Source: an uncultured bacterium (lineage in GTDB: Bacteria > CSSED10-310 > CAZUFC01). Taken from it: a DNA stretch of 64,000 nt. The DNA is taken from NCBI GenBank assembly GCA_964619725.1, contig CAZUFC010000016.1, positions 33,563-97,562 of the forward strand, written 5' to 3'. The notes beneath the pieces are model-generated. The model was not told the DNA's origin and did not search any database. It saw only the letters and a program-made list of their open reading frames with translations. Position 1 is the stretch's first letter. Each line of letters opens with the position of its first letter. Below, in pieces: positions 1 through 64,000 of this stretch. Made by a program: the position numbers and the translations under genes.

Positions 1-1085
1 TCACAGGCCTTCTAGCTCTCGGAGCGGCCCTGACGAGACCCGAGGCATTGATGTTCGTATTTCTTTTCGGCGTTTTTCAGCTAACGTTATGCAAACGCGA
101 CAATTTCTGGGCGGTCCTGACGGAATTTGTCCTTTTCTTTTTATTATACGGGATTTATTTCTTTTGGCGATATAACTACTACGGATATTTTCTCCCCAAC
201 ACATTTTACGCTAAAACCGGAGGCGGCGGGAGTCAGATCGAACAGGGACTGGCGTATCTGAAATCATTCGCTTTCGGCCCGGGTTTGATCCCTTTGATAC
301 TGATGTTTTGCTCCATGATGAAAAAAGGTAGAAGTCGCCGCAACAGCCTGATGATATTATCGGTGATGTTGTTTTTAGTATACGTCGCCTTTATCGGCGG
401 CGATTGGATGCCGCTGTGGCGTTTTATGGTCCCGGTCTTGCCCATTATTTTTTACCTGGTCTCGGACGGATTGGAAGCCTTACATAACCGCATCAAGTCG
501 AAAAACGCCGGCTCTGTCATTATTGCCTTGCTTCTGCTTTTAGCTGTCACCGGACAGATGCCCTCATCCCTGAAATGGATTCGTCAGAATCCCGTTTTTA
601 CCGGAGAACCTAAGGTCGATGTTCTGAAAGAACTAGGACTTCACCTGAAAAAAAACGCCCCGCCTAATGCCGTAATCGCAGTCGTGCCTGCAGGAAAAAT
701 ACCTTTTTACTCTGAATTGTGGACCATCGACATGAGGGGTCTCTTGGATACTCATATTGCTCATGAAAAAATTCAAAGAACAGGCCTGGCGGGACATGAA
801 AAACGCGATCCGGACTATATCATGTCGCTTCACCCCGATTACATCGTCACGACCGGAGCCCGCCGAAAAAAAGTTACCGCATTCCCTCTTAAAGACCTCA
901 ATTCTGATAAAACTCTCGATACATACAGCATACTGAATCACCCGGATTTTACGAAGAATTACACCGTAAAGATAATCGAGCTGCAGCAAGGAAACAAAGA
1001 CCTGCAATTCTACGAGAGAAAGCATCCCCCCGGAAGATTGAGAAACCATGACGAATCTCTGCATAATTCGTCATCCGAAAACTGA
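1..1085 (+). CDS. GT-C superfamily membrane glycosyltransferase (AftB/arabinofuranosyltransferase-like), 5'-truncated by the window edge
   Basis: Frame is open from position 3 (TGLLALGAALTRPEAL); motifs TRPE, YYGYFLPNTFYAK, GGDWMPLWRFMVP, DMRGLLD, GHEK; multiple TM segments. Confidence 0.7.
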   Translation, partial: TGLLALGAALTRPEALMFVFLFGVFQLTLCKRDNFWAVLTEFVLFFLLYGIYFFWRYNYYGYFLPNTFYAKTGGGGSQIEQGLAYLKSFAFGPGLIPLILMFCSMMKKGRSRRNSLMILSVMLFLVYVAFIGGDWMPLWRFMVPVLPIIFYLVSDGLEALHNRIKSKNAGSVIIALLLLLAVTGQMPSSLKWIRQNPVFTGEPKVDVLKELGLHLKKNAPPNAVIAVVPAGKIPFYSELWTIDMRGLLDTHIAHEKIQRTGLAGHEKRDPDYIMSLHPDYIVTTGARRKKVTAFPLKDLNSDKTLDTYSILNHPDFTKNYTVKIIELQQGNKDLQFYERKHPPGRLRNHDESLHNSSSEN

Positions 1086-1155
1086 TTCTTTCTAATACTC
1101 GCCCCGATAATCAGCTATTAAAATTCCGGAATATTTTAGAATTCTTGTTTCCCAA

Positions 1156-2055
1156 TTATTTTTTCGAAGTAGGCGCTATCTTATCCAAAAAATCTCGAAT
1201 CGCCGGCCAGGCCGTACCCGCTGGGTCCTCAGGATGAAAAAATTCTTTCTCAATCTTTCCCGGTACTGACTCCTTCCCGTAAAACAACCCTTTCTGTTTC
1301 CATTGCCTTTCCATTAATTCAAAATAATCCGTTGTTTCATCAGATAACATATCGTTTTCGGAAAACCGGATTTCCATGATATGACAATTCAGGTTCTCGC
1401 CAATGTCATCAAATCCCAAATAACTTCTCATTTCTGTTTTGGAAAAGTCCCGAAAATCTTCGGGAAAATAGCTTTGTTTTAATTGTCGGTTATCCTCATC
1501 GAAGTCTTCTGTCCACAAAACGGGATTCATAACGGGATTAACGAGCAGGAGCGCTTTAATTTCATTGTTCTCTAAGCCTGCGGCAGCTTTGAGAGCAGGA
1601 AAACAGCTTATACCGAAAGCCGCAATAATCGTTTCCTTCTTCTGGAAGTAATAATATTCGGTCATTCTTATAGCGGAAATTTCGATATCTTTTTTTATTC
1701 TTTCAAATAAAGGCATCTTCGCATTATCATATTTATAATAGTTTAACCGATCTACGATGAATCCTATCCTGCCGGCATCCAGACAGCGACGAGTAAAAGG
1801 AGTATAATGCCGCGCATCTATTTCAGGATCAGGAACAACTATCATTCCCGGTTCGTAGAACACGCCTTTTCTATTCGGAACGCAAATGATTCCTTGAATT
1901 TCCTGCTGGTGGTAATCATCCGCTTCATCGGGTAAAAAAAACAGCATGCCCTCTCTGACGTTTTCATTTCGGCCGAATTGTGGAGCCGGCAGTCCCAGGC
2001 AACCGAATTGAGTAAACAGTATCATAAGCATGAGAGTCGCTAGAGCTTTTTTCAT
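1156..2055 (-). CDS. Hypothetical lipoprotein, possibly a degenerate alpha/beta-hydrolase fold
   Basis: GAGGAGG SD before ATG at 2055 (MKKALATL); lipobox-like FGC; ALLLVNPV strand; no clear GxSxG. Confidence 0.5.
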   Translation of the reverse strand: MKKALATLMLMILFTQFGCLGLPAPQFGRNENVREGMLFFLPDEADDYHQQEIQGIICVPNRKGVFYEPGMIVVPDPEIDARHYTPFTRRCLDAGRIGFIVDRLNYYKYDNAKMPLFERIKKDIEISAIRMTEYYYFQKKETIIAAFGISCFPALKAAAGLENNEIKALLLVNPVMNPVLWTEDFDEDNRQLKQSYFPEDFRDFSKTEMRSYLGFDDIGENLNCHIMEIRFSENDMLSDETTDYFELMERQWKQKGLFYGKESVPGKIEKEFFHPEDPAGTAWPAIRDFLDKIAPTSKK

Positions 2056-2135
2056 CGTCAAATTCCTCCTCAAAATTGAAAATAAGCAAACCTGCGTAAC
2101 CGGCACGAAAAGGCCGATATTTATTCAAAAGATTT

Positions 2136-4151
2136 TCAAGTGCAGCGTCGAACGGTGTTTATGGCTAACAGACAGGCGAGGAAAAGGGTAAGGAGAGCTA
2201 TACCTGCGGAAGATGATGCGGGGATCGAAGGGGTCGTGGGAATCAGTGTAGGCGTAGGCGTAGGAGGCGGAGGAACCAGAGATGCGCTCATATAGTGGAA
2301 ACCCATATCCGCCATTTCCGAATCATATACGCTGTCCGTTCGAGTAGTGAACTGACTTAAACAATGAGTTTTATACAATCCCTCGAAGCAGACCCAAAGG
2401 GCATCCCGATCGCCCCCGTCGATGCACGGACTGTCCAGAGTTTGTCCCGCAGCCGTGTGACTCAGATAATAATCTCCATTCGTGCCTGCGGCGAATAAAG
2501 GGTCCTCGTTGATGTTGCCTGTGCCCGTATATCCCTCCTGAATGTCGGAATATTGGACAATTGGAATAGGAAATCCATGGACGAAAATTCCGTCGGGAGA
2601 GTTATTCCAAAAGATGGTATTGGAAATTTGAGGGCTTGCATTAAAAGAATATAGACCGCCGCCGTCCAGCCCCTCAGACGTCCCGTTTCCGGCGAATGTG
2701 CAATTGAGTATTTCCGGTTCGGATTCGAAACAATATATAGCGCCGCCGGAACTGAAACTGTAATTGTCGTAAAACAGACAATTAGTTATATTCGGCGTCG
2801 TTTCTTCATAACAAAGAATGGCTCCGCCGCCGTATTGAGCGAAATTAGCGGAAAAAATGCAGTTTGCCACGGCAGGCGAACCGCTTTCCAGGTAAATCCC
2901 GCCGCCGTAATCAGCCATCCCGTTTTTTATCGTTAATCCTCTTATGATCGAATCCTGAGTTTCGCCGTTGTGAAAATGAAATCCTCTGCCCTGAGACTCG
3001 CAATCGATAACGCAATAATCGGGTCCGTATTGAGAGGCGACAGTGATGGCTTTTCCGTGAAAATCTAAATTATAATTGCCGTTGCCCGAGTATGTTCCGT
3101 TATGGATAAGTACGATTTCACCCGGATCAGCAGCATTAATGGCTCCCTGAATGGTGTTGTAATCTGCAGGCACGTGTTTGATTATCCCTGTCTTATAGAA
3201 ATGAGCGCCCATGTCTACCGTTCCCCAATCCCGCCCGAATTCATCATACCTCGTCGTCAGGTCGCTCAGACATAACTCAGGCGCGCTTCCCGGCAAACAT
3301 ATCTCGGAGGCGAGGCTGCTTCCGGTATCCAGGCACGGACTGTTGAATGACTGCCCTGCAATGGTTTGACTCAGATAATATCCGCCGCATGGACCTGCGG
3401 CGAATATAGGATTCTGATCGATATTGCCGGCTCCTGCGAATCCGCCCTGAACGTCTGAGTAGGTGATCTGCGGAACCTCATCCCCGGCTATGGTTACGCC
3501 TGCGTTATCCCAAATAATGCAGTTTTCCAGTACCGGCGAGGAATTGAGTATGCTGTATACAGCGCTTCCTTCGCTTCCAGCGGAATTTTCCGCTACAGTG
3601 CAATTGTAAAATTCAGGTTCGGCGTTGAAATAACAGGCAATAGCTCCGCCCGAATCCGAATAGTTGTTCGTCGCTATACAATTAATAAATGTCGGAGAGC
3701 TTTCAATACAATATATTCCCCCTCCTTCGTACGTAGCCGTATTTCCTTCGATTCTGCATCCCCATATCACCGGATCGGAATAATCCACATAAAATCCTCC
3801 GCCCCAGGCGCTGGAACCGTTCCTTACGGTAAAACCCCTGATTATAGTATCCGACTGCTCAGCATCATTGATGTAAAATGACCGGCCGCTACCTTCGCAA
3901 TCTATAATGCAGGTGAGAAATCCGTTCGCGGACATAACCGTTATCGCTTTACCCTTCAATTCGATCTCTTTGTTGCCCGTTCCCGTATATGTTCCGTCGG
4001 AAACCAGAACCGTGTCGCCGTTCATTGCCGTATTTATGCCTGCCTGAATCGTCGGTTGATCTTCAGGAACATGGATCACCGCCCCGAAAGCCGTGCCGGC
4101 TGTTATCATTACCGCTAAATTTAAAATATAAAAAATCTTATACTTTTTCAA
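2136..4151 (-). CDS. Secreted protein with two right-handed beta-helix (pectin-lyase/Pmp-like) modules, Pro/Thr linker and IPTL-CTERM-like tail
   Basis: Likely TTG start at 4151 after AGGGG; signal peptide ending AFG-A; duplicated VP.D..TIQ..IN.A..G..V....GTY.G.GN starts; GGGIY/GGAI.C repeats; C-terminus IPASSSAG + hydrophobic helix + RR. Confidence 0.8.
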   Translation of the reverse strand: MKKYKIFYILNLAVMITAGTAFGAVIHVPEDQPTIQAGINTAMNGDTVLVSDGTYTGTGNKEIELKGKAITVMSANGFLTCIIDCEGSGRSFYINDAEQSDTIIRGFTVRNGSSAWGGGFYVDYSDPVIWGCRIEGNTATYEGGGIYCIESSPTFINCIATNNYSDSGGAIACYFNAEPEFYNCTVAENSAGSEGSAVYSILNSSPVLENCIIWDNAGVTIAGDEVPQITYSDVQGGFAGAGNIDQNPIFAAGPCGGYYLSQTIAGQSFNSPCLDTGSSLASEICLPGSAPELCLSDLTTRYDEFGRDWGTVDMGAHFYKTGIIKHVPADYNTIQGAINAADPGEIVLIHNGTYSGNGNYNLDFHGKAITVASQYGPDYCVIDCESQGRGFHFHNGETQDSIIRGLTIKNGMADYGGGIYLESGSPAVANCIFSANFAQYGGGAILCYEETTPNITNCLFYDNYSFSSGGAIYCFESEPEILNCTFAGNGTSEGLDGGGLYSFNASPQISNTIFWNNSPDGIFVHGFPIPIVQYSDIQEGYTGTGNINEDPLFAAGTNGDYYLSHTAAGQTLDSPCIDGGDRDALWVCFEGLYKTHCLSQFTTRTDSVYDSEMADMGFHYMSASLVPPPPTPTPTLIPTTPSIPASSSAGIALLTLFLACLLAINTVRRCT

Positions 4152-4440
4152 AATGTCACCCCTTTTCAACAGGCATCTTTTCCGCTCGATCCCTGCTTTA
4201 TCAGTATACCGGCCCGTAATACAATTTTCAAACTGTAACGGCTGTTTATATTGATTCTTCGTCAACTCCAGGGATAATCAACGGTTCTTCATCATTTCGT
4301 CGAACGAATCTACGCACGTAGCTTTCCTGCCTGTCAACCTCATATTTCTTTTGAAAACGGACCATTCCTCTCTGAACAAATATACCGAAAACCCTGCTGA
4401 GAAATATCTCTCTGAAAGCCTCCAAAGCTTTTGCCGGCGG

Positions 4441-5394
4441 TCAAGGTCCGTAACTGAAATCGATGACTTCCAGGTTACTGATGAAATTAAAATTTCCGGG
4501 GGCCGTTAAAACAGAATAGAAATAGAGCCCGGTCAGACTGTCCTGGACGTCAGGCCACTGGAAAGGTCCCAATACGTCGAATGACGTCATTCCGATTCCT
4601 AAATTCCTTCTCTCGAATTCCAGCATTTCAGTCCATCCGGGATACCAGAAATATAATCCCACTACTTCCAGGACGCAGTAATAATCAGATTCTACCGGGT
4701 AGGGGTTATCATTCATAACTTCCGCAAAAAGATGGAATTCATCGCCGGGTTGAAGCTGAGAATCGGTGAGCGTCAAATCCAGAGTCATGTTTTCAAAGGT
4801 TCCTGTCGGGGTTGAAGTCGGTTGAGGAGTATTTTCCGACGTGGGAACAGGGGTTGGAGTGGGTGATCCCCCGCCCAGCAAATCCTCGACTATGGCGACC
4901 ATCGTGTCCATGTCATCCTCAGTATAACCGGAATGCTTGTATTGAATGACCATATCCTGGTCGATAATGAAATTAGACGGATAAATCGGTACGACGTAAC
5001 TGTTTTCAACCTCTTCGGTACCCTGCAAAATCGGAAACGTTAAACCGAAGTCCCTGGCCCAATCCTGCAAATCATCGACCGTCGGAGGGTCCCCGCTTGC
5101 GTTTTCCATCAGTATCGTAAAAACCATTACTCCCTGGTCCTTGTAAGGAATCCATATTCTCGACTCAAGCTCCGGCGCCTCCTGCTGACATGGGCCGCAC
5201 CTGACGGTTGAAAAGTCTATCACAATGACGTCTCCCCAGTAATCATAGAGCGTGTAAAAGGACTCGTCATTCCCCAGCAATGTAAAATCAGTCGCCGTAT
5301 CGCCGACGTTCAGAGCGCTGCAAACCGTCAGACCGCTTAATAAAACGACAGCAAACATTACTACGCCCCGCAGGCATGTTTTTCTATGAAACAT
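4441..5394 (-). CDS. Secreted TlpA/AhpC-TSA-type redoxin (CGPC) with PT linker and uncharacterised C-terminal domain
   Basis: Signal peptide, VGDTATDFTL, DFSTVRCGPCQQEAPEL, YPSNFIID (cis-Pro loop); GGAGG SD. Confidence 0.85.
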   Translation of the reverse strand: MFHRKTCLRGVVMFAVVLLSGLTVCSALNVGDTATDFTLLGNDESFYTLYDYWGDVIVIDFSTVRCGPCQQEAPELESRIWIPYKDQGVMVFTILMENASGDPPTVDDLQDWARDFGLTFPILQGTEEVENSYVVPIYPSNFIIDQDMVIQYKHSGYTEDDMDTMVAIVEDLLGGGSPTPTPVPTSENTPQPTSTPTGTFENMTLDLTLTDSQLQPGDEFHLFAEVMNDNPYPVESDYYCVLEVVGLYFWYPGWTEMLEFERRNLGIGMTSFDVLGPFQWPDVQDSLTGLYFYSVLTAPGNFNFISNLEVIDFSYGP

Positions 5395-5483
5395 CTCTTC
5401 TATTTCCTCCCTTTATAGTTTTATCCTGGAATTTCTGGAGATAGTCCCGCTATTCGTAAATGAAGTTCATTCCTTTCCCTGTA

Positions 5484-6452
5484 TCAATACCCGTATCCGA
5501 ACTGAATAACCGAAACGTCATCCAGAAATTCGAACGTTCCCTGCTCGGTTACAGCCCCATAAAAAAACAGGCCGTTAAGTCGATCCTGAACATCGGGCCA
5601 GGTGAATTGAAGAATGTCGAGAGTTCCCGTACCCATGACGAAAGTCGTCAGCTCATGAGATATTTCCTGAGTCCATTGGGGATGCCAGAAATAAGCTCCC
5701 AGAACGTCCAATACGACATAAACGTCGGCCTGGAACAATTCCAGCGGATTGTAATATTCTGCCGTAAGATCGAAATAATCACCCGGTTCCAGGAAATCGT
5801 CCGTCAACTGTAATGTGAAATTAAACTCATCGGCCGAAGATGTAGGCGTTATCGTCGGCGTCTCCGTCGGAGGAGGAGTATGCGGCGGGGTGGGCGTCGG
5901 CGTATATGAAGGGACAGGCGTCGGGGTTTCCTCACCCAGCAGGTCCTCAATAAAATCGATTACGGGTTGCCAGTTCTGAGGCAATCCTACTATTTTCCAG
6001 GCGATGATCATTTGCTGATCAATAATGAAATTCGTCGGGTAGGCCGGTATACCGTAAGTGATGCCCACCAGGTCCGCGGCCTGAAGGACGGGAAAGGTCA
6101 CTCCGCCCATATCAGCCCAGGTCTGAAGGTCTCCGAGAGACGGCTGATTGCCCTGCGCATTCTTTAACAAAATACAAAAAACCTGTACGCCCTGATCTTT
6201 GAATCTCTGCCAAATTTCTGCCTCCAACTGAGGCATTTCCTGACGGCAGTATCCTCAGTTCCAGGTCGCGAAATTGATGAAAACTACATCACCCGTGTAA
6301 TCATATAATGTATAATATGACCCGTCATGTCCCAGCAGAGTGAAATCCGCGGCAGTATCGCCTTCATCCAATCCTGCTGAAACCCCGCAAACCGTCACCA
6401 GGGCAAAAAATACCCACAACAAAATCATTCCCTTGATTTTTAAATTACTCAT
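5484..6452 (-). CDS. Selenocysteine-containing secreted TlpA/redoxin (UGYC), 322 aa, with PT linker and C-terminal domain
   Basis: ORFs 6255..6452 and 5484..6236 share a frame and are separated only by TGA at 6257-6255 (FATWN-U-GYCRQEMPQLE), which aligns with the first Cys of FSTVRCGPCQQEAPELE in the adjacent paralog; SECIS-like hairpin follows. Confidence 0.9.
6207..6249 (-). promoter_or_regulatory. Bacterial SECIS-like stem-loop
   Basis: Minus strand: CTGCC-GTCAGG-AAA-TGCCTC-AGTTG-GAGGCA-GAAATTT-GGCAG; the apical loop starts 25 nt after the UGA and has G at loop position 2. Confidence 0.75.
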
Positions 6453-6685
6453 TTACACTTTCCCTTCATGGTTTTTCATTTCTGTTCTTCCTTAAAGGAA
6501 ATTCAACCCTCATATAAATTATTGCATTATCCCATGAAAGTCAAATCTCAAACGGATTTCCGCACATCCGAAGCCTTATTTTGCTGCTGCAGCAGCGTTG
6601 CTCGCGCCGATGCAACACTCCTGCGAATCATTATGCGCCGTCACGAAAGCTTCAAAAACATGCGGCGCTTTGCTGACAGCCCCGT

Positions 6686-8254
6686 TCACCGTTCAGTCTT
6701 TCGTCTTAAATAGTCTTCAACGACTTGTATAACCTGGTCCGCCTCCATGTCCTGGAACATCTCATGCCCCGTTTGCTTGAACCACACCAGCTCCTTGTCC
6801 TCAGAGCCGATTTTTTCCCAAATTTCCTGAGCTGCCTTCGGATCGACCACATTGTCCTTGTGGGACTGCAGAATAAGCACGGGAACTTTTATTTCGGGCA
6901 GCAGCTTCTCTATTTTGCCTGTGTATTCATAAAGCGAAGCAAATGCGTCGATAGGAAACTTCTCGTAATTCCTGTTGTTGACGGACAACTCCTTACTGTT
7001 GAAAGAATTAGGCGAACTCCAGTACTTGACGAATTTTTTCATGACAGGAACAATCCTGGTCAGGGGATTCTTGAATCGAAGGGCCGGAGCCGCCAGGACC
7101 GTACCCGCTGTCTTGTCGGGATACTTTGCCGCCAACTCCAGTGCGACCAGTCCCCCCATAGACAAACCCACCACAAATACCGAATCATGCTTTCTTAAAA
7201 GTCGCTTCATGGCCGCTTCCGCATCCTCATACCAATCCTGATGCGTTACACCCTCCAGGTCCTGATAACGAGTTCCATGTCCTCGTAACAGGGGCATCAA
7301 AAAATCAAATCCGTTTTGAGTCAGCATGGGAGCCAGACCGTCAACCGTTTTCAAACTGGAAGTAAAACCATGCAGTACCAGTACTCCAGGCATCTTGTTA
7401 TCTCCTCCCTTCCGTTCTATCTCTTTCGTCGGTCCCCACGGCGGATCATCCAGGGGCACGCTTATGGGAATATAATTGCGGGAATGGTCTACAAGGCTGG
7501 ATATGGATTTCATTATCCTCTTCGTCGCGCTTTTCAATTTACGCTTGTCTATCTTCCCGACGGAATCATATAAATCGGAAAATTCTATGGGATTGCCGAA
7601 TCTCACCGTAATCGGTATCGGCTTTATTAACGGAAATTTCTCCATTCGCGGATAATATTCCGGCGGAAATGACTTGCCGGCTCCCGATATCCCTACTGGA
7701 TATACAGGCGCCCTGGCCTCAATCGCTAATCTTACCGCACCGGTCTTCCCCGGTAATAATCCCGTATCATACTCAACGGCCGAACGCGGAACATCCTCTT
7801 CTCCGGGTATCGTCCCCTCAGGAAAAATCGCCACTGCATCTCCACCCTTTAATGCCTCCCCTATAAGACGCATTCCCTCAGGATCGCCCCCTCTCCGAAT
7901 GCGCAAACTGTCGAACAGCTCCAATACATGCCGTAAAACAGAAAATTGATACAGCATGTCCTTCGTGATAAACCTCAATCTTCTCGGAGACACCGCTCCC
8001 AGTATCTGCGCGTCAAACCAGCTCTGATGATTGGACGCCAGTATAAAACCCCCCTCCTTCGGAATTACTTCTGAATTTACCACCTCTATTTGATGATATA
8101 CGTTGAAATAACTGCCCAGCATCGTTTTCGCTGTATTGGACAGCAGCCCCTTGACCGTCTCATATAATCCCAGTCGCTTCAATAAGTTGAGCTCCGCTTC
8201 AAGAAACATATCTATCGGCCGCGTCATCCTGTTCAGCATTTCGTAACGTTCCAT
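6686..8254 (-). CDS. Fusion of PlsC-type lysophospholipid acyltransferase (N-terminal) and YvaK/Est30-like carboxylesterase (C-terminal)
   Basis: NHQSWFD (HxxxxD) and IFPEGT; then LHGFTSS, GLSMGG, KDNVV, GHEM. Confidence 0.88.
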   Translation of the reverse strand: MERYEMLNRMTRPIDMFLEAELNLLKRLGLYETVKGLLSNTAKTMLGSYFNVYHQIEVVNSEVIPKEGGFILASNHQSWFDAQILGAVSPRRLRFITKDMLYQFSVLRHVLELFDSLRIRRGGDPEGMRLIGEALKGGDAVAIFPEGTIPGEEDVPRSAVEYDTGLLPGKTGAVRLAIEARAPVYPVGISGAGKSFPPEYYPRMEKFPLIKPIPITVRFGNPIEFSDLYDSVGKIDKRKLKSATKRIMKSISSLVDHSRNYIPISVPLDDPPWGPTKEIERKGGDNKMPGVLVLHGFTSSLKTVDGLAPMLTQNGFDFLMPLLRGHGTRYQDLEGVTHQDWYEDAEAAMKRLLRKHDSVFVVGLSMGGLVALELAAKYPDKTAGTVLAAPALRFKNPLTRIVPVMKKFVKYWSSPNSFNSKELSVNNRNYEKFPIDAFASLYEYTGKIEKLLPEIKVPVLILQSHKDNVVDPKAAQEIWEKIGSEDKELVWFKQTGHEMFQDMEADQVIQVVEDYLRRKTER

Positions 8255-8344
8255 AGTTTTTCCTCCTTACTTCCTTACAACGCGCTGCGTCATTATACCG
8301 GAACTGACGGTTGAGTCAACGGAAATTTGAATTGGAAGACAGCG

Positions 8345-8524
8345 ACGTCAAAATGACGCGATTCATATTCTTGAAGACTCATGATGCGCCATATTGACGC
8401 CTTGCATACAATCAACTTTTTCCACATAAATCGTTTCTTTCAACGTCTAAACGTCGTAATCCTTTAAAATCGGGCGGTTGAGCAAAATGAATTCTGATTT
8501 TTCACAGGTAGGTACGGGTTTTGC
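8345..8524 (+). promoter_or_regulatory. Putative sigma54 promoter with two enhancer-like palindromes and an IHF-like site
   Basis: AGGTACGGGTTTTGC at 8510-8524 (GG-N10-GC); ACGTCAAAATGACGC at 8345-8359 and GCGCCATATTGACGC at 8386-8400; AATCAACTTTTTC at 8410-8422. Confidence 0.6.
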
Positions 8525-8645
8525 CTTTGTTTATGCGGTTCGCATTTAAGGCGACGGAAGCAAGTGAAAAGTGACGTCGTTTGGGAGATCGACGGCTATG
8601 TCAATTCGGGAAATTTCAACATTAACAAGAGAGGAAGGAGACCTC

Positions 8646-9998
8646 ATGAAAGCAAAATCGGCATTATTCATTATCTTACTGGCGCTCGTGATATCGGGGA
8701 CGTTTTCATTCAGTTCAGATGCTGTTCTGGCTGAAGAGGGGAATGAGCCTGTGGCGAAGATAGGCGAAGAGACGATCACAGTATCCGATCTGGAGGCAAA
8801 GATTGAAGAAATCCCATCTTATGCGCGTAAGAATTTTTTGAAGAAGGAAGGCAAGCAAAAAATTCTTGAAAACATGATAAAGGGGAAACTTTTGTATAAG
8901 GCGGCAGTGGATGCGGGATATATGGAGAAGCCGGATATAAAGGAAAAAATCCGAGAAGCGCAGGAAAAGATACTTCAGACGGAATATTTCAAGAATGAGG
9001 TAAAGGACAATCTGGGCGTAGAGGAAGAACGTCTGAGGGAATACTATGAAGAACACAAGGATGAATATTCGACGGCGGCACGCATGAAGGCGGCCCAGAT
9101 TCTCGTAGACAGCGAGGAGAAGGCCCGGGATATACTGAAGCAGCTAAAGGACGGCAAGGATTTCAGCGAGCTGGCGCAGCAGGAATCTCTGGATTTAAGT
9201 TCTGCAAGGCAGGGCGGTCAGCTAGGATATATCAAGGCGGGCGGATACATAAGAGGACTGGGCAAGTCTGAGGAATTTGAAGAAGCGGCCTTTTCATTGA
9301 AGGAGGGCGAGGTCTCCGAACCCGTGAAGACGAGCAAAGGCTGGCATATCATAAAATGCATCGAGAAGGAGCCTGCTTCTCAAAAACCTTTCGACGAAGT
9401 TAAACGTGATATCGCAGGTGAAGTAATGGTAACGGATAAAGAAATAAGAAAGGCTTATGAAGAGAACCGTGAGGAATACAAATCACGTGCCCGCGTAAAA
9501 GCCAGGCACATAGTGTTGTCAACCAAAGAAGAAGCTGAAGCCGTACGTCAACAACTTCAGGAAGGCGCTGATTTCGAAAAATTAGCGGAAGAAAAATCGG
9601 AAGACAAGGCCTCAGCATCAAAGGGCGGAGATATCGGATATATTTATGAAGACGGCTACATTAGGGGCGTCGGTAAAGATAAAGCATTTGAAGAAGCGGC
9701 TTTCAGCCTTGAAGAGGGCGAGATAAGCGAGCCCGTTGAGACCAAGAAGGGGTGGCACATCATCACGATCACTCAAAAAACTCCTTCACAATACAAGAAT
9801 TTCGACGAAGTCAAGAATCAGATCAGAGACAAAATGTTGCGGGAATACAAGGAGAAGTCTCTTGACCGTAATTTCGAGAATTTAAAGGAAAAATACAACG
9901 TGCAGGTGTTCGAGGAAAACATCCAGGATTCGCCTGATCTGGAAACGATGGAGGAAGAACCAGAAAGCAGAATAAATCCTCTGGATATTCCTGAATGA
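8646..9998 (+). CDS. Exported peptidyl-prolyl isomerase/foldase (PrsA/SurA-like) with two parvulin domains
   Basis: SD GAAGGAG before ATG 8646; signal peptide; two repeats of A.(Q/H)I.........A......L..G.DF..LA...S.D..SA..GG..G.I ... FEEAAFSL.EGE.SEPV.T..GWHII. Confidence 0.92.
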   Translation: MKAKSALFIILLALVISGTFSFSSDAVLAEEGNEPVAKIGEETITVSDLEAKIEEIPSYARKNFLKKEGKQKILENMIKGKLLYKAAVDAGYMEKPDIKEKIREAQEKILQTEYFKNEVKDNLGVEEERLREYYEEHKDEYSTAARMKAAQILVDSEEKARDILKQLKDGKDFSELAQQESLDLSSARQGGQLGYIKAGGYIRGLGKSEEFEEAAFSLKEGEVSEPVKTSKGWHIIKCIEKEPASQKPFDEVKRDIAGEVMVTDKEIRKAYEENREEYKSRARVKARHIVLSTKEEAEAVRQQLQEGADFEKLAEEKSEDKASASKGGDIGYIYEDGYIRGVGKDKAFEEAAFSLEEGEISEPVETKKGWHIITITQKTPSQYKNFDEVKNQIRDKMLREYKEKSLDRNFENLKEKYNVQVFEENIQDSPDLETMEEEPESRINPLDIPE

Positions 9999-10008
9999 TG
10001 AGATAAGG

Positions 10009-10057
10009 AAACGGCGGCTGCGGCAGGCGCTTCCGCCGACTGCCGCAGCAGCGTTTT
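10009..10057 (+). terminator. GC-rich stem-loop downstream of the PPIase gene (terminator or mRNA stabiliser)
   Basis: GCTGCGGCAG (10017-10026) pairs with CTGCCGCAGC (10040-10049), followed by AGCGTTTT. Confidence 0.55.
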
Positions 10058-10146
10058 CTGAAGAGTCCGCAGGATTTTACAAGCAGAAGCCGGTAATTTA
10101 TCGGCTAAGATCGAGTTGATCATATATCATCGCCGGAAGCATCAGA

Positions 10147-11202
10147 ATGAATAGAAACACAATTTCGAAATATTCATCAAAAGAACGCGGACGCAATTGC
10201 GGCTTAACTTCGGAATGCAACCGTCTTTCGTTAATGCTGACTTTACTGACCGCAGCGGTTTGCCTGTGTATTTGTAATTTGCTTCCAGGTTTAACCGCGG
10301 CAGAAGAAACCGGCATCGCGGAGGAGGTAAAGTTATCGGCATCAGTTGATTCGTTTAAGGCGCCGTTGAACAGGGACGTTGAATTATCGATTGAGCTTCA
10401 ATGGACGGGCGAGATGGGCGATTTTGAATTTGAGGAGCCTGATTTTGAACACAGAGACGGTTTTCACGTCCGCTCCGTATCATCTGCGAATCAGCGACAG
10501 TCATACGGCGACAGCTTCAAAGTATTGAAGAAATATTTATTCAAGTTACGAGCGGAAGATACGGGAAAGCTGGAAATACCTCCGGTAAAAATCCGCTACA
10601 GGCCTTTGCAGTCCGGGGCATCTGAGGAAGACCTTTCATTTCGGGAAGAGGCAAGGATTCTAAGCACTTCGCCTATCCTGGTCGACATAGGATCGCCGAT
10701 TATTTCAGAGAACTTGCAATTATCCAGGAGTCTGGTTGTTTTCGTCTGCATCGTCATAGTGCTGGTAATCGGCGGAATAATTTTTATCAAGCTGAAGACT
10801 CGCCGTACAGGTGAAAAACTGGAAGAAATGATGGAGGAAGATGCCCTGACGCGAGGTTTAAATTCGATAAAAGAAGCGGACCAGCTCAGGTACAGAGGCG
10901 AATTCAAGCAACTGGCGCTTAAATTCGAGGAGATACTGACAGGCTTTATAACGGAAATGGGAATTGAAGTATCGGGAAACGACATTGAAGCGTCAATGGA
11001 AAAGTTGGAAAGAGAGGGAATAACCGAGGAATCGCTCAAGGGAATTGAGTGCACGCTCAAGCTGGCGAACCTGGTGAAGTTCGCCGGTCATGTTCCCAGC
11101 CCGGAAGAGCTGTCGGAAGCCGCCCGGGATGTGGAGAGCACACTCAGAAAATGGCCGATACCAGGCGTTGAGGAGCAAACAAAGAAAATCTCAAAATCTT
11201 GA
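10147..11202 (+). CDS. BatD-like domain membrane protein
   Basis: Signal peptide, LSASVD start of an Ig-like domain, GKLEIPPVKIRY, TM helix, NLVKFA tail; true start may be downstream. Confidence 0.7.
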   Translation: MNRNTISKYSSKERGRNCGLTSECNRLSLMLTLLTAAVCLCICNLLPGLTAAEETGIAEEVKLSASVDSFKAPLNRDVELSIELQWTGEMGDFEFEEPDFEHRDGFHVRSVSSANQRQSYGDSFKVLKKYLFKLRAEDTGKLEIPPVKIRYRPLQSGASEEDLSFREEARILSTSPILVDIGSPIISENLQLSRSLVVFVCIVIVLVIGGIIFIKLKTRRTGEKLEEMMEEDALTRGLNSIKEADQLRYRGEFKQLALKFEEILTGFITEMGIEVSGNDIEASMEKLEREGITEESLKGIECTLKLANLVKFAGHVPSPEELSEAARDVESTLRKWPIPGVEEQTKKISKS

Positions 11203-11214
11203 GAGGGAATTGAA

Positions 11215-12207
11215 ATGCATCAAGAAGAAATACGAAAACTTCACGAACTAATAAACGAAAAATCGGAATTCGTAGAGACTATTTTCGATCAGATACGTCA
11301 AGTCATCGTCGGTCAGAAATATTTAATCGAACGACTTCTAATTGGTCTTCTGGGAGACGGCCATATACTGATAGAAGGAGTTCCGGGACTGGCGAAAACG
11401 CTATCGGTAAAAACTCTATCGGATTCCATATCCGGCAAATTCCAAAGAATTCAGTTTACTCCGGACATGTTGCCCGCCGACCTGATAGGCACCATGATTT
11501 ATAATCAACGCGAAGGAACTTTCGTTGCGAAAAAGGGTCCATTGTTCACCAATCTTGTTCTGGCTGATGAGATCAACAGGGCTCCGGCGAAAGTCCAAAG
11601 TGCGCTGCTGGAAGCGATGCAGGAGCGTCAGGTGACCATAGGAGAAACGACCTATCCTTTGGAAAAGCCGTTTTTGGTGTTGGCGACGCAGAATCCCATC
11701 GAACAGGAGGGAACGTATCCTCTGCCTGAAGCGCAGGTGGACCGTTTCATGTTGAAGCTGAACGTAACTTATCCGAGCAAGGAAGAAGAGAGAGCCATTC
11801 TGGACAGAATGACGGGTATGGAAGAGCCGAAGGTGGACAGCGTGATAACGCCGCAGCAGATTGTGGAATCCCGGAAAATAGTGAACCAGGTTTATGTGGA
11901 TGAACGGATAAAAAATTATGTCGTGGATTTGGTTTTCGCTACCAGGTATCCCAAAGATTACGGTCTTGAGGAACTGCAGGACCTTATCCGGTACGGAGCC
12001 TCACCCCGTGCGACGATTTATCTGACGACGGCCGCCAGGGCCCATGCTTTCATCCGCCGGCGAGGCTATGTTACGCCGGAGGATGTGAAAGCAATCAGCC
12101 TGGATGTTTTACGGCATCGGATCATTTTAACGTATGAGGCTGAAGCGGAAGAGAGAAGCGCCGAGGATGTCGTCGGCCAGATACTGGATACGGTGGAGGT
12201 CCCGTAG
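11215..12207 (+). CDS. moxR: MoxR-family AAA+ ATPase
   Basis: HILIEGVPGLAKT, RIQFTPDMLPAD, LADEINRAPAKVQSALLEAMQE, ATQNPIEQEGTYPLPEAQVDRF. Confidence 0.97.
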   Translation: MHQEEIRKLHELINEKSEFVETIFDQIRQVIVGQKYLIERLLIGLLGDGHILIEGVPGLAKTLSVKTLSDSISGKFQRIQFTPDMLPADLIGTMIYNQREGTFVAKKGPLFTNLVLADEINRAPAKVQSALLEAMQERQVTIGETTYPLEKPFLVLATQNPIEQEGTYPLPEAQVDRFMLKLNVTYPSKEEERAILDRMTGMEEPKVDSVITPQQIVESRKIVNQVYVDERIKNYVVDLVFATRYPKDYGLEELQDLIRYGASPRATIYLTTAARAHAFIRRRGYVTPEDVKAISLDVLRHRIILTYEAEAEERSAEDVVGQILDTVEVP

Positions 12208-12296
12208 GGCATAATTCATGCCGGAATATATCCGAGATACATGGGATTGAGCGGCTATTCAGAGTATGAAGTTTCATTATTTGGAAATATCGGATC

Positions 12297-13181
12297 ATGA
12301 TACCCAAGGAATTGCTGAAAAAAATCAGGCGCATTGAGATTTATACCAACCGTATGGTCAATGAGGTCATTGCAGGTCAATATCAGAGCGTGTTCAAGGG
12401 CCGCGGAATGGAGTTCGACGAAGTCAGAGAATACAGACCAGGCGACGACATAAGAACGATCGACTGGAATGTTACGGCCCGCATGGGAAGCCCTTACGTC
12501 AAAAAATACGTTGAAGAGCGTGAACTTACCGTCATGCTGCTTGTGGACGTCAGCTCATCAGGCTCCTTCGGCTCGTTCAATCAAATGAAAGGCGAACTCG
12601 CCGCAGAAATCTGCGCTTTACTCGCCTTCTCCGCGATTAAAAATAATGATCGCGTCGGCCTGCTCGCCTTTACCGACCAGGTTGAAAAATATATTCCCCC
12701 CAAAAGCGGATCAGAACATGTGCTTCAGATCGTCAGAGAAATACTCTATTTCAAACCTAAAAGGACGGAAACCGACATCGCCGGCGCGCTTGATTACCTG
12801 AACAGAATTCAAACGAAAAAAGCAGTTGTTTTTCTTGTATCAGACTTTCTTTCCGGAGAATATGAAAAACCGTTGAGAATCGCCAATAAAAAACACGACG
12901 TCATAGCGATATCCGTTTCAGACCCCAGAGAAATAAGCTTGCCGCCCATAGGCATTCTGGAACTTGAAGATGCCGAAACTGGCGACATCCTGGTCGTTGA
13001 TACGTATGACTCCCAGTTACTGGATCAGTTCTCTGCCACATCAGAGGAAAACAGAAACAGCCGCACGGAAATGTTCAAAAAAATGGGTATCGATCACATA
13101 GAAATCTTTACCGATAAACCCTACCTTAAACCGCTGGTTCTCTTTTTCAGGGAACGGGCCAGGAGATTAAGGGCGCTGTAA
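12297..13181 (+). CDS. DUF58 domain protein (vWA-like MoxR partner)
   Basis: GRGMEFDEVREYRPGDDIRTIDWNVTAR, YVEERE, LVSDF. Confidence 0.95.
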   Translation: MIPKELLKKIRRIEIYTNRMVNEVIAGQYQSVFKGRGMEFDEVREYRPGDDIRTIDWNVTARMGSPYVKKYVEERELTVMLLVDVSSSGSFGSFNQMKGELAAEICALLAFSAIKNNDRVGLLAFTDQVEKYIPPKSGSEHVLQIVREILYFKPKRTETDIAGALDYLNRIQTKKAVVFLVSDFLSGEYEKPLRIANKKHDVIAISVSDPREISLPPIGILELEDAETGDILVVDTYDSQLLDQFSATSEENRNSRTEMFKKMGIDHIEIFTDKPYLKPLVLFFRERARRLRAL

Positions 13182-13245
13182 GCTGGAGGATTATGGTCGA
13201 TTATGCATTGTCTTTCGTTCAATTTATTATTCTGGAGAATCTAAA

Positions 13246-14211
13246 GTGAAAAGTCTGGTCATAGTCAATACCGTCATTTTATTACTGCTGCTCGGAACTG
13301 TCGGATATATGCTGACGGATCAGTCTGAAGAACAATATCGGGAGGACCCCGAATGGATAAAGGAGTATGCTGCCCTGCTGACTTCAAAAGAATTGTATGA
13401 GCAGGCGATTGAGGCTTATAAAAGGTACGCCGAATTTTCAGGCATAGGACTGGACCGTCGCATCAACGCCAATTACATGATCGGAAAAATCTACCAGGAA
13501 AACCTCAAGGATTATGAAAACGCTCTGGCTTATTTTTACAAAGTCAAACAATTTCGCCCTTCCGGCGACCTCATGAATGAAACCAACCGCAACATCGTGG
13601 AATGTCTTGAAAGAATGCAGAGAAGCTCAGACGCTCAACGGGAACTGGACCGCATAACCAGGCATGGAGCGGAAGCCGAGGCGAAAGAAGAGGAGGGAGT
13701 GGTACTGGCGCGCATTGGAGATGAATCGATAACGCTTGAGGAAATAAGAGAAAAAATAACTGAATTGCCTGAAGATTCGGCTGAGTCATTTACGACCTGG
13801 GACGGATTCAGAAATTTTCTGAGGAATTACGTGGCCGAGGAAGTAATATACAAAGCGGCTTTACGACAAAATTTACAAAAATCGCCGGAAATCAGGGAGA
13901 AAATTGAGGAAGTGGAGAAAGCCTTATTGGTGCAAAAGGTTATCGAAACGGAACTGGCCGACAACGTTGAATTGCCTGAATCGGACCTGAGACTCTATTA
14001 TAAGGCTCATAAAGATCGTTACAAGAAACCCGCTGCAGGCGATTCAGAAGAAGAAGAGATAATGAGTTTTGAAGAAGCGCGTCAGAAGATCGCTGCCGAC
14101 CTGGCCCGGGAAAGGGGAATGGAGGTTTGGCAAAACTTGATCAACAGGCTTTCTGCAGCAGAGGACGTAGAATTTTATGAAGAAAGAATACCGGAACATC
14201 CTATGGAATAG
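13246..14211 (+). CDS. Membrane-anchored TPR protein with a SurA/PrsA N-terminal-like chaperone region
   Basis: N-terminal TM, TPR-like helices, then VLARIGDESITLEE... resembling the N-terminus of the 8646 PPIase; no parvulin core. Confidence 0.65.
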   Translation: MKSLVIVNTVILLLLLGTVGYMLTDQSEEQYREDPEWIKEYAALLTSKELYEQAIEAYKRYAEFSGIGLDRRINANYMIGKIYQENLKDYENALAYFYKVKQFRPSGDLMNETNRNIVECLERMQRSSDAQRELDRITRHGAEAEAKEEEGVVLARIGDESITLEEIREKITELPEDSAESFTTWDGFRNFLRNYVAEEVIYKAALRQNLQKSPEIREKIEEVEKALLVQKVIETELADNVELPESDLRLYYKAHKDRYKKPAAGDSEEEEIMSFEEARQKIAADLARERGMEVWQNLINRLSAAEDVEFYEERIPEHPME

Positions 14212-15211
14212 AATCCTGATTGTGCTGATTCTGAGTCTCGCTGCAGCGCCATTGAGCCAAGCACAGGATGAGGACGCGGAAAAACCGGAACTAACGGTGA
14301 AATCGTCTGTGGACAAATCCGTCATCACTATGGGTGAACCGCTGATTTATTCCCTGTCCATTGAGGCTTCGGAAGACGTTTCAGTTAAATTGCCTGATCC
14401 GGGAATAAACCTGGGTAAATTTGAAATTCGAGACTACACGGCAGTACCTCCTTCCAAAATTGAAGGATATGTGAAGTATGAAACCAGGTATGAAATCACT
14501 TTGTACTATGTCGGAGAGTATGAAATTCCTCCGGTTCAGGTAAATTATGTGGATGCTGAAGGCGAGGAAAAAAGCATTCGCTCAGAACCTCTCAAAATAA
14601 AAGTGACCGGCATAGCGCCGGAAGATGCTCAGGATATTAGAGACATTAAGAATCCTGTGTTGATGGAGCGGGACCTGTCGAAAGTCTATTATCTCATCGG
14701 TGCGATATCAGGGATAATTTTAGCTGCAGTTGCAGCATTGCTTTATGTGCGTTATCGCCGCCGGAGCCGGCTCGAACCGGTAGTGACGGAGCCTCCCGTT
14801 CCTCCGGATGAAGAGGCATTGCAAGCCCTCCAGAAGTTAAAGGAAAGTGACCTGCTGGAAAATTCTCAATACAAGGAATGGTTCGTAAGATTCTCGGAAA
14901 TCATGAAAAAATTCATGGGGCGACAGTTCGGTTTTCCTTATCTGGAAAGGACGACGGAGGAAATCCTGGATGACGTGCACAAGGCTTCGGTTCCGGACGT
15001 ATGCGTACAGATATTTACGAAACTGCTGGAGAGGAGCGACCTGGTCAAGTTCGCCAAATTTCATCCTCACGATGAAGAGATAAACGAAACGCTTGAAATG
15101 GCTGAAACACTTATATCTGAATCGAAAAAAGGAATGTTGCTGCATTATGTGAAAACTGAAGGCGGTTCGACCGAAACCGTCAAGAGGACGGAGGTGAGTT
15201 CGGGACAATGA
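14177..15211 (+). CDS. BatD-like membrane protein upstream of batA
   Basis: Signal peptide, VKSSVDKSVITMGEP, IRDIKNP + TM, ERTTEEIL, SDLVKFAK. Confidence 0.8.
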   Translation: MKKEYRNILWNRILIVLILSLAAAPLSQAQDEDAEKPELTVKSSVDKSVITMGEPLIYSLSIEASEDVSVKLPDPGINLGKFEIRDYTAVPPSKIEGYVKYETRYEITLYYVGEYEIPPVQVNYVDAEGEEKSIRSEPLKIKVTGIAPEDAQDIRDIKNPVLMERDLSKVYYLIGAISGIILAAVAALLYVRYRRRSRLEPVVTEPPVPPDEEALQALQKLKESDLLENSQYKEWFVRFSEIMKKFMGRQFGFPYLERTTEEILDDVHKASVPDVCVQIFTKLLERSDLVKFAKFHPHDEEINETLEMAETLISESKKGMLLHYVKTEGGSTETVKRTEVSSGQ

Positions 15212-16200
15212 GGTTTGCGAATCCGGAATTCTTTTTGCTGCTGGCGTTTCCCGTCGTCGTTTATCTTATCGGAGCGACCCGGTTCCGTTTTCGTTTCGCT
15301 TCATTACGCTTTTCCGATTTCAGGCTTCTAAAAGGAGTCAGGTCCTCCAGGGGTTTGAAGAAGCTCCGTATTCTAAAAATACTCCGCGCAGCGGCGCTGT
15401 TGTTCTTCATTACAGCGCTCGCCAGACCTCAATCCGGAACCACTCATCAGGAAATACTCAGTGAAGGAATCGACATCATGCTCGCCATTGATATTTCGGG
15501 AAGCATGAGAGCGGAGGATTTTCAACCTGACAATCGTCTTGAAGTCGTTAAACGTGTCGTATCCGACTTCATCAACGGTCGAATGCACGATCGCATCGGT
15601 ATGGTCGTGTTTGCCGCAGACAGCTTTACTCAATGTCCGCTGACGCATGATTACGGAATATTAGAGGAATTTCTGCAGCATGTGGAAATCGGTATGGTCA
15701 ATGAAGATCAGACGGCCATCGGAATGGCTCTCGCCAACTGTATCAACAGGCTTCGCGATTCGGAAGCCGACAGCAAAATAATTATTCTTTTGACCGACGG
15801 CGTCAACAATGCCGGCAAAATTGACCCGCTGCACGCCGCACGCCTGGCTGAAACCATGGATGTTAAAATATACTCCATCGGCGTCGGCTCCAGAGGCACC
15901 GCAATGGTCCCCGTCTCCGATCCCATTTTCGGCAAAAGAATGGTTCCCATGCAGGTGGAAATTGATGAAAAAACCCTTAAGGAAATCTCTGACTTAACGG
16001 GAGGAGCCTATTTTCGAGCTACAGACCCCAAAAAACTGGAAGAAATTTACGACATAATCGATGAAATGGAAAAAACCGAAATTAAAACCCAGGAATACAC
16101 CGAATACAGCGAACTGTTTTACTGGTTCATTCTGGCAGGTTTGCCTTTTCTCGTTCTCGAAATCTTTTTAAGTCAAACCCGACTCAGAAAACTTCCATAA
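15208..16200 (+). CDS. batA: BatA vWA domain protein
   Basis: MRFANPEFFLLL, ALARPQ, DISGSM MIDAS motif, QCPLTHD, TAIGMAL, LLTDG. Confidence 0.93.
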   Translation: MRFANPEFFLLLAFPVVVYLIGATRFRFRFASLRFSDFRLLKGVRSSRGLKKLRILKILRAAALLFFITALARPQSGTTHQEILSEGIDIMLAIDISGSMRAEDFQPDNRLEVVKRVVSDFINGRMHDRIGMVVFAADSFTQCPLTHDYGILEEFLQHVEIGMVNEDQTAIGMALANCINRLRDSEADSKIIILLTDGVNNAGKIDPLHAARLAETMDVKIYSIGVGSRGTAMVPVSDPIFGKRMVPMQVEIDEKTLKEISDLTGGAYFRATDPKKLEEIYDIIDEMEKTEIKTQEYTEYSELFYWFILAGLPFLVLEIFLSQTRLRKLP

Positions 16201-16210
16201 GGATGCTGTC

Positions 16211-17260
16211 ATGATAACCTACGGACAATCCGGCCCTCTTTTAACTCTCTCGTTATTTCTGATCTTCGGACTAACGCCGCTTATCATTCTTTTGCTTTTA
16301 TACGGCAATCACGCCAAAAAGAAAGCGCTGCAGAAATTCGCAGAAAACCGTCTGCTGCAGCGACTCACATCAGCGGTTTCCCGCCGCAAACAGATGCTCA
16401 AGATGACCCTGATCGTCGTCGGCCTTTTCCTTGCCGTCTATTCTTTCGCAAGACCGCAATGGGGTTCGCGTAAAGAAATGGTAAGGATGAAGGGTCTCGA
16501 CATTTTCATAGCCGTCGATACGTCTCTCAGCATGAACGCGACAGACGTGAAACCCAGCCGGTTGCAGAAGGCGAAAGGAGAAATAGAAGCGCTGCTGGAC
16601 AAGATGCGCGGAGACAGAGTCGGGCTGATAGCCTTCGCCGGTACAGCCTTCGTTCAATGTCCTCTTACGGTCGACTACGGAGCGCTTCGAATATTCCTTA
16701 ACATATTGGATACCGATCTCATTCAATATCCGGGCACCGCGCTTGAAAAAGCCATACGCACCGCTGCCGACAGCTTTGAAACAGGCGACAGAAAGCATAA
16801 AGTCCTTATCCTGATGACCGACGGCGAAGGACATTTGGGCGACCCGGTTAAAGCGGCAGAAGAAGCCGCTGCAGAAGGAATTCGCATATTTACTATCGGA
16901 TTCGGGTCTCCCCAGGGCGAGCCCATACCCATCAGAAACGAAAGAAATGAAGTCGTCGAATACAAAAAAGACAAAAATAACCAGGTCGTCGTCAGTAAAC
17001 TGGACGAAACGACCCTGGAAAAAATCGCGCTGCTCGCCGACGGAACATATTATCGAGCCACTACCGAAGAAAGCGAACTGGATAAAATCTATGAAGAACT
17101 CCAGCAAATGGAAAAACGGGAAATGGGATCAAAACTTTTTACCAGACGCGAAGACCGCTATCAGATATTTCTCCTGCTGGGAGTTCTTGTTCTTTCCGTC
17201 GAAGCTGTTTTAACCGACCGCAAAACAAAGGGTGAAGAATGGAAAGGAAGATTCGTATAA
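16211..17260 (+). CDS. batB: BatB vWA domain protein
   Basis: ARPQWG, DTSLSM, DVKPSRL, QCPLTVD, MTDGE, VVSKLDETTL. Confidence 0.92.
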   Translation: MITYGQSGPLLTLSLFLIFGLTPLIILLLLYGNHAKKKALQKFAENRLLQRLTSAVSRRKQMLKMTLIVVGLFLAVYSFARPQWGSRKEMVRMKGLDIFIAVDTSLSMNATDVKPSRLQKAKGEIEALLDKMRGDRVGLIAFAGTAFVQCPLTVDYGALRIFLNILDTDLIQYPGTALEKAIRTAADSFETGDRKHKVLILMTDGEGHLGDPVKAAEEAAAEGIRIFTIGFGSPQGEPIPIRNERNEVVEYKKDKNNQVVVSKLDETTLEKIALLADGTYYRATTEESELDKIYEELQQMEKREMGSKLFTRREDRYQIFLLLGVLVLSVEAVLTDRKTKGEEWKGRFV

Positions 17261-18027
17261 AAATCCTTCATATAGCTTTCGCCTGCTCTGCGCTGCTCTT
17301 TTCCGGATGCGAAAATCTGGAGGATCAACTCTGGAAAACCACCAGCGAAGGCAACCAGCTCTACAAGGAAGCTGAATATGATGAAGCCTTGAAAAAATAT
17401 ACAAACGCACAACTCGAAGCCCCGGAATCGAAAATCCTTCACTTTAATATCGGCGACGTCTATTACAGATTACAGAAGCATGATCAGGCCATTGAAAGCT
17501 GGCAGAAAGCCGTAGCAGCCGATTCGCACCAGCAACGCGCTGATGCCTGGTACAACATCGGAAACGCACATTATCAAAAAAAGGCATGGATAGAAGCTAT
17601 TGATTCTTATAAAAGAGCCCTGGATATCGTGCCGGACCATGAAGATGCAAAATTTAACCTGGAACTGGTCCGTCGCCGGCTTAAATCTGGTCCTTCCGAA
17701 GAAGCCCTGAGATATAAAAAAGAGATTGAAAAGCTCGTCAAAGAGAAAAAATACGGAGAAGCCTGGAATGTGACGGCTGAAGCGCTTCAAAAAGATGAAA
17801 CTTTCCAAAAATTAGGCGATATGATAATGAGGGTTTACGAGCTGGCGGGCATTTTTGATCCGGAATCAGTTCAGAATCAGCAGTTGAAGATTCAGCCGCC
17901 TGGAGGCGCCCCCGGAGGACAAACCGGCCCCGGCCCTGGTCCCCGAATCAATCCCATGCCCCCGCCGAAACAGACGCCTATACCTATGAAAACGCCTCTT
18001 CCCCGCCCTAAGGGAGTTAAAATATGA
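17239..18027 (+). CDS. batC: BatC-like TPR lipoprotein (N-terminal part) with Pro-rich tail
   Basis: Lipobox FSGC; GNQLY..AEY.EA...Y, FNIGD.YY, WYNIGNA.Y, DAKFNLEL. Confidence 0.75.
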   Translation: MERKIRIKILHIAFACSALLFSGCENLEDQLWKTTSEGNQLYKEAEYDEALKKYTNAQLEAPESKILHFNIGDVYYRLQKHDQAIESWQKAVAADSHQQRADAWYNIGNAHYQKKAWIEAIDSYKRALDIVPDHEDAKFNLELVRRRLKSGPSEEALRYKKEIEKLVKEKKYGEAWNVTAEALQKDETFQKLGDMIMRVYELAGIFDPESVQNQQLKIQPPGGAPGGQTGPGPGPRINPMPPPKQTPIPMKTPLPRPKGVKI

Positions 18028-18602
18028 AAAAAATAACGATTAATGCCGGAATCCTCATATTCTGTTTGTGCTTTTATTTACCGGGAATTTTCAGTCAAAA
18101 CTCTGATGGACAACTGACCGACCCGGACGATGCTTTTCAAGACAATATGCATGGGGCCGCCTTCACATTTTTCAAAGGCAATTACGGAAAAGCTATGGAC
18201 ATGATCGAAAAAGCGCTCGAACTGAAACCGGATGATGAGCAATGCCGGCAATTGAAAGAAAAAATAGAAGAACGCCTTAAGCAACAGCAACAGCAGCAGC
18301 AACAGCAGCAGCAGCAACAGAATCAGGACAGCGAACAGGAAAAGAATGGACAGGAAAACCAGGAAAATCAGGAACAGCAGGAACAGCAGGAACAGCAACA
18401 ACAGGCTCAGGCAGGCGAACAGTCAGACGAGGAAAAGCAGGGTGAGGAGGAGCAGGAGGCAAAGGCGATGACGGCCGAAGAAATTTCAAAGGAGGAAGCT
18501 GAAAGGATTTTGAATGCATTGGAAGATGATGAGGAGGAAATACAGAAGGATGTGCGGCGCAGATTAACGGGAGGCGCCAGAAGCGTTGAGAAGGACTGGT
18601 AG
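18024..18602 (+). CDS. Secreted TPR/Gln-rich protein matching the BatC C-terminal region
   Basis: Signal peptide, one TPR, poly-Q and Q/E-rich tract, ISKEEAERILNAL...VEKDW ending typical of BatC. Confidence 0.7.
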   Translation: MKKITINAGILIFCLCFYLPGIFSQNSDGQLTDPDDAFQDNMHGAAFTFFKGNYGKAMDMIEKALELKPDDEQCRQLKEKIEERLKQQQQQQQQQQQQQNQDSEQEKNGQENQENQEQQEQQEQQQQAQAGEQSDEEKQGEEEQEAKAMTAEEISKEEAERILNALEDDEEEIQKDVRRRLTGGARSVEKDW

Positions 18603-18605
18603 ATT

Positions 18606-20486
18606 GTGAAAGTTGTCTCCATATTTTTGATAATTTTGTTTGTGTCCGGCGTATGCGCAGCGAGAAGTGCGGATTTTTCGGTAGAAGCTTACACGGACAA
18701 AACAAGGATGACCAGCGACGACAGTCTGCAACTGACCGTTTCTGCGGGAGCCCAACAGGGGACGCCACAAATTCAGATTCCCGAATTTGAGGATTTTGAT
18801 GTTGTCCAAAGGCCGTCCCAGTCGACTGAGATGCAGATCATCAATGGTCGTATGTCCGTAAAACAGAAGATCACTGTAATTCTGATGCCGAAGCGGGACG
18901 GAAAGCTGACCATACCTCGCATACCGGCGACACTGGACGGACAGACAGCCTATTCTGAACCCATAGAAATTCATGTGGTCAAATCCGCGGTCAAACCTCA
19001 AGCTCCTCATCCGCAATCGCAGCAGGATTCGCGCCGTTCCGACGTCGAACCACCCGGTTCAACCGATGAAAAGGACCTTTTCATCCGGGCTGCAGCGGAT
19101 AAAACTGAAGTTTATGTAGGCGAGCAGATATCGGTACAGTATGACCTATACAGCCGGATCAACATAGTCGACGTCAATATTCAGACCATGCCGTCGACTT
19201 CGGGCTTCTGGGAAGAGGACCTGTATTCGCCGCAGTCGCTTGATATGCGCCGGACGAAAATCAACGATGTTCCTTACGTCACGGCGCTGATCGCCCGTAA
19301 AGCCCTGTTTCCCGTTTCCTCGGGAGAATATACGATTGAACCCATGGTGCTCCGTTTCGCCGTCAGAACGGAAAGGCGCCGCTCTTCCCGATCCCGTGAC
19401 CCTTTCGGTTTTATGAATGACGATTTTTTTAATCCTTTTTTCGACAGAACAAAATCCATATTCCGAAAAAGCAATCCGCTTTCCATCAAGGTTAAACCAT
19501 TGCCCGAAGAAGGCAGGCCTTCATCTTTTTCCGGCAGCGTCGGCGATTTTTCCATTTCCGCGGATATCGATAAGACAAGACTGAAACAAGGCGATGCCCT
19601 GACGCTGACTATTAACGTCCAGGGAACCGGAAACGTTAAGACCTTCGGCCCTCCTGTTCTGCCTGAATTGCCGGATTTCAAGGTTTATGAACCCAAAGTA
19701 TCCGAGTCCGGCAATATTCAAAACATGACGTACGTGGGCCTGAAATCATTTGAATACGTTCTGATAGCCAGGAATCCGGGAAATGTCGCAATTCCTTCGC
19801 TGGAATATTCGTTCTTCGATCCGCAAAAGGAACAATACAGAACTGTCCATACGAAAAATTTCCGTGTTTTCGTCGAAGAATCGGAACAGGAGGAAGATTC
19901 CGTCATAGTCGTCGGCCCTGAAACTCAAAAGAAAAAAATGGTCCTGAAAGGGAAGGACATTCGATATATAAAAAGCGCTCCTGATATGCTCTCCGATCAA
20001 ACCCAAAATTTTCATAAAAGACCGCTCACACTGCTCTTGTGGATACTTCCATGGTTTGCTTTACCCGGAGCGTTAATTTTCAGTTCTTACCGGAAACGTC
20101 TCTCGGAAGATGTGGCTTTCGCTCGTAAACGAAAAGCGCTCGTCACAGTTCAAAATAAATTAAAGAAAGCGGAAAGCATGTCGGAGCATCCTGAAAACTC
20201 AGTGGAATTCTATAAAACAATCAATGACGCATTGACGAAATACATCGCTGACGTCTGTAACCTTCCCGCAGCAGGTTTGACTCCCGAAGAAATCCGGAAC
20301 GTCTTGAATCAATCCTGCGTCACTTCAGAATCGATCAGGAAAGTCGATTCATTGCTCGAAACTTCAAATTTCCTTATTTTCACCGGTGCACGCTCCGAAA
20401 AAAAGGATATGCAGAATTCTCTCGAAGAAGTGAAACAATTGATAAATGAACTGGAAAAAGAAAAGAATCTGAGGAGCCGGAAATGA
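18606..20486 (+). CDS. batD: BatD family protein
   Basis: Three Ig-like repeats, SQSTEMQIING, KTEVYVGEQ, VKPLP..GRP.SFSG.VG.F, GTGN, DIRYIK + TM. Confidence 0.9.
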   Translation: MKVVSIFLIILFVSGVCAARSADFSVEAYTDKTRMTSDDSLQLTVSAGAQQGTPQIQIPEFEDFDVVQRPSQSTEMQIINGRMSVKQKITVILMPKRDGKLTIPRIPATLDGQTAYSEPIEIHVVKSAVKPQAPHPQSQQDSRRSDVEPPGSTDEKDLFIRAAADKTEVYVGEQISVQYDLYSRINIVDVNIQTMPSTSGFWEEDLYSPQSLDMRRTKINDVPYVTALIARKALFPVSSGEYTIEPMVLRFAVRTERRRSSRSRDPFGFMNDDFFNPFFDRTKSIFRKSNPLSIKVKPLPEEGRPSSFSGSVGDFSISADIDKTRLKQGDALTLTINVQGTGNVKTFGPPVLPELPDFKVYEPKVSESGNIQNMTYVGLKSFEYVLIARNPGNVAIPSLEYSFFDPQKEQYRTVHTKNFRVFVEESEQEEDSVIVVGPETQKKKMVLKGKDIRYIKSAPDMLSDQTQNFHKRPLTLLLWILPWFALPGALIFSSYRKRLSEDVAFARKRKALVTVQNKLKKAESMSEHPENSVEFYKTINDALTKYIADVCNLPAAGLTPEEIRNVLNQSCVTSESIRKVDSLLETSNFLIFTGARSEKKDMQNSLEEVKQLINELEKEKNLRSRK

Positions 20487-21274
20487 AAGAGCGATTTCTG
20501 ATAATCTTCTGCACTGTAACGGTTCTGCTCGGCGCCGGCCTTTTATCGACGCTTCCCGTCTTTTCGGATGAAACGGAGAGTTTCACATTATTGTTCAAAA
20601 AAGGAAATGAAGCCTACCAGAAAGGACAATACGAAACAGCGTTATCCAACTACGAAAGAATACTGACTCACGGATTCGCAAGCGGAAAAGTCTATTACAA
20701 CATCGGCAACACCTATTTCTATCTTGGAAACATCGGAAAAGCCATCCTGTATTATGAACGAGCCAGACGCATCCTTCCGGGAGACGAAGACGTCAAAGCC
20801 AATCTGGAATTAGCATATTCCATGACGGAAGACAAAATAGAAGCGCCGCAGCCTGGACTAATGAGCCGGGCATTCCGATTCTTCTATAACAAATTTAATC
20901 TTAATACTCTTGCCGCCGCTTCACTCATTATTTATCTCGTCATAAGCGCCCTTGTCATAACAGGAATATTAATTCGCATTACTCAAATACGCAAATGGTG
21001 CTTTCGATCAGCCATGATATGCGCAATACCGCTGATCGTTTTCGGATACAGTTTTCTTTGGAAACTGTATGACCTCCATTACAATCCCCAGGCCGTCGTC
21101 CTGGCCGATCAAGTCGAAGCGAAAAGCGGTCCCGCCGAAAACTTCACATCCCTTTTTACCATTCATGAAGGAACCAAAGTCAATATAATAGCCGGACGAT
21201 CAGATTGGGTCCGTATCGACCTGCCCAACGGCCTGAACGGCTGGATACCTGGGGACGCTCTTGAACGTATCTGA
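20483..21274 (+). CDS. batE: BatE TPR + SH3 protein
   Basis: FKKGNEAY, YYNIGNTY..LG.IGKAILYYERA, two TM helices, SGP......F.IHEGTKV...W..I.LPNG..GWIP. Confidence 0.9.
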   Translation: MKERFLIIFCTVTVLLGAGLLSTLPVFSDETESFTLLFKKGNEAYQKGQYETALSNYERILTHGFASGKVYYNIGNTYFYLGNIGKAILYYERARRILPGDEDVKANLELAYSMTEDKIEAPQPGLMSRAFRFFYNKFNLNTLAAASLIIYLVISALVITGILIRITQIRKWCFRSAMICAIPLIVFGYSFLWKLYDLHYNPQAVVLADQVEAKSGPAENFTSLFTIHEGTKVNIIAGRSDWVRIDLPNGLNGWIPGDALERI

Positions 21275-21351
21275 CGTTCTAAAATTTTTTCCCCGAAATG
21301 CTGTGCGTAAAGTAACGGGAGGACTGAATTTTCTGAATCACATGACATCAT

Positions 21352-22704
21352 TTATTCATAAGAAATGACTTCCAACATGAAAGAAAGTAGTCTTCCGTCA
21401 GTTTCGTCGTGCCAATACGGTGAAAAAACGCTGTCTGAATAAAAATTAATTTTTACCGTTCTATTTAATTCATTCATTGTCAGCTCAAACTGGTTCATCG
21501 TCTCGGTCAGAACGATTTTTTCGTACAAAGAGCCGTCTGAGTAGACGAATATGCTCTGTTCTTTATTGTAAAAACGCGGGAAAAGGCTGCTGATTTTGAA
21601 CTTTATCCTATTGACGTTGAACAACATTATAACGCTTTCTATTTGAGACCATCTGAAAGCAGCCTGCCCTGTCTTCTCTTCACCATAAAAACCCCCAATA
21701 TAATCGACTAACGGCTCGTTTTCACTTTTATCCCTGTATTCTGGGGCTGCTTTCTTTAACGCTTCTGCATCTTTCGAAGCCAGGCATATGTTCCATTCCC
21801 GGCCTTCCAAAAAGCTCTCTCTAACGATGTCCATACTTCTCGGGACATGCTCGAATAAGCCGTTAACGGGATAAAGAAAAATCATGTGCGTAAATCCGGA
21901 TATCCTGAGCAATCGAATCATCTGATCCCTGGAATAGGGTCGTTCCAGAGTATGATATTTCTCCATAAGTTCCCTGTTGTTTCGCTGCCATAAAGAATCT
22001 TTATCAGGCGCCGTGCTTTCGGTTATTGCGATAATTCCATCACTTGTTAAATTTTTCGATATGTTTTTTAAGGCGGATATCGGATCATAAAAGTGATGTA
22101 AAGCGGATTCAAGGAAAGCCGTATCGAATAAATCGCTGACAGGCAATGGCGCCTTTTCGATATCGTGCACCATGAAATCCACATCGAACGACCTATCTTC
22201 ATAAGTGGACAGCGGATCAGCAGCGACGCGTCGCTTTGCTGTCTGAATCATATCCGGCGATATATCAAAGCCCAACACGCTGAGTCCCAATTTTCCGAAG
22301 TAATGGGACGTCCAGCCAGGTCCGCAACCTACGTCCAAAATTCTTGTTTGCGGAGTTAAAGGTAGTCTTTGAGCCATATTCAGGAATTTATACATCTCAA
22401 TATAAAAAGAATCGTAATCAGGACCTCCTATAAAGGGTTTAATCAGATGATACCTTTCTGTGCCGCGTCCCTTGTCATTCGTCAAATTGCGAAGATATTC
22501 CACAGCCCCTTTTTTCCAGTCGATACCAGGAGGAACATCACGGTTTATTTCTTCAAGCAGTTCTTTCTCCGAATCTTCCCTATTCGTCTTTTCATATTTC
22601 TTCATTGCCTCTATCTCCTTTCCCATGAGTCTCCGCCAAAAAAATCTGATCACGACTTTCCTCATCCTGTCCGAACAGTCCAAAGCGTTAAATCGATTAT
22701 TCAA
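21352..22704 (-). CDS. Class I SAM-dependent methyltransferase with C-terminal beta-sandwich-like domain
   Basis: ILDVGCGPGWTS, GFDIS..MI, ALHHF; start may be Met at 22626. Confidence 0.85.
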   Translation of the reverse strand: MNNRFNALDCSDRMRKVVIRFFWRRLMGKEIEAMKKYEKTNREDSEKELLEEINRDVPPGIDWKKGAVEYLRNLTNDKGRGTERYHLIKPFIGGPDYDSFYIEMYKFLNMAQRLPLTPQTRILDVGCGPGWTSHYFGKLGLSVLGFDISPDMIQTAKRRVAADPLSTYEDRSFDVDFMVHDIEKAPLPVSDLFDTAFLESALHHFYDPISALKNISKNLTSDGIIAITESTAPDKDSLWQRNNRELMEKYHTLERPYSRDQMIRLLRISGFTHMIFLYPVNGLFEHVPRSMDIVRESFLEGREWNICLASKDAEALKKAAPEYRDKSENEPLVDYIGGFYGEEKTGQAAFRWSQIESVIMLFNVNRIKFKISSLFPRFYNKEQSIFVYSDGSLYEKIVLTETMNQFELTMNELNRTVKINFYSDSVFSPYWHDETDGRLLSFMLEVISYE

Positions 22705-22722
22705 ATCTGATCATTCTGCATT

Positions 22723-24192
22723 CTATAAGTTCGTAAACGAAAACCCTGCGCCCAGAAGTCGTACATCTACGCTGCCGAAAGCATCCGAAGGCCTAATCGC
22801 ACGGTCCGTTTCACATTTAAGCACAACCCATCGGCCCCTTAAATCATCTGGAATGAATATCTTGCAGGGAACCCAGACGTTATGCTCTTTGAGCGCCAAT
22901 TCTTTTACCGTTTTTCCGTTAAGTGAAATCCTGACGTGTTGAGGATCATTCTCTGAACATTGAATTATTGTTATAACGGAAAATTCCAGGTGAGAAGAGT
23001 TCCTGTCCAGGGCGACTATTTTTGCTGCGGATTTCCCCATCCATTGAAATTTCCTGTTGTCTTCACTCCATGTCTCAACGGCATAGAATTCACCTTCTTC
23101 AGCTTCCGGCTTCGTTTCCTTTTCCGGCTTAGAGCCCAGACAGCGGCGGCATAGGGGAGATGTCAGATAATTCTTCTGCATTCCCTCACGTATTTCCGTC
23201 GCATCCTTTCCCTGCCACAGTCTTTTTAACCGCGTTTCGTGAATATTCCCGATAACCATTTCCCCGTCATAATCCTCGCAGCATAAAGTCACATCGCCGT
23301 TGACCAGCACGATGAGCTGATTAAAAGGATTGGCGCAACTTCCCTTCTCCGTATACGAGTAATTTTCTTCTCCGTAAAGGCTTCCGGTCCAGGCGCCTGC
23401 TTCCCTTACAGCGATATTGAGTATATGGTCCTTATTATTCATTAATTGAAATTTATAAATATCATCCGCTTCTTTCACGGGTTGAGGGAATTGCACCGGT
23501 AATCCGGACTTTTCTTCCAGAACTTTCGTCCAATTCTTTAATATTTTCAGAACGTCCATCCAGGACTGAAGCCCCTTCATGTTCGGCATAAATCCGAAAG
23601 AAGTCATATATAGAACATCTATTTGCCTTAAGCCCGTCGGTTCGCCTGAATCCAGTCTTTCCAGATAACGCCCTATGGCTGATTCGATCCTTTCAATATA
23701 TGATTTCCAATCCATTCCGGATTGAAAACGCGCCTGTTTAAACGATGCCTCATCCGGAGATTGTATGGATATAACCAGGCGCACCACCGTCAATGCAGAC
23801 AACTCATTAATTTTCTCCGGGTTCAGAAATGTTCCGTTCGTATACAAATCCGGCAATACTCCCCGGCTGTTCATGTATTCGATGAACCGGATCAGCTCCG
23901 GATGAAGAAAAGGTTCGCCCATTAAATGCAAGCCGACGTGCGAATTATTAACCAATCCGTCATCCGCAAGCATGTCTATGATCTTTCGGAATGTTTTGAA
24001 ATCCATGTATTCCTTTTTGCGCTTCATAATGCCGTAAGGACAAAAAGAACAGTTAAAATTACAGCAGTTTGTTATCTCAACCCAGAAATTCCGCGGCGGC
24101 TCCCAACGAGTCTCTTTGCCCTTTTTTTTCATGACGCTCAACAACTTCTGAAACAGAACCGGCGTTTTAGCTCCAATATTTTTCCGAACCAA
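22723..24192 (-). CDS. Radical SAM/SPASM(Twitch) domain protein with C-terminal beta-sandwich-like domain
   Basis: CNFNCSFC, GEPFLHP, YTNG, C..PF.QL.V..NGDV.LCC.D, C..C; AAGGAG SD before TTG. Confidence 0.9.
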   Translation of the reverse strand: MVRKNIGAKTPVLFQKLLSVMKKKGKETRWEPPRNFWVEITNCCNFNCSFCPYGIMKRKKEYMDFKTFRKIIDMLADDGLVNNSHVGLHLMGEPFLHPELIRFIEYMNSRGVLPDLYTNGTFLNPEKINELSALTVVRLVISIQSPDEASFKQARFQSGMDWKSYIERIESAIGRYLERLDSGEPTGLRQIDVLYMTSFGFMPNMKGLQSWMDVLKILKNWTKVLEEKSGLPVQFPQPVKEADDIYKFQLMNNKDHILNIAVREAGAWTGSLYGEENYSYTEKGSCANPFNQLIVLVNGDVTLCCEDYDGEMVIGNIHETRLKRLWQGKDATEIREGMQKNYLTSPLCRRCLGSKPEKETKPEAEEGEFYAVETWSEDNRKFQWMGKSAAKIVALDRNSSHLEFSVITIIQCSENDPQHVRISLNGKTVKELALKEHNVWVPCKIFIPDDLRGRWVVLKCETDRAIRPSDAFGSVDVRLLGAGFSFTNL

Positions 24193-24542
24193 AATCGGCT
24201 CCTTTCATCCATACCGCCAAGATCAGGAATTGCACAAGCTCCTCATTCGCTCGCCCTGCTCCCAGAGTACAGAGTAGTTAATAATTTTTACGGCAGAAAG
24301 CATTACCGCGTTCAAAATCATAATTCATTACAAGGCTCCAGTTCAACTCAAATCTTCAATCCTCCTACTCTCCTTTTTCATCGTTCTCTGATTTCGAATG
24401 CTCAAATCTGCAGTTGTCTCACCGGTGTGAAGCATTTGCAGGTATCGTTTTACAGGCTGAGGGGACGGATAAAAAACGGACTGCCTTTACGACAATAGAT
24501 ATGCCTTTCAAACGTGATCTGCGTAGCCGCGCTTTCCGCTTT

Positions 24543-25649
24543 CTATAGTTTCCATTGCATGGGCAGACTCAATAATGACGTCGAGAATTTCAAGAACCAA
24601 CGGGACCAATAGGTGGGATCACCTTTTATTATTAACTGCAAATCCCGTTCTTCGAGGAATTGCGTTAAACGCAGCATTAAATTTTCTTTGGAATAAATGA
24701 CTTTCTTTCGATATACGGAAGCCAGAAATTGAGGAGACATATTGTTTCGGTCTATCTGAACGACTGATTCAGCGGCTTTTTTTCCGCTCCAGAATGCGTA
24801 ATACAGACCGCCTCCCGTTACTGGATTCACGAAGCCGGCCGCATCTCCCGCACAAATAACGGGTCCTGACCCGAAGGAATCAGCGGTTTTAAGAGGTATT
24901 CTTCCGCCGGATTTCCTGATGATTCTGCAGTTTTTCAGGAAGTCTCGACTTTCAATAAATTCCCGCAGAAGAAGATGGAGGCTGTTGCGCCGTTCGAATC
25001 CGAAACCCCCTATTCCCACGTTATAACGGTCTTTGTTTGGAAAAATCCAGAAATAACCATGAGGATTGAGTTTATGATCATAGATGAAGGCCAGGGGCGC
25101 ATCGGCCGGGGGCATGCCTTCGATTTCCCAGGCTAATCCTTGTGCGTGGTGCATGTCTGTATTGAATCCTATTTCCAGAGCTTCATAAGCGATATCGGTG
25201 GGTCCTGCTGCCGTAATCAGCATATCATAAGAGAAGTAGATTTTTTCTCCTGATTGTCGATTTTCAACTTTAATTCTTTTCAGAAAGGGATCGATTTCGA
25301 CGGCTTTATGATGGTATAGAATTTTTGCCCCTGCTTTTCCCGCTTTATCCGCCAGAAAGTTATCCAACTTTTCGCGTCTTACCGCGGCGAAAAGCGGTTT
25401 TTTCAGTCTCGTTTTTTTTACCGTTCCCTCGTATTCTATTGAGACGCCGCTTATACTTCTCTCAACAAGTTCTTCCGGAATGGCTAATTCGCGTAATAAA
25501 AATACGCCCAGCGCCCCGCCGCAAGCAGCGTGTTCGCCCGCATAATTTTCGCGACACAAAACCAGGGGTTTAATGCCCGCCCTGGCAGACTCGTAAGCTG
25601 CGACGCTCCCGGAAGGTCCAGCTCCTATTATGACGACTTTCCTCATCAT
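24543..25649 (-). CDS. Geranylgeranyl reductase-family FAD oxidoreductase
   Basis: IIGAGPSGS, ACGGAL, R..LD.FL, GYFWIFP, NVGIG, GDAAGFVNPVTGGG. Confidence 0.88.
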   Translation of the reverse strand: MMRKVVIIGAGPSGSVAAYESARAGIKPLVLCRENYAGEHAACGGALGVFLLRELAIPEELVERSISGVSIEYEGTVKKTRLKKPLFAAVRREKLDNFLADKAGKAGAKILYHHKAVEIDPFLKRIKVENRQSGEKIYFSYDMLITAAGPTDIAYEALEIGFNTDMHHAQGLAWEIEGMPPADAPLAFIYDHKLNPHGYFWIFPNKDRYNVGIGGFGFERRNSLHLLLREFIESRDFLKNCRIIRKSGGRIPLKTADSFGSGPVICAGDAAGFVNPVTGGGLYYAFWSGKKAAESVVQIDRNNMSPQFLASVYRKKVIYSKENLMLRLTQFLEERDLQLIIKGDPTYWSRWFLKFSTSLLSLPMQWKL

Positions 25650-26581
25650 AAACGTCTCACAGCCATTTCCGCTGCTGCGGCCAAACCCGCCAGGGAATAC
25701 AATAAACGATAACTGCTTCTATATTTCATGACCGCGTTCCTGCTTTCCGCCGATTTTCTCACTCTTAAATAGAAAGGTAACAGAATAACCGGCACAAAAA
25801 AGAATACCGCAACGAAAAAAAACGACAATTTCTGATCGAACGGCGAAGGTAACGTTTCTTCAAAAATATATAAAAAGGCCAGATACAGAGAAGAAAGCAT
25901 AAATAAAGCATAAGCCGCATCGATTAACTTTTTCGGTCCGTACCTGAAAGCTTTATTATGAACCTCCAATTTGCTGTCTTCTTCCCTGTCCTTTACTTCA
26001 TGAACCAGATGCCCGCCCGTAAAGATCATCGCAAAAAAAACCGATAACATCACGGTTTCGCTTGCGATCTCCACAACGAATGCGGCTCCTAATAAAAATT
26101 GCAATATTCCGCTGACGATATGAGTAAAAACGGAGCCTATCGCTGTCGCTTTCAACAAAGTAGCCGGATGAGAATATACGGCCCAGACGGTGAACAGGAT
26201 AATCGAAAAAACAAAAGCAGCCGAGGAAAAATAAAGAAATATGAGGATTGCCGCCAGAAAGAGCAGGAAGGAAATGTTCCGGAATTTCTTTAATTCTACC
26301 GAAGGTTCTCTGATGAACGCATCGGAAAAGCGCTCTCCCCTCGTCAGTTCCTGCCGATGCCCTGAATATTTATTAAAAAGATAGATGGATTCCGACAAAA
26401 GCATCACTCCGCAAAAGAAAATGAAGAAGCGTCCTAATTTCTCCGGTCGCCATTCTTTCCAGGCGTAAAGGAAGCCGAACAAGGGAAAACCGCACATCAG
26501 CAGAGCTTCATAAAGGCGCAATCTGTGCCACCACAGAATCAGCCCCCGGTTCCTGGTTTTCGTTTCATCTATCTGATCCAT
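25646..26581 (-). CDS. UbiA-family prenyltransferase-like membrane protein with a degenerate first Asp-rich motif
   Basis: Multi-TM; YLFN at motif I, YSHP...LK, HEVKDREED at motif II. Confidence 0.7.
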   Translation of the reverse strand: MDQIDETKTRNRGLILWWHRLRLYEALLMCGFPLFGFLYAWKEWRPEKLGRFFIFFCGVMLLSESIYLFNKYSGHRQELTRGERFSDAFIREPSVELKKFRNISFLLFLAAILIFLYFSSAAFVFSIILFTVWAVYSHPATLLKATAIGSVFTHIVSGILQFLLGAAFVVEIASETVMLSVFFAMIFTGGHLVHEVKDREEDSKLEVHNKAFRYGPKKLIDAAYALFMLSSLYLAFLYIFEETLPSPFDQKLSFFFVAVFFFVPVILLPFYLRVRKSAESRNAVMKYRSSYRLLYSLAGLAAAAEMAVRRL

Positions 26582-28547
26582 CGCCAGTTTCCACCTTTCG
26601 AGCGCCTGGTTGAAATTCCCCTATGGACCTTTCAGCGGCCGAAGGGGCTTCCTGAATTACATCTTTTATCCCGTTAAGCTCCTCTTTCTTTTTGTTTTTC
26701 CTTACGCCGCCCAATTCAACCATTTTCGGTTTCGTATCTTCCATCACTTCCCAGGATAACCCGCCTTCGCTGTATGGTTTTAATTCCAGATTTCCTCGAT
26801 AGGACCTGATGCGATAAGCCGGTCGATCGTCGTAATACTCCATTAATTCCAGGTTTTTTTCATGTCCTAAATCTCTGGCATATATGACGTCGTCAGAAAA
26901 ATCAGGAGCATTGTTTTTTAGCGTAGCGACCCAGCTTTCCTGGAACCCTGTTCCAATATAATATTTGACGAAAATTAAACCTTTCTTTACTCCTTCTTCC
27001 GATACTTTCCTGTAGACCGTATTGATCTTTCTGACGAGATTTTTTAAAGCATCCGCTTGAGCGTAATCATAAAAAAGCGACCCGGTAAAAACAGCCAGAG
27101 TCAAAGCGATTGCGGTGGCGTAAGCCGACAGGCGCGCTTTTTTCGAGATTATATCTGCCAGACTGCGGATTCCCCTGGCGGAGAGAATAATCAGACAGGG
27201 CAGCGTTTCGACATAAAGTATGGGTCCCGTATCATTCGTACCAGCCCAGAAATAAAAGAAATACAGGGCAAAGGAAAAAATAACGGGGGCAATCAGGAAA
27301 ATATTGAATTTTCTTTTTTTCGAAAATAGAATGTAGGAAATAAGGGCAACGAGAGTGAAGGGACCGCCGAACAACCAGAAATTCAATCTCAGAAAATTAA
27401 TGACCGCGTTGTTGAAACCAAGCTGCGGCGTATGCTCTATACCCCAGGGATATTTTCCGAAACCTATAGCCTCCGTCAGTTCTACTTCCTCCATCCAGAA
27501 CTTGTAATACCCCGAATAAAGCGGATGTCCATTCATGATCCAGTTAAGCGAAGCAATTAAGACGAGTGAAACGGCGCCTCCTGCAAACAGCATCAACAAC
27601 TTTTTTTTCTGCGGTTTCCTTATTTCATTCAAAAAGCCTGCGGCGAGGATGGGTAAAGAGTGAGTAACGCTCACCGTTGGTCTGATGTTGTACATCCAGA
27701 CGCCTATAAAGCCGGCTGCGAAGAGTTTCACCATTCTGCGCTTATCGGGATTCTGTTCAAGCGAGAGGAACAGAAGAAACAGAATTGTAATGAAAAAAAT
27801 GGCTGAAACGCCTGAACCCAGAGCAGCGAAGGTGAACAGAAAAAAAGGAGAGCAAAGATACAGCACTGCCGTAATATTCCCGGTGGTTTTGCCGTAATAC
27901 TCTGCGGCGAATTTTCGGCTGAACAGGACGACAAGTAAGCCCATTACGGCCGGCATGAGATAAGGGAAGCCCACCCAAACACCGGGAACCAGCATTAGGG
28001 GATGGCCAACCGGATACTGACCGTACATTCTGTCTTCATTGATGAGGAAGACGTTATCGAAGAATTCCTTCAACGGGTGCGCCGGAGCCGTAAGATGACC
28101 GTCAGCCAGAATCCTGGCCTGAAATAGATATACATCCTCATCATCAGTCAAGCCCGTCTCCTTCAAAACAAAAACAGCGATAATCAGTATGACCGGGAAG
28201 ACAATCCAGGGCGATGCTTTTCCTGCGACTGCAAGCAACCTCTTCCCTATTTTATCTGTTTTTTCCAGTTGCGCTGCATAAAGAAAACACACCAGGCCGG
28301 TCGCCAGAAAAATCAGTCCGGGAAAAACATAAACGGTCAAGATACGCCAGAGCTGCTGCTCTTTAACAGTCACTTTCGATACCCAGTTTATGCCGTCATT
28401 ATCAGCGCCGTATTTTCTCAGGTTCCCGAAACCGTGTATATCTTCGACGAATATCATGAATCGGTACGCGCTGAATGAAAAAGCGATCAAACACAGCAAA
28501 CCGGCAATAATAAACACTGAGCGTGATTTGTTGCCTTTAAACGTCAT
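26565..28547 (-). CDS. GT-C (ArnT/PMT-like) membrane glycosyltransferase
   Basis: DDEDVYLFQARI, GQYPVGHP, SPFF, IRP, many TM helices, C-terminal YARDLG..N..LM.YY.DR. Confidence 0.75.
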   Translation of the reverse strand: MTFKGNKSRSVFIIAGLLCLIAFSFSAYRFMIFVEDIHGFGNLRKYGADNDGINWVSKVTVKEQQLWRILTVYVFPGLIFLATGLVCFLYAAQLEKTDKIGKRLLAVAGKASPWIVFPVILIIAVFVLKETGLTDDEDVYLFQARILADGHLTAPAHPLKEFFDNVFLINEDRMYGQYPVGHPLMLVPGVWVGFPYLMPAVMGLLVVLFSRKFAAEYYGKTTGNITAVLYLCSPFFLFTFAALGSGVSAIFFITILFLLFLSLEQNPDKRRMVKLFAAGFIGVWMYNIRPTVSVTHSLPILAAGFLNEIRKPQKKKLLMLFAGGAVSLVLIASLNWIMNGHPLYSGYYKFWMEEVELTEAIGFGKYPWGIEHTPQLGFNNAVINFLRLNFWLFGGPFTLVALISYILFSKKRKFNIFLIAPVIFSFALYFFYFWAGTNDTGPILYVETLPCLIILSARGIRSLADIISKKARLSAYATAIALTLAVFTGSLFYDYAQADALKNLVRKINTVYRKVSEEGVKKGLIFVKYYIGTGFQESWVATLKNNAPDFSDDVIYARDLGHEKNLELMEYYDDRPAYRIRSYRGNLELKPYSEGGLSWEVMEDTKPKMVELGGVRKNKKKEELNGIKDVIQEAPSAAERSIGEFQPGARKVETGDGSDR

Positions 28548-30229
28548 TCCGATAATCCAGAACCTTCAGGACCCATATCTTTCTTCTTTTTTCTCTTCAG
28601 CGCCCTGACAAAGAACATGCGGTTTGCAATATCGTCCATTTCTTTAATCTTAAGAAGCCTGGCGAAAACATAGTATACCGCTGCGCCTGCTGCAGGCCCA
28701 GTGATCCCGACTATGACGTTGGTCATATCCGCCGGTCCGGCATCCCAGCGCCCCATTCCTGTTAGCCATTTTAATACAATATATACTGGAATTGAAGCCA
28801 GGACGATCCTCAACATCGGCGGGACGAGCTCCTTAAAGGATAAATGTTCCTTTAACCTACGGCCCAATATTATGAAATAAAGCGACGCCTGTATGACGGT
28901 AGATATCGACAGAGCCATCGCCAAACCCTTGATGCCTGAAATACGAACAAATTGAAGCCCGAGTCCGGCAGTCAGCAATATTCCCAGGAATCCAATTTTC
29001 AGGAGAGTATTCCGATCGTCCATGGCGAAGTAGGCTTTTTTGATGATGTTAAGCGCGGCGATAGCCAGGAAAAAGGGAATGAGGTAACATAATACAGCTG
29101 CGGTGGTCGTCATATCCTGAGCGGAAAAATTACCGTGTCTGAACAGGAGACTTACCACAGGCAGACCGAAAGCCGCGAGACCGAAAGCTGCCGGTATCAG
29201 GAGAAAAAATGCGAAACGAAACGTGTAGAACAGATCATTGCGGAAAGAAAGCCAGTCCTTCATTGCCAGATCCTTGGAAATGGCGGGCAACAGGCCGCTG
29301 CCGATCCCTACGGCCACTATGCCCTGAAAAAGATCGACCAGCCGGTTGGCATTCCAGTAATAGGTAACCGATCCGGGTTCCAGGATTGAGGCGAGCAACC
29401 GGAGTATGACGATATTGATCTGTGCGAAAATGCCTATCAAAACTACCTTTCCCATTTCTTTTAAAAATAATCGAAACCGTGATGATCGAAAATGAGCGGC
29501 AGGTTTGGGAATTCCCCATTTTATTATAATCATAGGTATTTGGACCACAAAATGGAGAGCTCCTCCCACCAGAAGACCTGCAGCCAGGGCATACACCGGA
29601 GAAGAAAAAAATCCGGTCAGGTAAAGAGCGAAGACGGTTAAAGTAATGGACACTATTCCCGGGGCCAGCTTGGGAATTAAAAAATGTTTTCTGTGATTAA
29701 GCAATCCTTCGCAATAAGAGGTCAGACTCACGAAAATCACGAAAGGAAAAAGCCAGCGGGTCAATCTAACAGTCAATTCGAATTGTTCCGGTCTTTTGCT
29801 GAACCCGTATGCGAATATTTTCACCAGCGCCGGAGCGGCGAGTATTCCGCCTACGGTTATGATGAAAACCGCCGCAATTAACGCGGTAAAAGCCGTATCC
29901 ATTAATTTTTTCGCATCATCGTACCCTCTCTCCTGTTCTTCCTGTGAAACCATCGGAATGATGGCTCCCGTCAAACCTTCATCTGCCGTAAAACGACGAA
30001 ATACACTCGGAACCGTATAAGCCACCCAGAATGCATCCGTGACGATTCCGGCACCAAAAACATGAGCGATAGCAATATCACGCACTGCACCGAAAATCCT
30101 GGAGAATCCCGTCCCGAACACAGCAGCAAAAAATGCTTTAAGAAGGCCCTCTTTATTGGTTTTACCCGTATTCCCAGCTTGATTTTCTGTCGTCACAAGA
30201 TAGTATCCTTGCTTCATCGTCAAAGGCAT
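28544..30229 (-). CDS. murJ: Lipid II flippase MurJ (MviN)
   Basis: SRIFGAVRD...A..FGAG...DAF.VA..VP...RR...EG, ANRL, LLP..S, LFRHG.F, FAMDD..T. Confidence 0.92.
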   Translation of the reverse strand: MPLTMKQGYYLVTTENQAGNTGKTNKEGLLKAFFAAVFGTGFSRIFGAVRDIAIAHVFGAGIVTDAFWVAYTVPSVFRRFTADEGLTGAIIPMVSQEEQERGYDDAKKLMDTAFTALIAAVFIITVGGILAAPALVKIFAYGFSKRPEQFELTVRLTRWLFPFVIFVSLTSYCEGLLNHRKHFLIPKLAPGIVSITLTVFALYLTGFFSSPVYALAAGLLVGGALHFVVQIPMIIIKWGIPKPAAHFRSSRFRLFLKEMGKVVLIGIFAQINIVILRLLASILEPGSVTYYWNANRLVDLFQGIVAVGIGSGLLPAISKDLAMKDWLSFRNDLFYTFRFAFFLLIPAAFGLAAFGLPVVSLLFRHGNFSAQDMTTTAAVLCYLIPFFLAIAALNIIKKAYFAMDDRNTLLKIGFLGILLTAGLGLQFVRISGIKGLAMALSISTVIQASLYFIILGRRLKEHLSFKELVPPMLRIVLASIPVYIVLKWLTGMGRWDAGPADMTNVIVGITGPAAGAAVYYVFARLLKIKEMDDIANRMFFVRALKRKKKKDMGPEGSGLSE

Positions 30230-30549
30230 CTTCGGGCGTCTGCCCTCGGTGCCTGGAGGTTACCAAACGTTATGAAAAGGGTCAATCCGCTCATGATGGG
30301 TCATCATTAAAATAGATAAAAAATTTACAAATAAAAAATTCGGAAAACACTGGGATCATTGATCTTACAAGGTGAAACCCTGCGACAAGAAACTTTTTTC
30401 TTTATATGGAGCGCCTGGCCGGGCAGCGTCTTATTCGATAAACGACTCTGCGGACCGGCGCTTTCGAGCAGACTGAAAATTGTATCTCTTCAGCATTGCT
30501 TGTCATATCTGAACTTTCATAGTAACATTTTTCGACGCTTTGAATTGAG

Positions 30550-30888
30550 GTGAATATCATGATTAAACATTTTGTGGTTTCCGGAGTCGTCCGCAACGTT
30601 ATGTTCCGGCAGACGATTATCCGGGCGGCGCAAAAGAGGCGCTTGAAAGCCGGGGCTTCCAACATCGTAGATCGTTATGACACAGCACGTTTCGCCCTGG
30701 AAGGTACTGAAAAAGAAATACAGGAATTCGTCGACTGGGCGACTCGGGGCAAAACGCTTAACAGTTGGGGCGCCTATATTGAAAATATCAGGGAAGAAGG
30801 CTCGGATAAATCGATTACAGATTACCAGGTCAATACGGATAACGTCGACGATTTTCGCTGGAATCCGGATATCGAAATGTATATCTGA
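30550..30888 (+). CDS. Acylphosphatase-like protein
   Basis: VSGVVRNVMFR resembles the GxVQGVGFR loop; downstream Asn and LEG...I..F..W...G pattern. Confidence 0.6.
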   Translation: MNIMIKHFVVSGVVRNVMFRQTIIRAAQKRRLKAGASNIVDRYDTARFALEGTEKEIQEFVDWATRGKTLNSWGAYIENIREEGSDKSITDYQVNTDNVDDFRWNPDIEMYI

Positions 30889-30918
30889 CGGCTTGAACAT
30901 TCATTCTGAATATCGACC

Positions 30919-31536
30919 ATGCTCTTGCAATATTTCATTATCGTTTGTCTCCTCTCTATATACTGCACCGGCGCCTTCTTCTGCTTCCTAAAAAAACTTA
31001 ATCGCTCTTCCCTGGTTTGTTCCGCAGCCTCTCTGCTTGTCCTGATCGTGTCTTCCCTTTCCATTTTATCACAATCATATTACCGACTTCCCTTAAAGAA
31101 ATCTGAAAGAATTTTAAAATCAGGGGATATTCTGAAAAAAAACGTCGACGCCGATTCGAGAATCCACACCCTGAAATTCGTTACGGCTCTCGAATCAGGT
31201 TGGAAAATGAATTACGGCTTTAATGTCGCAACTTGCCTGGTCCGCACGAAAAATAATACTTATGAATCTCCTATAAGAAATGGAATTGAAACCGCTGACC
31301 GATTATCAAAAATGCCGTACTTTGAAAAAATAAGAACCTTTCCCCTGCCGCGGGTTGAATTCTGGAGATTGTCGTCTCATTTAACAAACGATATTATGGT
31401 TTATGACCTTCGTTTCTCTTTTGACATCAAGATAACCCCTCCGGAAAAAATAGAAGAAATAATCATTAAAAAAGGTCTTCATGATGATTCAGAGCTTCGT
31501 GTGCATGAAATATCGCTTTTCGGGAATTCCTTTTAA
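30919..31536 (+). CDS. Hypothetical membrane-anchored protein
   Basis: Two N-terminal TM helices plus a soluble domain; fills the gap between co-oriented genes. Confidence 0.5.
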   Translation: MLLQYFIIVCLLSIYCTGAFFCFLKKLNRSSLVCSAASLLVLIVSSLSILSQSYYRLPLKKSERILKSGDILKKNVDADSRIHTLKFVTALESGWKMNYGFNVATCLVRTKNNTYESPIRNGIETADRLSKMPYFEKIRTFPLPRVEFWRLSSHLTNDIMVYDLRFSFDIKITPPEKIEEIIIKKGLHDDSELRVHEISLFGNSF

Positions 31537-31572
31537 TCCCTGGGGTTCGTATGGAGTCTGCTTAATATTTCA

Positions 31573-34500
31573 ATGTACAAAAATATTTTCGGGAAAATAA
31601 ATTATTTTCTGCTGTCAGTATCCGGCGGCGTCATTGCCGTATATTTATGGCGATTGCGTTCTCTTCCCGACTGTTCCTATTGGCAGATCGTCCTGCCTGT
31701 ATCGTTTCTAAGCTTCCCGGTTATTCATTTGTTATTCGATTTTTCTTCCCCAATGCCCTTCTCTCTCAAGAAATCCGCAGAAATACTATGCCAGAGTTCG
31801 ATGCTGATCCTGATAGCGGCTTTACCTCATCCCTCCTTAGCATTTCAGCACGCTTTCGGCGCAGCATTCATCCTGATAAATATCGCAAGAGCCCTGATTA
31901 CCCTGCTGCCGTTATGTTCTGCCATGATTCATGCAGGCTCAGGTCAGGAAATGAGAAGGATTGAGAGGCGTTGTTTTCCGGCAGTGTTTACGGCTTTGAG
32001 CGTTCTGAGTTTGTGGACGGGCTGGGTTGAACGGCCTGCAGGAGACGAACCGCATTATCTTCTCATTGCGCGCAGCCTTATCCAGGACCGTGATCTGGAC
32101 CTGGAAAACAATTACGAACAGGCTTGGCAGGAGGGATTCTATGAGGAACGTATATTTCCTCAGCAGCACCAGGTTGAGGAAATAACCATTCCCAAAAAGA
32201 ACGTCGGATTCCCTTTATTGTTAATCCCGGCGTACTTCATCGGAAAATATTACGGCGCCCTTATATTTATGAATCTTTTTTCTGCTCTCCTCTGGCTGAC
32301 TCTTTTTCGCATTTCATTCAAGTTGTCCGCATCAATATCGGCAGCCTTGATCATCGCTTCTTTCGCTTGCTTCTCTTCACCTGTCATGAACTATTCATCA
32401 CTCATTTATCCTGAAATTCCCGCCGCCTGGTTTCTGCTCCTGCAGGCGAATGCCGCATTGCCGGTTTCTAAAAAAACTCCCCGTTCGTTCTTATACTCTG
32501 TATTCATTACCGTCATTCTGACCTTTATCAAGTTCAGGTATTTCCTCATCGCCGGTCCGCTCCTGCTTATTCAATTGGCCGCTCAATTGAAAACATCCGG
32601 CCGAAAAATTAAAAAGCTTCTCGTCGTTATTTTCCTCATCCTGCCGGTTTCCTTCGCTATACTCATTTTTTCCTTTAAACATGTACTAATGCTTATGGTT
32701 CTCCGTATCCTGGAAATCATAAAACTCCTTGCCGATATTCCTCCCCCGGCCCGCGGATTCTTCGGCATGTTTTTCGATCAGAGCATCGGAATTTTTCTGA
32801 TCAATCCCGCTGTTCCCCTGTTTTTCTTTTTAATGCTCTTCCTGGCGCTGAAAAAAAACAAATCCGCCCTTACCATGCTGCCGGGCATATTTTTTTACCT
32901 GGCCGCTTTTTCCGTTACAAGATTCTGGGGCGGCGGATGGTCTTTCCCTGGACGTTTTCTCACCGTGCTGATCCCTTTAATCGCTCTTCCCGCAGCAGAA
33001 TTTTATAAAAAAATACGATCCAATCCCTCAAAAAAATCACTCATTACAGTGATACTTCTCTGGACTTCGGTATGGTGCGGTTTCATTACGTTAATCAGCT
33101 TGATCTATCCCCGTTTTTTCTACTTTTGGAGCGATACCTCGGAGGCCGGATCAAGGTTGCTTCGTTTTATCGGACACCGTTGCGGAGTCGACCTTGTCAG
33201 ATGGTTTCCCGCAATTAATCACCATTTCCTCGTCAATTTTTTCTGGTTCGCACTTTATGTTTCTGTCGCTTTCATCCTGGCTTTTTTCTCACTGCGCAAG
33301 GCAGGACGTTTTTTTCGTTCAAAATGGTTCCGATTCTCTCTTCCCCTCTTTTTCATCGTTTTATTATCTGTTGCCGTAACCCGCCCGATACGGCATATCG
33401 AACCGGAAAACAGATTATTCCGCCAGGAAAATTTCCGTCCCGTAAAAAACGGCTGGGAACTGTCCGCCAATCAGAATTTCCGTTTTCGTAGCGAATTAGC
33501 AAGAGGACCTTTCGTATTCGAGATGAAATATAGGATATCTCAGTCGCCTTTAGGTAAAACAGGCATCAAAATATTTTCAGATAGTCAGGAGCTGGACCAA
33601 ATACCATTACGTAATGACTCTGAACGAATAATTAAAATAATACATGCTCAAAAATCCGGTGAGCAGGAATTGTCGATCCGGTTCTTGAGTTCGTCTCCCG
33701 TCACTGTTCTGCTTATAGATTTCATTCACGTATATCCCTATTCTCCGTTTGAAAATCGATTCTACAGAATTACGGCGACGGCGGCTGAACTCTTCAGGCT
33801 CAAAGAAAAAATGCATTTTTTCCATAAAGAAGCCTGTCTGTATAATCCGTTCAGTCTCAAAACAGGCGTGAAAGCTTTTTATTCAGCACTGCATAACGAT
33901 TCGCCGGAATTTTTGATATTCCTGATCGAACAATTCGGTGAAGAGCTCCTGATCCGTTTGCCTTCTGAAGCTAAACATAATGCCTTGGTTACTCTTCAAC
34001 GGAAAAGCGCGGACTGGGCTGCGATTCATGACTTGAATCGTCATTTGCTCCGTTTCGGAGATCGCCCCCGCAGAAAAATAAGCGAATTTATGGAGACTGC
34101 ATACGTCAGCAATAATCGACATTCCATCCTGTCGATCTATCCCGCTTTTTTTCAAAAAGCCAGGCATCGTTATATTTATGCCTGGGCGCTCAGAGGTGCA
34201 GGCGATCCGAAACAAGCGGATGAAGAATTACGACAATTACTGGAAACATTTCCCGGATACTTTCCCGCCCTGTCCGATTTAGCGGATTCCCTGCTAATCA
34301 GAGGACTCGATGAAGGCGAGATACTGAACCGGCAATTGAACCGGTCGAGGCAATTCGTTATCGAAGCTGAAAAGATGGAGCATGAAACAGGCAAAGAATT
34401 TCCGGATGGATGGGAGCTGACGACAAACGGCAAAATTGCAGCCTGGGTAGCCCTTCCCGCAGGCACATATAAAATAACCTGCACGGCACGAGGAAGTCAC

Positions 34501-34725
34501 GCTCAATGGATATGGCCCTTGTGTCTGATTAAAATGAACGGCGAAAATATCTGGGAATTTTCTGCTGATTCTTACATCTGGAAAAATTACGCCATAACTC
34601 GCTTTCTTGATTCCGGCGCTTACCTGCTTGAATTATTTTTCACCAACGATTTTTATTATCCCAAGGACGACGAAGACAGAAACCTCATCATCAACCGCAT
34701 TGTTTTCGAATACCTGCCTGAATGA
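31573..34725 (+). CDS. Large GT-C-type membrane glycosyltransferase with C-terminal carbohydrate-binding-like domain
   Basis: GDEPHYLL..SL..D.DLDL.NNY, YPEIP, DQ..G, WGGGWSFPGRF; C-terminal EAE...NG...ARG......WP...FTND.....DRNL. Confidence 0.7.
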   Translation: MYKNIFGKINYFLLSVSGGVIAVYLWRLRSLPDCSYWQIVLPVSFLSFPVIHLLFDFSSPMPFSLKKSAEILCQSSMLILIAALPHPSLAFQHAFGAAFILINIARALITLLPLCSAMIHAGSGQEMRRIERRCFPAVFTALSVLSLWTGWVERPAGDEPHYLLIARSLIQDRDLDLENNYEQAWQEGFYEERIFPQQHQVEEITIPKKNVGFPLLLIPAYFIGKYYGALIFMNLFSALLWLTLFRISFKLSASISAALIIASFACFSSPVMNYSSLIYPEIPAAWFLLLQANAALPVSKKTPRSFLYSVFITVILTFIKFRYFLIAGPLLLIQLAAQLKTSGRKIKKLLVVIFLILPVSFAILIFSFKHVLMLMVLRILEIIKLLADIPPPARGFFGMFFDQSIGIFLINPAVPLFFFLMLFLALKKNKSALTMLPGIFFYLAAFSVTRFWGGGWSFPGRFLTVLIPLIALPAAEFYKKIRSNPSKKSLITVILLWTSVWCGFITLISLIYPRFFYFWSDTSEAGSRLLRFIGHRCGVDLVRWFPAINHHFLVNFFWFALYVSVAFILAFFSLRKAGRFFRSKWFRFSLPLFFIVLLSVAVTRPIRHIEPENRLFRQENFRPVKNGWELSANQNFRFRSELARGPFVFEMKYRISQSPLGKTGIKIFSDSQELDQIPLRNDSERIIKIIHAQKSGEQELSIRFLSSSPVTVLLIDFIHVYPYSPFENRFYRITATAAELFRLKEKMHFFHKEACLYNPFSLKTGVKAFYSALHNDSPEFLIFLIEQFGEELLIRLPSEAKHNALVTLQRKSADWAAIHDLNRHLLRFGDRPRRKISEFMETAYVSNNRHSILSIYPAFFQKARHRYIYAWALRGAGDPKQADEELRQLLETFPGYFPALSDLADSLLIRGLDEGEILNRQLNRSRQFVIEAEKMEHETGKEFPDGWELTTNGKIAAWVALPAGTYKITCTARGSHAQWIWPLCLIKMNGENIWEFSADSYIWKNYAITRFLDSGAYLLELFFTNDFYYPKDDEDRNLIINRIVFEYLPE

Positions 34726-34777
34726 TTATTCATAACCGGGTGTATACGGAATGGTATTAATCGCCGGCCTTCCGCGA

Positions 34778-37621
34778 TCATCTGATATAGCCCAGGGCCC
34801 TTAATTCATCTTCCAGGCTCACTTCTATTTCATCCCCTTCATCTCCCTGCCCGGAACCCATCCTGAAGACGCCGGCAACGAAAGGGCCGCCTTCGAGAGC
34901 AGGCATCTTATCCCCGAAGCCGACGACAGGCTCATCTCCATTCAGAACAACCGGATTGGCATCGGGTGTCTCGTTCCCATTGCTCGTCATAATTGAATCA
35001 GGCTCCAACAGTTGGCCGTCGAGGGATATTTTTATCAATACGACGCCCGCATCTGGAATAATCGAAAAACATATACCCTTTCTGTCTTTTACTCTGCTGA
35101 ATTTAAAAACTGTGCGCGCCGCCTGAGTCTTTATCTCATCCGATGAATCGAACCAAAGCGGGAGATATTGCGGATCGAATGCGTTTCCGGTTATTTCTAT
35201 GAATCCGGGAGTGGGTTTTCCCGTGTTATTCTTCAGAATAACAGAATAACCCCGATGCGTAAGAAAGGTCTTCTCCATCAGAATATCTCTTGCTTCATTG
35301 AAGAACGGACCTTTCGGCACGAGCGGCCAACGTTCGCAAATATCCTGTTCGATGTTAAAAAACTCATACCGCCTGTTCAAAAAATCATAAATCAGCTTCC
35401 TGTCTTTATAATTCACCATTTTCAACACCGGAGCCGTATTCCTCTCGCTGAAAAGAACCCTTTCCTCCGTATCTCTTTTGCCCCCGTTTGAATGCGGCAT
35501 GATATATTCCGCAAGCGATCTTCCCTGCCAGGTTTCCGGCGGAGTTCGCTTCAGGCCTAAAAGTTCAATGATCGTCGGCGCTGCGTCTATAACGAAAGTC
35601 TTGTCGTTGTATACTTCACCGGCTTTTATGCGACCGGGGAAACGCATGAGCAAAGGCACCTTGAGAAGCTCCTCATACAAAGTGTGCGAATGCCAGCCGA
35701 CATAACCGTGTTCGTTGAATTCTTCCCCATGATCGCTGAATATTATAAAAAGCGTCTTATCATAAAGGCCTTTTTGCGCCAGTTTCTCCTGTATTCTGCT
35801 TAATTGTCCGTCAGCATATCTTATTTCAGCATCATAAAGCGCCCGTATATGCCGTACGTCGCGAGCGCTGATTTTACGCTTATTGTAATTTATGTCATAA
35901 ATCGTGTTCATCGTGCCGTCAATCTCACCCGCGTATTCCGGATCAAACATATCGCTGTATAGCTCCGTCGGTTTATACGGGTGATGCACTTCGTAAGTAT
36001 GAAGAAAAAGAAAAAATGGAGCGTTCAGGGCATTACGATCCAACCATGCAATAGCCAGGTCTATTGTGTCCTCGAAATCAGCGTAAAGTTCATTGTAAAT
36101 CTGGAAACCTTTATGGAAACCATAGGCGTTTGACACCTGGGCTCCTGAAGTAAAACCGGCAGTCTGATAGCCCGCCTGCCTTAATATCTCTGTCAATGAC
36201 TCGTTTTCATCCGCCCATTCTTTCTGTACGAACGGGTCGTTCAAACCATGCTCCGCAGGATGAAGCGAAGTGAATAACGATACATGCGAAGAAAGAGTGT
36301 AAGGAGCATGTGAATAAAAGTCTGAAAAAACCGCTCCCTGCTTTCCTATCATATCCATGACAGGGCTTATTTTTTTGCTGTTGCCGTAAACGCCCAATCC
36401 GTCCTGGCGTAAAGTGTCCAGTGATACTATTACCAGATTCGGTATTTTTCCTTTCTTGTCTCCCTTGCAAATAATCGGATGACCCAGGGCCAAAAAGGCG
36501 TTTCTTTCTTCCACATCCCTTTCGGGATTCTCAGCGCTTTTCGTCCTGAAGACCAATTCACCCTGTCCATTCGTCATATCATCCAAAGCAACCGTGAAAT
36601 GATGCCATCCAAAAGGTTTATTGCCTGACTTCCCGAATTCTGAATTCAATAGTATCTTTTCGATATCTCTGTCATTTTTGAAAGAAACGACTAACTGCAT
36701 ATTTTCCGGGTCGGAAATCTCCGTATCAGCCATGAAACAATCGAAAACGAGCTCACTCTTTACCATACCGGTTGTTTTCCAGCTTACCAGCGAGTCCGGC
36801 GGAAGGATCATCGCTTCTCTCGTTTCTCCTTCACTGTAAAAATAACGTTTTGTCCGGCCGGGAAAGCTCCACTTCTTTTGATTACTGCTCAGCGTAACCT
36901 GGTCAAAGAGGACTTCAGCTCCGGCATCTCCCCTGGACGTCAGGATGATGACAAGATAACGACATTCCGCTCCAGGCTGCAACTCAAGCTCCAATCGCCT
37001 CCATAATCCAAAAGCTTCCTTTTCCATGAATTGCATATGCGTTGCCGTAACCTTCTTTTCGAGATCAATTCTGCTGTTTATATCAGCAAAACATATCTCC
37101 TCTTTGCACTCCAGAACAGCAGGGACAGCCTCTCCACTTTTACCCTCCGATAAATTCCTTACCCACACGCTTATTTTGAACCGGTCCCCGGATTTTTCAC
37201 AATTAACTCCCCTGAAAAAAACTTCAGCGATGCCGGAAGATATGCAAGTGGTCTTCAGGCTTTTTTCTCCTTCATAAGCATCAACTTCTGATAAAAATGC
37301 ATCCTCGGAAGCGTTATCGTCTAATTTTTTAGCCTTCAGACCTCCGGGAAATTCTTTCATCTTGTTCTCAGGTCCGAAACCAGGTATATAATTCCATTTT
37401 TCCAGGCCTTGCTCGAAAGAATCAGTCCATAGCGTCAATTCCTGCTTCTCCAGAAAAGATAAATCTTTTATTTCACTTTTGAATGGGACTTCATCCAACA
37501 GATGCACGATTCCCGTTTCCGTGAATTCCAAACTGCTCCTTTTATACGCTAAATGGACAATCAGAGCGGAAGCCAGCCCGACCGCTGCTCCAATAATCAA
37601 TATCACCCTTGTTTTATGCAC
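34778..37621 (-). CDS. Membrane-anchored sulfatase/alkaline-phosphatase superfamily protein with CBM-like N-terminal domains
   Basis: PNLVIVSLDTLR.D, APYTLSSH.SLFT, PFFLFLHTYEVHHPY, YDAEI...D, SDHGEEF.EHG...H, VPL, LRALGY. Confidence 0.85.
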   Translation of the reverse strand: MHKTRVILIIGAAVGLASALIVHLAYKRSSLEFTETGIVHLLDEVPFKSEIKDLSFLEKQELTLWTDSFEQGLEKWNYIPGFGPENKMKEFPGGLKAKKLDDNASEDAFLSEVDAYEGEKSLKTTCISSGIAEVFFRGVNCEKSGDRFKISVWVRNLSEGKSGEAVPAVLECKEEICFADINSRIDLEKKVTATHMQFMEKEAFGLWRRLELELQPGAECRYLVIILTSRGDAGAEVLFDQVTLSSNQKKWSFPGRTKRYFYSEGETREAMILPPDSLVSWKTTGMVKSELVFDCFMADTEISDPENMQLVVSFKNDRDIEKILLNSEFGKSGNKPFGWHHFTVALDDMTNGQGELVFRTKSAENPERDVEERNAFLALGHPIICKGDKKGKIPNLVIVSLDTLRQDGLGVYGNSKKISPVMDMIGKQGAVFSDFYSHAPYTLSSHVSLFTSLHPAEHGLNDPFVQKEWADENESLTEILRQAGYQTAGFTSGAQVSNAYGFHKGFQIYNELYADFEDTIDLAIAWLDRNALNAPFFLFLHTYEVHHPYKPTELYSDMFDPEYAGEIDGTMNTIYDINYNKRKISARDVRHIRALYDAEIRYADGQLSRIQEKLAQKGLYDKTLFIIFSDHGEEFNEHGYVGWHSHTLYEELLKVPLLMRFPGRIKAGEVYNDKTFVIDAAPTIIELLGLKRTPPETWQGRSLAEYIMPHSNGGKRDTEERVLFSERNTAPVLKMVNYKDRKLIYDFLNRRYEFFNIEQDICERWPLVPKGPFFNEARDILMEKTFLTHRGYSVILKNNTGKPTPGFIEITGNAFDPQYLPLWFDSSDEIKTQAARTVFKFSRVKDRKGICFSIIPDAGVVLIKISLDGQLLEPDSIMTSNGNETPDANPVVLNGDEPVVGFGDKMPALEGGPFVAGVFRMGSGQGDEGDEIEVSLEDELRALGYIR

Positions 37622-37844
37622 TCTCTTCAGCTCTTCTCCCTTTGCGGCTATTTAAATTGATTAATCGACAGCAGTATTATTTTTGTGCTGACGGCCTCAT
37701 CATGCAATGGTCTCACCACATGTACGGAAGCTGCGCGCTATTCTCATTATGACCTTTAGAAAAAAACGAATCAACCTTGTCATACATTTTCTTTTGTGAT
37801 TATAATGCGATTTGCGACAGCCGATTCCTTACATTTAAACAAAG

Positions 37845-38498
37845 ATGACCTTAAACAATACTCCTCACATCATCCTTATAACCTCTTTCATCCTTTGTAT
37901 CGGCGCCACGGAATTCATCCCTCGTTACATACTACCCGCCCTTCCCTCGCTCTATCTGCTCGGTTCCCTCGGCCTATCACGCGTGAATCCTAAAGTCAGC
38001 TTCCCTCTTACTGTTCTCGTTTTTTCTCTCCTTATTCATGGAATCTGGTTCGGTGGACATCCTGCCTCCGGTTACGATGATAACCTCCAATTCATTCGAT
38101 TCATCCAAAATTGCCGCAGAACGGAAAATTATATCAGAAAAAATATTCCTCCCGATGCCGATATATTCACTGAATGGCCTATTAATTTTATTCTCAAAAA
38201 TCCCGATGCCGGATACCTGACCGGACCTCCCGTCACTACTCTCAGTATCCACGCCGGAGCTAAAAAAATAAATGAAATTTGGGACGATTTCATCGATAAA
38301 ATGAAAGCGACGATCTCGGAGCGACCTCGCATCTGGATCATTCTCCATCACCTCGGTCCCTTCACAACATCCATGAATAATTTCGTCGATAAAAATAATT
38401 TGCCTATTGAACATACAACCGGTAATCCTCCCTTTCATATCGAAATACGAAACCTCTTCACACCTCCTGAATTCCCTCCTGAATTGCCGAATAAATAA
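37845..38498 (+). CDS. Hypothetical membrane protein resembling the C-terminal part of a GT-C glycosyltransferase (possible fragment)
   Basis: PRYILPALP motif between TM helices, followed by YI.....P.A.I.T.WP...L..P..GY. Confidence 0.45.
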   Translation: MTLNNTPHIILITSFILCIGATEFIPRYILPALPSLYLLGSLGLSRVNPKVSFPLTVLVFSLLIHGIWFGGHPASGYDDNLQFIRFIQNCRRTENYIRKNIPPDADIFTEWPINFILKNPDAGYLTGPPVTTLSIHAGAKKINEIWDDFIDKMKATISERPRIWIILHHLGPFTTSMNNFVDKNNLPIEHTTGNPPFHIEIRNLFTPPEFPPELPNK

Positions 38499-38711
38499 CA
38501 GTGACGATAAGCCTTGACTGAATGTCGACGAAGATAACAAATGAATTAAAGGTTTCACTCCAGGCAAGAGCGTAAAAAATTTCCGGTTATCTATGGACCG
38601 TTTAATTCGTAAGCCTTTTTAGCTGTTTTCGAGTTAAAATTTCCGTCTATGCCCGTCGACGGTTACCATTTATACGTTTATTGCAAGAAATCCAAAATTT
38701 TATTTAAAAAT

Positions 38712-38740
38712 TTGACCTTGGGTTAGGAGCAGCCTATAAT
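38712..38740 (+). promoter_or_regulatory. Sigma70-type promoter
   Basis: TTGACC-17 nt-TATAAT directly upstream of the 38770 gene, with an AT-rich UP region. Confidence 0.7.
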
Positions 38741-38769
38741 GAAAAATGAGAAGGGTAGGTTGACCCTCC

Positions 38770-40815
38770 ATGATAAAGGTGAATAAAATGAAAAGCAAAA
38801 CGATCATTCTGAGTATATCATTGTGTTTAATGATGTTGACGGTTTCGACGGTACGGTGTGAATGGTCCCGCGACATACGTGTATTGAATCGTCCGGGAGG
38901 TTCAGAAACGCCGCGATTATTGATTCATAAGGGGGTATTTCACATATTCTTTTATGACTGGTATGAGAATGAGCCGGGAATATATCAGGCGTGGAGTAGT
39001 GACCAGGGATTGAACTGGCAGGTACAGGAAGTAACGGGTATTCCGGCATCGGTCCGCGATGCGAAATTTCCGCATGCTGTGAGCGATGGAGAGAAGATAC
39101 ATCTTGTATGGGAAGACGAGTGTGGGGATGCGCCGGGAATATATTACAGGCGGAGCAGTTCAAATGGATTATATTGGGAGCCTTCGGTGAGAATTAATCA
39201 CTATGTTAATTATTCGCGAACGCCCTGCATAGCGGCGGATGGATCAGGGGGAATATATATAGCCTGGTGGGACGTCGTATCAGGAGTAACGAACATATAT
39301 TTTGCGAGGAGTCTTGATGGTGGAACGACGTGGGAGTGGAATCCGGATCGGGCGCTAACGGAGATTGAGTACGAGGTCGATTCGGAAGCTCCACGGATCA
39401 TAAGCAGCGACGCCGGACATTTATATTTAACCTGGCGTGACAACAGGGACGGATATCCTCAGGGGGGTTATTCTCCTTATGAGATTTACTATCTGCGCAG
39501 CGAGGACCGGGGAGAACATTGGAATTCGATACCTGAGCGACTGTCGCCGGATTTACCGACATCGTATGGGATATCCCGGTCGCCGAATTTATATTTAGAC
39601 GGATCGGGCCGTCTTCATCTGACCTGGTGGGAGGACAACCGGGGCGACAATTTATATCACCGTTTCAGTACGGATGACGGCATAACGTGGTCAAAAATCA
39701 ATCAATTGAGCGATTTCGGACCTGAGCATATGCCTCCGCTGAATTGGTCGACTTCTTATACGTCGATGTGCAGCGACGAATCGGATGTTCTGCATCTGGT
39801 TTATTATTCTCATATCCGATCTCCCCAGTCATACCGAACGGCCGGACAGATATTTTATACGAGGAGCAGCGACGGCGGCGCTAATTGGAGCGAGCCCGAA
39901 ATATTTTACAAAGGATATACCGCATGCGAACCTCAGATAGCTTCAAATGATGGACAATTATACGTTGCCTGGGCTGACGACAGGGACAATTATTACGGGA
40001 ATGAAATATATTTTCGAACGACGGTTGAGGATTATCCTGAGCGTGAAGGACCGACAATTTACGTAGGGGGATATTGGGAAACGGACTTGTGGAGTTACTG
40101 CGGCGGCGAGTTGACTCTTCTGGCTTACGTTGTGGACCCTGACGGCCCTGAAGATATTGAATCTGTGGAGATATATTACGATTCAGAGCCGCTGGAATAT
40201 CCGGTTTACCTGATGGACGACGGCGAGCATGGTGATTTCGGAGCCGGCGACGGTGTTTATGCGGTTACCTTTGACGTTCCGTCGGGCGTCCCCGTAGGCG
40301 ATTACTTCTTTCAGATAGCAGCGACCGACAGCGAGGGCAACATGACCTTGTGGCCTTATCTTGAGGTATGGGATGTTGAAGGTAATGGTGATTTTGATTC
40401 TGCTTCCTCCGGCGGCGCAGGGATTTCCGCATTATCGCCGACTAAGATATTCTCCTCCGATAACAAGTATTTTTCTCCTCCCGGAAACGGTCTTTATCCG
40501 TTAATTTATTGCGGAGGGTTCTTTGATACTGATTTAACGGAGGATCACGGAGGAGTTCTGACAGTTACAGCCTTTGTAACGCATATGTGGCCTCATATAC
40601 TCAATCACGTGGAACTTTATTACGACGGAAATCCGACGGGTTGTCTGCTGAAAGACGACGGGACAGGCCCCGACTGGTCTTCAGGCGACGGGCTGTTTAC
40701 TTTTGCGGCAGAAATCCCCTCCGGCGTACCGTCAGGAACTTATGAAGGCTTTACGATCGTGGCTCTTGATGACTACGGAGCCATTGACGAATGGCCTTAT
40801 TTGCACATCAAGTAG
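38770..40815 (+). CDS. Secreted BNR/Asp-box (sialidase-like propeller) protein with two C-terminal choice-of-anchor-X-like domains
   Basis: Signal peptide; repeated I(Y/F).RS.D.G..W Asp boxes; two L.DDG...D...GDG.(Y/F)...WPYL repeats. Confidence 0.8.
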   Translation: MIKVNKMKSKTIILSISLCLMMLTVSTVRCEWSRDIRVLNRPGGSETPRLLIHKGVFHIFFYDWYENEPGIYQAWSSDQGLNWQVQEVTGIPASVRDAKFPHAVSDGEKIHLVWEDECGDAPGIYYRRSSSNGLYWEPSVRINHYVNYSRTPCIAADGSGGIYIAWWDVVSGVTNIYFARSLDGGTTWEWNPDRALTEIEYEVDSEAPRIISSDAGHLYLTWRDNRDGYPQGGYSPYEIYYLRSEDRGEHWNSIPERLSPDLPTSYGISRSPNLYLDGSGRLHLTWWEDNRGDNLYHRFSTDDGITWSKINQLSDFGPEHMPPLNWSTSYTSMCSDESDVLHLVYYSHIRSPQSYRTAGQIFYTRSSDGGANWSEPEIFYKGYTACEPQIASNDGQLYVAWADDRDNYYGNEIYFRTTVEDYPEREGPTIYVGGYWETDLWSYCGGELTLLAYVVDPDGPEDIESVEIYYDSEPLEYPVYLMDDGEHGDFGAGDGVYAVTFDVPSGVPVGDYFFQIAATDSEGNMTLWPYLEVWDVEGNGDFDSASSGGAGISALSPTKIFSSDNKYFSPPGNGLYPLIYCGGFFDTDLTEDHGGVLTVTAFVTHMWPHILNHVELYYDGNPTGCLLKDDGTGPDWSSGDGLFTFAAEIPSGVPSGTYEGFTIVALDDYGAIDEWPYLHIK

Positions 40816-40837
40816 CGGCACGGGAGGTTCCGGCTTT

Positions 40838-42772
40838 TTGAAAATTATCGACGCTCTGAAAGTTGCTTTAAAAAATCCACAAATTTTTAAATGCGGCATG
40901 ATTGGCCTTTTTCTGATATTTTTCTCTGTAATTCAGACGGCGAATCTTCAGTCAGAGACGCCTGCCGCTCTTTACGCCGGCAAAGTCACCGCCCTAGCAT
41001 GCAACCCGGACGACCCTGCCATTGTCGTATGCGCATTTCAGAGAAAAGGACTGTTGCTGTCTGAGGATGCAGGCCTGCATTGGCATGATATCTCCACTCC
41101 GCCGGTCGGAGCTGTGATTCTCAGCCTCGCCTTGCCTGACGCTCAACACATTCTTGTCGGGGGCGATCAGGGCGCAGCAATAAGCGAAGATCAGGGGGAA
41201 AACTGGAGAATCATCAACCGGCAAAAGACATACGATGTTGAATGGAGGAATCCTTCACCCGGAAAAATTTATCTGGCCGGTCATTACGGTTTAATAGCCA
41301 GCGACGATCTGGGAGCGACCTGGGATAACCTGACGAAGAAAATCAGACCCAGAGGCATAATCGTTCGAACCTTTGAAATGACCGCGCAATCCTCGGATAA
41401 AATAATAATCGGCACACTGGGCGACGGACTCTATGTTTCCTCGAACAGCGGTTTGAGCTGGAATCAGGTCAGCGAAGATTTCCCGCCGTTTATACAGGCC
41501 GTCGGTTCATCATCAACCCATCCCGACAGGCTGATCGTTGCAGCGAATAATGAATATCGTCCTCATTTGATAACCAGCGGCGTCGTATATATCAGTTACA
41601 ATGCTGGTATGAGCTGGCATTCCGTGGAAGAGTGGATTAGACTTCACGATGTCGCATTCGATAAGGCTGATCCTGATCATTGCTACGTCGCCTCCCAGAA
41701 TCTAAGCCTGCACCACAGCACAGACGGCGGCCTGAATTTCAGAAAAGACGCCGACGGAATAACCTCGAACCGGATACACTGCGTCATTTCGCCGGGTGAC
41801 TATGTTCTAGTCGGTACAGACGACGGTCTTTTTCGCCGCTACGGCCACTCCGGCGACTTTCAGAAAATCGAAATAAAGGCCGGCTGCGTGAATCATATAA
41901 GATTTCATCGAACTGATCCCAGTTTCGTCTATGCAGCTCTGGACGGAGGTCTCTACGTTTCCATAGACTCCGGTATCCATTGGCACAGGACGGGATACGG
42001 CATCAATAAACGAAGAATGGACATCAAACATATCTCCTGCACAATGGACGGAGCCAGGCTTCTGGCAGCGACAAGCGGTGACGGTATCCTCCATTCAGAA
42101 GACTTCGGTTTGACCTGGCATCGCTCCCTGATTCAGAATATGGGCGATTGGGCTCATTTTCGGGACTTCGCTTTTTCTCCCTCTGATTACAACAAGATTT
42201 TTGCGTCAGGTTTCTCCCATGGCGTTTACGTTTCGCACGACAAAGGGTTGCAATGGCAGAAAGTCGCTGATTACACAGTCGAATCCTCCTGTATCGCGGT
42301 TAATCCTTTTAACGCTGCAGAAATACTCTCAGGGACCTACTCAAAACATATCTACAAAAGTTCCGATCATGGAGCTTCCTGGAAACAGGTCCTTCTCCAC
42401 GACCTACATGAATATTCTCCGGTCTACGATATCGATTATCATCCGTCTATCCCGGGTTTCGTATTCGCTGTCGGCGAAGGAGGATTATACAGAAGTTTCG
42501 ACGCCGGAAACAGTTGGAACAGACTGACGACTGACTGCGGCCTGCCGGGGAATCCCTTGACGCTTGAAACCTGTTTTTCACCCTGCGGTTCTCGCTATTA
42601 TACGGTAATTCAGGGCAAAGGGATTTATTACACAAGCGATCTGGGGACTAATTTCCATTTATTCTCTGATGATCTGAGCGAACAGTTCATCAATTGCATA
42701 ACCGTCGATCCCGAAAATCCTCAAAGGATACTGACCGGAGCAGCCGGCGAAGGCATATCGATCTTGCCTTGA
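40838..42772 (+). CDS. Secreted VPS10/YCF48-like BNR-repeat double beta-propeller protein
   Basis: GGAGG SD before TTG 40838; many G(L/V).xS.D.G..W repeats. Confidence 0.8.
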   Translation: MKIIDALKVALKNPQIFKCGMIGLFLIFFSVIQTANLQSETPAALYAGKVTALACNPDDPAIVVCAFQRKGLLLSEDAGLHWHDISTPPVGAVILSLALPDAQHILVGGDQGAAISEDQGENWRIINRQKTYDVEWRNPSPGKIYLAGHYGLIASDDLGATWDNLTKKIRPRGIIVRTFEMTAQSSDKIIIGTLGDGLYVSSNSGLSWNQVSEDFPPFIQAVGSSSTHPDRLIVAANNEYRPHLITSGVVYISYNAGMSWHSVEEWIRLHDVAFDKADPDHCYVASQNLSLHHSTDGGLNFRKDADGITSNRIHCVISPGDYVLVGTDDGLFRRYGHSGDFQKIEIKAGCVNHIRFHRTDPSFVYAALDGGLYVSIDSGIHWHRTGYGINKRRMDIKHISCTMDGARLLAATSGDGILHSEDFGLTWHRSLIQNMGDWAHFRDFAFSPSDYNKIFASGFSHGVYVSHDKGLQWQKVADYTVESSCIAVNPFNAAEILSGTYSKHIYKSSDHGASWKQVLLHDLHEYSPVYDIDYHPSIPGFVFAVGEGGLYRSFDAGNSWNRLTTDCGLPGNPLTLETCFSPCGSRYYTVIQGKGIYYTSDLGTNFHLFSDDLSEQFINCITVDPENPQRILTGAAGEGISILP

Positions 42773-42901
42773 ATGGTCAACGATATGCGTATGGGATTCA
42801 TTGGGAATTGGCTGTAGGTGGATATGCCTCCTGGTCTAGAGAGGAGAGTTTTGGGCGGAAACCTTAGTGTCGGACTGACTTCAAACCTAAGGGGATATGC
42901 C

Positions 42902-43134
42902 GCTATCGGCTATTGCCCATTGGCCATTTACGCGCTTTGTCTTGCCGTAAACCTCTTGGAATTTCAGAATTGTCAATGGTCAATGGTCAATCGTCAATGA
43001 TTGCACGGTTCGCTTCATTGTGTTCGCTTCATTGTGAATTGGCTATTGGCTATTGACCATTGGCCATTTTACGAGCTTTATCTTGCCGTAAACCTCTGGG
43101 AATTTCGGAATTGTCAATGGTCAATCGTCAACGA
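42902..43134. repeat. Two ~95-bp direct repeats, each flanked by inverted heptamer tracts (ATTGRCY / CAATGGT)
   Basis: Units 42902-43000 and 43042-43134 share TCTTGCCGTAAACCTCT(T/G)GGAATTTC(A/G)GAATTGTCAATGGTCAAT; the spacer holds 2x GTTCGCTTCATTGT. Confidence 0.9.
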
Positions 43135-43191
43135 TAAACGATCACAATTCGATATACCTTTGCAACCAGAACGTGACACGAAAAAAATAAA

Positions 43192-44424
43192 ATGTTATTA
43201 TCCTTTCCTGGTTTTTTTGTCCCTTCAACGCGTGTCAGGCGAACCGTCATGAAGAACTTCGTTGCAATTATCAATAAAATTAGCGGCCAATATTTTTTAC
43301 GGGTTACTTTGAATCTTATTATTTTATCAGGCGTTTGCTTTTTTCCGGCTTTTTTCAACGGGAGCAGGACGCTTGGATCGGAATTCAAAGCGCTGAGCGT
43401 TTCTTATGAAGGAGAAAAGTCTGCATCAGAAATACCCCTGAAGAAAATCGACGACATTTATTACATGCCATTTGATGCGCTTGCCTCAGCTTTACCGGGA
43501 AAATCCGTTTACGATCCGATAAGCCGCTTTCTTTATATGAATTACGGAGACCGTTCTCTCCGTATGATGTCTGGTTATGACAGAGTGGAAACCGAATCGC
43601 GCCTGATAAGGTTGATCCATCCGGTGCGCTCCGTAAACGGCGAAATTTTGCTGCCGTTGCCTTTTATTGAAAATGTGCTTGTAAGTTTTTATGAGGGAAA
43701 AATCATATGGCGGCCCCGAGACTTGACCGTCATCGTCAAAGCCCCTCGGAATATATTCGATCAAAGAACCGCGCCGGGAATCGACGAATTTGCCGCTATC
43801 GGCAAACTCATTATTATCGATCCCGGACACGGCGGAAACGATTATGGAGTATCAGGCAAGGGAGGACTACAGGAAAAAAACGCTGCTTTTGAAATGGCTG
43901 ATACCTTGAAGCCGCTTATCTCGGAAACCCTTCCCTGTTCGGTCGTACTGACACGCGGCGGAGATTATTATGTCCCTTTAAATTCTCGCATTGCTTTAAT
44001 TAATCAGAATGAACCCTTACTGTGCGTAGGACTGCATTTTTTCATCGGAGGCGATACTCCGGAAGTCCGCATCTGCCGCAGCGTTTCACTCAGTCAAGAC
44101 GACGAAGCGGAAACGATTGAAGAAGAAACGGAAAACTTGACATTCATTCCTTTGCCCGAGCGCACGGAAAATTCTGAATTAACCGAAAAAGAATTACGGG
44201 CTGCTGAATTTATCGGTTCTGAGCTGATGAAGGAGTTCGACGAATGGGAAATACATTTTTTCAGGGTCCCTCTTTTCGTTCAAAATTCACTGCTCTGTCC
44301 GTCCGTTGCTGTCGAATTTTCAATCAACTCGATCGACTTTTCAGATAAAAACCTGATCCAACAGATCGCCAGAGCAATGGTCAACGCAATCAGACGTTAT
44401 CTGGAGTTTTCTGATGAGGTATAA
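43192..44424 (+). CDS. N-acetylmuramoyl-L-alanine amidase (Amidase_3) with N-terminal copper-amine-oxidase-N/stalk-like domain
   Basis: IIIDPGHGG.D.G.......EK, VVLTR..D..V.L..R...N, GLH, VAVE; start probably Met at 43249. Confidence 0.8.
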   Translation: MLLSFPGFFVPSTRVRRTVMKNFVAIINKISGQYFLRVTLNLIILSGVCFFPAFFNGSRTLGSEFKALSVSYEGEKSASEIPLKKIDDIYYMPFDALASALPGKSVYDPISRFLYMNYGDRSLRMMSGYDRVETESRLIRLIHPVRSVNGEILLPLPFIENVLVSFYEGKIIWRPRDLTVIVKAPRNIFDQRTAPGIDEFAAIGKLIIIDPGHGGNDYGVSGKGGLQEKNAAFEMADTLKPLISETLPCSVVLTRGGDYYVPLNSRIALINQNEPLLCVGLHFFIGGDTPEVRICRSVSLSQDDEAETIEEETENLTFIPLPERTENSELTEKELRAAEFIGSELMKEFDEWEIHFFRVPLFVQNSLLCPSVAVEFSINSIDFSDKNLIQQIARAMVNAIRRYLEFSDEV

Positions 44425-45040
44425 GAACGATCTCGACAGACCTTCCATATTCCTCTATCTGCCTATCATTTTTGCCGTCGCAGCAGGCATTGCCCTTTAC
44501 TTTTTACACGCCTCGGGCAAATTGGATTTGTTCGGCTCAGATAACGACGACGTTCCCGTCGCCGTAATCACCCCGGTTAATGGCGAACTCCCCGAATATC
44601 AAATATTCCTCTGGGATTCCGCACAACCCTGGAAAATTGACCGGATAGGAATTTCCGGATCAGAAGAATCCTCTGCGGAAAAAGACAGCAGCATCGAAAC
44701 AGCGAATTTTCTGCTTGAGAACTTTATGTTGATATTATCTGAAAAAGACGTCTTCTCAGGCTACAAATATAATCTCAGGGCTGTCCATTATGATTTCGAT
44801 CAGACGGCTTATGTGGACCTGGCGCAGGAATACCGCGAAAATTTTTACGGCGGAATAATGGAGGAAACGGCCTACCTTTCGTCTATCGTTCTGACGCTTG
44901 CTGAAAACATCGAACAAATTAAGAAAGTACAGTTTTTGGTAAATGGAAATCCTGCCGATACTCTTGACGGACACTGCGATATCAGTCGTCCCTGGGGACT
45001 GGAACAGGTTCGGAAATTCATCAAACCCGACGCTTTCTAA
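44414..45040 (+). CDS. GerMN domain protein
   Basis: N-terminal TM; AYVDL, E......SIV.TL..N...IK.VQFLV.G....TL.GH.D.S.P; lies between amidase and rph. Confidence 0.8.
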   Translation: MRYKNDLDRPSIFLYLPIIFAVAAGIALYFLHASGKLDLFGSDNDDVPVAVITPVNGELPEYQIFLWDSAQPWKIDRIGISGSEESSAEKDSSIETANFLLENFMLILSEKDVFSGYKYNLRAVHYDFDQTAYVDLAQEYRENFYGGIMEETAYLSSIVLTLAENIEQIKKVQFLVNGNPADTLDGHCDISRPWGLEQVRKFIKPDAF

Positions 45041-45056
45041 ACGCTGGAGCTGTGTT

Positions 45057-45788
45057 ATGAGAACTGATGAAAGAAAAATCGATGAAATAAGAAATACCTC
45101 GATTCAACGCAATTTTATTCCGCCGGCTGAAGGTTCAGCCCTTATTTCAATGGGTAATACGAGAGTCATCTGTACGGCAAGCATTGAAGAACATACGCCG
45201 CCGTTCATCTCCGGGGATGGCGGTTGGCTCTCCGCAGAATACGCTCTCCTGCCCCGCTCCACTGAAACAAGAAATGCCAGGGAATCTCGGACAAAAATAA
45301 GGGGACGAACCAGAGAGATTCAAAGATTCATCGGTAGGTCCCTTCGGGCAGGCTTGAACCTCTCCAGACTACCCGCCGTCACTATAATCGTGGATTGCGA
45401 CGTCATTCAGGCCGACGGCGGAACCAGAACCGCCGCTGTTACCGGAGCCTGGGTCGCTCTCATGGACGCCCTGAATTCTCTTTACGGAAAAAATTTCCCG
45501 CCCGGACTCCTCCATACCCCATTCCTGGCCGCCGTCAGCGTCGGCATCGTCAATGATCAATTATTGCTTGACCTTAACTACGAAGAAGATTTTCAAGCTT
45601 CGGCCGATGCCAATATGGTCATGACCGATGACTTGAAAATCGTCGAATTCCAGATCACTGCTGAAGAAAATCCCTTCTCCAAAGATCAAATGCTCAACAT
45701 CCTCGATCTCGGACAAAAGGGCATTAGCGAACTCATCCAGATTCAAAAATCAGCCCTTAAAGGAGGGAGGGGAAAGGTTCAAATTTAA
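45057..45788 (+). CDS. rph: Ribonuclease PH
   Basis: Start MRTDERK at 45057 with GGAG SD; AEGS....G.TRVICTAS, GW..AEY.LLP.ST..R..RE, GRT.EIQR.IGRSLR, DCDV.QADGGTRTA. Confidence 0.97.
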   Translation: MRTDERKIDEIRNTSIQRNFIPPAEGSALISMGNTRVICTASIEEHTPPFISGDGGWLSAEYALLPRSTETRNARESRTKIRGRTREIQRFIGRSLRAGLNLSRLPAVTIIVDCDVIQADGGTRTAAVTGAWVALMDALNSLYGKNFPPGLLHTPFLAAVSVGIVNDQLLLDLNYEEDFQASADANMVMTDDLKIVEFQITAEENPFSKDQMLNILDLGQKGISELIQIQKSALKGGRGKVQI

Positions 45789-45803
45789 TTCAACCTTTCC
45801 CCT
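45768..45803. terminator. 12-bp-stem hairpin overlapping the rph stop codon
   Basis: AGGGGAAAGGTT (45768-45779) pairs with AACCTTTCCCCT (45792-45803); no U-tract on the + strand. Confidence 0.5.
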
Positions 45804-46120
45804 AAAAAATTTGGCAGGAACTACGTAGGGTTGACTGGGTGGGGTTCTCATTCTTTTAATAACAAATCTCATTTGGAATTGTCAAGGAAAAAAATGACCG
45901 AATTAAAGATTTTTTTTTAGAAAAGCGCCGACTTGATGAATTTTCGAGGGAATTTCTCAAAAAGACGGCCCGAATTCCTGCCTGTCAATTTTATCGGTTG
46001 ACGTGTGGATGTCGGTCAGGACTTTTGACGTTTGAAAAAAACGATCTTTTTGCTAAAATAATTCAAGGAATATCAGGTGAGCATGTCGAGTAATTTGTGA
46101 GAAGCAAGAAAGGAGTGGCT

Positions 46121-47566
46121 ATGGACAGGAAAATTATTCTGATTATCTTGACGCTTATCGCTGTTTTCATATCGTATGGAGCGTCATACGCCGGTCTTCC
46201 GCCTGGTTTCGAGGTCTTCTTTAATTATGCTGTTGATCGCGATCCGGTTGACCTGGAGTCGGGACTGGCAGATTTGATTCGAGAAGCGGAAAGCGAGATC
46301 AAAGCTTCTTTGTATTGTTTAACTTCTGCGGCAATCATCCAGGCTTTTTTAGAAGCGAGCGAGAAAATAGGACCGACCGGCATAAGGATAATCGTGGACA
46401 GCGAACATAGCGATAATGAAGCTCTTACGCCCCTGTATGAAGCCGGAATCAGCATAATAGACAACAGTTGTCCTCCTGGAAGTTATCCTGGCGGGATAAT
46501 GCATAATAAATTTGTAGTTACGGATTCTCGTCATATCTGGACAGGTTCTTACAACACGACGTACAACGGAGCCTACCTAAACAGCAATAATTCAGTGTTG
46601 GTGGACGATGTCGATCTGGCATCGGAATACGAGAGCGAATTCGACCAGATGTGGGGAACAGTCCCTGAAGGCTGCACGGGTTCTAAATTCGGAACGGCTA
46701 AAGATGCGCATGAGAATAATGAGTTCCTGATCGGCGAAACGCGGGTTGAGGCATATTTCGGACCTCCGGATGCTTTGCACAGTGCATTTCTGGAAGCGAT
46801 AGAGAATGCGGAAAAATCGATTCATTTCTGCATCTATTATTTTACTGATTTCGAGATGGCTCAAGCGATAGCAGAAGCAGCGAGGTCCGGCATAGAGGTC
46901 AAAGGAGTAATGGATGATGCCGGGGCTACCGATTTCGGCACGCAATTCAATTATCTCGATCATTTTGATGAAGTAGAAATGAGGAATTACAAGCAGGACG
47001 TCTGTCCTCACGCCCGCACTCTCCATCACAAGTTCATGGTAATCGACCAGGGGATGCCCGAACTGGACCCCATAGTGATAACCGGCAGCGCCAATTGGAC
47101 TTCGAACGGACAAAATCATAATGACGAGAACGTGCTGTTCATTTACAGCAAGGAGTTTGCTGACGTTTATTATGAGGAATTCGTCAGATGTTTCCATGGA
47201 ACGAATGAGGAGGAAGAGCCCCTTACAACGCTTTATTTAAATCAATCTTCTTATTCTGGAGGGGATGAGTTCAGACTTTCTGTAAAGGTCCAGAACACTT
47301 GTGATTTTTTGGCGTTAGACCTTTATGTTCTTTTAGATTGCGGGTTGGATACGTTTTGGTACTGGCCCGGATGGGAGACTGAACCGGATTGGTTGTCTTA
47401 CGATATTGAAGGAAACGGGGGCAAGTATGAAAAAACGATATTAGAATTCAACATGCCTTCCAAACTTTCTCCTGCAGGTCCTTTTCATTTTCATGCGGGC
47501 ATATTCAGCCAGGGGACTGTTGAACCTTTAGGTCCCTTTTTTTCCATTCCATTTTATCTGGAATAA
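46121..47566 (+). CDS. Secreted phospholipase D-family (two HKD motifs, nuclease/PLD-like) protein with the shared C-terminal domain
   Basis: AAGGAG SD before ATG 46121; MHNKFVVTD...TGSYN and LHHKFMVID...TGSAN; TTGAAA-16-TAAAAT (extended -10 TG) promoter at 46032-46059. Confidence 0.88.
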   Translation: MDRKIILIILTLIAVFISYGASYAGLPPGFEVFFNYAVDRDPVDLESGLADLIREAESEIKASLYCLTSAAIIQAFLEASEKIGPTGIRIIVDSEHSDNEALTPLYEAGISIIDNSCPPGSYPGGIMHNKFVVTDSRHIWTGSYNTTYNGAYLNSNNSVLVDDVDLASEYESEFDQMWGTVPEGCTGSKFGTAKDAHENNEFLIGETRVEAYFGPPDALHSAFLEAIENAEKSIHFCIYYFTDFEMAQAIAEAARSGIEVKGVMDDAGATDFGTQFNYLDHFDEVEMRNYKQDVCPHARTLHHKFMVIDQGMPELDPIVITGSANWTSNGQNHNDENVLFIYSKEFADVYYEEFVRCFHGTNEEEEPLTTLYLNQSSYSGGDEFRLSVKVQNTCDFLALDLYVLLDCGLDTFWYWPGWETEPDWLSYDIEGNGGKYEKTILEFNMPSKLSPAGPFHFHAGIFSQGTVEPLGPFFSIPFYLE

Positions 47567-47593
47567 GAAATTTGCGATTTCTGCCGGGCGCCC

Positions 47594-48841
47594 TTGAGGC
47601 GAAGGTGCATTACCTTGAAAGCATTAGTTTACGAACTTAATATTCCTAAGTATTTATTGCTGCGGACCTTGGGATCATATTGGAAAAAATTGCATACATC
47701 GCGATTTTCCTGTCTTTGTTTACGGGAAATTCCCGAACCAGAGCTGCCTGGTCCGGAATGGTTGAGAATAAGGAATCTGAAGTGCGGCATATGCGGTTCC
47801 GATCTGAATGCACTTTTAGGAAAAGAATCGTTTTCCCTGGAGCCTTATTCGTCTTTTCCCGCTGTATTCGGACATGAGATTTTGGGCATCGTGGAAAAGA
47901 GGGGAAAGGAAGTCAAGAATTTTAAGGAAGGGGACCGTGTAGTCATAGAACCTACTTTGAGTTGTCTTCCCAGAGGCATGTTTCCGCCGTGCCGTTTCTG
48001 CAGAGAAGGCAAAAATAATCTTTGTCTCAATTTTACCAAGGGCGACCTGCCTCCGGGCGTCCTTATCGGCTTTAACCGACTCACCGGCGGAGGGTTCGGA
48101 GAAAAAACAGCGGTTCATCAGTCCCAATTGTATAAAGTCCCTCCGGGAATATCTGATAAAGCCGCTGTGCTAACCGATCCGTTGGCCTCAGCGCTTCATC
48201 CGGTATTGTCGACAGATTTGAAAGGCGTTGAGTTCATCGCTGTCGTCGGTTGCGGAATCATAGGATTATTGACTGTTTACTGTTTAAGGAAAACAGGATA
48301 CGCAGGAGAAATAGCCGGCCTTTTCCGGCATGATTTTCAAGGTAGTAAAGCAGGAACTATGGGAGCGAATCATCTCTTCCAAATCAGCGGACTCAAACCG
48401 GCCCTGGAATGGATAGCGGGTTTATCCGACGCTGAAATACGTTTTCCCTCCATAGGCTATCCCGTCATGGACGGCGGTGTGGATGTCGTTTTCGACTGCG
48501 CAGGGTCCAGGCAGTCCCTCGAGTTCAGTTTGCGAAGCCTTCGTTCGCAAGGAACCTTAATGCTGGTCGGAACATCTTCCGTCATATCAAAATTGGACTT
48601 GTCCGCTCTGTGGTTTCATGAGCTGACGATAAAAGGCTCAAACATGTACGGCCAGGAAAACCGGCAAGGCGAAACCTATAGAACTTATCAGAAAGCCCTC
48701 GAATTCATCGAACAAGATTCCGAAATGCTCCAATCCCTCGTTACGCATGAATTTACCATCGATCAATACGCAGAGGCGATCAACACCTCATTTGAAAAAA
48801 GCGTCTCAAAAAGCATAAAAGTCTCCTTCTCCTATCAATAA
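47594..48841 (+). CDS. Zinc-dependent medium-chain alcohol dehydrogenase
   Basis: CGICGSD, GHE, structural Zn C...C..C.......C, VVGCGIIG, DCAGS; start possibly TTG 47615. Confidence 0.9.
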   Translation: MRRRCITLKALVYELNIPKYLLLRTLGSYWKKLHTSRFSCLCLREIPEPELPGPEWLRIRNLKCGICGSDLNALLGKESFSLEPYSSFPAVFGHEILGIVEKRGKEVKNFKEGDRVVIEPTLSCLPRGMFPPCRFCREGKNNLCLNFTKGDLPPGVLIGFNRLTGGGFGEKTAVHQSQLYKVPPGISDKAAVLTDPLASALHPVLSTDLKGVEFIAVVGCGIIGLLTVYCLRKTGYAGEIAGLFRHDFQGSKAGTMGANHLFQISGLKPALEWIAGLSDAEIRFPSIGYPVMDGGVDVVFDCAGSRQSLEFSLRSLRSQGTLMLVGTSSVISKLDLSALWFHELTIKGSNMYGQENRQGETYRTYQKALEFIEQDSEMLQSLVTHEFTIDQYAEAINTSFEKSVSKSIKVSFSYQ

Positions 48842-49195
48842 ACGGCATGCGCCATTCCGTATATCCTGCAATGAAAACATCGTTAGTTTTTGTCCATAAA
48901 CGGCGAATTTTCCCCAATACTGCGTCAGGATGCGGATTTGCTCAGTCAACGTATATGCATTACCCCTGCCTCGCAAATCCTTGTCTTAATTGCTTTAAGA
49001 TAAATCAGACCGTTTATGGATCAAAAACCCAAGTGGCTGTCCAGCATTAAATTTTGAATCGAGTTTATGGACAGGCATTCATTAATCGTTTATTTTTGGC
49101 GAATAATCATTTAAGATTGACTGGTTGATGCAGAAAAACCTGCATCGAAATAAGAATCCGCTTCCCCGGAAGGGATTTAAAAATTTCAATCCAGT

Positions 49196-50269
49196 ATGGA
49201 GCCTTCGATGGATGATTACACTGAAAAAACGCGACGGTGGCTGGACAAGAGATTCAATCTTTACAGCAATGACGTTTATCTGCCCAATCAACCGATCTAT
49301 GGATTGAGTAAACTGAGGGAAAGACAGGAAGAGTATGTTCGCAGCATTCACATACTCGTCCGCGTTAACAGGTTGAATTTTAATTCATTCGTCGATGTCG
49401 GATGCGCTGAAGGTTATATGGCGGCAATAGTATGCGGGTTGTATGGTTCTCGCGTCTTCGGCGCTGAACTGTCCGGCGTCGCCTTAAAAAGAGCCCGCGA
49501 AATCTATGATCTTGATGGGTTCGCTTCTGATGTGCATTCGCTCCCTTTTAAAGATGATGCTTTCGACCTGGTTCTCTGCAGCGAAGTGCTAGAGCATCTC
49601 CCCGATCCGGAAAAAGCTGTTTCCGAATTGCTCCGTATTGCAAAAGATGCCCTTCTAATTACTACGCCAAAGGCCAGGTCCAAACAGGAACAAAAAAGGC
49701 ACTTCGAAAACCTGGACCCTCAGGAACCGCATGCTCACATTAATTACTTTACTCAAGATGAGATGAAAAGACTCCTGCCCGGCGGAAGCTTTATCGAATC
49801 AGCGGTACACCCCTTCGCAGCAAGACTGCAGCGCCTTATCGCAGAAGACAATGAACCCGAAGGCTTTCGTCAGGATTTTTATCGCTTCATTGCTGAAAGT
49901 TCCCATTTGTCTCAGGAAAGCCTCCACGGTCTTAAAAAGACATTAATCGAATCCTATGAATCTCCATATCCCTGGGCTCGCTTCTTCGGCGCCCGAACCG
50001 TAGGTCTCCTGCTTAAATTAGACCTCCTGCTCAGTAAAATTCAACCCTCCCTATGCCGCAACTTTATCGCTTCTGTCGTCAAAGATAACTCAATTATCGG
50101 CAAACCAAAATATTCCACAGCCTATTTAACGGATTATCTGCTGAAATCTCACTCTGTTCCCTTCCTCTGCAGAAAAAACGAAGAAGGCGAGGAAGATGAC
50201 GTTGCGTCTACGACAGCCAGCAGAACAGGCAGCTTGACGATTCCTCTGGAAGAAGGAAAGAAAAACTGA
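49196..50269 (+). CDS. Class I SAM-dependent methyltransferase (Methyltransf_11-like)
   Basis: VDVGCAEG, LPFKDDAFDLVLCSEVLEHL.DP, ITTP. Confidence 0.88.
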   Translation: MEPSMDDYTEKTRRWLDKRFNLYSNDVYLPNQPIYGLSKLRERQEEYVRSIHILVRVNRLNFNSFVDVGCAEGYMAAIVCGLYGSRVFGAELSGVALKRAREIYDLDGFASDVHSLPFKDDAFDLVLCSEVLEHLPDPEKAVSELLRIAKDALLITTPKARSKQEQKRHFENLDPQEPHAHINYFTQDEMKRLLPGGSFIESAVHPFAARLQRLIAEDNEPEGFRQDFYRFIAESSHLSQESLHGLKKTLIESYESPYPWARFFGARTVGLLLKLDLLLSKIQPSLCRNFIASVVKDNSIIGKPKYSTAYLTDYLLKSHSVPFLCRKNEEGEEDDVASTTASRTGSLTIPLEEGKKN

Positions 50270-50295
50270 ACTAAATAGATATTCAGATCGATTCA

Positions 50296-51090
50296 ATGAG
50301 TTTCGTCGAATTTTCATTTTTGAAACCTGTTTTATTATTTTTGATCGGCATATTCGCCGGCATTTGTAATGTTATGGCCGGCGGCGGATCACTCGTGTCA
50401 ATGCCGTTTTTGATATTCCTTGGACTGGATGCCGCAGTCGCCAACGGCACCAACAGGCTGGCCGTAGCCGTTCAGAATTTGTTTGCAGTCGCCGGATTTC
50501 GTAAAAAAGGATATCATGATTGGAAATTGAGTATCCTCCAGGCCCTGCCTGCTCTGCCGGGAGCTGCGCTGGGCGTCTATGCGGCAGTCAGCATAAACGA
50601 GGAATGGTTTAAAAAGATACTGTCGATCGTCATGCTGCTGGTTTTGGTTCTGATACTCACCAAACGCTCACGAAGTAACGACGAGAATGAGCAAAGTCAT
50701 GCCCTTACAAGTTCCAGAAAGGTCATGATCCTGCTCGCTTTTACGGGAATAGGTTTCTATTCGGGATTTATTCAGGCGGGCGTCGGTTTTATTTTCATGG
50801 CATCCATGTTGTGGCTGACGGGTATGAACCTTGTCAGAATAAATGCTCACAAAGTTTTCGTCATAGGGATATTAACCTGGACCGCCGTCCTTTTATTCAT
50901 CTTTCACGGAAAAGTCGCCTGGATGCATGCCCTGTTCCTCGCATCAGGAACCGCTCTGGGCGGATGGCTCGGAAGTCAGGCGGCAGTCAAAGGAGGCGAA
51001 AAATGGATCAGGAGAATCCTGATCGTGGCGGTTATATCTATGTCCTTGAAATTGAGTGGTCTATTCAACATCCTTCAGGATTTTTTTTGA
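50296..51090 (+). CDS. Sulfite exporter TauE/SafE family membrane protein
   Basis: AGGGSL..MP.LIF.GL...VANGTN, GFY.GFIQAGVG, NA.K. Confidence 0.9.
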   Translation: MSFVEFSFLKPVLLFLIGIFAGICNVMAGGGSLVSMPFLIFLGLDAAVANGTNRLAVAVQNLFAVAGFRKKGYHDWKLSILQALPALPGAALGVYAAVSINEEWFKKILSIVMLLVLVLILTKRSRSNDENEQSHALTSSRKVMILLAFTGIGFYSGFIQAGVGFIFMASMLWLTGMNLVRINAHKVFVIGILTWTAVLLFIFHGKVAWMHALFLASGTALGGWLGSQAAVKGGEKWIRRILIVAVISMSLKLSGLFNILQDFF

Positions 51091-51194
51091 GGTTGATCCA
51101 AGGCTGCTTTTCCCGGGAGCAGCGACCTGTTTTTACATCTTCCGAGATATGTCCTGTGGTTACGTATGCCTTCCCGTCTCGACTGTCGGACTTA

Positions 51195-51473
51195 CAATAG
51201 CCAATGGTCAACGAGCTTCAGGCGGACGTCGTTGGCCATTGACGATTGAACATGGACGATTGACTATTTTGTATACACGAATGCGTTCGAACATACCAGG
51301 CGAGTATAATTGCCAATGGCCAATGGTCAATAGTCAATAGTCAATCAGCTTCGGACGGACATCGTTGGCCATTGATGATTGAACATTGACGATTGGCTAT
51401 TCTGAATACCCGAATGCGGTCGATCTGACCAGGCGAGTATAATTGCCAATGGCCAATGGTCAATAGCCAATGA
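51195..51473. repeat. 133-bp tandem repeat (2 copies plus a partial third) made of alternating inverted heptamer tracts
   Basis: Units start at 51195, 51328 and 51461; shared ACCAGGCGAGTATAATTGCCAATGGCCAATGGTCAATAG and TCGTTGGCCATTGA. Confidence 0.9.
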
Positions 51474-51496
51474 CTATAACCCATCAATCTGTACTT

Positions 51497-51952
51497 CTAC
51501 GAAACCCTGGAAGCCTCCCATGTTCCCTGGAATCCAATTCCGCTGCACTCAGTCAGCGACCAGGTACCCGTAAAAGTCTCATAATCGTCATTGGATACGC
51601 CGTCCGCTTCTCCCGTAATGTCGCAGTCTATGTCATCGTATCCTCCTGTCATCGTTACATGTATTCTCCCGTTATCCACTGTTCCTTCAATCGTCAGGTG
51701 CCACCACCAGCTGTTTTCATCCTGACCTACCCAGGAACCGCTTATGGCGCCCTCGCTCGTTATGTCGAAAGCGATATCTCCCCAGATAGGCAAAACGTTA
51801 AACCAGTAAGTTCCCGTATACGATGCAGGAAAATAGGGACTGTGATCCGGTCCGCTCGACGAAGAATCCGAATCGCTGCTGCATCCCATAAATGCCGCCG
51901 TCAATGCGATGAGACTTAAAAATAAAGCAATACGAGTTAATCGGGTAAACAT
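51497..51952 (-). CDS. Hypothetical lipoprotein
   Basis: Lipobox FMGC, Ser-rich tether, GTW-rich beta-strand domain. Confidence 0.7.
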   Translation of the reverse strand: MFTRLTRIALFLSLIALTAAFMGCSSDSDSSSSGPDHSPYFPASYTGTYWFNVLPIWGDIAFDITSEGAISGSWVGQDENSWWWHLTIEGTVDNGRIHVTMTGGYDDIDCDITGEADGVSNDDYETFTGTWSLTECSGIGFQGTWEASRVS

Positions 51953-52264
51953 CTTTTCCTCCCAATAAACCCCACTCCAACATTCTGGCTTATTATCGCA
52001 CAGAAATCAAGATCAAACGCAAAAATTTGAACGGCCCTTCTTCCGATTGCATGCATAATAATGTTCTCTAAGGGGAGAAAAACAAGGCTGCATGTCGTCG
52101 CAGGACTTACCGGCGCCTTCAAGTTGACTTTGCCTTCAAATAAGTTATACATAAGAACAGAAGGATGTCTGAAACAATCATCCCTCTTCTCTTGTCTGAT
52201 TTAGCGCAGTATCTGAAAACGGTTTCAATCAAAGGGAATTTCCTTTTATACAAAGGAGGCGGAA

Positions 52265-54763
52265 GTGTCGTTTCGTTACTTACAATCATGTCTTTTCATT
52301 CTCATTCTGCCGGCTGTTCTTTTGACGGCGGCATGCGGTCAATCGCCTGCCTTGCAGGAATCCGATCCGGCAGACGGAGAAACCAATGTTGAATTAGATA
52401 TCGGCAAAATAAGACTGGTTTTCAATCAAAAAATGAACACGGAATCGCATACTCTATGGATGTCGGACAAAGGAGAATTTCCCCCTCAATCCGCAGACAA
52501 TGCAGCGCCCTGGAAGGATGATCGAACGTTTGAATTCAATATCGGAAGGCTGAATCCGAATACGCAGTATGCGTTCCAGCTCAATTCCGAAAGTCGTACA
52601 GGTTTCCAGACGGTGAAAGGCGATCCTTTACCGGTAACGGTTATTCGTTTTCAAAGCGGACCTGCAAAGGCTGCTTCGTCCCGTGAAATTCAATTGGGTG
52701 AGACGGTTAAAGAAGAGGCGAAACGAGAGTTACCTAAGCAGGAAAAAACGGGGCATGATTCCTTTTCATCCGGAGAGGCCGGCGGAAAAAGCTTAAATCT
52801 TCAGAGCGCTGAATTGAAATGGAACGCGAAACAGGATCAGGTCAGCAAAATGACACAGATCATCCGTATCAAATTGAACCTGACGTATCGTAATCAATGG
52901 CAGGAAACTCCTCAAATCGTGGATAATTTAACAAAAATTCAGTGCATAGACCGTTATGAACAGGTACGGGACGGCTTGCCCGTAACGATCAGGCGGCGCA
53001 TAGTATTGGCTCAGAGCATGGTGAAAGACCCCATGACGGGAGAAGTAATGCGGGAAGATATGCCGATATTGAACAATGAGGCTGAACTTCAAATGCTCCA
53101 GGACGGTTCATATCAGGTTACGAGAATGATCGAGGGTCATATGGGGAATGCGGAATACGTTGCGGAAAGCGCGTATTGGTTCAGCGTTTTGCCTGACCGG
53201 ACGGTAAGGCCGGGAGAAACCTGGGAACTGACGGGCGAAAGATTGAGGGGCCTTTTGACGGCTCTCGATTGCAGAAACGGACGATTCGAAAATCGGCTCC
53301 AGCAGATATATGAAGACCCTCAAGGCCATTTTGAAGTGGCTAAAATGGAAGGAAATTTATCTGCTGTCGTAGACCTGGGGGAAGGTATAGAAGGAAACGT
53401 ACAGGGCACGATGACGACAGAGTTTATACCCTCGGCCGGATTGCCGTTTCTGCGACATTTAAAAAGCACGGTTCAAGTTAATACGCGCCTGAACACCTAC
53501 GAAGGGCCGTTACAGGTGACGGGGACAGGAGAAATTGAAGCAGTCGAGGAAAGAGCGCTTCTGGATTCCTGGCCTGAAGCGGGACAATCTTACGGTAATA
53601 GCGACCGGCAATATGGCGGACCCCAATCAGGTTCCAATGCTTTCGGTTCTCAGCAATACGACTCGAATAGGATGGGTTTCCAGGGATCGGACTCGCAACA
53701 GTTCAACCGGTATGGGTCCGGCTCCAATAACTCGCTGAACAATAACCCGCAACAAAAGATGAGCGGCGCCGGCGGACGGAACTCCGGGGTTTACTTATCG
53801 TTATACAAAGAACAGTATCAGGGAGCGTTCTATATACTGATTCCGAAAGGTTGGCGTCCTGAAGGAGGCATGATACCCAGCGGAGTGGGTTGGAATGTTG
53901 TCGATCTGGTTGAAAATAACATTAAATTTCGCGTCGCCAGCCCGGATGGAAAATCATTTTTCGGATGGTATCCGCGTTTTTATTTCCAGGACCCCGCGCT
54001 TTTGGCCCAAAGTTCAATGGGGATACTCCAAAAACAATACGGCGAAGTGATCAACGGATGCTGGCTTTATCCTTATATGGGAATAGAAGACTACGTAAGG
54101 ACCATCGTTTTCGGACAGCTTGCCGCCAACGAATTCGTGAATCCCCGAATAATCGGACAGGCGGCCCCTGCGCCCGAACTTATGCCCTGGGTTCCAAAAA
54201 CAGCTTCCCGTTACCAGGCCGGATACGTCAATATCGAATGTTCCGTGAACGGAGTCCCTTCAGCCGGCAGAATTTACACGATTATTTATGATATTCAGAA
54301 CCTTCTCTGGACCACTGTAGGCACCTGGGGATGGATTGCTCCAAAATCACGAAGCGAACAGGATGAAAGAATCATGGAAATCTGCCTGCGCTCGTTTCAG
54401 CTCGATCCTCAATGGGTGCAAAGAGCTTCAGCGGCCGCGGCCCAGAGAGGCCGACAATACAATGACGTCATTAGACAGATGAATCAGATCGATCAGGATA
54501 TCCAGAAAAATCGTGCTCAGACCAACAGCGATATTATGCACGAAAATTATAAGGTTCTGACGGGTCAGATCGAAACGCTGGACCCGGAAACTGGCCAAAA
54601 AAAATATCTGCCGATGTATAATAACGCCTACACGGACGGGCAGGGAAATTATTTTCTTCGGGATTACGACGATGGAACCCTTCCCTTTGAAAACGCTTCA
54701 GAATGGAGAAAACTGGACATAGTCAACCGACTCGATCCCGGATATAGGGGTGAAGGTTTCTGA
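52265..54763 (+). CDS. Large modular lipoprotein (Big_5-like Ig domain, DUF6263-like region, low-complexity linker, unknown C-terminal domain)
   Basis: GGAGG SD; lipobox TAAC; S.PADG.TNV......I.LVFNQ.M; LP.R.V.PGETW; G/S/N/Q-rich linker. Confidence 0.65.
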   Translation: MSFRYLQSCLFILILPAVLLTAACGQSPALQESDPADGETNVELDIGKIRLVFNQKMNTESHTLWMSDKGEFPPQSADNAAPWKDDRTFEFNIGRLNPNTQYAFQLNSESRTGFQTVKGDPLPVTVIRFQSGPAKAASSREIQLGETVKEEAKRELPKQEKTGHDSFSSGEAGGKSLNLQSAELKWNAKQDQVSKMTQIIRIKLNLTYRNQWQETPQIVDNLTKIQCIDRYEQVRDGLPVTIRRRIVLAQSMVKDPMTGEVMREDMPILNNEAELQMLQDGSYQVTRMIEGHMGNAEYVAESAYWFSVLPDRTVRPGETWELTGERLRGLLTALDCRNGRFENRLQQIYEDPQGHFEVAKMEGNLSAVVDLGEGIEGNVQGTMTTEFIPSAGLPFLRHLKSTVQVNTRLNTYEGPLQVTGTGEIEAVEERALLDSWPEAGQSYGNSDRQYGGPQSGSNAFGSQQYDSNRMGFQGSDSQQFNRYGSGSNNSLNNNPQQKMSGAGGRNSGVYLSLYKEQYQGAFYILIPKGWRPEGGMIPSGVGWNVVDLVENNIKFRVASPDGKSFFGWYPRFYFQDPALLAQSSMGILQKQYGEVINGCWLYPYMGIEDYVRTIVFGQLAANEFVNPRIIGQAAPAPELMPWVPKTASRYQAGYVNIECSVNGVPSAGRIYTIIYDIQNLLWTTVGTWGWIAPKSRSEQDERIMEICLRSFQLDPQWVQRASAAAAQRGRQYNDVIRQMNQIDQDIQKNRAQTNSDIMHENYKVLTGQIETLDPETGQKKYLPMYNNAYTDGQGNYFLRDYDDGTLPFENASEWRKLDIVNRLDPGYRGEGF

Positions 54764-55019
54764 GAAGCAACCGGTTCGAAACAGAAGACTCATTATGACG
54801 GTTTGATGTAATACGCCGGCCGGACTTTTCAGTCAGTCCCTTCATTCATATCGAAAGTAAAAGACTGACAAGCGTTAAAACTGCTTTGCGGCTTGTTTTT
54901 TATCTCACAATTATTTACGGTTCAGTTAAATCCGGACAACATGGTTCGACGGCTCCGGAAAAACATCCGTTTTTTGCAGGAAATTCTTGCTAATAGTCGG
55001 TTTCGATTGCTATGTCGCC

Positions 55020-56474
55020 TTACTTTCGCAAGACAGCTCTTCTAAAAAACAAAGCCATAATACCGAGGGCAATTATAATGCCCGCTCCCGATAAGGCCGG
55101 TATTGACGGCAACGGCGTGCAGGTAAGGGTTAAATTATATGCCCCGTCATGATCGATAGGGCCGTCTACGACGACATAATAAACGCCCGGCCAGGGCATA
55201 TCGACGACAACCTCAGTCCCGGCGCTTATGCATTGCAATTCATTGCATTCATCCATTAAGAACATATTGAGTTCAACATCTTCACCAGTCGGAACTAAAC
55301 TCAATGATGCCTCAAGCATAACTTCCTCTATCGTGAAAGAATGAATGATCTCAGGACCGTTCTGATACCACAATCCATCATGCATATAATATTTTACCAA
55401 ACTGTCTCCGCCGCTTGTGCTTCCAGCGTAAGTTTCGCCGCATTCTACCGGTATGGAATTCGAGCAATCCAGGACAGGATCGAATTCATCGCAGTGAACG
55501 GCAATCTCGTAACTTCCCGATGTGCCGTCCCGTCCGTCAACGACGATATAATACTCACCCGCTTCCGGATTCTCAATATACGCCGTGTAATCGCCTGCAG
55601 AGCAGCAATCATATTCATTGCATGAGGATAAGATAAAAACGTCCAGATTCGCGCTCATTTCGCTCAATTCCACTACTAAAAACGATTCGGAACCGTTCAA
55701 ATCTATGGCATATACCGTTTCAGGTCCTGACTCATCCCAATCCATCCGGCATCCGTAATGTTCTATATTGTTTTCTGAAGATGCCGTACTTCCGCTTATC
55801 TGAATATTGCAATACAGGGGCAGACAATCTTCGCAATCAATGTTTCCAAGGCATGTGTTCGCTTCTCCAGGAGACTGAAAAGCCGTGCAGAAGTCCGTCA
55901 AATTGTCGTCGTTATCATCTCCATCAGGAAAACGACTTAATGAATACTCAGAATCATACGGTTCCTCCGCAGGCTCACCTTCACCTGCGAAACAAAGCCC
56001 CCCGGAAAAATCTCCATATCCGACAGCATCGATGATCGTCTCACCCATTACGAGCTGCACGCTGTCCGGTCCGTTCTGCCAGTTGATGCCGCTGTGCAAC
56101 ATGTCGTAATTCGGCACTGTCGCAGACTGGGCGATAACAAAAAAACCGTCTGACTGTATGAACTTTCCGTCTAAAGGTACAGTCATGTAAACGCTGCAAT
56201 CGCCGTGACCGCTTAATCCCAACAGAGCCATTCCATCCAGGCTTTCGCCCGGAGGACCAATCAACTCCGTATAAGTTTCCTGATCGATCCCAATACTGTC
56301 GTAATACAATTCGTTTATCCTTACATCAGAAGGCACAGGTGTAAATGTTTCCGTCGGCGTCGGTGATTGAAATGGCGTATCAGTATAAACAGGTAAAACC
56401 TCCATCCAAGCGCTCGTCTCGAAAAAAATCACCAAAATAAAAATACTTATCGTTTGAATAATGAGCCGTCTCAT
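55020..56474 (-). CDS. Secreted lamin-tail-domain protein with two pre-peptidase C-terminal (PPC)-like repeats and IPTL-CTERM-like tail
   Basis: VRINELYYD..G.D...Y.EL, QNGPD, SL.R.PD.......DF....SPG.AN; two C...(L/V).C.....GST...GPE...G.YY.VVDG repeats; IPALSGAG + TM + RR. Confidence 0.75.
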   Translation of the reverse strand: MRRLIIQTISIFILVIFFETSAWMEVLPVYTDTPFQSPTPTETFTPVPSDVRINELYYDSIGIDQETYTELIGPPGESLDGMALLGLSGHGDCSVYMTVPLDGKFIQSDGFFVIAQSATVPNYDMLHSGINWQNGPDSVQLVMGETIIDAVGYGDFSGGLCFAGEGEPAEEPYDSEYSLSRFPDGDDNDDNLTDFCTAFQSPGEANTCLGNIDCEDCLPLYCNIQISGSTASSENNIEHYGCRMDWDESGPETVYAIDLNGSESFLVVELSEMSANLDVFILSSCNEYDCCSAGDYTAYIENPEAGEYYIVVDGRDGTSGSYEIAVHCDEFDPVLDCSNSIPVECGETYAGSTSGGDSLVKYYMHDGLWYQNGPEIIHSFTIEEVMLEASLSLVPTGEDVELNMFLMDECNELQCISAGTEVVVDMPWPGVYYVVVDGPIDHDGAYNLTLTCTPLPSIPALSGAGIIIALGIMALFFRRAVLRK

Positions 56475-56722
56475 GCATCCTCCTTGGGTTATAGATCATT
56501 AGAATTCGAAATCGGATTCGGATTCTTATTATCTTATTAATGAAAAAGGCTCAATTGTCAAATATTAATTGTAAAATAACGTTAACCCCTTAAAAATCAT
56601 TAGCAGGAATCCCTAAAAATCTTCACCTCAACCCTGACAATAGCGCCGGTCCGCTCAGGCATGCCAAAGTTTAAATGCCTTTTCGGACAGGCGCTGAAAT
56701 ATAGAAATCCGACAATTATGTT

Positions 56723-57256
56723 TTATTCGTAGGGATTGCCGAACTCATCCAAATATATAACTTCCGAAAACTTTTTTCGAGACGTCGGTTGTGGAGAGAC
56801 GGCAGGGACTCCCACAGGCGTCAGGCAGACGATTTTGGCCGATTTAGGCATTTTCAAGGTTTGATTTATTTTTTCTTCGTTAAAAGCTCCGATCCAGCAA
56901 GTTCCATAACCCAACGAATGGGCTGCCAGTATAAGATTCTGCAGACCGATGGCCGGATCGACGATATGCCACCGGCTTTCAGCAGGCAATCCGACCGCAG
57001 CGACGATAACAGCCGCATCCGCCATCCATGTCTGCCCGTTGCAAGCCTCGGCCAGTTCTTTTTTTATGGATTTGTCTTTTACGACGATGTAGCGCCAGGG
57101 TTGCCTGTTGCCGCCTGACGGCGCTTGCCGCGCGCATTCAAATATCTGTTTTAAATCCTCTTCGGGAATTTCCGTCGATTGAAATCGTCTAATACTCCGA
57201 CGATTTAAAATCGTTTGAACTGTCGTTTCCGCCATTTTTTCCTCCTTTTGTTTCAT
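56723..57256 (-). CDS. Nitroreductase family protein
   Basis: RRSIRRF, APSGGNRQPW, QNL.LAA..LG.GTCWIG; start probably Met at 57235. Confidence 0.93.
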   Translation of the reverse strand: MKQKEEKMAETTVQTILNRRSIRRFQSTEIPEEDLKQIFECARQAPSGGNRQPWRYIVVKDKSIKKELAEACNGQTWMADAAVIVAAVGLPAESRWHIVDPAIGLQNLILAAHSLGYGTCWIGAFNEEKINQTLKMPKSAKIVCLTPVGVPAVSPQPTSRKKFSEVIYLDEFGNPYE

Positions 57257-57460
57257 TTTGGGAATAGAGCGAATTCAAGTTTTTTCATCCCCATATATTT
57301 CATCGAACGACAAAAACCCGCTGCCTTAAAACGAATCCACATACAGCGTCAAATTTTCTTTATTAATATCATGAAATCAATAATTTTACAATCAGCATGT
57401 TTTCAGGCGTTTTACCTCTGCAATCTGATAATTCCGATAAAAGCGATCGGCGAACATTTG

Positions 57461-58864
57461 CTATTGGAGGTATCCGAGAGCTTTCAATTTGTCTACAGAT
57501 TCTTCATCCACGGAGGTATCTGAGGGCGGATAACTTTCTGCCAGATCATCGAACTTTTTGAGCATAAGTCCAGCATCCCGTCTCATGGATTCCAGCCTAT
57601 GGGGATAAATGTCCGCCAGGTTCCTTTTTTCTCCGGGGTCTTCTGAAATTCTGTATAATTCTTCTTTCGGGACGGCCGGGCGCGGAAGCCCCAATTCGTC
57701 AAAGCTCGAATAAGGCGGAATATTAACTGGATTGAAAATATATTTCCATTCGCCCTCCTGAATCATCTGGCTTTTGTACGGAAGATCGGCCCTGGCGGCT
57801 AAGGTCCCGGAGTGCGATGAACGGCCTTCGATCAGATCAAGGCGGCTGATTCCCTGAGCGCTGGGAAAAACAGGGATATCGAGATAATCGAGCAGAGTAG
57901 GCGTTAAATCTACCAATCCTACGGGATGATCGGTCAAACCCGGTTTTATTCTTGTATTGAAATCCGTGATGATGAAGGGAACATGAAGGGTTTCCCGGTA
58001 AAGTCTTTCATGCAGTATTCTCGAATGCTCAAAGAATTCTTCACCGTGATCTGAAATAATGATCAGTACTGTGCGTTGCGTCAGATTCATTTCATTCAAC
58101 AGTTCTATCAATGCCTGTATCACCATGTCGGCGCATCGGAGAGCGCCGTCGTACAATTCAACGATACGGGTCCTGTCCTTCTGATTAAAAAAATCGAATT
58201 GTTTCCAATAAGCTTTTCTTTTTTCAGCAAAACCCAGGTCGCCGAATTTTCTTCTGAAAGCCTTCTTTTCGCCGACGGCATCGCCATCGTATTCGGAATC
58301 AAACAATCGATGAAACGGCGAATAGGTCAAATACGGATCATGCACCCAATAAGCATGAAGAAAGGCAAACCAGGGTTCGTAAGGCGCTTTTTTGATCCAG
58401 TGCCAGAAACCTTCCGGCCCGCTTTCACCGTAATAATTAAACCCTCGGCTGAAACCCAGGCTGCCGCTCACGTTTCCGCCGTCCGTAAAAGCTATGGTTT
58501 CATATCCGTTTTTCCTGAGAATTTCCGCCAGAGTCGGCAGTCGACGAGACAATTTTTTCGGTGCGCCTTTGCCGAAATTTCTGACCCGGTGAATTTCAGG
58601 ATATACCGAAGTGAAAATACTCATGTGCGAGGGAGCCGTTATCGGCGATTGAGAGGTTACGTTAGTAAAAACGAATGCGGACCGGCTTATCGCATCTATC
58701 GCAGGTGAAACGGACCTGGGATAGCCGTAAAGACCGAGATGGTCCGCCCTTAGAGTGTCAATGGAAAAAATGATGATGTTCGGAAGCCGCTCCTTTGGCA
58801 TCTGCGCATCCCGGCATCCGGACAATAATAAAAGAAATGCTGCTGTTAAGGAAAAAAACTTCAT
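57461..58864 (-). CDS. Sulfatase/alkaline-phosphatase superfamily lipoprotein
   Basis: Lipobox LSGC; PNIIIFSIDTLRADH, SPITAPSH.SIFT, VHDPY, SDHGEEF.EH, LKALGY. Confidence 0.88.
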   Translation of the reverse strand: MKFFSLTAAFLLLLSGCRDAQMPKERLPNIIIFSIDTLRADHLGLYGYPRSVSPAIDAISRSAFVFTNVTSQSPITAPSHMSIFTSVYPEIHRVRNFGKGAPKKLSRRLPTLAEILRKNGYETIAFTDGGNVSGSLGFSRGFNYYGESGPEGFWHWIKKAPYEPWFAFLHAYWVHDPYLTYSPFHRLFDSEYDGDAVGEKKAFRRKFGDLGFAEKRKAYWKQFDFFNQKDRTRIVELYDGALRCADMVIQALIELLNEMNLTQRTVLIIISDHGEEFFEHSRILHERLYRETLHVPFIITDFNTRIKPGLTDHPVGLVDLTPTLLDYLDIPVFPSAQGISRLDLIEGRSSHSGTLAARADLPYKSQMIQEGEWKYIFNPVNIPPYSSFDELGLPRPAVPKEELYRISEDPGEKRNLADIYPHRLESMRRDAGLMLKKFDDLAESYPPSDTSVDEESVDKLKALGYLQ

Positions 58865-59095
58865 AACGGCGTGAGTGTAGCAAAAACGGCGATCTCCTGT
58901 CTATAAACTTCAAAACACCAGGCAACACCGCAGGAACCTGACTCCTGGATAATCTTCCCTGACCAGCCCTTGACTTCACTCCATGAAATCAATAGTAATG
59001 ATAATGTGCTGTATCCCCTTTTAGCGCTTCACACAACGCTCTTTAAATTGCAATGATTTAAGTTTTTTTTTGTTAACTTCTGAAAGGAGAGGCCG

Positions 59096-60286
59096 ATGTT
59101 TTTAAAAAGAGTTTTACCGCTTTTTCTCACCCTGCTCATTTTTTCTTTTTCCATAGCTTTCGGGACGGAGAATCCGGGTTATGAGCCTGTTGATTCAAAA
59201 CTGCTGGAAGCTGCGGCGGAAGGTTGGTTGACGGACGCGGAATATCCGGGGTGGAAAGAATCCGATCTCGGAATGCCTTATCGTTTAGAAGACCTGGAAG
59301 GAAATGCTACGGCATGGCTGTATCCTGTCGTGAAGGATTCTGAGATTCAGGGTTACATGACGTTATCGGGCAGAGCCGCTTTCAGTCCGCTTTTCATGCG
59401 TTCAGAAGATACGAAAATGCCGTCGTTGTGCAGGCGATTCACGGATATGGGAAGCCGTCTTATTTATTTGAGCGCGTTCTATTATTTTGCAGAGTATTAT
59501 CGAAGTCTCGACACTCCAGTATACATTCATCTTCCGACTATGAACGAATACAGCCTGGAAAAAGTTTCTCGAATTCAAAAAACCTATTATTCCAGGACCC
59601 AAAAGCAAATAAAGGAAAGCCGCATTCATTGGAAGGAGCTGCAAGAAGGGAGTTTCTTCGACAAGATTAAAGCTTCGGCTGAGATTCCCAACTCAGAAGG
59701 TTTCAACTGGTACAGGGGTTGCGGCCCGACGAGCATAGCGATGATTTTAAGGTGTTATGGAAGAAACGGTTTTCCGTCGTTAAACGAGAATGTACAGGAA
59801 TTCTGGTGGTGCGGCCAAAGAAAGTTTTCATCCAGAGACCTCCATGATGCTGTAGCGGACGCCTGCGGCCTTCCTTTGGACAGTTGCGAATACGAAGTTT
59901 ACGGAGCGACAGCCGGACAGTTGAAAAGCGCATTTGAAAGCGTCGCATCGGATTACGGTTACTACATGACGGCCTGGGTGGACAATAATCCGGTTATGCA
60001 TCAGTATCGCTTCGAAATACTGGAAGGCGATCCGATATGCATTGCGATATACGAAGACGGCGGTCCCGGCGATTACGACAACCATGCTATCATGGGCTAT
60101 GGCTACAATTTCGGCGCGCAAAGACTGGCTAGAATCTACGATACCTGGTCCCGAATGTCCGCGGAATACGCTCTTGAAAATTTCGTCTTCTGGAGCATGA
60201 TACGAACCGAACCGGGAGCCCCATCAGGACCTTACATGATGTTTTATTATGAAATATTACAACGTTGGCTTGACGCCGCAGAATAG
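59096..60286 (+). CDS. Secreted C39/C10-like cysteine peptidase with N-terminal prodomain
   Basis: AAGGAG SD; signal peptide; WYRGCGPTSIAM (Cys), NHAIMGYGY (His), IYDTW (Asp). Confidence 0.75.
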   Translation: MFLKRVLPLFLTLLIFSFSIAFGTENPGYEPVDSKLLEAAAEGWLTDAEYPGWKESDLGMPYRLEDLEGNATAWLYPVVKDSEIQGYMTLSGRAAFSPLFMRSEDTKMPSLCRRFTDMGSRLIYLSAFYYFAEYYRSLDTPVYIHLPTMNEYSLEKVSRIQKTYYSRTQKQIKESRIHWKELQEGSFFDKIKASAEIPNSEGFNWYRGCGPTSIAMILRCYGRNGFPSLNENVQEFWWCGQRKFSSRDLHDAVADACGLPLDSCEYEVYGATAGQLKSAFESVASDYGYYMTAWVDNNPVMHQYRFEILEGDPICIAIYEDGGPGDYDNHAIMGYGYNFGAQRLARIYDTWSRMSAEYALENFVFWSMIRTEPGAPSGPYMMFYYEILQRWLDAAE

Positions 60287-60350
60287 CTTATCGGGTGTTG
60301 TTTTTTCCAACTTGAATTCTGTTGTTCAACGCTTTTATCAGTTTTTCAGT

Positions 60351-60542
60351 GACTGATCAAACCGGGGTTACACTTTTTCGTTCAAAGCCGTTTGTTCAGG
60401 TATCGGGGTCGGTATTGGTATCGCAATCGGAATAAATCATTGTTAGGAGATGTATTTTGTCTTTATAAGATTTTCAAAGCTTCTCAATTATTCCAGGCTG
60501 CGATAATTGAAAGCTCGAAACACGGATATATGATCAATGCCG
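60351..60542 (+). repeat. Left arm of a ~190-bp imperfect inverted repeat
   Basis: Matches the reverse complement of 63577-63767: 26/28 identity at the outer end (GACTGATCAAACYGRGGTTACACTTTTT) and 77/98 ungapped over 60445-60542 (hand alignment). Confidence 0.9.
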
Positions 60543-60618
60543 TTTTTCAACTGCTCTTTAAGGTAACAGACTTCACAAACAATAATCCCGAAAGGTACGC
60601 TTCTGATATTAGTCCTGT

Positions 60619-63102
60619 TTATTTGCTGCTCTGCCGTTCTCGCTCACTCAACATATTCAATAAATCGTCAGCGACTGTTTTCTGACCTTCCTTCTTGCTT
60701 CCAGCCTCAGCAGGTTTCGTCTGTACTTTAGCGCCGTCATTTAAAATCGCCCACGCAATCATTTTAAAAACCGGTTGATGAGACTCCCCGGTGCGTTCTA
60801 TTAATTCATATCCGAAATCGCTTACTTGTTTCTTCTGCTTCATCTCATTCAGCAAAACTCTGGCTTCTTTGACTGACGCCTGCTGTTCCTTTCCCGCGCT
60901 CGATTCCTGCTTCTCCGCCGTCTCCGACGTCTGCTCGCTTTCCGTTTCTTTCATCCAGTTCGTTATCTGCTCCAACATTTCTTCACAGCATGCCTGCTCT
61001 GCCTCTTTCGCTTTTTTGGCTTGATAGACTTTTGTTTTGAAGGTTTTCTCATCAGGCGATACCCAGGCTGCAAAGCAGCGAAATCCCACCGGAACGGCAA
61101 CAGGTTCGACCACAGCCTGTTTCAGCTTATGTTTCATTACAAATTCCAGCAGTTTTCCTTTCGGGTTCTCCAATTTCAATCTTTGAATCTCCTCATCAGA
61201 CAATGAAACGACTTTTTCTTCCGCATGCCTTTCCGCAATGACCGAAAGGAGCTCCCTGGCAGCGAGTTGTTCCGCCATCCTTTCACTGTGTGCATCTTTT
61301 ACTCCGCTGGAAAGTATCTCATCGTCAAGCCTGACCTTTAACTCGACCACATGCCTGCCCTTATGCAGTGTAGCGAGTTTTTCAGGCGCCGGCATATTTC
61401 GCCTGGCGCAGAATTCAAGCAGCGTTCCCTTGGGATTCTCCTTTTTCAAATCTTCCTCAAGCGCTATTTCTTCCGGCGTAGGCTCGGCAAGAGGAGAGCG
61501 TTTCGTCAGGGGCCATAAATGGTCCTGCTTTTCTTCATGAAATTTCGCCAATCCCGTTGCGACAAGCGCATGACCCAATTCCAGCCGTTTTTTCTCCTCA
61601 ACCTTTTCTCCAAACCAGGCTTGCGACAGTATCTCAAGCGAAACCGGCTCTCCGGTTGCAGGACCAAGAAGCGCAGCCGCTTTTTCCGGGGTGATCTTCA
61701 ATCGAGCTGTTTCTTTGCCCTTTTCTTGCGGTTTCTTTTTGCGTCTCAGCGGATATTTTCGTTCTATGACCGTTCCGTCCTCAGCAATGACGATATCCTT
61801 CGTCGTCAGCGAATCAGCCATTATCTTCTTGGCTTCCGCATCCCCGTGAATAAGCACGACCGTTCTCGGATTGAAAGATTCAGTGAATCCAGCCATCTGC
61901 ATCCTGTCCGCATGCGCGGATAAACGATATGAATCGAATTTACATTTCACTTCATACGTTTCTTCACCCAGCTTTAATTCCTTTTCCTTGTTCTCCGCCA
62001 GCGCAAGCAATGCCCTTCCCGGCGATTCCTCATCCTGGTAACCCGTTATCAATATCGCATTCTTCTCATTCTTTACCAACTCCGATGCATAAAACGCAGA
62101 GGGGCCTCCGGAAAGCATTCCGCTAGAGGAGACGATTATACAGGGAGCCTTTTTCAGTATCTCTTTTCTCTCATCAGGAGATTTTACCGGGTGAATGTAG
62201 TCTGTATAAAAAGCGTTTGAGGATTTTCTTATCTTGTACCGTAAGCTTCTCGAAGCGTACTTTTCATGAGTGGAATAGACCTGATTCACGGCCCTTACCA
62301 TGCCGTCGGCATATACCGGCAATTGAGGCATCCTTTTGTTCTGCATGGCCCATTGCAATATCAGCAGAACTTCCTGTGCACGGCCGATTGCAAATGCCGG
62401 GATGAGAACAATTCCCTCTTCCGTTACAACTTCATTTACTTTCCTTATTAATTTTTCTTCCGCAGTTTTCCTGTTCGAATGCAAACGGTTGCCGTACGTC
62501 GCTTCGCTTATGATAATATCAGCGCTGACTTTCGGTCTGATCAATCCGGGAACCGTTCTCTGCGACGATACGCTGTAATCCCCGGTGAAGAGCGCTTCAC
62601 CCGCGGGAGTCGTCACATGAATCATTGATGCCCCTAAAATATGCGAAGCAGGATGATAGCCAACCACAACATCCTTTACCGTTACAGCGTCGCCATGCTG
62701 TATCGGAATGCACATCGACAACATGCTGTTTACCTGCTTTTCAGTATAAAACGGAAGTTCGCCCTCTCTCTCCAGGGCCGACTCCATTAATCGCAACGCA
62801 TCACGCTGCAGTATGGTCACCAGTTCCAAAGTCGGAGGCGTCATATAAATGGGAACACCGGGAAATGCTTCATGCAAAATCGGCAATGCACCTGTGTGAT
62901 CCGTATGTGCATGACTAACCAAAACAGCATCAATGCTCTTCCCCGTCAAAGAATCCAGATCGGGAATCGGATTATCCCCCTTGATCCTGGTTCCGCAATC
63001 AACAATTATCGCCGTCTCACCCGTTTCCAAAAGCATGCAGGATGCACCTATCTCGCTCGCTCCACCCAAAAACTCTATCTTCATGTTAGTCGATTTCGTC
63101 AT
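60619..63102 (-). CDS. Beta-CASP (CPSF3/YSH1-like) metallo-beta-lactamase ribonuclease fused to three dsRNA-binding-motif-like domains
   Basis: FLGGASEIGASC, SHAHTDHTG, SHILGA, FTGD, SEATYG, IPAFAIGRAQE, SSGML.GG.S, GYQDEESPGR, SAHAD, IHGD; dsRBM-like units near aa 555, 645 and 745. Confidence 0.88.
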   Translation of the reverse strand: MTKSTNMKIEFLGGASEIGASCMLLETGETAIIVDCGTRIKGDNPIPDLDSLTGKSIDAVLVSHAHTDHTGALPILHEAFPGVPIYMTPPTLELVTILQRDALRLMESALEREGELPFYTEKQVNSMLSMCIPIQHGDAVTVKDVVVGYHPASHILGASMIHVTTPAGEALFTGDYSVSSQRTVPGLIRPKVSADIIISEATYGNRLHSNRKTAEEKLIRKVNEVVTEEGIVLIPAFAIGRAQEVLLILQWAMQNKRMPQLPVYADGMVRAVNQVYSTHEKYASRSLRYKIRKSSNAFYTDYIHPVKSPDERKEILKKAPCIIVSSSGMLSGGPSAFYASELVKNEKNAILITGYQDEESPGRALLALAENKEKELKLGEETYEVKCKFDSYRLSAHADRMQMAGFTESFNPRTVVLIHGDAEAKKIMADSLTTKDIVIAEDGTVIERKYPLRRKKKPQEKGKETARLKITPEKAAALLGPATGEPVSLEILSQAWFGEKVEEKKRLELGHALVATGLAKFHEEKQDHLWPLTKRSPLAEPTPEEIALEEDLKKENPKGTLLEFCARRNMPAPEKLATLHKGRHVVELKVRLDDEILSSGVKDAHSERMAEQLAARELLSVIAERHAEEKVVSLSDEEIQRLKLENPKGKLLEFVMKHKLKQAVVEPVAVPVGFRCFAAWVSPDEKTFKTKVYQAKKAKEAEQACCEEMLEQITNWMKETESEQTSETAEKQESSAGKEQQASVKEARVLLNEMKQKKQVSDFGYELIERTGESHQPVFKMIAWAILNDGAKVQTKPAEAGSKKEGQKTVADDLLNMLSERERQSSK

Positions 63103-63299
63103 TCCTTGACTGTAGAGCTTAAGATTCCCTCAAAAGAACCTCTTTTAATTTCCGTTACTTCCACCGATATGCTGTCCATAAACATGTCAGCTATTTTGTC
63201 GTTCTGTCGGGCGCTGACGGCATTCGACAGAATTATTGCCGAAGTTAGAATGATCGACAACAGCGCACAGCGAAGAAATAAAACTTTTAACTCTCTCAT
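63099..63299 (-). CDS. Small signal-peptide-bearing protein translationally coupled to the beta-CASP gene
   Basis: GAAGGAG SD; hydrophobic core ending AVSA; ATGA stop/start overlap with the 63102 start. Confidence 0.55.
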   Translation of the reverse strand: MRELKVLFLRCALLSIILTSAIILSNAVSARQNDKIADMFMDSISVEVTEIKRGSFEGILSSTVKE

Positions 63300-63576
63300 A
63301 ACCGAGCTCCTTCAATCAGATGAATGTTGCTTTTTACAAGATCGGACAACCCAGTTACGGATACTGTCCTATCGAAAATCCTTTATAATTAACCTTTTCG
63401 ACTTGTCTTGATATATTTCGGTGAACAGAAAAGCAGGCAGTTCACTGAGGAGACATTTACCGCCATTTCATCGTCAAAGCCGCAAGGAAAAAATTGGAAA
63501 TCGTTTTCTTGCAGCCTACTTTTCCCTTATCTCCTCATAGTTATTCCATCAAAAAACGGGAAAGGAGTCAAATCTC

Positions 63577-63767
63577 CGGCGCTGATCAGATATCCTTGTT
63601 TCGAGGTTACAATTTTTGCACCCTTGAATAATTACGAAGCTGTGCAAATATGATCAGGACAAGACATATCTCCTCGTAATCAGGTTGGTTCGACCCCGAT
63701 ATCGACCCCGACCCCGAAACAAATAGTCAAACGTTTTGAAAAAAGTGTAACCTCAGTTTGATCAGTC
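63577..63767 (-). repeat. Right arm of the ~190-bp imperfect inverted repeat
   Basis: See left arm; also contains CGACCC hexamer runs and an internal inverted pair GAGGTTACAATTTT (63603-63616) / AAAAGTGTAACCTC (63741-63754). Confidence 0.9.
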
Positions 63768-63840
63768 CCAAATTTCCAAAGCATCATGCACTGTAAAAAA
63801 TCAGCTTCCGGTTGACGACCGCTAACATCAAACAATACCA

Positions 63841-63872
63841 AGCGGCCCCGATGAGAAGTTCAAAGGGGCCGT
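63841..63872 (-). terminator. Stem-loop downstream of the edge gene
   Basis: AGCGGCCCC...GGGGCCGT inverted repeat about 30 nt past the stop at 63901. Confidence 0.45.
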
Positions 63873-63900
63873 TTGAGTAATGTTTTTTATTCAGCGATTA

Positions 63901-64000
63901 TTATCTGCTTTTTTCCCTCCTCAGGAAACCCGTCAGCATTGAGCTCAGGACGAGCATCAGGATAAGGAACCCGCTTCTTGAGAATGCGGGAATGGGAGCC
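63901..64000 (-). CDS. 3' end of a gene with an IPTL-CTERM-like tail (truncated by the window edge, absent from the ORF track)
   Basis: Minus-strand translation APIPAFSRSGFLILMLVLSSMLTGFLRREKSR*. Confidence 0.75.
   Translation of the reverse strand, partial: APIPAFSRSGFLILMLVLSSMLTGFLRREKSR

Follow-up and report, generated by a model that had tools for sequence, protein, structure and literature searches.

Organization of the Locus

The gene lies on the minus strand of the window, i.e., the whole 64,000-nucleotide stretch of DNA that was analyzed. Positions 5484–6452 form a single frame of 322 codons followed by a terminal TGA (5484–5486), and the sole internal stop of this frame is a TGA at 6257–6255, which constitutes codon 66. 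Because of this internal TGA, translation with table 11 yielded two ORFs at the locus, one of 65 aa (6255–6452) and one of 250 aa (5484–6236). The residues around codon 66 read ...FATWN-U-GY-C-RQEMPQLE, with U for the selenocysteine (Sec) that the codon probably specifies. The features of the region are as follows.

5484–6452, minus strand: probable selenoprotein gene, complete, 322 codons, called as two ORFs under table 11
6255–6257, minus strand: UGA codon 66, probably read as selenocysteine, first position of a UxxC motif; placed by the frame and by alignment with the paralog and homologs
6246–6248, minus strand: TGC codon 69, putative resolving Cys of the UxxC motif; from the translation
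6375–6452, minus strand: predicted Sec-type signal peptide (residues 1–26), with a Lys-rich start, a hydrophobic core, and VSA followed by G; cleavage site placed by eye
5997–6362, minus strand: thioredoxin-fold redoxin domain (Pfam AhpC-TSA, residues 31–152), TlpA/ResA/DsbE-like by sequence match to solved structures
5835–5930, minus strand: Pro/Thr-rich linker (residues 175–206), from the translation; in many other ORFs, a comparable linker comes before the tail domain
5487–5834, minus strand: C-terminal beta-sandwich domain (residues about 207–322), of a family that ends 221 ORFs of the genome
4441–5394, minus strand: adjacent Cys-form paralog (RCGPC), alike in architecture and length; the hairpin after its Cys codon reaches only −2.8 kcal/mol

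An earlier sequence-only reading had joined the two ORFs into one frame with a single TGA at the first Cys of a CxxC motif, and both the domain match and the paralog alignment agree with this. The match to AhpC-TSA (PF00578) spans the TGA (residues 31–152, E = 1.7e-17, 64 bits against a cut-off of 26), as does the match to Redoxin (PF08534; 46.7 bits against a cut-off of 26.6). The paralog, which directly follows the gene on the minus strand and shares 48% identity over 316 aligned columns, places the first Cys of its RCGPC opposite codon 66, and P0003 (49% identical) also has Cys at this column.

The best match by sequence among solved structures was 3kcm (E = 9.3e-12, residues 31–171), with U66-G-Y-C69 aligned to WCPPC. 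The NCBIfam models for ResA, TlpA, DsbE, and StoA were not reached, the scores being 62.5, 27.8, 26.7, and 24.4 bits against cut-offs of 170, 230, 123, and 210, respectively. As all four scores are far under the cut-off, the protein is placed as a member of the broad family and as an ortholog of none of these four.

It might be supposed that two genuine genes are present, encoding a secreted peptide of 65 residues and a protein of 250 residues that starts from the ATG at 6236. Gene callers do give both products, and both occur in public collections (P0009 and P0002). However, the break falls inside one thioredoxin-fold domain, the downstream product has neither a signal peptide nor the catalytic residue, and full-length Cys homologs run colinearly through this point, which makes two separate genes extremely improbable.

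The TGA itself was checked in Logan contigs from four runs of one microbial-mat study, which were compared with positions 5300–6700. A contig of run X1, which may be the source of the assembly, covered the entire interval with zero differences. In run X3, from another sample, a contig of 175 nt covered positions 6135–6309, again with zero differences. The earlier reading had named TGC, TGT, or TGG at the site as grounds for its rejection; TGA was found in both assemblies covering the site, and no variant was listed there. The support that this lends against an assembly error is only modest, because the depths are low (7.8 and 2.6) and both samples come from the same study.

A sequencing or assembly error, with TGC, TGT, or TGG as the true codon, would be easier to accept in a fragmented metagenome bin of 344 contigs and at a locus of such low depth. 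Against it stand the identity of the contigs of two samples over the site, with the weak independence already mentioned, and the hairpin downstream, which would not be expected after an erroneous stop. Such an error is regarded as scarcely credible.

Decay of the downstream frame had likewise been named as a sign against a selenoprotein, and none was observed. The domain match crosses the TGA, the C-terminal domain ends as in the paralog, and the 256 codons after codon 66 carry no second lesion and keep the conserved positions of the family to the last residue.

The neighboring genes encode a beta-helix protein, an acyltransferase-hydrolase fusion, a SurA-like chaperone, and a MoxR ATPase, none of which indicates a substrate. 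Cytochrome c maturation genes were not found beside the gene, and a scan of positions 4200–6800 for promoters and terminators gave no signal above chance.

Selenocysteine Machinery and Other Candidate Sec Genes of the Genome

The window belongs to a metagenome bin (G000) of 9.17 Mb in 344 contigs, with a completeness of 90.9% and a contamination of 6.5%. The Sec machinery, on whose presence the earlier reading had made its proposal depend, was complete: tRNA-Sec, selA, selB, and selD were all found above curated cut-offs. The tRNA-Sec scored 78.6 bits with the Rfam model and was reported by ARAGORN as tRNA-SeC with anticodon tca. The scores of selB and selA were 377.5 bits (cut-off 242) and 551.2 bits (cut-off 268), respectively. 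Two selD genes were present (395 and 392 bits; cut-off 125), one of them with an in-frame TGA of its own.

The contigs with tRNA-Sec, selB, selA, and one selD each also encode at least one ORF with the tail domain, and the GC content of the machinery contigs (0.465–0.477) matches that of the contig containing the window (0.461). For these two reasons, the machinery was assigned to the same organism and not to contamination.

A profile of homolog segments was run over the six-frame read-through translation of G000. It revealed three more UxxC redoxin genes, on contigs C56 (WRDTUGGC), C25 (WRDGUSGC), and C125 (SLTUPYC), and two peroxiredoxins whose peroxidatic residue is U, giving five other redox genes with TGA at the active site. 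In-frame TGA was absent from the matches to FlpD/MvhD (six matches) and to the formate dehydrogenase alpha subunit (two matches, one frame) in G000, and these families thus provided no further examples of SECIS elements.

Distribution of TGA and Cys Forms among Homologs

The redoxin domain, read through the stop, was searched against 41 genomes including G000, and many matches with exactly one internal TGA were obtained, mostly in genomes of the same phylum. The codons at the column of codon 66 were counted in those fetched homolog segments, loci from public genome contigs included, that allowed a (C/stop)xxC motif to be assigned to the query column, 29 in all. TGA was found in 17 and TGC or TGT in 12, so that the exchange between Cys and UGA, proposed earlier as a check, is widespread at exactly this column. 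Apart from members of the same phylum, the TGA homologs include sequences whose records carry the labels Latescibacterota, Deltaproteobacteria/Myxococcota, Thermodesulfobacteriota, and Nitrospirota.

When 1.84 billion cluster representatives were searched exhaustively with phmmer, the short redoxin–linker–tail architecture was recovered in a handful of clusters. CxxC was observed in seven full-length short-form members (P0004, P0005, P0006, P0008, P0010, P0011, and P0033) and in P0003. Three clusters (P0007; P0012 with P0153; P0025 with P0155) begin only 8–26 residues past the CxxC column, as would be expected of a gene caller after an in-frame stop.

The complementary search used a profile covering the N-terminal portions as far as the CxxC column against the short proteins of a collection of 5.8 billion proteins. 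Besides the query's own fragment, 59 matches were obtained, six of which stop exactly one column before CxxC. These six (P0156–P0160 and P0166), known here as protein sequences alone, are 43–62% identical to the query fragment. Most of the remaining 53 end four or five residues further, in peroxiredoxin-type motifs, and, again judged as proteins only, look like truncated Sec-peroxiredoxins. P0157 (65 aa) and P0007 (234 aa) probably represent two halves of one gene, since both come from Logan and each is recorded on a contig of 1572 nt.

Other searches were less productive. The 65-residue fragment alone as a query matched only itself, and a word-based protein search returned nothing beyond the query's own fragment and P0003. 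DNA of a close ortholog was not found, the identities reaching at most 46% over short stretches in genome contigs and at most 42% in metagenome contigs.

In the tree of C-terminal parts, the split forms were scattered among the Cys forms, and the query was sister (97/97) to the neighboring paralog and P0005, both of which have Cys. In the tree of redoxin domains, the query fell in a clade of four members, three of them with Cys (98/92), and this clade was sister, weakly (82/79), to a clade of 12 members from the same phylum, all with TGA. As the nearest relatives have Cys in both trees, the TGA of the query is taken as a change private to its own lineage. The family as a whole exchanges Cys and Sec repeatedly, which is described as usual for thiol oxidoreductases (PMC13188914).

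Hairpin Downstream of the UGA Codon

Two elements were located directly after codon 66.

6219–6235, minus strand: SECIS-like upper hairpin with a 6-bp stem, loop AGUUG, and −8.5 kcal/mol; the loop begins 25 nt after the UGA
6201–6254, minus strand: whole predicted stem-loop in the minimum-energy fold, including the outer helix of 6249–6244 with 6212–6207

The upper stem has the sequence TGCCTC/AGTTG/GAGGCA (6235–6219), and its spacing of 25 nt is counted from the A of the UGA to the loop. In the minimum-energy fold, a short basal helix begins directly after the UGA, and the outer helix CUGCCG/UGGCAG (6249–6244 with 6212–6207) encloses the upper hairpin. Folding of 73 nt from just before the UGA gave −23.2 kcal/mol (z = −3.43), a value equalled by 0 of 200 shuffles.

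The upper hairpin was thus recovered where the sequence-only reading had drawn it, and it is stable in the fold. An outer helix does form as well; if the CTGCC/GGCAG helix of that reading is meant to pair with the GGCAG that overlaps the inner stem, it is incompatible with this stem, and the fold uses a second GGCAG (6211–6207) instead.

According to the bacterial SECIS model set out in PMC13188914, the loop has 3–9 nt with a G in its first two positions, often followed by G or U, the upper stem has 4–16 bp, the spacing between UGA and loop is 16–37 nt, and the energy is −7.5 kcal/mol or lower. The query hairpin conforms to all of these terms (AGUUG, 6 bp, 25 nt, and −8.5 kcal/mol).

The frequency of such hairpins by chance was estimated in controls. 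Among 3,999 Cys codons of long ORFs in G000, a model-conforming hairpin at least as stable followed 1.25%, and in 1,000 synonymous recodings of the query stretch, a hairpin as good occurred in 1.1%. In a looser control, a perfect stem of at least 6 bp was present at 2.6% of sites, an energy of −20.9 kcal/mol or lower over 63 nt at 4.3%, and both together at 0.15%. In four of the five other candidates in G000, the energy of the model-constrained hairpin ranged from −7.0 to −11.4 kcal/mol; the candidate on C56, in which the stem is interrupted, scored −2.2 kcal/mol by this simple energy measure.

The folding energy over 63 nt was also compared with that of synonymous recodings, where the query lay in the 1.6% tail and the five positive controls at 14–40%. 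As the positive controls do not stand out, this energy has low power, and the model-constrained hairpin was therefore used as the measure.

Spacing was the property in which the query departed from the comparison set. In each of the five other candidates of G000, with loops GGC, GGUC, or CGGGU, the loop starts at a distance of 16–17 nt from the UGA; in each of the 17 fetched TGA homologs, this distance is 16–18 nt. A core GGAGGCUCC, encoded by a Glu-Ala-Pro motif, is common to 15 of these 17 homologs; the query gene lacks it, has Glu-Met-Pro in place of Glu-Ala-Pro, and carries its hairpin 8 nt further on. One TGA homolog from another genome (L022) has the identical loop AGUUG at a spacing of 16. 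For E. coli, a minimal SECIS hairpin 11 nt from the UGA is described (PMC8659212), compared with 19 nt to the start of the query hairpin.

The claim of a SECIS-like element holds, then, as far as the general bacterial model is concerned, but the hairpin is 8 nt further from the UGA than in all 22 comparison SECIS candidates, and this offset is the main doubt. A scan of positions 5900–6500 with Rfam at E up to 10 returned no SECIS family and only four chance-level matches to unrelated families.

The same offset is one of the points in favor of a recently inactivated paralog, in which a duplicated Cys redoxin would have suffered a nonsense mutation from TGC to TGA and the hairpin would be coincidental or, by its spacing, non-functional. 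Moreover, a functional copy adjoins the gene, and the nearest relatives (the neighboring paralog, P0005, P0003, and P0004) are all Cys forms. On the other side, a random nonsense change would have hit codon 66 in only one of 134 cases, this being the number of single-base changes to a stop that are possible in the gene. The small share of control Cys codons followed by a hairpin this good also speaks against it, as do the 17 fetched homologs with TGA at the same column, the six close public homologs truncated at the column of codon 66, and the absence of a second lesion from the remaining codons. Inactivation is accordingly considered unlikely.

The locus is very probably a functional selenoprotein gene. 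This judgment rests on the position of the TGA (one in 134), the rarity of the hairpin (approximately one in 80), the absence of any other lesion, and the recurrence of TGA at the column.

Predicted Signal Peptide, Linker, and Tail Domain

The N-terminus consists of two Lys, a hydrophobic core of 13 residues, and VSA followed by G. Judged by eye, it resembles a signal peptide that signal peptidase I would cleave, and small residues stand at the matching site of the paralog (CSA/L) and of P0003 (TEA/A).

The PT linker of the earlier reading was confirmed at residues 175–206, while its description of the C-terminus as an anchor-like domain was not. The C-terminus is no membrane anchor and corresponds to a soluble beta-sandwich domain. 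It was found all over G000 by tblastn, and an iterated profile search assigned it to 221 table-11 ORFs spread over 123 of the 344 contigs. In 204 of these ORFs, whose median length is 710 residues, the domain ends within five residues of the stop, and in many of them a Pro/Thr/Ser-rich stretch directly precedes it.

Pfam and NCBIfam gave no match for the tail domain in 22 members at E up to 1. AlphaFold2, with an alignment of 22 rows, produced a confident eight-strand beta-sandwich (pLDDT 93.1, pTM 0.80). Foldseek returned only generic similarities, namely the FnIII-like domain of GH3 glucosidases, CARDB, and complement MG domains, with TM about 0.5, and the ESM Atlas returned only unnamed clusters, under 0.9.

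At E up to 1e-5, the tail domain was present in 11 of 14 genomes of the phylum including G000, with 57 to more than 150 matches each; at E up to 1e-30, no match was obtained in 107 genomes sampled from other phyla. It is a lineage-wide C-terminal module on exported proteins, for which a role in sorting or attachment would be the natural interpretation. The architecture had been called unusual in the earlier reading. It is usual in this phylum, because the tail ends 221 ORFs and also sits on the larger Sec redoxins.

The tail resembles the C-terminal domains of type IX secretion (TIGR04183), which are likewise small terminal beta-sandwiches on many diverse exported proteins per genome. Unlike in type IX secretion, TIGR04183, SprA (TIGR04189), and PorV (NF033710) had no match in G000; for the first two the result has little weight, since their controls were silent.

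Proposed Function and Comparison with Known Systems

The product is, in all likelihood, an exported thiol:disulfide oxidoreductase of 322 residues, TlpA/ResA-like or, in selenoprotein terminology, "Prx-like", with UGA codon 66 read as Sec. The stem-loop just after the UGA would bring in SelB loaded with Sec-tRNA(Sec), and the active site Sec-Gly-Tyr-Cys would lie where the first helix of the thioredoxin fold begins. After Sec-dependent export, the signal peptide would be removed. The redoxin domain would then be held through the Pro/Thr linker on the beta-sandwich C-terminal domain, whose probable role, here as in approximately 220 other proteins, is sorting or attachment in the cell envelope.

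By analogy with the family, Sec66 would act as the nucleophile, its selenolate attacking a substrate disulfide or an oxidized sulfur, and Cys69 would resolve the intermediate through a selenenylsulfide between Sec66 and Cys69. The oxidized enzyme may be re-reduced from the cytoplasm, plausibly through a membrane conduit of the DsbD/CcdA type, and contig C28 carries a gene for a DsbD_TM protein (164.7 bits).

Prx-like thiol:disulfide oxidoreductase selenoproteins (PF00578, UxxC/UxxU) and thiol-disulfide isomerase-like selenoproteins (cd02966, UxxC) have been described (PMC13188914, PMC1794560). Predictions of AhpC-TSA/TlpA-type UxxC selenoproteins are established, and the query gene is a new member of this kind. 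It has in common with the Prx-like UxxC group the Pfam family AhpC-TSA, the Sec at the first position of UxxC, and the frequent exchange of Sec and Cys. By comparison with the published description of this group, the query differs in its fusion to an unnamed beta-sandwich tail via a Pro/Thr linker.

With ResA, TlpA, and DsbE (CcmG) (PDB 3kcm, 3gl3, 4nmu, and 1st9), the query shares the exported thioredoxin fold and the active-site column, and the conserved stretch Pro-Thr/Glu-x-Phe-(V/I)-Ile-Asp aligns between these structures and the query. A membrane partner of the DsbD type, as in those systems, is likewise encoded in G000. In contrast to them, the nucleophilic Cys is replaced by Sec in the query.

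A parallel in architecture is provided by the long-form Sec redoxins of G000 (C56:34178–36406 and C25:45106–47787), with relatives in genomes G003 and G005–G013. Signal peptide, UxxC redoxin, Pro/Thr linker, and tail are all common to them and the query, and in the tree of redoxin domains they make up the weakly supported (82/79) sister clade. In contrast to the query, they contain a middle region of about 450 residues, and their SECIS is the conserved GGAGGCUCC hairpin with a spacing of 17, compared with 25 in the query.

New in the present case are the fusion to the tail domain, the offset of the SECIS-like hairpin, and the number of exported Sec redoxins in the phylum. Tentatively, the gene could have arisen by an independent and recent conversion of Cys to Sec within a Cys clade, with a new SECIS 8 nt further from the UGA and with delivery to the surface by an undescribed C-terminal sorting domain; this combined scenario is a possibility rather than an expectation. 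Were it true, a lineage-specific pathway of secretion or attachment would display selenoproteins outside the cell, its tail occurring on numerous proteins in the majority of the phylum's genomes. With approximately 220 proteins carrying it, the tail domain itself resembles a cargo tag for an envelope-sorting system.

For selenium biology, the locus would add an exported UxxC redoxin from an uncultured phylum of microbial mats in which a genome uses several enzymes of this type. It is also a natural case in which to examine how far a SECIS may lie from the UGA and still be accepted by one SelB. As regards annotation, the gene is now split into two meaningless products, and the same error appears to affect at least five other genes of G000 and dozens of short public "proteins" that stop at the redox-active column.

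Shared SECIS Core in UGA-Containing Homologs

An identical SECIS hairpin core, GGAGGCUCC, was found across several phyla in 15 of the 17 homologs carrying TGA at the active-site column, and in none of the 12 Cys homologs (0/12). It coincides with the codons of a conserved Glu-Ala-Pro motif, and its hairpin presents a GGC loop 17 nt 3' of the UGA. The homolog loci for this core are:

L023-L031, L034, L042, L043, L045-L048: GGAGGCUCC core, immediately 3' of the TGA

Proteins P0161-P0214, obtained from public collections with a profile of the N-terminal part, included dozens of called proteins that match AhpC-TSA or Redoxin and are 61-79 residues long. Their C-terminal motifs, for example ...DFSPT or ...AFTGG, lie immediately before the peroxidatic position. 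Each of these short proteins probably represents the N-terminal half of a selenoprotein gene that was misannotated as truncated.

Other Selenoprotein Candidates and selD

The following further candidates were recorded in G000, the genome holding the window (C-numbers denote its contigs):

C56:34178-36406, minus strand, long-form exported selenoprotein candidate
C25:45106-47787, plus strand, long-form exported selenoprotein candidate
C25, ORF C25|+|0|19519, peroxiredoxin gene with TGA at the peroxidatic position (FTFVU)
C71, ORF C71|-|1|8341, peroxiredoxin gene with TGA at the peroxidatic position (FTFVU)
C125:5477-6361, minus strand, fourth UxxC candidate (SLTUPYC)

Both long forms begin with a signal peptide and a UxxC redoxin, continue through a middle region about 450 residues long, and finish with a Pro/Thr linker and the tail domain described below. 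Genomes of the phylum contain several relatives each, with a single TGA in a frame of 600-840 residues. Each TGA-peroxiredoxin gene carries a 7-bp hairpin 3' of the TGA (loop GGUC, spacing from UGA to loop 17 nt). The C125 candidate, a member of a more distant thioredoxin-fold family, has a hairpin with loop CGGGU and spacing 16.

Two selD genes are present in G000, at C204:671-1600 and C59:48405-49325 (both plus strand). One contains an in-frame TGA, which makes it a selenoprotein candidate in its own right; the other, free of stops, is part of a 747-residue open frame and may therefore be a fusion protein.

Distribution of the Tail Domain

The tail domain, an unnamed beta-sandwich of about 125 residues, forms the C-terminal end of 221 G000 ORFs, ending at most 5 residues from the stop in 204 of them and often preceded by a Pro/Thr linker. 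Its occurrences in the window were:

5487-5834, minus strand, tail domain
4444-4836, minus strand, tail domain
End of ORF 46094-47566, plus strand, tail domain

Of 13 other genomes from the phylum, 10 also contained it, at 57 to over 150 copies each, and it was present in none of 107 sampled genomes from other phyla at E up to 1e-30. The domain looks like a cargo tag used by an undescribed system for sorting or attachment.

Immediately 5' of the Pro/Thr linker, the motif (T)RTDE...D.G.VDMGYHY recurs in many tail-bearing G000 ORFs, including examples on C264, C52, C317, C130, C40 and C133. This motif may mark the end of a common upstream domain, possibly a beta-helix.

Downstream Neighbors in the Window

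A 316-residue ORF without Pfam matches (1156-2106, minus strand) comes next after a 709-residue right-handed beta-helix protein (2136-4265, minus strand), which lies immediately 3' of both redoxin paralogs and carries repeats of the Chlamydia-PMP type.

Follow-up and report, generated by a model that had tools for sequence, protein, structure and literature searches.

In all three domains of life, RNA decay and the formation of RNA 3' ends depend heavily on beta-CASP ribonucleases. Those of the CPSF73/aCPSF1 type are endonucleases on single-stranded RNA that go on to degrade it in the 5'->3' direction; they find their RNA by KH domains in archaea and by partner complexes in eukaryotes. aCPSF1 is a conserved archaeal protein, and the eukaryotic CPSF73 and INTS11, which have C-terminal domains of their own, recognize RNA via partner subunits. 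RNase III cuts within the duplex, and bacterial dsRNA-binding domains (dsRBDs) are known almost only from this enzyme. In a canonical dsRBD the RNA is contacted by helix 1, by a G-P-x-H loop and by the K-K pair that starts helix 2.

In the window analysed here, a stretch of 64,000 nucleotides of DNA from an uncultured bacterium, a single open reading frame encodes an 827-aa protein in which an intact CPSF73-type nuclease is joined to a winged-helix-like domain and three units of dsRBD fold. Its features are the following.

60619..63102, minus strand: whole gene, 827 aa and a stop codon, with an ATG start (ORF list and translation)
61783..63102, minus strand: catalytic core, aa 1-440, with metallo-beta-lactamase (MBL), beta-CASP and RMMBL domains, of CPSF73/aCPSF1 type (Pfam, NCBIfam and PDB sequence matches)
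62896..62913, minus strand: motif 2 HAHTDH, aa 64-69, metal ligands (translation; residues invariant in relatives)
61693..61770, minus strand: basic, R/K-rich linker of low model confidence, aa 445-470 (AlphaFold2 pLDDT; no Pfam family)
61507..61692, minus strand: small winged-helix-like domain, aa ~471-532, with a conserved W-F-G and an R-D-D wing (AlphaFold2, VIA-align, conservation)
61228..61446, minus strand: dsRBD1, aa ~553-625, G-x-H kept, E607-R608 in place of K-K in the window copy (dsrm, model, VIA-align)
60958..61176, minus strand: dsRBD2, aa ~643-715, a diverged duplicate of dsRBD1 (dsrm, model, BLAST to dsRBD1)
60622..60870, minus strand: dsRBD3, aa ~745-827, of canonical RNA-binding type, with a G-x-S-H-Q-P-x-F loop and an S-K-K helix start (dsrm, TIGR02191, VIA-align)

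The combination of a CPSF73-type nuclease, a small winged-helix-like domain and three dsRBDs is rare and uncharacterised. The author of an earlier note on this DNA knew of no characterised protein with such an architecture, and the literature searched likewise yielded none that joins a beta-CASP nuclease to three dsRBDs. The same note had named as fatal to its reading that the architecture be that of a widespread, already described housekeeping RNase; it was found instead to be rare and undescribed.

The core is predicted to be catalytically complete and of the RNA-acting CPSF73/aCPSF1 type. Pfam places Lactamase_B at aa 20-179 (57.3 bits), Beta-Casp at aa 242-365 (92.9 bits, cut-off 27.7) and RMMBL at aa 383-434 (40.5 bits, cut-off 21.6), and the translation carries HAHTDH at aa 64-69, SAHAD at aa 395-399 and HG at aa 419-420. 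Residues D35, H64, H66, D68, H69, H154, D175, E200, H397 and H419 are invariant in all 28 aligned family members, in agreement with the earlier note, which had described all MBL/beta-CASP motifs as intact in aa 1-440. MBL motifs 1-4 and beta-CASP motifs A, B and C place the protein among the beta-CASP metallo-beta-lactamases, and the presence of RMMBL and of a His at motif C (H419) places it in the RNA-acting subgroup, whose members are marked by His, not Val, at this position. The protein falls outside the RNase J subfamily (TIGR00649, 63.7 bits against a cut-off of 400). DNA nucleases do occur among beta-CASP enzymes, and winged helices often bind DNA; there is also a weak match to a ligase-associated exonuclease model (59.3 bits, cut-off 325). 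The enzyme might accordingly act on DNA or on RNA:DNA hybrids such as R-loops and primers, with the winged helix and the dsRBDs binding the A-form hybrid or the DNA, but RMMBL is present, motif C holds His and not the DNA-type residue, the nearest relatives are all RNA enzymes and no repair genes are linked, which makes this highly improbable.

PDB sequence matches of the core comprise aCPSF1, CPSF3, INTS11, FttA, Cas14 and TTHA0252. The best sequence match is archaeal aCPSF1/FttA (TIGR03675; PDB 2xr1, 2ycb, 3af5, 9bct), with 339.5 bits over model positions 170-615 and an E-value of 9.2e-69 to PDB 2xr1. The two proteins share a core of MBL, beta-CASP and RMMBL domains in which every motif is present, and both carry an appended RNA-recognition module. 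The score of the window protein is nevertheless below the family cut-off of 580.2, and the protein begins at the MBL domain: where aCPSF1 has a pair of N-terminal KH domains that recognize single-stranded RNA, it has none, and carries a C-terminal winged-helix-like domain and three dsRBDs. Moreover, aCPSF1 is archaeal and conserved, whereas the dsRBD-bearing family is bacterial and rare. Eukaryotic CPSF73 and INTS11 (PDB 2i7t, 6v4x, 7cun) have a homologous core (E 1e-50 to 1e-56) but, in contrast to them, the window protein has its recognition domains fused to the enzyme itself. A bacterial CPSF73-like core is found in Thermus TTHA0252 (E 4.1e-42), which at 431 aa consists of the core only. 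The closeness of the core to aCPSF1/FttA, CPSF73 and INTS11, and the attachment of an RNA-recognition module to the same core (C-terminal here, N-terminal in aCPSF1), would suit a hairpin-guided 3'-end processing or termination factor, that is, a bacterial counterpart of aCPSF1/FttA or of CPSF73/Integrator with dsRBDs replacing KH domains or partner proteins. Such a factor would cut the nascent RNA beside a stem-loop and from there pursue the polymerase in the 5'->3' direction. A general factor of this type would be expected to be widespread within its lineage, which the dsRBD family is not, and the gene has no linkage to genes for RNA polymerase or transcription; this role is very unlikely.

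The part of the protein beyond the core was modelled as aa 440-827 with AlphaFold2 from a 46-row alignment (mean pLDDT 90.5; a pTM of 0.59 leaves the geometry of the domains relative to one another uncertain). The linker is represented by model residues 1-30, with a mean pLDDT of 51-59 and values below 50 at residues 15-24. It is followed at aa ~471-532 by three helices and a two-strand hairpin, with pLDDT 88-97 in this model and 73.6 when the segment was folded alone. By topology this segment may be a winged-helix-like domain: its top VIA rows are all winged helices, at a best Z of 5.5 that is weak against a noise guide of 7-8. Conservation is complete for W496 and reaches at least 90% of rows for G498, R521 and D522, and the domain matched no Pfam family and no PDB sequence. 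It was absent from the domain list of the earlier note. ESM Atlas gave no usable match for aa 440-827, and docking of the core (aa 1-445) on the arm (aa 466-827) scored 0.00 against a mark of 0.32, a value that speaks neither for nor against an interaction.

The earlier note had also recognized three dsRBM-like units of about 70 aa each, and here profile and structure agree with it. The dsrm family (PF00035) matches the whole protein with 44.9 bits (E 1.7e-11, cut-off 23), and the units scanned singly give 22.2 bits (aa 557-620), 21.0 bits (aa 647-712) and 15.7 bits (aa 751-817). Each unit alone thus lies just under the Pfam cut-off and is borderline by sequence, and it is the predicted structure that settles the dsRBD fold. 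All three units were modelled as alpha-beta-beta-beta-alpha, with pLDDT mostly 95-98; lack of this fold was another outcome that the note had set against itself. In Foldseek, all 12 PDB matches at E <= 0.001 were dsRBD proteins, among them Loqs-PB, R2D2, TARBP2, DRB4, MLE, NF90 and DGCR8 (best E 1.2e-7). VIA-align superposed the units on single dsRBDs with Z 9.8-10.7 and rmsd 1.3-2.1 A over 67-74 residues, Z differences within 1 unit being read as ties.

The three units differ in how far they keep the residues that contact RNA, and the full canonical pattern is retained only in dsRBD3. There, G772 and H775 are each kept in 24 of 28 relatives, F779 in all 28, K803 in 26 and K804 in 25. The RNase III model TIGR02191 matches aa 739-816 (25.5 bits) with its dsRBD part, model positions 145-217, and the VIA superpositions include ADAR1 dsRBD3 (Z 9.9) and the dsRBD of Aquifex RNase III (Z 9.8, 31% identity). 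dsRBD1 (model residues 104-186) fits the canonical pattern in part: H584 occurs in 18/28 relatives, K/R607 in 22/28 and K/R608 in 25/28, and the window copy, with E-R at the latter two positions, has lost the Lys-Lys motif. dsRBD2 (model residues 197-295), whose final helix extends to about aa 734, is 32% identical to dsRBD1 (BLAST, E 2e-7), and the two are diverged duplicates of each other. The beta1-beta2 loop of dsRBD2 reads G-G-F and lacks the His, and K699 alone is kept (19/28), so that by its residues this unit does not fit the canonical contact pattern. Of the three dsRNA-binding domains that the earlier note had proposed, the fold therefore holds for all, and the canonical binding pattern for dsRBD3, in part for dsRBD1 and not for dsRBD2. 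The N-P-K-G-x-L-L-E start is invariant in both dsRBD1 and dsRBD2 across the family alignment.

RNA binding may not extend to the whole arm, because the best structural matches of dsRBD1 (VIA Z 10.1-10.7) are DCL4 dsRBD2 with DRB4, DRB7.2 with DRB4, Loqs dsRBD3, TARBP2 dsRBD3 and Staufen dsRBD5, all of which are protein-binding dsRBDs. Taken further, at least dsRBD1 and dsRBD2 would be protein-protein modules through which the enzyme dimerises or attaches to a partner or to the ribosome, and its substrate would be ordinary single-stranded RNA, as for other beta-CASP RNases. The missing His loop of dsRBD2 and the missing K-K of the window dsRBD1 fit such modules, as does the invariant N-P-K-G-x-L-L-E, a sign of selection on a surface whose role may be other than RNA binding; ribosome hibernation factors of the same fold appear for dsRBD3 at VIA Z 8.0-8.6. 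dsRBD3 is canonical, however, the dsRBD1 of most relatives keeps G-x-H and K/R-K, and canonical dsRBDs reach similar Z values, among which differences of less than 1 unit are ties. A purely protein-binding role for the first two units is rather unlikely.

The dsRBD fold is shared with bacterial RNase III (TIGR02191), of which only the dsRBD part is represented (25.5 bits against a family cut-off of 166.25). Because the window protein has no RNase III catalytic domain, its chemistry would come from the two-metal MBL site acting on single strands. The genome that carries the window encodes a separate canonical RNase III, and the dsRBD-bearing nuclease is therefore an addition and not a replacement. 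A recent origin of the dsRBDs from this RNase III was rejected, since dsRBD1 and dsRBD3 gave no significant alignment with it in pairwise BLAST. In its arrangement of several dsRBDs the window protein resembles the Dicer/Drosha cofactors Loqs, TRBP, R2D2 and DGCR8.

The explanation that fits best, and that is held at slightly better than even, is a stand-alone accessory RNase that is recruited to RNA duplexes and cuts adjacent single-stranded RNA. The flexible basic linker would tie the nuclease core to an RNA-recognition arm, in which the winged-helix-like domain is followed by two diverged dsRBDs in tandem and a single canonical one. This arm would dock on an A-form RNA duplex, most likely a long hairpin, a sense-antisense pair or a structured precursor. 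Docking would raise the local concentration of the nuclease, which would then cut the single-stranded flanks, loops or bulges beside the duplex. That the window protein binds dsRNA and cuts next to the duplex is inferred, as are its cellular targets. Recruitment to dsRNA, which the earlier note had proposed, is plausible given that dsRBD3 is canonical and, in the predicted structure, aligns with the dsRBD of Aquifex RNase III; activation by dsRNA, which it had proposed as well, found no supporting evidence.

The dsRBD-bearing nucleases form a coherent, uncharacterised bacterial family. Its proteins measure ~800-845 aa, and full-length relatives 803-857 aa. The same Pfam architecture was found in 48 other clusters, and in a tree of the cores those with dsRBDs form a single clade (33 rows, SH-aLRT 99), so the fusion of nuclease and dsRBDs arose once. 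Four short matches inspected as candidate stand-alone winged-helix and dsRBD proteins look like fragments or internal starts. The clade adjoins a broader bacterial beta-CASP family of ~820-930 aa with a different C-terminal module, which shares 40-47% identity over the core. The C-terminal region of this sister family (~300-476 aa) has an internal repeat and no recurrent Pfam family, and is unlike the dsRBD arm; the winged-helix HMM finds its domain in 3 of 43 members. A paralog of the sister family is encoded in the same genome as the window protein (contig C56), and its C-terminal part gave in ESM Atlas a single match, of 0.83, to an unnamed cluster.

Distribution of the dsRBD-bearing family is rare and patchy over at least six phyla. 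Full-length copies occur in 2 of the 14 genomes of the window's own phylum, and matches at E <= 1e-30 in 2/201, 3/201 and 13/151 genomes of three other phyla; the best-populated order has matches in 13 of 81 genomes. Two of these prevalence searches scored nine first-look candidates per genome, so that some copies may have been missed. This patchiness is compatible with any accessory role, defence included, and neither shows defence nor points to targets.

The gene stands alone, without an operon. BLAST clustering of the ORFs from 33 loci and the window revealed no conserved neighbours: the clusters consist of the gene itself and of shadow ORFs on the opposite strand or out of frame, the largest cluster outside these covers three loci, and a conserved operon or partner was rejected on this basis. 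The same clustering of the sister-family loci gave no conserved neighbours either, and among 104 genes flanking 28 loci no family recurs more than twice. Rfam (at gathering thresholds) and ARAGORN had no matches over the window, and in positions 60200-64000 neither promoter-like sites (8, against 4.9 +/- 2.2 in shuffles) nor terminator-like sites (3, against 4.0 +/- 1.9) exceeded the shuffled background.

Single-gene defence systems outside islands do exist, and the earlier note had suggested an antiviral effector. Such a single-gene antiviral or abortive-infection effector would use its arm to sense phage dsRNA, from replication intermediates or convergent transcripts, and would direct or unleash the nuclease on viral or host RNA. 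The rare, patchy occurrence in at least six phyla would accord with it, and in the tree the window copy and the other copy of its phylum are not sisters. The core is also related to that of Cas14 of type VII CRISPR-Cas (NF045584; PDB 8yhd), with 270.5 bits over positions 1-435 and E 3.3e-49; the C-terminal part of Cas14 (model positions 436-612) is unmatched in the window protein, which at 270.5 bits stays far below the family cut-off of 800 and has neither an array nor a cas neighbour in the window. A defence context is likewise missing. The window neighbours are ordinary genes, for a C39-like peptidase, a sulfatase and a nitroreductase, and no CRISPR-like array was found in the window. PADLOC, run with a PADLOC-DB 2.0 library from 2023 that does not cover newer systems, gave no model matched by more than one member among the 104 flanking genes of the 28 loci, and its two matches to the protein itself (23.2 and 12.9 bits) both lie in the generic MBL motif region. 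Neither by PADLOC-DB 2.0 model nor by defence-island neighbourhood does the protein belong to a known anti-phage system. No match was found in 72,556 plasmids, 50,697 phages or IMG/VR, collections in which the relevant phyla are under-represented, and carriage on mobile elements is unsupported by these searches. Flanks, PADLOC, window neighbours and the plasmid, phage and IMG/VR searches thus lend the antiviral idea no support, and such an effector is quite unlikely. A further proposal, decidedly unlikely too, describes the protein as a duplex-guided RNA cutter independent of RNase III, in which tandem dsRBDs like those of Dicer cofactors would act as ruler or sensor for a CPSF73-type blade, either as a hairpin-directed 3'-end cleavage and torpedo termination factor, analogous to FttA, CPSF73 or Integrator, or as a stand-alone dsRNA-triggered immune nuclease.

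If the preferred explanation, a stand-alone accessory RNase recruited to RNA duplexes, is true, a bacterial CPSF73-type enzyme would present a new coupling of duplex recognition to single-strand cleavage, and the sister family, where the core bears a different C-terminal module, offers a natural module-swap comparison. An enzyme merely tethered to structured RNA would be a modest addition to the accessory RNases. If the window enzyme measured distance from the duplex or were triggered by dsRNA, it could serve as a structure-directed RNase. It would also be relevant to how bacteria with large genomes, among them Myxococcota, Planctomycetota and Entotheonella, came by eukaryote-like components of RNA processing.

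The gene at window positions 60619-63102 (minus strand) is, by ORF list and translation, a single ORF of 827 aa starting with ATG. Pfam and an AlphaFold2 model delimit the following features on it:

aa 20-179, Lactamase_B (Pfam)
aa 242-365, Beta-Casp (Pfam, 92.9 bits)
aa 383-434, RMMBL (Pfam)
aa ~445-470, basic linker (AlphaFold2, pLDDT 51-59)
aa ~471-532, compact domain of three helices and a two-strand hairpin (AlphaFold2, pLDDT 88-97 in the larger model)
whole 827-aa protein, dsrm (Pfam, 44.9 bits, E 1.7e-11, cut-off 23)

The core (aa 1-440) carries a complete RNA-type beta-CASP active site. Residues D35, H64, H66, D68, H69, H154, D175, E200, H397, and H419 are invariant in 28/28 aligned full-length relatives, and the motif strings from which the earlier note had judged the catalytic motifs intact are present in the translation. 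A nuclease acting on DNA or on hybrids is highly improbable. The nearest model of the core is that of archaeal aCPSF1 (NCBIfam TIGR03675, 339.5 bits, model positions 170-615), and a sequence search of the PDB likewise gave the aCPSF1 structure 2xr1 (9.2e-69); CPSF73/CPSF3, INTS11, FttA, Cas14, and Thermus TTHA0252 followed in NCBIfam and PDB. No equivalog cut-off among the NCBIfam models was passed by the protein. Membership of aCPSF1, Cas14, RNase J, and RNase III was rejected, since the defining feature of each was tested and found absent: the KH domains of aCPSF1 lie outside the region matched by the core and do not occur here, the core scores 270.5 bits against the cut-off of 800 for Cas14 of type VII CRISPR, and the protein reaches only 63.7 bits as RNase J. 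The protein probably works like a targeted RNase of the CPSF73/aCPSF1 type; a role as a hairpin-guided termination or 3'-end factor appears improbable.

The earlier note had described three dsRNA-binding-like units at the C-terminus. Scanned alone against dsrm, these gave 22.2, 21.0, and 15.7 bits, all just below the Pfam cut-off, so that by sequence each unit, taken singly, is a borderline case. This doubt was removed by predicted structure, which confirmed the observation. AlphaFold2, run on aa 440-827 with a 46-row alignment, gave three alpha-beta-beta-beta-alpha units in a model of mean pLDDT 90.5; at E <= 0.001, 12/12 Foldseek matches in the PDB were dsRBD proteins (Loqs-PB, R2D2, TARBP2, DRB4, MLE, NF90, and DGCR8), the dsRBD of Aquifex RNase III coming next in the list (28% identity, rmsd 2.9 A). 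VIA-align, a structure search independent of Foldseek covering 48,161 chains, gave Z of 9.8-10.7 and rmsd of 1.3-2.1 A over 67-74 residues, with rows covering all three units.

Between the core and the dsRBDs sit the linker and the compact domain, both beyond the earlier description. Folded alone, the compact domain had a pLDDT of 73.6, and it has no match in Pfam and no sequence match in the PDB. Its top VIA rows are all winged helices (the SECIS-binding domain of SelB, Z-alpha, MarR/IclR-type regulators, and cullin), with a best Z of 5.5, below the tool's own noise guide; a winged-helix-like fold is suggested and not proven. In the family alignment W496 never varies, and at least 90% of rows retain G498, R521, and D522.

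The three dsRBDs differ in how well they conserve the contact residues, counted over the contact regions canonical for dsRBDs. dsRBD3, the part of the protein matched by the NCBIfam RNase III model, keeps the canonical pattern (G772 24/28, H775 24/28, F779 28/28, K803 26/28, and K804 25/28). dsRBD1 and dsRBD2 form a duplicated pair (32% identity, E 2e-7) with an invariant N-P-K-G-x-L-L-E start in common. dsRBD1 has G-x-H in 18/28 relatives and the K/R-K/R pair in 22/28 and 25/28, the window's copy reading E607-R608; dsRBD2 lacks the loop His and has one conserved Lys, K699 (19/28). In VIA, dsRBD1 is matched best by DCL4 dsRBD2, DRB7.2, Loqs dsRBD3, TARBP2 dsRBD3, and Staufen dsRBD5, which are protein-binding dsRBDs. 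These matches are a lead only, because canonical dsRBDs score within 1 Z of them, which counts as a tie. A reading of the protein's dsRBDs as protein-binding modules is unlikely. From N- to C-terminus the protein has the core, a basic and flexible tether, the winged-helix-like domain, the two diverged dsRBDs, and the canonical one.

Queried with aa 440-827, a word-indexed search returned 48 other clusters of the same Pfam architecture. Where complete, they are mostly of 803-857 aa, and their source names go no further than 'MBL fold metallo-hydrolase' or 'Cft2 family RNA processing exonuclease/dsRNA-specific ribonuclease'. When HMMER was run exhaustively over 1.84 billion representatives, 122 proteins passed E <= 0.001 and 23 passed E <= 1e-30. 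Among species-representative genomes, some or all of the C-terminal module is present at 35 of the best 80 loci (a total of at least 35), the matches listed including Planctomycetota, Myxococcota, Fibrobacterota (mostly Chitinispirillaceae), Candidatus Entotheonella, and Bdellovibrionota; the remaining 45 match the core only. Frames were extended at 46 loci: L037, L038, and all core-only loci but L079, which is a partial module copy (44 of 45). Of the 46 frames, 42 proved to be complete ORFs of 755-938 aa, so the core-only loci do not encode short proteins; some 300-476 residues follow the core and are unrelated to dsRBDs, except in L038, with 133 residues and a dsrm domain. In 35 scanned members of this long family nothing recurrent was found in Pfam in the C-terminal region.

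In a maximum-likelihood tree of 81 cores (IQ-TREE quick search, LG+G4, rooted on two distant paralogs from the window's own genome), all dsRBD-bearing rows, 32 labelled rows plus L038, form one clade (SH-aLRT 99) lying among long-family lineages, which indicates that the fusion arose once, by exchange of one C-terminal module for another on a CPSF73-like scaffold of bacterial type. Sub-clades match phyla in part: Planctomycetota and Fibrobacterota each form one, and Myxococcota are spread over three positions. The window's copy sits on a deep branch, and its sister is not L001, the copy from the same phylum (by identical BLAST statistics, L001 and the gene of genome G002 are one). Because the basal forks are not resolved, this position is weak evidence for transfer.

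Prevalence was estimated with profile A3 of the C-terminal module.

Genomes with matches to profile A3; the starting genome is included in each of the last four counts
Window's phylum, all genomes available: 2/14 full-length, plus one short dsRBD-only frame (E <= 1e-10)
Planctomycetota sample: 2/201 (E <= 1e-30)
Myxococcota sample: 3/201, one partial (E <= 1e-30)
Fibrobacterota sample: 13/151, one a 144-aa frame (E <= 1e-30)
Order of the Chitinispirillaceae locus L016 (genome G043): 13/81 (E <= 1e-30)

Nine candidates were scored per genome in the Planctomycetota and Myxococcota samples, whose counts may miss some copies. Even in the lineage with the most carriers, the gene is thus accessory. 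The short frame in the window's phylum (G005:C88:414-620, minus strand; L087/L093) is dsRBD3-like, 44% identical to aa 748-815, with one in-frame TGA. The planctomycete genome G041 has a full-length copy and a second module copy (C61:52447-53479, minus strand) broken into neighbouring frames of 165 and 254 aa, pointing to a frameshift or to a duplicate in decay.

The gene stands alone. ORF clusters of 33 loci plus the window contained only the gene itself and shadow frames over it, and among 104 flanking genes from 28 loci, Pfam families recurred in at most two and PADLOC models in at most one. In the window, the genes beside it encode a C39-like peptidase, a sulfatase, a nitroreductase, and secreted proteins, in an ordinary chromosomal setting (MurJ, BatD, sulfatases, and BNR proteins). 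No CRISPR-like array occurs in the window, and searches of 72,556 plasmids, 50,697 phages, and IMG/VR did not match the protein. Against this background, a defence effector that senses dsRNA seems a rather doubtful reading. The contig ends at window position 64000, about 900 bases upstream of the gene and within the 3' end of a further frame on the minus strand, so the upstream context is incomplete. On the gene's strand, about 650 bases upstream (63300-64000) lack ORFs of 60 aa or more, and Rfam gave no match there; a 66-aa frame at 63099-63299, whose stop overlaps the gene's ATG, is the exception and has no Pfam match. Elsewhere, a 133-nt unit repeated 2.1 times in tandem (51195-51471, 87% identity) occupies the gap between a TauE-like exporter gene and a 151-aa ORF.

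The same genome encodes an 836-aa paralog on contig C56 (L082:334-2844, minus strand), 44% identical over the core, whose C-terminal region of about 390 aa has an internal two-fold repeat and no Pfam family. It belongs to the long family (~820-930 aa), widespread in Acidobacteriota, Bacillota, Chloroflexota, Myxococcota, and Vulcanimicrobiota and also without conserved neighbours; the ORF upstream of it may encode a DnaX-like protein. More distant beta-CASP frames of 470 and 504 aa on contigs C68 and C122 (L083 and L084; 33% and 24% identical to the core) bring the beta-CASP proteins of the genome to four. A canonical RNase III is also present (249.4 bits), so the dsRBD-bearing protein adds to RNase III and does not substitute for it.

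The protein is somewhat better explained than not by an arm, comprising the winged-helix-like domain and the dsRBDs, that binds duplex and brings a single-strand-specific nuclease to duplex-containing RNAs. The arm would dock on A-form duplex chiefly through dsRBD3, while dsRBD1 and dsRBD2 would either extend contacts along a longer helix or mediate association with itself or a partner. Once delivered, the nuclease would cut flanking single strands, loops, or bulges, and might then proceed 5'->3'.

The architecture of a beta-CASP enzyme with three dsRBDs is real and uncharacterised. In the main texts of articles from journals readable without subscription, no paper joining beta-CASP and dsRBD in bacteria was found; the HEPN-RNase III-dsRBD fusions described in one source have another architecture (PMC3710099). 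The HMMER search showed that the arm also matches RNB-domain (RNase II/R type) proteins that have two or three dsrm domains, as well as the C-terminal fragment of a helicase, which has one (P0141, P0147, and P0117); the dsRBDs of these proteins resemble those of this family. The addition of dsRBDs to RNA enzymes thus recurs, which makes their fusion to a beta-CASP nuclease less surprising.
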